Positions 1-64,000 of a stretch of 64,000 bases of DNA are shown one piece after another. Source of the DNA: Aplysia californica. Its lineage: Eukaryota. Under the pieces are notes generated by a model. It was not told the DNA's origin. It did not search any database and saw only the letters and a program-made list of their open reading frames with translations. The position numbers were made by a program, and so were the translations under genes. Every line of letters begins with the position of its first letter. The first letter of the stretch is position 1. The stretch spans positions 1,558,024 through 1,622,023 of the forward strand of contig NW_004797278.1 of the NCBI RefSeq assembly GCF_000002075.1. The letters are read 5' to 3'.

Positions 1-39028: not shown

Positions 39029-39940
39029 CAGTAGTCTCCGCCTAAGATCCCGGTGCTCGGGAGCAAGGAAATGCGGGATCTTAGGCGAACCGAGATCTTA
39101 ACCGACGATCCCAGGGAAGAATCTATGGGGACCCATATTAAGGCTTACAATCGGTAAAATGGTCCGCTTGGTGGGATTATGACATGTGGCGAGCAAAGAG
39201 TGGTTAACCTTGATGGCCTATCACAGTGAATAGTGCCATGAGGCGTGCCATTTTCACTTATTATCCTATTATGAGTCTCAAGATCTACGCTTATTCAGTT
39301 GCCCCTCCCCTTTACTTGTCGAAAATTTATAGCTTTCCATCTCTGACCGAGTCCCCCTCCCCCCTCCCCAAACGCCTTTGTCGTTACACACCATTTAGTC
39401 GTGAACACACCAATTCAAATTCAGTCTGTCTAGCAAATTCGGGCGTAGAGACAACTGCTGCAATCAACGCCTACTGCAATGGTCAGGGAAGAGTTCAGGG
39501 TTCGATGTGGCCCTATCCACCCAGCGAGTGATGTAAGTTTAGGGGGAGAGCTCAGGTGTGAGTGCTATGCGTGGGGAAAACAAACGCGTCGGTCAGTTCA
39601 CACCCCGGTGTGATCCCGTCGGAGGCAAACATTGTATCGCTTCGTCCAGTTTTACAACGTGTATGTGATCACATTCACGATAGTGGCTGATCTTTGACGC
39701 GACGGACAGTTTATTGATCTCAACTTTTGACTCTTGTTTGATCGGCTGTGCTCGCCCGGGTTTTTGTTCTGCAAATTATGATCTGAAATGCGGGATCTTA
39801 GCCGAATGTAGACCTTCAGAGTGAATCAGAGCGGGATCTTAGGGGTGACTTTTGTATAGTAAAAATTCTGTTTTCTTAAAACAGCGAGATCTTAAGGGAA
39901 CCGAGATCGTAAGCGGTGGGATCTTAGGCGGAGACTACTG
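39029..39940. mobile_element. Non-autonomous Tc1/mariner-superfamily (pogo/Tigger-like) MITE
   Basis: Perfect 23-bp TIR CAGTAGTCTCCGCCTAAGATCCC, TA on both sides, subterminal GGGATCTTAG repeats. Confidence 0.92.
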
Positions 39941-40400
39941 TATATGATTTGTTTATTTAGGCACTTCTGTTTTTTGTGCATCCAGTAACTCGGTGCTATG
40001 TAGGTTCTCAGGTTCAATTGAATGTATAGTCTATTTGGTTTCGGACTTCTAAATGACTTCTTTTCTTATGACATTTTCATATTATTTTGTCGGTTTGGTT
40101 TAGCTTGGGGGTTATTTCCGACTGTCAAAAAAAACCGAACCATGTCAAATGTTTCTTTCTTTCTTTTTTTTTGCTAAACTCCGTTCTGCAAAATAGAATT
40201 TTGTACCTTTGTAAACATGACATCACCCCTAGTGTGCTACTTACTTCATGACATTTAAAAGATTATTTTCCTTTTAATTTTGGTATCTTTTCCAAACAGT
40301 CTGACCTCAGGATCGTTCTACTTTCTATTGAAGTTCAATTTTCGTTTGGAAAATGTTTTGTTATTTTGTGTTGATAGTTTGGTATTTGGTGTAGCTTGTA

Positions 40401-41350
40401 CGAGGGGCAGTCAAAAAGTAATGCAAGTTGGTCGCTATTTTGCGCAATATTGCCTCAAATTTTATTCAATTCAGTTCACAAGTACTTGTACTTTTACCTG
40501 TACTTTTGAACTCAAAATGTTAAAATATATGTTTGCTTGATTTTTGCTGGTATGACGTCACATCAGAATGGTTGCCCCCTTGGTGGTCTGTCAGAGTCGA
40601 AGAGCTGTGATTGAATTTCTTGTTTTAGAAGGAGAATCCACCGGTAACATCCAGAAGAGACTTTAAAATATTTAAAAGAACCAAGCTCTAGATTTTGGCA
40701 CTGTGTATAGGTGGGTTAGACTATGAGCAATGAACCGGAAGAAAAGGAAGAGGTATCCATATGCTTGTCAGACAAGCATCGTCCCGAAGAATCAGCCGCA
40801 AAAATCATGGCAACCGCGTTTTGGACATTCATAGAGTGTTTCTCGCATATTCTTTTTACCAAAGGGAGTAACTGTCAATTCTGAAGCCTACATTGAAATA
40901 CTGAAATGACCGAATGCAAGAATTCGACGAGTCAGACCACATTTGAACCTGGAAAGTGTCCTGCCTGCATACGAGTACCGGAACAAGGGAGACAATGGCC
41001 CTGTTTCTATGGAAAACATTGCCACACCCAGCTTATTCTCCTGATTTGACACCTTCAGACTTCTACCTTTTCGGTCCTAGAAGAGATCAATTGAGATGTT
41101 AACAGTATGGAAACAATAGAGAAATCAAGACTGCTGTACCTGTAAGACCAACCTGCTCAGTTTTACAAAGCTGGCATATGTGGACTTAATAAAAGGTGGA
41201 CAGTGGCTATTGAAGGAAATCGAGACTATTTTGAAAAATGGCAATCTGATCCTCAGATGCTCCCCTTCAATTTGAGGTATGATATTTGCCAGTGCGTTCT
41301 TTTTTCTTTAAGTTATAAACGAACTTGCATTACTTTTTGACTCCCCCTCG
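40401..41350 (+). mobile_element. Internally deleted, decayed mariner (irritans/Hsmar2-like TIR)
   Basis: TIRs CGAGGGGCAGTCAAAAAGTAATGCAAGTT and AACTTGCATTACTTTTTGACTCCCCCTCG flanked by TA; transposase remnants RAVIEFL, SAAKIMATAFW, LPHPAYSPDLTPSDFYLFGP. Confidence 0.95.
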
Positions 41351-43273
41351 TACTTCATGAAGTATGAGTCTTGATTTTATTTTGGAAGTGCCTCTGGGGC
41401 AGGGTGTCTGAGTTGACAAGCTGTGCTAAAGATGAAGCATTTTTTTCCTCTAGGAGTGTTTTCAGTTTAAATGCAATTTGATCAAATGTGATATTCTTTT
41501 GTTTTATGACCTTTTTAACATAAGGTTTTGTTTTTAGTTTTTGTACCATCTTTGATGGAGACAATTTACTTTTTACCCCTGTCTTTTTTTAAGGTGGACT
41601 GTGAATGCCCTGTTCTGTTTTGAAACAACTTTCCTTGAAAATTGTATACTTTGTCCTTGAATTTGTGAGGGAAAAGAGCTTCTACTTGACACCATTTGTT
41701 ACCTGTGTTGTTTTATAGAATTACCATAAGCAGTTGCCTCCAGCTCTGGCCTGGAAGGCATCTGTTGTGTTGACATTGGGATCTGGACCAGGAATGCACA
41801 AGTCTGGCAATGCAGTTGGATAAGAAATTGTCTTTATTCAGAGACTTTCTACCTCTCTTGTGAGAAATGTGGCAGTAAAAGAATTGTTTTGGTTTGTTTT
41901 ATCCAAAATAGTAACACTGAATCCTATTAGTCTTTTTAGAGGGCCATTATTGTTTAGTTTCTTGGAAAAGAGCACCAATTTCTACAAGTGATGTTATGAT
42001 ACTCTTGCCTTTCTGGATGACACCGTAGATATTTTTAGAGCGCAAAAGAACAGCATTGCACAAAGGGTACTACACAGAGCCATGTCGGATGGCTGACTTC
42101 AGTGACCTGAATGGTTCCTTCAGACACTGAATTTCTGGGGGAAAAATGCCGAGTATTAATTTTTATCTAAATGGCATTGGCATGATTGGACGCTGGCTGA
42201 CTAGTTATTTGCGCCAAATTGAGTTCTGTATTTTGTTCCACTTGAACAAGCTTTTTGACTCAGTGGAAACCCTGCTTCAAATAGCAGTATTGATCTATTT
42301 TCCTTGAGTGCCTGTTTGAGAAAACGAAGAAAAAGTGCTATGTTCAGTTTATCTGTAGTCCTCTCTGTCTTGTTTGTACCAAGATGGATGTCAGTTTTCG
42401 TCTAGTTCTGCTGCTACAATATTTTCATGTAACGGCAGTTATGGTTTAGTGCATTACAGTGGGGGTTCTCATGAAAATCAGTGTCTTCCCACAGTAAAAA
42501 TAATTTCAGACTTCAGTAAAATGTGCCCTGAAATTACTCTGTAAAAGAATAATATTTTGGACACTATCTGAACAAAATCTTTTAAAATTGTGATTTACAG
42601 ATGGTTCATCTTTCCATATATTAATCAAACTTAATGTCTGATAGAACTGAAAACAAGGTCCAATGTTAATAATATATCGAAATAACCTTACGTGCCTTTG
42701 AGCATGTTTTCTCAGAGCAAGGCAAGAATGTGTGCATTGTTTCCAAGACATCCTGTCGGTTAGTCATACTCAAACTGCCAGTCACAAAGAGAGGCAATGC
42801 TCTAACAAAATGGGGTAGCTTAACGTATTGCTTTATCCAAAGTAGTCACTTTAGTTTCAGGACAAAAGTGCAGTAGTGCATATCACCAAGTTCGTCTGTC
42901 ATTAATTGTTTTTAAAAAGGTGACCTGATTTTCCATTGTTTTAAATAACTGGTGAAAATGAATATAATGTTTTGCATAACAGTTTGCTTCCTGTGAGGAG
43001 TATGAGTGCAAGTTGGCCCGAAATAAACCAATCATGTTGCTTATGTATGCAATGTGAAAAATTATTCGTGATGATTTTATGCGATCAAAATACAGAACAT
43101 AAACCTCATACTGATATTACTTCAGAGGAAATATGATCGTCTCAATAGAGCATGTGGATATGGTACAAGGTTTTTTTTGTTTTTGTTTTCAAGTCATTTT
43201 TCGTGTGTTAGACTGAAGGCATGTGCCTAGCAAGTCTTACTGTTTGTTGTGCCTTGTGTGAATGACTTTTTCT

Positions 43274-43279
43274 AATAAA
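43274..43279 (+). terminator. Candidate polyadenylation signal of the ENT gene
   Basis: AATAAA followed by T/GT-rich sequence at the end of a long T-rich UTR-like tract; not verified. Confidence 0.35.
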
Positions 43280-44156
43280 ACATTGTTATTTCATTTTATT
43301 CATTTTGTTTTCAAGAGTTTTCTTAAGCTGCACCAAATATGTGAGCGTGCCTCATGAAAGGTACCTTGCTTCAAAGGTTATAAACTAAGTTCCATTAAGA
43401 ATGGATTCTTTAGCCATTAATATATCAGTATTTACAAGGACTTGAGTTTCTTTTACTTTAAATACATTTTAAAAGATTTTTTAAAACTTGAGCTATACTG
43501 CATAATTTAAAAAATGCGTGAGAAAACTGGTTTTCCGAGTAAACACGGCAGATGGTTTGTCCTGTCCGTTCATGACCCAATCACATTGCATGCCAAAATT
43601 TAGGTAGTTCTCTCCCCTCTCTAATGGTGGGTAGTGCGCATGAATATATGGAAAATGTAAACAAAGCGAAGCTTTGCGCATTCACACCCTTTCTTTTTTT
43701 TGGGAGAGCAAACTTGTATCGCCTATTTCTGCTCTGTGCATACCAAGAACTATTTCTTGAAAGTTCTTGCTCAAGGTGGTGGTGAATTTGTTTCCAAAAG
43801 ACGTAATATAAGCACTTTGAAGCTGTTCCTTTATCTTCACTGCTTTTTGAAGTTAGTTTGTGAGTAGCGAATGTGTTGTCAGGTCATCTCGAGGCGTTGA
43901 TCTGTCTATTTGAAGCAGAAACAAAGGGGAAACTTTAACACCTTTTTTCTCCAAACTTTGTTTCCGTACTTAGCCTTTTAAAATCACCCATATCTAAAAA
44001 ACTGATGAAGATATCTTAAGAATTCAAAAGCAAATTATTTAGAAATGATCTCTGTAAATGAAATGCAAAAAAACGTGATTCTGCAAAATAGGTCTTTTGG
44101 TACTTTTCACCAGGCACACCCACATATTTTCAAGCATGGAACATTGCATACTTCTT

Positions 44157-44428
44157 TGCTCTCCCCTGCTCGATCTGGGGGTAGTCAAACTGCTTGTTCT
44201 CCCCTGCTCGATCTGGGGGTAGTCAAACTGCTTGCTCTCCCCTGCTCGATCTGGGGGTAGTCAAACTGCTTGCTCTCCCCTGCTCGATCTGGGGGTAGTC
44301 AAACTGCTTGCTCTCCCCTGCTCGATCTGGGGTTAGTCAAACTGCTTGTTCTCCCCTGCTCGATCTGGGGGTAGTCAAACTGCTTGCTCTCCCCTGCTCG
44401 ATCTGGGGGTAGTCAAACTGCTTGCTCT
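44157..44428. repeat. Minisatellite, 7 x 38 bp (CTCCCCTGCTCGATCTGGGGGTAGTCAAACTGCTTGCT)
   Basis: Units start at 44161, 44199, 44237, 44275, 44313, 44351, 44389; no spacers. Confidence 0.97.
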
Positions 44429-44599
44429 TCATCCTGCAGTGCAACTGATTTTTACTTATATGACTGTTTTTCCTACTTCATAGGGCCCCCTTCCTTCAGG
44501 CAGCCACATTCCGATTTCAAAGGTACTCTGATATGTTTTTATATTATACTGACTACAGTGTGTCCATTTTTTTGTAGGAATCAATTTTAAAAATTTTGC

Positions 44600-45055
44600 A
44601 CAGGTGGTGGTTGAAGCCTCCTCTTTTTAGTTTTAGGACCACCTAGGGATATTTGACATATGAAACTTGCACACGGGACCGTTGAGATTTTTCGCCCTTA
44701 TCTGAGAAGGCTAGTAGTTGTTCAGTCTTTCCTACTCAAAGATCAGGGGTGTGGCTGAAAGACAGCAGTAAGAAAGAGACTATGGTCGAGTTAAAGAGTC
44801 GGAAGGAAGGGAGAGAGGAGCACAGAAGAGGCTTAGGAGCACAGAAGAGACTTAGGGGAGGGGGGGGGGGAAATGTGGGAGGGGTTTAAAGTAGAGATGA
44901 AAGCAGAGGACAAAACAGGAATAGAGAACTGGAAAGGATTTGAATAGAAAACATTTTAGAGAATAAAATTTTTCGTCTTTTGTCATTGTCAGGTTCCAAT
45001 CTTAGAACCTTTTGAATGAGAGCTGGACTCCATCCTTCTGGACCACAAAGACCCT
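44600..45055 (-). mobile_element. Diverged copy of SINE family T
   Basis: Shares GAGAAGGCTAG, AGATCAGGGGTGTGGCTGAAAGACAGCAGTAAG and a decayed tRNA head. Confidence 0.85.
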
Positions 45056-45191
45056 TTGGTAATAATATATTATATAGATCTAATGCATTTTTATGTTATA
45101 ATTCTATTTTCAAAGAGGTTTATAGTATTTTTTGTCCATAAACAAGGGCCCTCTTCAGCCATGCAGGAATGAAAGTAGTACAGAATATAAC

Positions 45192-45490
45192 TCCCCTCGG
45201 GGCAGTGCTACTGACTGAAGTGTCTTTAGGCCATTACTAAAGGGGGGACATAATTATGTTCTTATGCACAGTAGAATTGTAAATGGGCTGACTCATCAAT
45301 GTCATGCTCATAACTGCCTGAACTACAACGCGGAAATGCCACTTTTTCTTCCCTTATCCTTACTATCATAATTTTTCCTCTACTTCTTTTGTATGTTTGT
45401 CACACTCTTGTGAACAGCTATTTCTGGGGTGCCTTGGCGCTCATATGACCTGCCTCATGCAGTTGCTAAAACTAAAAAAACCGAAACGAA
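45192..45490 (+). mobile_element. Family L copy lacking the internal ~95-bp module
   Basis: Colinear with the other copies; GGGGTGCCTTG joins directly to GCGCTCATATGACC; short TSD AATATAA. Confidence 0.85.
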
Positions 45491-46612
45491 ATATAAACAC
45501 TTTTCCTTTGTGTCCAATGTATTTGTGGAGATCTGTTGGGGGATGTTGTGGGAAATCATCCTGACAAGAGTTAAATTTGAAATGAAAGAGTGCCAGTATT
45601 ACATTGTATTTAAGTAGGTGCCCTACAACAGCTGTGAAGGAAAAACTTGAAGTGACTGTGCCAGAAACTTAGAAATTAACTGGATTAGTTAAGGTCTACA
45701 TGGTCATAAATGTGTTGTTTTTCTTTAAAGAAATAAAATCTTTTCTTGACTTTGATGCGTTCTGTTTTCCTCATAGTTACTTATTCTTAATAAGTGCATG
45801 TTTATTGATAGATATAACTTTTCTGTCAACCACACTTGCGCCAGCCACATTCATTTCAAAATGTAAAAGCTGGCTTGGTTCATACAAGTCCTCTTTTTAC
45901 CAAGTTCATGCTTATTGAAAGATTGATTGTCCTGCTCATATGGTAATGGTAATAGCGTATACATGTATCTGGTCTCACTTTGAGGTGATGCAAGACATGT
46001 TAGAAAATATTATTTTGTAAGTGCCATTCTCTTGTGTCTTGAATAAATGAAGATAACGAATAATATTGTTCCTAGCTTGTCACTGCCTTCATTTATCCTT
46101 TTCTTTTCTCGTAGAACTCTGCCAATGTTTCCTGACCGTTGATTTTGTGCAAGTTCAGAACTTTTAAGAGAGACCTGGGAGTTTGCTGTATTCTGGAAGA
46201 ACATAAATATTTATGTTTATTTCAAACTGGCCAGAACATATTCATATTCTTGGTAGATTTGACGCTTGATTTAAAAAATGCACTAAGATGCTTCAACCTG
46301 TTTTGCAGCTGCAATACTTTTTCTCAAGTATTCGTGCATCTGTTTTTTTGCTAATACAAACTTGAACATGGGACTAAATGTCTTATGAGAAGCCCAGTGC
46401 AATTATTTATGTATGTAGATCTATGTATATATTTATGATTTATATGATAAAATAGATTTTTGTGTATAGCATTACAAAAATTTTGGAATTGTTTGTTTTG
46501 CACTAAGGTTGGGGGGGGGGGGGGGGGGGCTTTCATGCTATGGTGAATCCCAACAGGAAGGGAACTCATCATAAATTGCCAGATCTGAAACATACATCAG
46601 AGATCATGGTTC

Positions 46613-47013
46613 CCCCCCCGGCAGGGCAGTGCTACTAGCTAAAGTGTCTTTAGGCCATTCCCAATGGGAGGATATTTATATGTTCTTAAGCACAGTAGAA
46701 TTGTACATGGGCTGATTTATCAATGTCATTCTCATACTGTGCCGGAACGACATAGGGGGAGCTGCTGCTTTTTCTTTCCTCATCCTTACTATCGTCCTTT
46801 TCCTTTACTTCTTTTGTATGTTTGTCACTCTCTTGTGAACTGCTACTTCCGGGATTCCTTGATAGTCGAAGCTGACTTTTTGTACTGTTGAGGCTACAGA
46901 GGTGAGCAGAGTAAACCTGATTCCCTGTTTGGACTTTTCTGTTGACATCCACCCGTTGGCGCTCATATGACCTCATGCAGTTGCGAGCGCCGTAATACCT
47001 TAATAAAAAGAAA
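46613..47013 (+). mobile_element. Non-autonomous retroelement family L (about 400 bp, no tRNA head), complete copy
   Basis: 14-bp TSD AGAGATCATGGTTC (46599-46612, 47014-47027); LINE-type 3' stem-loop and A-rich tail; homologues at 5301 and 45192. Confidence 0.9.
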
Positions 47014-48689
47014 AGAGATCATGGTTCACCGTTTATTTCTTTGTTTGAATTCTCTCAAGAAACTTATATTATCCTTGGCTGTCCTCATAACCCATCTGTT
47101 CAGGTTTTCCAATTTAAGCTGCTCTATGTCCACCCCTGTTTGCCTCCTATTTTTCCAGTGACATAAAGACGATCAAGGTCTTTTATGTCAATTCTAGTGT
47201 CCCAGAAGCTGCAGTTGCCTATCCTAATTGATTTTATTAATGAGCAACTCATGTGGACTTCTTTTAGTACTACCTCATGAGATGTTTCTGTTTCTCAAGA
47301 TTAGATGCATTATATTGGAACTTATCTTTAGCTTTTGTAGGCTTCATTCTATTCCTGTAGAACACTTAGCATTGGATGTAATAATGTAATCTAGATATTT
47401 AAACTACTGACCTTGTCTGGTCTTTTCACCTTTACTTGCCAGATGACAAACTGGATCCATTGCTCTATTGGATATTACAATAATACAATGCAATCTGTTT
47501 TCTTATTTTCAACAATGGCCCTTTACGTTTGTTTACTTTCAGTCACAGCAGTACCCTATCTTAAAGCAGTTAAAGGTCCTTTTCTGAATCTGCAGTTAAA
47601 ACTGTGTTATCGGCATATCTCATGTTTATATATGTGATATGGACTCTGTATAAGATAGTTTATCTAAAATGGGCTGGATGGATAGTAACCCTCCTTCAAA
47701 ACAATGGAGGTGTCTGACAAATGACATTAACAGTCAATTTGTTCTCTATGAGCAGTCAGTGGGTAGCACTAGTACCAGGACCTGTTCAGGCATTCCAAAT
47801 TCCCATTTCTCTCACTTTTTTATTTGCACAAAGTATGACAGACTTTATTGATTGTTCTATACTGTTCAGAATGTATATATAAACACACTTATCTTTTCTG
47901 TTATCAACCACTGTCTTATCCACAGTTTTATATTTGTGCATATCCAAGAAACATGCTCATTTCTGGTGGCCTTCTGCATGTTTATACCTCAATCGCAAAA
48001 AAACCACCAACATGTATGCATGTATGTTATACTGTAAAAACTATGACAAATTTAAACCTTTTCTTTTCTGTGCACATGTATATGAGTTCATTTAGTCCCT
48101 GAATTGACATTTTGTAATGAAAGGAGAAAATTATTGTCTTTGTTTTGTAAATTTTTGGTGTGATGAATCCTGAAAGTTTGGCCTTGTGGGTGTTTTGGGC
48201 AACTCTTTGTTTTAACTTAAGAAATAATATATTCTATTTTTTTAATGTATTTGGCATTATCTTGTTATAATTATCAAATAGAAATATTTATCCAATTCAA
48301 AAGTAGCTTTCCTGCTTGCAGTGACATGTCTTCTTATCTTTATGCGACTTGTGGCATTATTTATAGTCAGTTTTTAATGCTACAAAAGAGGCCTCTAACA
48401 TAATTTACTTCTGGGCTACACTCTTTTTATTATATTCTGTGATCATTGTACTACAAGTGTGAAAGTGGGCATAAGATTAATCATGGGAGAATCCAAGCAC
48501 AAAAAGATAATCATTAATTGCTTCCACAGTGAATTATTGTGTCCTGTATGCGGAAAGATAATTGTTAGTTTACTCCAATTACAAAATTGTCTTTCAAAAT
48601 TTGATAGGAAAAGGTGTTCATGGACAGTGTCAAATAGTAACTTTTGAACTTTTCAGATATCTTGTTATGGTGAAAGTGATATATATGTG

Positions 48690-49140
48690 AGGCATCGTGA
48701 TGAAATGAAGTGCTTATCGAAATAATGAAATCGAAGAAACAGGCATTTTTCTGCCGGTTTGTCAATTTTTATTGATTTGTTTTATTTTTTGGCTCAACAA
48801 TTTTTATGTCTGTACTGAATAGAGATACATTTTTGTACGGATACATTTTTGTGCGGATTTTTACCGAAAAACATTGATTAAAGGCATAAAAAATGTAAAA
48901 TTTTCCAGTTTCCAAGGACTAAAGCGTTGGAAGTCACCAAACTTTGATGGCCATTTCTTCATGAATTTTACCTCTGAAACTAGGCGACCTCACGTCCTTC
49001 AATAGAAAAAATATATTGACTTCAAGATCGATTAATATTTCTAAATTGAGAGCAGGGCAAATTAAGATTAAGAGGTTTTTAAATTATACCAATAACTCCC
49101 CATGCCCAAACTTTGACAAGCACCTGATTCTACCGTGTCA
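48690..49140. mobile_element. Second, inverted copy of the 9637-10064 MITE
   Basis: Shared segments such as AATTTTACCTCTGAAAC and TGACAAGCACCTGATTC. Confidence 0.75.
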
Positions 49141-49439
49141 TGACAATTGATATTTTTATCAAAGAGAAAGGATACCTTTCTTTTCAGAGTAGTGGTTACA
49201 CTGTTATCTCCAAACGTGCAGACACACTGGATCCTATTTCAGTTTCGCTTTCGGCTTCTTACATCCCCAACATAAAGACCGTAACGAAAATAAACCGGAT
49301 GCCATACGTTTTGTATTTGGTTTGTTTCAGGCTTTGCATTATAAATATAATAACAACAACGACAGGTGATTGAATTATGACGGCTCGCCCACAACGCCAG
49401 TGGCCAATGCACAATTTATGACAAAACGTAATGGAGTCA

Positions 49440-49640
49440 CTAAGGTGGCCGTCTAAGACAGGTATTAATGCTTAGTGTGATAGGGGTTGTGTGTTAAATT
49501 ATGGTGGCCGCGGTCACGTTGGACAGGTGCCCGTTTTACACAGTTAAATTATATAGAAAAAACGCAAGGGGGGAAATGGAAAGTGGCCGTTTGTACAGGT
49601 GGCTGTCTTATAGAGGTGGTCGTCAGGGCAGGTTTGACTG
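49440..49640. mobile_element. Right end of a pogo/Tigger-like MITE
   Basis: Repeated AGGTGGCCG subterminal motifs ending GGCAGGTTTGACTG-TA; left TIR not seen. Confidence 0.6.
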
Positions 49641-49973
49641 TATAACATAGTTAGGGCTAAGCAAGAGAGAGAGGGGTTCAATTTTAAATAAGTGTTCAAT
49701 TTTTATAAATTGATATAAAATGTACTTAAACCATCAATTCCCATCTCATTGCAGATCTCTATCCATTGCTTCTTTATATATTGCTGCTTTACACAGCAAT
49801 GAGTGCTTCCATCTTAGTTGCAAAAAAAAATCATGCAATGCAAGGACACTCCTTTCTGCCGGAAGGGAAACGGGAAATTTTAGCGTCGCCCTTAGTGGTT
49901 TCGGATTGAAGGAAAGTCGAACTTATCTCCGTCTTGAAAACGTACTGGAAACGTGACGCAGTGTAGCGCTGAT

Positions 49974-50331
49974 CATCATCATCCAGTGCCAGATCTGCAA
50001 CTGCAACAGACATCGGCGATCATGGTTTTCCATTCATTCCTTTTCTCGGATGCTCTCAAAAAAGCTACGTTTCCCTGATCTTTCCCTGTTACCCATTTGT
50101 TTAGGTTCCCTAGGTATTTTGTTCTGGACCTACCCCTGCCTCGCTTGCCCTTAATTTTGCCAGTGAGAGCTAAATGTTCAAGACCATCATGTCTATTCAG
50201 ATGTCCCAAAAACTGCATTTGTCGTTTCCTGATTGTTTTTAACATTGCGCGTCCCACGTGGGCTTCATCAAGCACTACCTCATTTGATTTCTTTTCCTTC
50301 CACGATACTCTTAGCAGTCTCTTAAGTAACC
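49974..50331 (-). mobile_element. 3' fragment of an RTE-clade LINE
   Basis: RLLRVSWKEKKSNEVVL...IRKRQMQFLGHLNR...GKIKGKRGRGR is a typical RTE C-terminus; (GAT)n tail; TSD AGCGCTGAT at 49965-49973 and 50332-50340. Confidence 0.9.
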
Positions 50332-51079
50332 AGCGCTGATATTGAAACAAAAAGCCATTCTCGTTCTCTCAGGTGACGGTGTGTTCACCAAGGTCAGCAC
50401 TCGAAAGCGACACGGAAATTTTTATAGGATCCAGTGTGTCTGCACCTTTAGTGTAGATCACAGAATTCTACACTTCTAAGTGAAGAATTCTGTTGTGTAG
50501 ATCTACCTCCAGGTCAATGGCCCTGATGCCTCTTCAGATTTTTTATCTTTGGGTTTTTAACTATTTTAGCAAAATATGGTGGGGCTTTTCTGTTCAAAAC
50601 ATTCCATAGAACGGGTTCCACTTCAGGCACCTGGCAAGGAAAACAGATCTAGATCTATTTGGAAAGGAAATTTTCTAATGGGAGGAGACTCGTTAACGAT
50701 TTCTTCAAAAGAAAATTTATCAGTGTATGCCAGTCACTGTTTATTTCCTTTTGGTTTTGAAGACCTCTTTCTTTCACCCTTTCTTCATCTTATTCTTAAT
50801 CAATCTGGGCGAACAAATTGGTGTAGGGGGGCAAAAGCTATCCTATCCATTTTGAAAGGTTATTTGTTCTATACTATAATGTGTGTTTCAGAAGTGGACA
50901 TTGTGTGAAGATTACCTTTTTATTATGCCCGAACCTATAAATGTCGCATCTTGATGAATCAACCATTTATGTTTTCTTTGTATAATCTGCCCATTAAAAA
51001 GTTATAGAATCCTATCTCTTTCTTAATGTGTTTTGTATTGAATGATTTATGTTCTCTTGTCTTATGTAAACATGTGTCA

Positions 51080-51437
51080 GTGGGTGGTTGGTGGGTGCTC
51101 TGATGTGGTTTGCTTCTTCTTTCCTTTCAAGCATCTATCGTCCTTATCTCCCCTTCTTTTTTATGTTTGTTACTCTCTTGTGACACCTCTAATCTTCTGG
51201 CGCTCATATGACCTTATGCAGTTGCGAGCCCGTAATACCTCTACTAAAACTAAACATGTGTCAGTGGGTGGTTGGCGGGTGCTCTGATGTGGTTTTCTCC
51301 TTCTTTCCTATCAAACATATATCGTCCTGACCTCCCCTCCTTCTTTTTTGTGTTTTTTACTCTCTTGTAACACCTCTAATCTTCGGCACTTATTTATATG
51401 ACCTTATTGTGTTGCAAGTGCCGTAAAACTCTTACTA
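51080..51437 (+). mobile_element. Head-to-tail pair of family S copies of two different tail subtypes
   Basis: AAACATGTGTCA occurs before, between and after the two copies. Confidence 0.9.
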
Positions 51438-52314
51438 AAACATGTGTCATGTCATGTAACAATTTTCTTTTGCATGTGTCAGCAGAGCAAAACTTAACTT
51501 GCTCAATTTCAGTCTTCCTGGTATGATCATACTTCAACTTCAGGTTTCTATTATTTACCCAATTTGAGGAAAGTGTCAGGCCTACAACTACAAGATTTTG
51601 AGTCTTTTCAGATCATGTGGAACACTTTAAATATTTTTGTGTGTGTGTAAGTTACATTTTTATACAAATGGTGAATGGGGGGGGGGGCAACAATTTCCGA
51701 CACATCTTATGAAATGGGTCGTAATTCTTTACATATCTTTCCTCTTCAGTTTTTGTTTCTTTCACTTTCACTTTCATCTTGTTTTCAACGCACCGCTTTT
51801 GTCTCTGAATTCATGGGCTCTGAATTCTAAACAATGTGGTAAGATTTGGAACTGAATTGTACTGAGCTTTGCTCCATTCACTTTGTCATCAACCTATCAT
51901 GAAATAAATTTGTTTTGCCCAAAAGGGAATAAATCCCTTTATAATTTCATAAACTTTTGTCTAAGCTTTATACACCTTTATTGTTCGTTGGTGTGTTTTT
52001 TCATTTGAGAGAACATATAAGGGAGTCCAACTGTCTACTTCTGTTTGCAAGCTGCGTTTGTGAACACGGAGAGTGAACACAGCTAGCAGTTAGCAAGCTA
52101 GGTACCTGACTATTACATTTAGAAATCTAGTATGACATAGCTGACATGTTGACACTGCGGAGTTTCAGTTGGAAGTGGAAGTATGGCAGAACTGTTGCCA
52201 GCTGTCGCTTGTATACGGGGATTTTCTCTTGTTACTTCCTCAAAAACAGTGAAATTTGTTAGTTTTACGTAGCCATTTTCTTTCATTAAAACACTTACTC
52301 AGCACATTGGCCTC

Positions 52315-52590
52315 ATGGAAATGGTCGCTTTTACGCACATGGGGGCTATCCCGAAAATGCCGTTTTGAGAAAGTCGAAGGTAAGGTTTTTGGCCCTTGTT
52401 CAGTTTCTTTTAAAGTCAAGGAGAGTTTTCTCAATAACTATAACCAAACAAATGTACTCACCAATGAAACCAAACTTCTCCAAAAGGTAGGGAAATGCCC
52501 ACTTTTGGTGAAGGTCAAGTTTTCTGGAACCCTCCAAAATCTGGTTTAGCCCGCTTGTTCTTAATAAGTTAAAAGCGACAAAATTTGAAG
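52315..52590 (+). repeat. Second copy of the 4011-4260 interspersed repeat
   Basis: Direct alignment by eye. Confidence 0.75.
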
Positions 52591-52667
52591 CGAGGACAGA
52601 ATTCAGACAGGCCTTGTTCCGTCCTCGCACAGACCGGGGATTTCTTTTGATTTCGGCCTGGGCTTGG

Positions 52668-52760
52668 CTCGCGCTGGGTCTATGCGAGGTCTGTGCGAGG
52701 CCCGCGCTGGGTCTGTGTGAGGTCTGTGCGAGGCCCGCGCTGGGTCTGTGTGAGGTCTGC
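52668..52760. repeat. Minisatellite, about 3 x 33 bp built from 11-bp subunits
   Basis: CCCGCGCTGGGTCTGTGTGAGGTCTGTGCGAGG repeated. Confidence 0.9.
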
Positions 52761-52909
52761 GTAGTCCAATTGAGGACGGCCTGTGTGGTGTCTGGCTGCC
52801 ATTAAATTTAAATATCCCCCACATGGGACTAACTCACATCTTTGACAACAACAAATAGCCTAACCATTATTACACAAAACATTGATGTAAATAAAGAAGC
52901 AGATGGATG

Positions 52910-52965
<56 letters not shown>

Positions 52966-53126
52966 AACGTGAATTCACCAAACCAGCAGGTGTGTACCTT
53001 AAGTAAGTCTTGGCAATAAAATGATACAGAGTAACAGCAGAAAAAACAAACTTATGCTCACCTTCACTAAGAGAAATCGAAGATAACGCAAGGCCAGAAC
53101 TACATTGTCACTGATAGATCTACATA

Positions 53127-53751
53127 TAGTGCGGTCAAAGATTCGTGGTGCAACTTACTGTCAAACTCTTCAACTAAATTTATCTAACTCTCCAGCTTTT
53201 GCACCATGTTTTGTATCAATTTTGTCTTAAAAAGATAGATGTTCTAGAAAATTTGTTAGTAAACATATTGATTAAAAATCCCAGTGGATGGTTTCTACAG
53301 ATTTAAAAAGGTTTACATCTCTTGAGCTGGACAATTGCTTCTAAAAACCAAGTCCGTCCTTTCTTCTAATCGCGACTCTATGCTTATTGAGCGCATGATT
53401 TGAGAACCTCTTTTGCTAAAATATAAAAATGTTTCACTTTAAGATTCATTTCTGTTAAAAGTTTTGCTACTAAAAAGTGTCCTTGGTGAGCAGTGACGTA
53501 GGTCATATATACGTATGCAAATTGCGTTTGAGGAGCGAGAAGTGCTGAGAATAATCCTATTTTCCGCATGACGAAGATTTGAAATATTTTATGTAAATTT
53601 AAGAAGAAATATTTTTTTAAATCTTGCCTTAACAGTTGTGGAAAAAATACAAATTGATACAAACTGGTGTGTAAAGTATTGGTAACATTAATTCACCCGT
53701 TAAAGATATATTAGAGGATAAATTTTGAGCCACGAATTTTTGACAGCACTA
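53127..53751. mobile_element. Non-autonomous DNA transposon (Tc1-like TIR)
   Basis: TAGTGCGGTCAAAGATTCGTGG ... CCACGAATTTTTGACAGCACTA inverted repeat, 20/22 matches. Confidence 0.75.
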
Positions 53752-53755
53752 AATA

Positions 53756-54109
53756 CAGTGGAGTCCAAAAGAAACTTAAAAATGCAATCACCCAACCACC
53801 ATGTTAAAGTGTAGCACTACCCACTCATTCAGCATGCTAATTTGAAGCTAGATAAATTCTGCTTCACATAATATTTCGTTTATCAATATTGATTCTCCCC
53901 AGTACACGCGCTGAGACACGTTTGTTTGATTTCGCACAATTTTGCCAAGCCTTTTTTAAAGGTCAAGTTTGAGTGACCATATCTCGGGAGACTTAAATGA
54001 AATAATGTGTCAGATGATGCAGATTTTATTTAGGTTTAAATTGGTATGCTGCTTGAGTGGCTAACACAAGGCTTTAATATAATTTTCAAGTTTCTTTTGG
54101 ATGCCACTG
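53756..54109. mobile_element. Tc1-like MITE
   Basis: TA-CAGTGGAGTCCAAAAGAAACTT ... AAGTTTCTTTTGGATGCCACTG-TA. Confidence 0.88.
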
Positions 54110-54539
54110 TATTAAAGTAAAAATCCCTGTTGGAAGCCGGCTAAAAGTTTGATTTTTGCGTGTCTAGTTCAATGTCTGACTCGTGCGTACATGGATAGAC
54201 TATCAGGTGCCTTTAGAAACAGATTGTTTAATTAATGGTTCAGATATCAAGGTCAAGAGCGTTTGAAAAAAATATCTGGATTCGCTATGATGTTTCTCAC
54301 ACAAATTTCTTCCCTAGGAAGTTCTTCCATGGGGTGATGACATCAAAAGCAACCTTTTCCCCATATAAAAGAAAAGGCATCCATTAGAGTATTCTTATAA
54401 CATTTTAAGCAGACCAGATCAATAAGCGTACAACAAACCAATCTCCAGCCAGCCCTTTATTTCGATCGAATTTTTGAAAATAAAAGACGTTGTGTACCGA
54501 ATGTACCCGCTGAGATGTAGGCGTTTCTACGCTCTCCTG

Positions 54540-54705
54540 CTACAATTTAGATTATTTAGGAGGGGGGCTTCCGACTGCCTGTCACGGCCTACTTGGGCTA
54601 CGAGAAATACAACATCCCAGCAGAAACACCGATGTATTCCCCATTCGGGAATCTAAGTCGGGTCTTCTGCATGCGACAAAGAAGCGTGTAACCGCTATAC
54701 CAATC
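54540..54705 (-). mobile_element. Decayed SINE with tRNA-Asp-like head; related copy at about 15365-15520 (+)
   Basis: Minus strand TGGTATAGCGG...TGTCGCATGCAGAAGACC...GATTCCCGAATGGGGA followed by TTTCTGCTGG(GA)TGTTGTA, also seen at 15395-15480. Confidence 0.55.
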
Positions 54706-54852
54706 ATGCCGGTCAAGTCCCTGACACGATCCTATTACGTCTTCAGTTTATCCAGACAAGACCACCAGGAGCCGCAGATCTGTTGTTCTACGTCTCTTCA
54801 CTGCCAAATTATCAAACTGACTGGAGTTCAGTTTTGGTAGGAATTAATTTTG

Positions 54853-55230
54853 ATCGGCCGAAGCCTACTCGTATCGATTTTCAAATCAGCAAGGGATCTT
54901 TAAAGTGCGCAACTTCACCCGGGTTCTCTCTTATCCGAGAAGGCAAAGTGTTCGATCTTTTCTATTCTCAGATCAGGGTGTGTGGCTGAAAGGCAGCAGT
55001 TAGAACGAGCCAGTAATAGAGGGGGGGTTAGCTAGGAGCAAAGTACGGGTCGAGTAGCCCACAAGAAAAGTGGAGGGGAGAAAGTGGAGATGAAAGCTGA
55101 CGAAAACGTGACAAGATGAAAGGAAAAGAGATGAAGAAAATAGAGAAAATGTTCGTCGCCGTCAGGTTTCGAACCCAGAACCTGTTCAATGAGAGGCGAA
55201 CACTTTCTTCAGACTACGAGAGCGCACCCC
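54853..55230 (-). mobile_element. Diverged copy of SINE family T
   Basis: CGGCCGAAGCCTACT, GGGATCTTTAAAGTGCGCAACTT, B box GGGTTCGAAACC on minus. Confidence 0.85.
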
Positions 55231-55417
55231 TGAGAAGCATTTCAGAGGCACATTGAAGATTTCGATTCTAAGACCACTTGGACATATTGAACAAAAAAGT
55301 AAAGTACACCGATAAAGGGATTTATTTGAAAATTTTGGAATAAAGATAAAGTATCTTAAATACAAAAATGAAAACATGACGTATTAGTCGACTTTTGCCT
55401 ACGCTACGAAAAAACTG

Positions 55418-56389
55418 CTAGGGAAATCTGTCATAAGGTCCGATCGGGCAAATAATGAATCCAAAAAGAACTAAATCTGTATCGTAGTCTTTGTAACTGT
55501 GATGTTCCTCGAATACCACATCGTACTCATGGGATGACTCTTCTTGATGTAGGGAGAACTTGCTGGAGGAAGTGGAGGAGATGGAGGAATTACTAGGGGA
55601 ACAGCTACTCGCTAGCAAGTGCTGCATCTCTTCCTGAAGTATGTTAGAAACAGAAGAGTCGTTCAAAAGGCCGGGGTTCAGTGGTGGCTCTTCTACTTGA
55701 TCGCTCAGCAAGTCGTACGTTTGAAAGTTCGGGCTGCTCTCATATGAACCTGCGTCATCAGCTGGTAGGTTTGTATTCGGGTTGTGTCCCTTCCCGTGTT
55801 CGAGTTCCGTGACGTTTTTGATATTGCCCGTTTCACTAGTTATTCCACGGCGGGCATTTGAATATGTTCTCGGGACCTCTTTGGAATCATCGGAAACTTT
55901 TTGCACCTGGTCTTTTCCCTGTCCCAGTTGACTCCATGTCTGTGAAATTTCTTTAAACATGATCAAATTCCGTTCTTTTTCCTCCGTCTGTTCTTCTTGC
56001 CTATTTTTGAAGTCCAGTTCCAACCTCGGAGTTTGTTTATCTCCTTTTCCTTCTTGTTTCAGCTTCAGTCTTGTAACATGTTCTCTCCCATGCGGTGCAG
56101 TGGTTTTGACGTTTTCGTTTGGCGAACTATTGTGGGTGTCCGTCACAATAACATTTTCAGGTGGAGAATGTAAAGGATTGCCCTGGCCATAACGCAGATC
56201 GATAGAACGACTACAATGGGGACACACAAGATGTACATAAGTTTCAAATAATATACCTCTGTTTTCCGCTGAGTTGAACGTTTTTTGTTTTGCAATGTTG
56301 ATACAGATTTGGTTGATCCTGGGTCTAACAATCGGTGTCCGATGGAAACTTTCCGTCATGTTATTCACTTTCTGCAATGTCTTGCCCAC
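55418..56389 (-). CDS. Terminal exon of the unknown gene (VGKTLQKV...VCPHCSRS...PYDRFP*)
   Basis: 324-codon open frame starting at a tgcttgcag acceptor; one CxxC and a Ser-rich tract. Confidence 0.75.
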   Translation of the reverse strand: MGKTLQKVNNMTESFHRTPIVRPRINQICINIAKQKTFNSAENRGILFETYVHLVCPHCSRSIDLRYGQGNPLHSPPENVIVTDTHNSSPNENVKTTAPHGREHVTRLKLKQEGKGDKQTPRLELDFKNRQEEQTEEKERNLIMFKEISQTWSQLGQGKDQVQKVSDDSKEVPRTYSNARRGITSETGNIKNVTELEHGKGHNPNTNLPADDAGSYESSPNFQTYDLLSDQVEEPPLNPGLLNDSSVSNILQEEMQHLLASSCSPSNSSISSTSSSKFSLHQEESSHEYDVVFEEHHSYKDYDTDLVLFGFIICPIGPYDRFP

Positions 56390-59300
56390 CTGCAAGCAAA
56401 CAGGAGTGGGCGGAGTCAGGAGGCTGGTTCAACCTGTCAAAGGAGAAACGCGAGGGGTTTACACGGCACAGGTAAGGTTAACAGTTGCTACGCAGATATA
56501 GATTTGACAATAGTTGTTGGAAGCAGTGACAGGCCCCACAGAAACGGAAGAATTAAATGAAACTTAAGGTGAAACGATTGGCGAGGGCCAAGAATACAAA
56601 TGGCCTGTCTGCTCATGGGAACAAAGTTGTAAATTCTTTAAGTGCATACATTCTTAGCTTAACAAATGTTCTGAATTTTAGCCCATAAACGACATCAAGA
56701 CAATTTTCCTAGCCAGTGGCAAACAAAGTAGCTACGTAATACAATGAGTCCACTCATGTGAACAATTATGAACCTTTTTACAAGTTTGTATTTTTAGTAG
56801 TTTGACGATTTGCCAATGGCGAGAATGAGGCTTTGCCCGTATCTACGTCAGAGCTGTGCTTCGTGGGATCTTGGTAACCAGGATCTTTCAGGCGAGGTGT
56901 AGTGAGATGATCGGGGACATCGACAGAATCAGAAAATGTTCCGTCGTCTTCAGTTTTCGAGATGGCTAAAGCATTTTCAAAATTGTCGACATTTCTGTTG
57001 CCTGAAGGTTCGATGAAATCTTCACATTCTTGACTTTCCAGTCTCACATTGTCTTCACATTCTATCCGTTTTTCTTCGCCTACCTCATTCTGATAACCTG
57101 AGATATTTTCCGTCCCTAATGAACCCTGACATATTTTCAATTCCTCTTGAGTGGGTTCTTCCTTCAACGAGTCCTGAGAACCTACCAGAGATTCACCAAC
57201 CACACTTTTCTCCCCCTCCAGATCGTCCTGACAGCCCACTGAATGTTTCTCAGAGTCAAGAAATGGACAGCACACTGGAGTTTCCTCTGGAGCCGGGACT
57301 TCGTCTTCTGGTAATGGAGTTGGAGAAACCGCAGTGTCGTTCACATTTTCAACAAGGGCAAAGTTTTGATCGTTTGAATTAAGACCAGAATGAGCCGTTT
57401 CAGGATGATCCAGTTTGTTCTTGTGCAAGCTGGGGTCACAGATTTGGTTCTCTACACATACCACAGAAGTGCTACCCGACGCGTGAGACTCACCCACAGC
57501 AAAATCAATGTTTGTGTTTGTTAGAGTGTCCTTTTCAAAACCATGCTCTTTTTCATCTTCTCCGGCACATTCTAACACATTTTGCGAAACTTTTTCGTGT
57601 TGTTCAGCCTCTGCTATGTAGTGGGCCAGCCACTCAGTTTTTAGAGAAGCCTTTTCTTTGTCGGAGTGGTCATCATTGTGCAAGCTCACTACATCTGTCC
57701 CGGTACTTTTATATTCAACACCGTCCTGTACATAGGTCACATGATCAACATTCAAAGTATCAAGATCAACATTGTCATCTTCTTGAACCGAGTGGGCTTT
57801 TGCTTTGACAACTTTTCCCAGTATCCCTCCCCCATAACCCATGAAAAGAAAGTTGTCTCTATGGTCACTTCCTGCTTGGTTTCTCTCTCCCCCACTCAGG
57901 GTATCCGACTGTGTCTGCCAAAAAACGTCTTCGGACTCTTCCACAGCGACTGGTCTTGTTTGTTGTGGTCCATACAGCGTGTCGTGCACGATCGATTTAG
58001 TTGTACGGGCAAGAGATTTGACTTTCTCTAAGACACATGATTCTTCATGAGCCCTATAGACTACAAGACCTCCCGTTACATCGAAAGGACATTTACAGTT
58101 CGGGGAACCAAAGGGCGATTTGTTGGCTGTCTTGTCGAAGTCGGAGCTGTCCTCGCTTTCGGTTCTGTGTTCGTCTGGTCCTCTAGTGCCAAGTCCAATG
58201 TACTCTGCCGTCTCTGAAACGAACAGAGGACATCAAGTCAAGGCACGAGACCCGAGACTAACTTCAGCTTGGACAATGTTATGTTCATTCCCTCCTATTC
58301 TTTGAAGTTCCATAGATCGTAATTCGTAACTATCGATCCACCTACAATGAATGTTCTTTGACTTATAATGAAAGATGGTTTATGAGTTTCTTTTAACTTT
58401 TGACAGTGCTTGAAAATTTACTCGATTCTTTGGAATATGCTGGATGGATCGTACATTCGTCCTAAAAAGGAGTTTGAATTTTTTTGACATTTATCCTCCG
58501 TATAAATATTTGTTGCCCTTTGCTTTCTGTGGGTCACATTAATGATAATACACTGCCAGGATGTTTCCAAGGGAAGTAGGCTTTCAGAGAATGGAATCAG
58601 GAGAATTCACCTGAAAAATATCTGTCGTCGTCTTCTACTGGCTCCTTAGCACTTACTTTCCCACTATTCACAGCGGTGCCAGTGACGTCATCACAGTGGT
58701 CGCTCAGCTGTCACGACAAAAGTGGAGAACATCCAGTGAGCATTTCTTTGTTGGGGTTTGTTACCTTTTCTTGGTTCTGGTCATTTGCCCTTTCCAGCTA
58801 AATGGAATCGGGTCTGCCACATTTTTTACCGATTTTGATGTCTTGTTTGAGATAGCCTGCAGCATGAACCTGCAGCATGTCTTCTAAACTGGTTGACAAG
58901 ACCGTTAGTTTTGGTCTTAAGCTGAATTAGACGCACACGTCAGTTTGCTGATAGAACCGTGACGACAATACGAGAGGAGAAGAAGAATAAATTAAGGTTA
59001 AAAATGAATTTGCTACAAGTTATGAATAATCAGTATTGTGTACTTGCAAGGATGGGTCATCCTAAGAATGCAGCTTTAAAAAACCTACAAAATGTACACA
59101 CACTTTTCTTACCGGCCTAAAGCTCGCTACATTTTCTCAGTCTAGTCCCCCAAACTAGTCCCCAGACCAGTCCCCCAAACTAGTCCCCCCCCCCCCTTTC
59201 CAACCAGTCTCCTCCCACAAACCAGCCCCTTCCAAAAAAAAGTTTACCTCACCCCAAACCACCACCACCCCCTTCCAAACCAGTCCCCCACTACCCAGTC

Positions 59301-62300
59301 GCCACCGTCCAACTGGCAGCCGTGTCACTTACCGGCATCTCCTGAGATTCGCCTTCCATGTCACTCTTGTGCTGGATAGTGTCAGCATCATCAGAGTCAG
59401 AGGACTCACTGGTCTGTTGAGACACATAAAACTCAACCAAAATGGCGTGCAAGGAATATATATATTTATAAAATCAGTTTGTATATTGATCAGGAACTTT
59501 TTTAAGGAAAATGGGGAGGTCTATATGACAACACCAAAGAGGACTTGTCACCTTGTTTAATTAATTGGACTATCACCGAAGGCTACTAAAGTCACCAAAG
59601 ACTAGAATAAAATAATTACCCCTTTTCCTAAACTCGACGCAATAGCAAAAACAGTACATAGTAAAAACATCTGACACCCAACGACTGTCTTGGGCTCTAA
59701 TTAGGTATTTAAATATTTCTGGGAAATACCGAGGAATCTACAACTTGCACTTGTGTGTATAAACTTGTGTTGCAATAAAGTACTAATGATAAGCAACAAA
59801 CTAAAAAACGAGTTGATTTTTTAGGTACACCATAGTGTCATTGTGTCCTACAACGTTGGAATCACAGGATGCACTAATTCACATAAAGTGATAAAGAATA
59901 ACAAAAGTATAGCGTCTAACCACAGGACCACATGAGTTCGACAAGTCAGAGATGGCTCGCCCACTTACACTGCTGTCAGAGTCTTTCTCAACTGACGGGT
60001 CCGGCCTTAAGTTTTCAGTAAGTACCGCGACTCTTGCTCCCAACTCTGAAACCAACCAAGAACAGTTCATTCAACTTTAGTAATTGCGAACGTAAGACTT
60101 TTTAGACACCAAATGAATACTTGTCAGTTTCTTAAAAGCAGCAAAAGATGGGTCGTGAGATAATATAATCAGGCGGGGGATGTGAGGACTCTAGAACAAA
60201 CTGAATAAATGTACACTGTCCGTATAAATGACACTGTCTTCTCTTAAAGCTCATCTTGTAAAGATCAACACTACGTTCGATTTTGATTGGGTAGATGTTT
60301 TACGGCACTATCGACACAATTTTGGTCATTTAAGCGCCACCAGGTTTCACCGCTACAAAATCAGACGTTTTTAATAAAGTCTTTCGGAGCTCGCAACCGC
60401 AAACGATCACATTATCTCTATTATGCTAAAAAGACGAACAAACATTTATAAAAAAATTTGTTGTAAATATGGAAAAGGCTTATTTACATTTGTATATACA
60501 ATACAAATTTCAGTGTATGTATATATACACCGTATGTATATATACACCGACAACGACAATTATACATTTTCACATTTTATTAAACAGTCCAATTTCTTTT
60601 ATATAATTTAAAATTCTTCTAGGCTCTATGATGTCAAAAAGGGTCTTAACATCTTTACACTTAAAATGGAAACGGACATAATTAAAGTCGACACATTCCA
60701 TTAGGATGTGCCGAACTGTGAAACTTGTGTTGCACGCCACGCAAAAAGGAGCTTCCTCTCCTTTGAGCAAATGTTTGTGCGTGACGTGCGTGTGTCCTAT
60801 CCTTAGTCAGGTAAAAATTACTTTTTCTCTTCGTGGTAGAGATAGTGGTTTTCTGGGAGTAAGTTTCGGTTGAATGTAATGGAGTTTGTTGTGTATTTGT
60901 TGATTCCAAATTTGGGACCAGGAGGATGTGATGTGTTCTTTTACTTTTGGTTTCATGTCAGAGAAAGGGATTTTACTATTTTTGTTTTCAGGTAGTTTTA
61001 GAGATTCTTTGGCAAATTGGTCAACGGCTTCGTTGCCATCAATGCCTGCATGGCTTGGAAGCCAAGCTATTGTAATAGTTTTTCCAGACTGATGTAGAAA
61101 ATGCAGTTTAATGATAAGTTTCAAAATTCTGTTGTCGGAGGTGTCAGAGCGCTCTAAAGATTTCAGACATGAGAGAGAGTCTGAAAGGATTAGGAAGGTA
61201 GACTTGGTTGATTGATCTATAATATTTAGGGCCATTTCAAGAGCTGTAGCCTCAGCAGTGTAGACTGAAGCTTCTGGGGGGATTTTCCTTAAGTTTAAGC
61301 TGTGTGGCGATGCAAGGGCAGCAGCTCCTACTGAGGAGTCATTTTTGGATCTGTCTGTAAAGAGTCTCTGCTTCAGGGTATCTATTTATTAGCTGTTTGT
61401 ATGAGTTTAAGTATGTAGTTTTGTCTGTGGACTTTTTGTTGTGTTTTTCAAGACTAGTATCTATGTTTGGTTTGGTTAAATGCCATGGAGGTATGCTGGA
61501 CATGGCAAAGGGCTCGATTATGTCTTCAGAAAAATCAATGTCTTTGAGATCGTTCTGGATTCTTATTCCGAAAGGGCTTACTTTATTTCCTAAGGAGGAT
61601 AGAGTTTTTAGGTCTTCGGGAAGGCCAAAGACACATTTGTGGGCTGGGTTTTGGGGTACTGAGCTAAGTTTCAAAGCGTACTGCAAAGAGAGTTTTTTTC
61701 TTCTAAGTTCCAAAGATGGTTCATGCGCTTCTGCCTGTAAACTTTCTACAGGTGAAGTACGGAAAGCGCCTAGGGCAAGGCGAAGGCCTTGGTTCTGAAC
61801 AGGGTCTAGAATTTTAAGGTAAGACTTTCTGGCTGATCCGTAAACAGGACTGGCATAGTCCAACCTGGAACGGACAAGGGAACGGTAAAGTTTAAGAAGT
61901 ATTTCAGTATCTCCTTCCCATTCAGGATTGGATAATACTTTTAAGGCGTTGAGAACACTCTGACACCTCGTCTTTAGGTCTTTCAAGTGTGGTAGGAAAG
62001 AATTTATTGTCGAAGATTACGCCCAGGAAACGAGCTTGTTTTTTAACAGGAATTTCTCTCCAAACAAATATAAATCTGGTTGTCACACATCTTGTGCGAC
62101 AGACAAAAATGTACACAGTTTGTTTTTAATATGGAAAATTTGAACCCGTGCCCGTTTGCCCAAGTTTCCAATTTATGGAGTTGAAGCTGAAGCTGACGTT
62201 CAATGTGATCCATTTTGGATTTGGATTTATAGCAGATCAGGAAGTCGTCAACGTAAAGTGAGCAGTCAATATTGTTTTGAAGGGTTTTTGTGATGGAATT

Positions 62301-62988
62301 GATTTTGATTTCGAAAAGAATGGGCGATAAGATGCTTCCCTGGGGGACGCCTTCTTCTTGGGTGTGTAAATTTGATAGGGTTGAACCTACTTTTACTTGA
62401 AATGATCGATCTTTCAAAAAGTTTCGTATAAATTCGGGAAGATTTCCGCGTAAGCCCAAGTTATGCAGGTCTTTCAGAAAACCATGTTTCCATGTGGTGT
62501 CGAATGCTTTTTCTAAGTCGAAAAAAATAGCCACAAGGTGCTCTTTTCGAATGAAACTTCCCGAATGAAAGTTTCAAGTCGGACGAGATGGTCAATAGTA
62601 GAGCGATTTTTGCAAAAACCGCATTGAAAATTGGACAAGGAGTTTGAGGTTTCGAGAAACCACATTAGACGTTTGTTAATAAGTTTTTCCATAAGTTTAC
62701 AGAAACAGTTTGTAAGGGCTATGGGACGGTAGTTTGAAGGGTTAGAACACTACGTTCAAAGCTTTTCAAAATTAAAGGAAATAAACAAGCGCTCACTGCG
62801 TTTGAAGGTCTTCGACATAGTCTTCAGTGGAGAGCCGGGTCGTTTTAAGCCAAACATCCTCGCAATTCTCACCAGCGTATTGAATTTCTCCAGAGAAATT
62901 ATTCCAAACTCAAGAGCTTTATCGGCAAGCCAGCTGTGCTGGGAGATGCGAATTGGCTGGGGACAGTACAGTTTTAAAAGCTTGAAAC
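55418..62988 (-). CDS. Uncharacterised multi-exon gene, 5' part unresolved or beyond the window; acidic low-complexity C-terminal region
   Basis: Phase-consistent GT-AG exon chain 62988-62797 (phase 1-1), 60045-59969 (1-0), 59413-59333 (0-0), 58707-58611 (0-1), 58213-56778 (phase 1 to TAA). A further phase-0 exon 56389-55418 ends in TAG. No family recognised. Confidence 0.7.
56778..58213 (-). CDS. Large (about 1.4 kb) E/D/S-rich exon of the unknown gene
   Basis: The frame of ORF 56778-57989 stays open up to a gtttcag acceptor at 58215-58214. Confidence 0.8.
59333..59413 (-). CDS. Internal exon of the unknown gene (TSESSDSDDADTIQHKSDMEGESQEMP)
   Basis: caacag acceptor, gtaagt donor, 81 nt. 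Confidence 0.7.
60279..62745 (-). mobile_element. 5'-truncated, frameshifted non-LTR retrotransposon of the I group (I/Nimb-like): RT + RNase H + C-terminal CCHC
   Basis: NYRPIALT, FFDLEKAFD, GVPQGSILSP and LYVDD RT motifs; RNase H AWLPSHAGIDGNEAVDQFAK; CVAC...HILMEC; 12-bp TSD AACACTACGTTC at 60267-60278 and 62746-62757; lies in an intron of the unknown gene. Confidence 0.95.
62797..62988 (-). CDS. Internal exon of the unknown gene (FKLLKLYCPQPIRISQHSWLADKALEFGIISLEKFNTLVRIARMFGLKRPGSP...)
   Basis: ctttcag acceptor, A|gtgagc donor, 192 nt open, globular-looking composition. Confidence 0.65.
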
Positions 62989-63195
62989 CTGAAAGTGTGT
63001 AAACGCCTAGAGTCAACGAGAACTTCGTATTGTCCAAAAGATTGCTGTATAGTCTTACGAAGAACGAGTTAGTTGAGCATTAACTTAAAATTAATAGGTG
63101 TCTGAAGGCTGGAACGAAATGTTCGTTAACTTTCAACGTGATCATTTATTGAGCAGAAGCTGCTCAAGCGATTGGAAGTTGTCCGAAATTGAAAA

Positions 63196-63365
63196 TTTAG
63201 TTTTAGTAGAGGTTTTACGGCGCTCGCAACTGCATAAGGTCATTTGAGCGCAAGAAGATTGGGTGTTACAAAAGAGTAACAAACATAAAAATAAGGGGAG
63301 ATAAGGAGGATAGTTTGACATAAAAGAAGGAGCAAACCACACCAGAGCACCCGTCAATCACCCAC
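63196..63365 (-). mobile_element. Family S copy, minus strand
   Basis: Reverse complement of the family; TSD CCGA(A/T)ATTGAAAA. Confidence 0.88.
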
Positions 63366-64000
63366 CGATATTGAAAACTTGTATCATGTGCACATGGTAA
63401 CCTGAAGTTGGGCCCAGATAACATGTTAAGCTGCATGCACTTGTTTATCTGTTTGATCAGCTTTATGTTGAATTAAATATTTTCGGCAGCCACCACGAGC
63501 TGTCTTTTAGTCACACGATCCCCATCCCTCTTCCCTTATTCCTTGAAGTGCTAGATCTAGGTAATGCATTTCATTTTTCTAGTATCGCAAGGTATTTGAC
63601 TAAAATAAAACTGAATTACTTTAACATACCCTGTCCCGTTCTTTCTCTACCGGTTTACATGCAAAGAGAGAAGTCCCGAAAGGCGTCGATATCTGAAAAA
63701 AGAACCATTTGTTCATTGGTCATAATCAATAGAAAATGGTCTGTTCTGACATCGAACAAGTACACTTTGCTGCTTGTGTGGTTGTGTACTAATTAACACA
63801 ATAAGGTCACATGTTAAGAGAAACAATTTTACCTTTATAAGGTTCATTTTTACTGTGGAAAGATTTAAACATACCAGAACACTAACCATAACTAACGAGG
63901 GTTATACTAACCTGTTTTATTCATGTCAAACGTTTTGAGTAAAGAGAAGCACATCGACACAATGGTCGTTTCGTGCTGGGAAGAAGTAAGATTGGGAGAC

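What the first reader, a model, noticed from the sequence alone, without database searches (positions are those of the whole stretch)
46613..46760. Retroelement family L begins with a ~140-nt multibranch RNA structure instead of a tRNA head, with covariation and a fixed 5' end
Seen: three copies (5301, 45192, 46613) start at the same place, a C-run followed by GGGGC(A/G)GTGC. One has a 14-bp TSD. None has recognisable A/B boxes. The head folds by eye into a four-way junction with closing stem CTACT(G)/(C)AGTAG and three hairpins. Hairpin 1 is CT(G/A)AAG-TGT-CTTTAG. Hairpin 2 is CCTTT-CCC-AAAGG in the 5301 copy and CCATT-CCC-AATGG in the 46613 copy, a compensatory change (degraded in the 45192 copy). 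Hairpin 3 is GGAAC/GTTCT, GGACATA/TATGTTC or GGATAT/ATGTTC with a freely varying loop. A long hairpin follows (AATTGT-ATGGGC-TGAT...GTCA-GCTCAT-ACAGTT), and an outer GGCA/TGCC stem could close the module. Known: LINE-dependent elements without a Pol III promoter can obtain discrete 5' ends from self-cleaving ribozymes, for example HDV-like ribozymes in R2/SIDE and in L1Tc/NARTc and ingi/RIME. Inference: this head may be an undescribed ribozyme, promoter RNA or captured ncRNA. I could not fit hammerhead, HDV, tRNA, 5S, 7SL or U1 consensus to it.
Basis: partly seen in the sequence, partly recalled or inferred. Interest (0 to 1): 0.75.

Follow-up and report, generated by a model that had tools for sequence, protein, structure and literature searches.

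The report
SINE with a snoRNA-like head
This is one copy of a very abundant short mobile element that borrows its tail from a LINE and starts at a fixed point with a 140-base piece likely captured from a box H/ACA small nucleolar RNA predicted to pair with ribosomal RNA, a design the papers I saw report only from platypus.

Summary
The family is real: ~400 nt, thousands of copies, target-site duplications, no A/B boxes, a fixed C-run start, and a tail 93% identical over 44 nt to an intact I-group LINE of the same genome. A strict HDV descriptor finds 0 of 90 copies. The better fold is hairpin–ANANNA–hairpin–ACA, the box H/ACA snoRNA layout. The first hairpin's internal loop pairs on both sides of 28S rRNA U287 of this genome (best target in 85 of 92 copies; 0 of 400 shuffles score as well), 14 nt from the box. 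Seven of 55 copies of the two H-box subfamilies pass a full H/ACA descriptor; 0 of 2.7 million background positions do. Against: no parent snoRNA found, no Rfam hit, no covariation, two subfamilies lost the H box's last A, and the ACCCCC start is also how the partner LINEs begin. Best reading: a snoRNA-headed SINE on a Nimb-type tail (about 0.6); rival: a LINE 5'-UTR-type head (about 0.28).

The parts
46599..46612 (+). left target-site duplication, 14 bp
   Evidence: repeated at 47014-47027
46613..46671 (+). hairpin A: 5' C-run paired with the G-run at 46666-46671, internal loop, upper stem (predicted; weak alone)
   Evidence: C-run/G-run pairing probability 0.45 over 92 copies; z about -1
46624..46629 (+). 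5' guide arm GGGC(A/G)G, 5 of 6 complementary to 28S rRNA 289-294
46658..46665 (+). 3' guide arm, TTCCCAAA in most copies (last base changed in this copy), complementary to 28S rRNA 279-286
   Evidence: intact in 72 of 92 copies
46672..46677 (+). H-box position, 14 nt after the upper stem; ANANNA in subfamilies a and c, only A-N-A in b, d and in this copy
   Evidence: 30/37, 14/18, 0/31, 0/6; A-N-A in 85 of 92
46682..46748 (+). hairpin B: four stacked helices, the best-supported fold of the head
   Evidence: pair probabilities 0.5-0.75; z -3.2, -2.7, -1.4 in subfamilies a, b, c
46750..46752 (+). ACA triplet directly after hairpin B, 14-15 nt from its upper stem
   Evidence: 33/37 a, 30/31 b, 6/6 d; shifted 2 nt in c
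46762..46957 (+). body: C/T-rich tract with a T5 run and a small hairpin (shared with a second, 180-nt family), then a family-specific stretch
46958..47013 (+). LINE-type tail: 7-bp stem-loop plus A-rich end
   Evidence: 93% over 44 nt to the 3' end of LINE family B, E 2.5e-9; stem
47014..47027 (+). right target-site duplication
5300..5686 (+). second copy (subfamily b), inserted inside a copy of the 180-nt family
45191..45490 (+). third copy, about 105 nt of the body deleted between short repeats
60280..62815 (-). 5'-truncated, frameshifted I-group LINE (family A), a relative of the likely partner family B

Best explanation
This is a high-copy, non-coding retroposon with a LINE-type tail and a fixed 5' end, whose first ~140 bases were likely captured from a box H/ACA snoRNA predicted to guide pseudouridylation of 28S rRNA U287, and which is likely copied by the I-group (Nimb-like) LINE family B of the same genome. 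Shown: copy number, TSDs, fixed start, tail identity, absence of Pol III boxes, internal T5, the hairpin-ANANNA-hairpin-ACA layout in the sequence, and two-sided complementarity to the host's own 28S rRNA. Inferred steps: (1) a LINE reverse transcriptase switched template from an older body-plus-tail SINE RNA to the snoRNA, making the chimera; (2) master copies lying sense in introns are transcribed by Pol II with their host gene; (3) after splicing, 5'-3' trimming stops at the base of hairpin A, held by H/ACA proteins and the C6/G6 stem, which gives the fixed start without a promoter or a ribozyme; (4) RNAs whose 3' end is not trimmed back to the ACA keep the tail stem-loop and are reverse-transcribed by family B ORF2p at nicked targets. 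The match of the first six bases (ACCCCC) to the partner LINE's own start may have favoured this snoRNA, or those bases came from the LINE.
For: Fold: mean pair probabilities over 92 copies give two hairpins, not a junction; changes between subfamilies mostly avoid the stems when stems are defined from one subfamily alone (2 of 19, 2 of 20, 3 of 20 changed columns paired; P 0.04, 0.008, 0.24). Boxes: ANANNA after hairpin A in 44 of 55 a/c copies, A-N-A in 85 of 92, ACA after hairpin B in 69 of 74 a/b/d copies. Guide: over LSU, SSU and the ITS/5.8S stretch of G000 the best target is 28S U287 in 85 of 92 copies; score 32 against 20.6 +/- 2.8 (0 of 400 shuffles, 0 of 170 slid arms), 0 hits in 2.5 Mb of other DNA, 0 of 300 Markov rRNAs, none in antisense rRNA, 1 of 250 self-complementary random arms. 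The only arm position that differs between subfamilies is the mismatched one. Full descriptor: 7 of 55 a/c copies pass, 0 of 2.69 million background positions; the one-hairpin level is met 5 times in the background. Head/body border at about +150, where the 180-nt family joins the same body. Template jumps that add RNA pieces in front of LINEs occur here (L062, L066). Precedent: snoRNA retrocopies start at the mature snoRNA 5' end (PMC1687206); platypus PlatSINE1/snoRTE (PMC7245038).
Against: No parent snoRNA found in four pattern searches (50, 50, 6 and 0 loci inspected, the rest read from the listings only). No Rfam match. No covariation for this fold either (258 of 500 shuffles). Subfamilies b and d (37 of 92 copies) lack the sixth A of the H box yet amplified, and fail the descriptor 37 of 37. 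Hairpin A is weak (z about -1) and its arms can pair with each other (0.28-0.36). The 5' arm has a mismatch at its second position. Pocket B has no good rRNA target. The descriptor was written after I had seen the element, and I recognised the rRNA stretch from recall before testing it; without the hairpin demand 2.6% of random 150-nt pieces show arms plus box. The ACCCCC start is identical to that of LINE families A and B, and a 13-nt stretch over the G-run and H box matches their 5' ends in subfamily a (p about 0.03). No call shows that U287 is modified.
Confidence: 0.6

Rival explanations
1. The head is a 5'-UTR module of an I-group LINE family not found here (LP-SINE or bipartite type). 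It works as an internal Pol II promoter or start-site element, and the H/ACA features are chance.
For: Full-length LINE families A and B start TSD|ACCCCC, as does the SINE; LP heads in G000 (256 exact motif matches) and external I-group LINEs L184, L187, L223, L268 also start with a C-run. G6-ATAT stretch shared with A/B (p about 0.03). Internal T5 in 79 of 90 copies. LP-SINEs are described in molluscs (PMC4758252). 5'-UTR pieces are captured by template jumps here.
Against: No significant likeness of the head to A, B, LP or external LINE 5' ends by blastn, nhmmer or a covariance model; only subfamily a gives the G6-ATAT match, 2 of 36 comparisons. None of 95 head-picked copies continues into an ORF. 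Does not explain the rRNA complementarity with boxes at the right distance.
Confidence: 0.28
2. The 5' part self-cleaves: an HDV-like ribozyme with the head as a long J1/2 insert, or an undescribed ribozyme class, sets the 5' end.
For: Some I-group LINEs carry a canonical HDV-like fold that starts with R plus a C-run (L187). A loose descriptor hits 30 of 90 copies against about 2% of shuffles.
Against: The 30 hits are one family, so one event at p about 0.02; P1 has 5 pairs with 3-4 G·U and begins after the C-run, not at the element's start; strict descriptor 0 of 90; hammerhead core 0 of 90; no covariation.
Confidence: 0.06
3. The head is a fully decayed tRNA-type Pol III head or the conserved break point of a longer LINE 3' UTR.
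For: Most SINE heads are tRNA-derived (PMC7245038); subfamily b has an 8-of-10 likeness to a B box by eye.
Against: A box 0 of 90, B box 1 of 90, T5 in 79 of 90; no tRNA; 0 of 28 informative tail-picked copies extend upstream into a LINE; likeness to LINE B stops at 44 nt.
Confidence: 0.06

Closest known systems
Platypus snoRTE / PlatSINE1 (Schmitz et al. 2008, paper not held; known here from passages of PMC7245038 and PMC4233971)
   Same: H/ACA snoRNA-derived 5' part fused to a LINE-derived 3' part, uniform chimeric structure, many copies.
   Different: Tail here is I-group/Nimb-type, not RTE; host is an invertebrate; a C/T-rich body shared with another SINE lies between; the parent snoRNA is not identified here.
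Mammalian snoRNA retroposons, snoRT types 1-3 (Weber 2006, PMC1687206, passages)
   Same: Start at the mature snoRNA 5' end, carry extra 3' sequence, ~14-bp TSDs, can be processed when sense in an intron.
   Different: Those are low-copy L1-made retrocopies with poly(A); this is a self-propagating family with subfamilies and a specific LINE tail.
LP-SINEs of gastropods and bivalves (Matetovici et al. 2016, PMC4758252, parts 2-6 of 7 read; Fig. 3 not held)
   Same: No tRNA head, C-run start, C/T-rich tract after the head, TSDs, ACTAAA-type end, link to Nimb LINEs.
   Different: The LP core motif is absent from this head, and a model of LP heads does not find it; LP heads occur in G000 on another, long element.
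SINEU of crocodilians (Kojima 2015, PMC4494074, passages)
   Same: Small-RNA head without an internal Pol III promoter, oligo-T inside, transcription route open.
   Different: U1/U2 heads and Tx1 partners there.
HDV-like ribozymes at LINE 5' ends (R2, RTE, Ingi/L1Tc; listed in PMC5786205, passages)
   Same: Same slot at the 5' end; L187 shows the fold in an I-group LINE.
   Different: The head fails the strict descriptor.

Membership tests
LINE-mobilised short retroposon (SINE-like) | Variable TSDs, many dispersed copies, scattered 5' truncations | tested here: met
LINE-mobilised short retroposon (SINE-like) | 3' tail shared with an autonomous LINE of the same genome | tested here: met
   93% over 44 nt to family B, whose ORF2 has endonuclease, RT and RNase H
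Classical Pol III SINE (tRNA, 5S, 7SL head) | A and B boxes or homology to the RNA; no internal T5 | tested here: not met
Box H/ACA snoRNA (origin of the head) | Hairpin-hinge-hairpin of 120-150 nt | tested here: met
   hairpin B strong, hairpin A weak; definition in PMC12745780; size range recalled
Box H/ACA snoRNA (origin of the head) | ANANNA directly after the 5' hairpin | tested here: inconclusive
   met in 44 of 55 a/c copies, 0 of 37 b/d copies, which keep A-N-A
Box H/ACA snoRNA (origin of the head) | ACA directly after the 3' hairpin | tested here: met
   69 of 74 a/b/d copies; 2 nt further in c
Box H/ACA snoRNA (origin of the head) | Two-sided guide pocket around an unpaired UN, 14-16 nt from the box (distance rule recalled) | tested here: met
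   pocket A to 28S U287, 8 + 5 of 6 pairs, 14 nt; pocket B none in rRNA
Box H/ACA snoRNA (origin of the head) | A parent gene that ends 3 nt after ACA, in an intron | tested here: inconclusive
   not found; a diverged parent would be missed
Box H/ACA snoRNA (origin of the head) | Binds dyskerin/NOP10/NHP2/GAR1; target is pseudouridylated | not testable with these tools
   needs RNA immunoprecipitation and pseudouridine mapping
snoRTE / PlatSINE1 | RTE-derived 3' part | tested here: not met
   tail matches an RNase H-bearing two-ORF LINE; works like it, not a member
LP-SINE / bipartite non-autonomous LINE | Head homologous to a LINE 5' UTR | tested here: not met
   only LINE families A, B, the LP element and 117 external loci were available, so an unseen family is not excluded
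LP-SINE / bipartite non-autonomous LINE | 5' C-run start | tested here: met
HDV-like ribozyme | Nested double pseudoknot with P1 at the 5' end and C-N-R-A in J4/2 | tested here: not met
   strict 0 of 90, control L187 found
Hammerhead ribozyme | CUGANGA core | tested here: not met
   0 of 90 in the first 180 nt
Nimb clade (partner LINE) | Placement in an RT tree with named Nimb elements | not tested
   label inferred from domain layout and recalled tail type; no named reference was on hand

The most novel reading that the evidence does not exclude
An invertebrate SINE that reproduces as a snoRNA: thousands of copies, those lying sense in introns being processed on dyskerin into guides that still modify 28S rRNA U287 (and perhaps U2 snRNA U160 through the second pocket), so that a parasite has taken over or replaced the host's guide gene, which would explain why no separate parent was found.
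Probability: 0.18. Interest if true: 0.85.

Novelty: new variant of a known kind. Interest (0 to 1): 0.62.

Why it matters
How SINEs without a Pol III promoter get a discrete 5' end is stated as open for SINEU (PMC4494074) and LP-SINEs (PMC4758252). A snoRNA head offers a third route besides internal promoters and ribozymes: borrowed intron transcription plus protected trimming. In the papers seen, the only snoRNA-headed SINE family is the platypus one; an independent case on a different LINE clade in an invertebrate would make it a recurring design. It also predicts a specific rRNA pseudouridine that one experiment can check. If the rival holds, it is a further LP-type head, a smaller result.

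Tried and rejected
Rfam at gathering and E<=10: nothing; Rfam also missed the HDV-like folds in L184/L223, so its silence is weak. Search for a LINE carrying this head: RNase H, endonuclease and ORF1 searches returned only families A and B among those I opened (12 + 20 loci; lists capped at about 150); a Nimb 5'-UTR motif for other families gave 2 hits against 2 in the control (loci not opened). Head motif in metagenome contigs: 0. LP covariance model (only 5 pairs, low information): no significant hit on heads. Parent snoRNA: none; non-family matches were about as many as in the reversed-pattern controls and those folded did not give an H/ACA layout. Pocket B against U2: a 15-pair duplex around U160 with 1 mismatch and 4 G·U (1 of 3000 shuffles for that register), but 12 registers and several targets were tried and the register leaves an unpaired base; kept as a hint only. 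Sequencing runs: only contigs; 20 of 24 listed hold the stretch, 4 laid, no start sites can be read. RNAalifold per subfamily gave four different folds and was not used. Literature searches for this family or its target found nothing; three family motifs are absent from 3 of 4 supplements of PMC4758252 (one file not searched; figures not held). Repbase and Dfam could not be searched, so an existing entry for the family is not excluded. Earlier findings of this scan: none for this sequence or genome.

Full report
The element. The three copies are there, on the + strand, 82-84% alike. The family is about 400 nt long: head of about 150, C/T-rich body, tail stem-loop and A-rich end. The genome G000 (927 Mb) holds 959 exact matches to a 28-mer of the head that fits only some subfamilies and 2848 to a 28-mer near the tail, controls 0. 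At the 4-7% divergence seen in my sample (part of it picked as best hits, so biased low) that implies roughly ten to thirty thousand copies (inference). No call names the host; I assumed a gastropod from the LINE types present.

Ends. From 132 loci I kept 95 distinct head-bearing copies and 92 without N or a large insertion for counts. They fall into four subfamilies, a 37, b 31, c 18, d 6. Upstream of the C-run the flanks are unrelated. TSD-like repeats occur in 42 of 76 complete copies, against 7 of 76 with mismatched flanks, and place the start at (A)CCCCCC. Because those copies were picked by their head, I took 30 by their tail: 17 begin at the C-run, 1 at the GGGC, 10 are truncated at scattered places, 2 abut N, none continues into a LINE. 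The fixed start is real.

Partner. The window holds a broken I-group LINE at 60280-62815. Searching with it gave two families with intact 1226-aa ORF2 (endonuclease, RT, RNase H) and an ORF1. Family B ends in 44 nt that are 93% identical to the SINE tail (E 2.5e-9). The clade label Nimb is inferred, not tested by a tree.

The claimed compensatory pair is A·A in 77 of 92 copies; the closing stem is broken in 37 of 92; one strand of the long hairpin's base is a private insertion of the 5301 copy. The junction helices have mean pairing probabilities of 0.01-0.09, z near 0 and no covariation (223 of 500 shuffles). Whole-head z-scores are -0.3 to -2.0 for six copies, against -5.8 for the 5' end of LINE B. 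No Pol III boxes, and T5 in 79 of 90 copies.

Ribozyme test. External I-group LINEs, found as animal DNA in metagenomes and bins, have varied 5' modules that mostly begin with a C-run; L187 fits a canonical HDV-like descriptor. So the idea was reasonable. But the strict descriptor finds 0 of 90 SINE copies. A loose one hits 30 of 90 against about 2% of shuffles; that is one family, with a 5-pair P1 mostly G·U that starts inside the element. I rate it low.

The fold that holds. Averaged over 92 copies the head has a long 3' hairpin (columns 70-137, probabilities 0.5-0.75, z about -3 in a and b, -1.4 in c) and a weaker 5' hairpin closed by the C-run and a G-run (0.45). Changes between subfamilies mostly avoid these stems (P 0.04, 0.008, 0.24), though none is two-sided. 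Directly after the first hairpin stands ANANNA in 44 of 55 a/c copies; directly after the second stands ACA in 69 of 74 a/b/d copies. That is the layout of box H/ACA snoRNAs as defined in PMC12745780 (passages). Both boxes lie 14-15 nt from the upper stems, the distance I recall as the rule.

The guide prediction. I took the host's rRNA from G000. The two sides of the first hairpin's internal loop pair with 28S rRNA on both sides of U287-G288: 8 of 8 and 5 of 6 pairs (four pocket registers were tried). It is the best target in 85 of 92 copies. Score 32 against 20.6 +/- 2.8; 0 of 400 shuffled and 0 of 170 slid arm pairs reach it; 0 hits in 2.5 Mb of other DNA, 0 of 300 Markov rRNAs, none in antisense rRNA, 1 of 250 random arms made self-complementary to mimic the rRNA hairpin. 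Asking the reverse question, 2.6% of random 150-nt pieces show such arms plus a box if no hairpin is demanded; with the stems the rate is 2.8e-4, and with the second hairpin and ACA it is 0 in 2.69 million positions, while 7 of 55 a/c copies pass whole. The descriptor was written after the fact, and I first recognised the rRNA stretch from recall, so these figures overstate the odds somewhat.

What speaks against. Four pattern searches found no parent gene (loci read in 101, 108, 120). Rfam has no match, though it also missed the HDV-like controls. Subfamilies b and d keep only A-N-A and still spread, so present-day copying may not need a full H box. Pocket B has no rRNA target and only a doubtful U2 one. 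No paper found gives a pseudouridine at this site. Above all, LINE families A and B start with the same ACCCCC and have G6-ATATAA near their start (p about 0.03, subfamily a only), and LP heads start with C-runs too. Yet blastn, nhmmer and a covariance model find no extended likeness to any LINE 5' end on hand. Weighing a low prior for a snoRNA head against the joint fit of pocket, boxes and spacing, I put snoRNA origin at 0.6 and a LINE 5' module at 0.28; a hybrid, LINE-like first bases on a snoRNA, is counted with the first.

Mechanism. Shown: structure of the insertion, shared tail, shared body with a 180-nt family that has a different short head, and template jumps that place 356-388 nt of LINE 5' UTR in front of full-length LINEs within one TSD (L062, L066). 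Inferred: fusion by template switch, Pol II co-transcription in introns, trimming to hairpin A, incomplete 3' trimming, and target-primed reverse transcription by family B. Weber 2006 describes retrocopies matured as snoRNA at the 5' end and carrying extra 3' sequence (PMC1687206, passages).

Known and new. PlatSINE1/snoRTE of platypus is the one snoRNA-headed SINE named in the passages I saw (PMC7245038, PMC4233971); the original paper was not held. Matetovici 2016 (parts 2-6 of 7, supplement file 4 part 1 of 5, a search of three supplements) does not show this family, but its Fig. 3 alignment was not visible. I saw passages only of PMC5786205, PMC11481361, PMC11203168, PMC2730528 and PMC4494074. 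Repbase and Dfam were out of reach.

Noticed in passing
L187:1070-1215 and L184:1-150 (animal LINE contigs in metagenomes); L223:2174 similar by eye: Two-ORF I-group LINEs whose 5' end fits a canonical HDV-like ribozyme (P1 7 bp, P3, L3, P1.1, J4/2, P2); Rfam misses it. The passage of PMC5786205 that lists clades with ribozymes does not include Nimb.
   Followed up: partly
L061:2260-2410 and L065 (minus strand) 5' end: LINE families A and B share a ~145-nt structured 5' domain (B z -5.8) with, by eye, two-sided changes in the third hairpin and a possible loop-to-3'-end pseudoknot; a better ribozyme or promoter-RNA candidate than the head studied.
   Followed up: partly
L300-L329 (256 exact motif matches in G000); also L268, L196, L285, L265, L205: The LP head of Matetovici 2016 starts a long element in this genome; stems and a possible pseudoknot appear to covary across families by eye. 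Untested ribozyme candidate.
   Followed up: partly
L066:2046-2432 and L062 (oriented 1971-2326): 356-388 nt of family A 5' UTR joined in front of a full-length LINE inside one TSD; two cases with near-equal length suggest a defined short RNA or a preferred jump site.
   Followed up: partly
window 5028-5195, 5221-5294, 51088-51250, 51265-51440, 63195-63365 (-) and others: A second family of ~180 nt with a sharp GTGGGTGG start, no C-run, no Pol III boxes by eye, the same C/T-rich body and two tail variants; 41 distinct hits in my loci. Its transcription is unexplained.
   Followed up: partly
L064 (G000:C253:289200-298700): A 5'-truncated family A LINE inserted at about position 240 of a SINE copy, with duplication; SINE copies are also often nested in the 180-nt family (window 5300, L015, L080).
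   Followed up: partly
window about 19180-27900 and 29414-38000: Tandem duplication with a period of about 10,230 bases (identical ORFs and repeat hits at that offset).
   Followed up: no
window 49979-50368 (-): Fragment that looks like the C-terminal part of an RTE-type ORF (recalled likeness; no Pfam hit).
   Followed up: no
window 55418-56428 and 56778-58232 (-): Two long acidic ORFs (336 and 484 aa), probably large exons of a host gene; no Pfam hit. The SINE copies lie on the opposite strand.
   Followed up: no
L263-L298: Many prokaryote genome records, mostly bins from animal hosts, contain animal LINE contigs as contamination.
   Followed up: no
L440 (U2 snRNA gene) position 160: Arms of hairpin B can form a 15-pair two-sided duplex around U160 of the host's U2; best U2 site in 84 of 92 copies, but many registers were tried.
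   Followed up: partly
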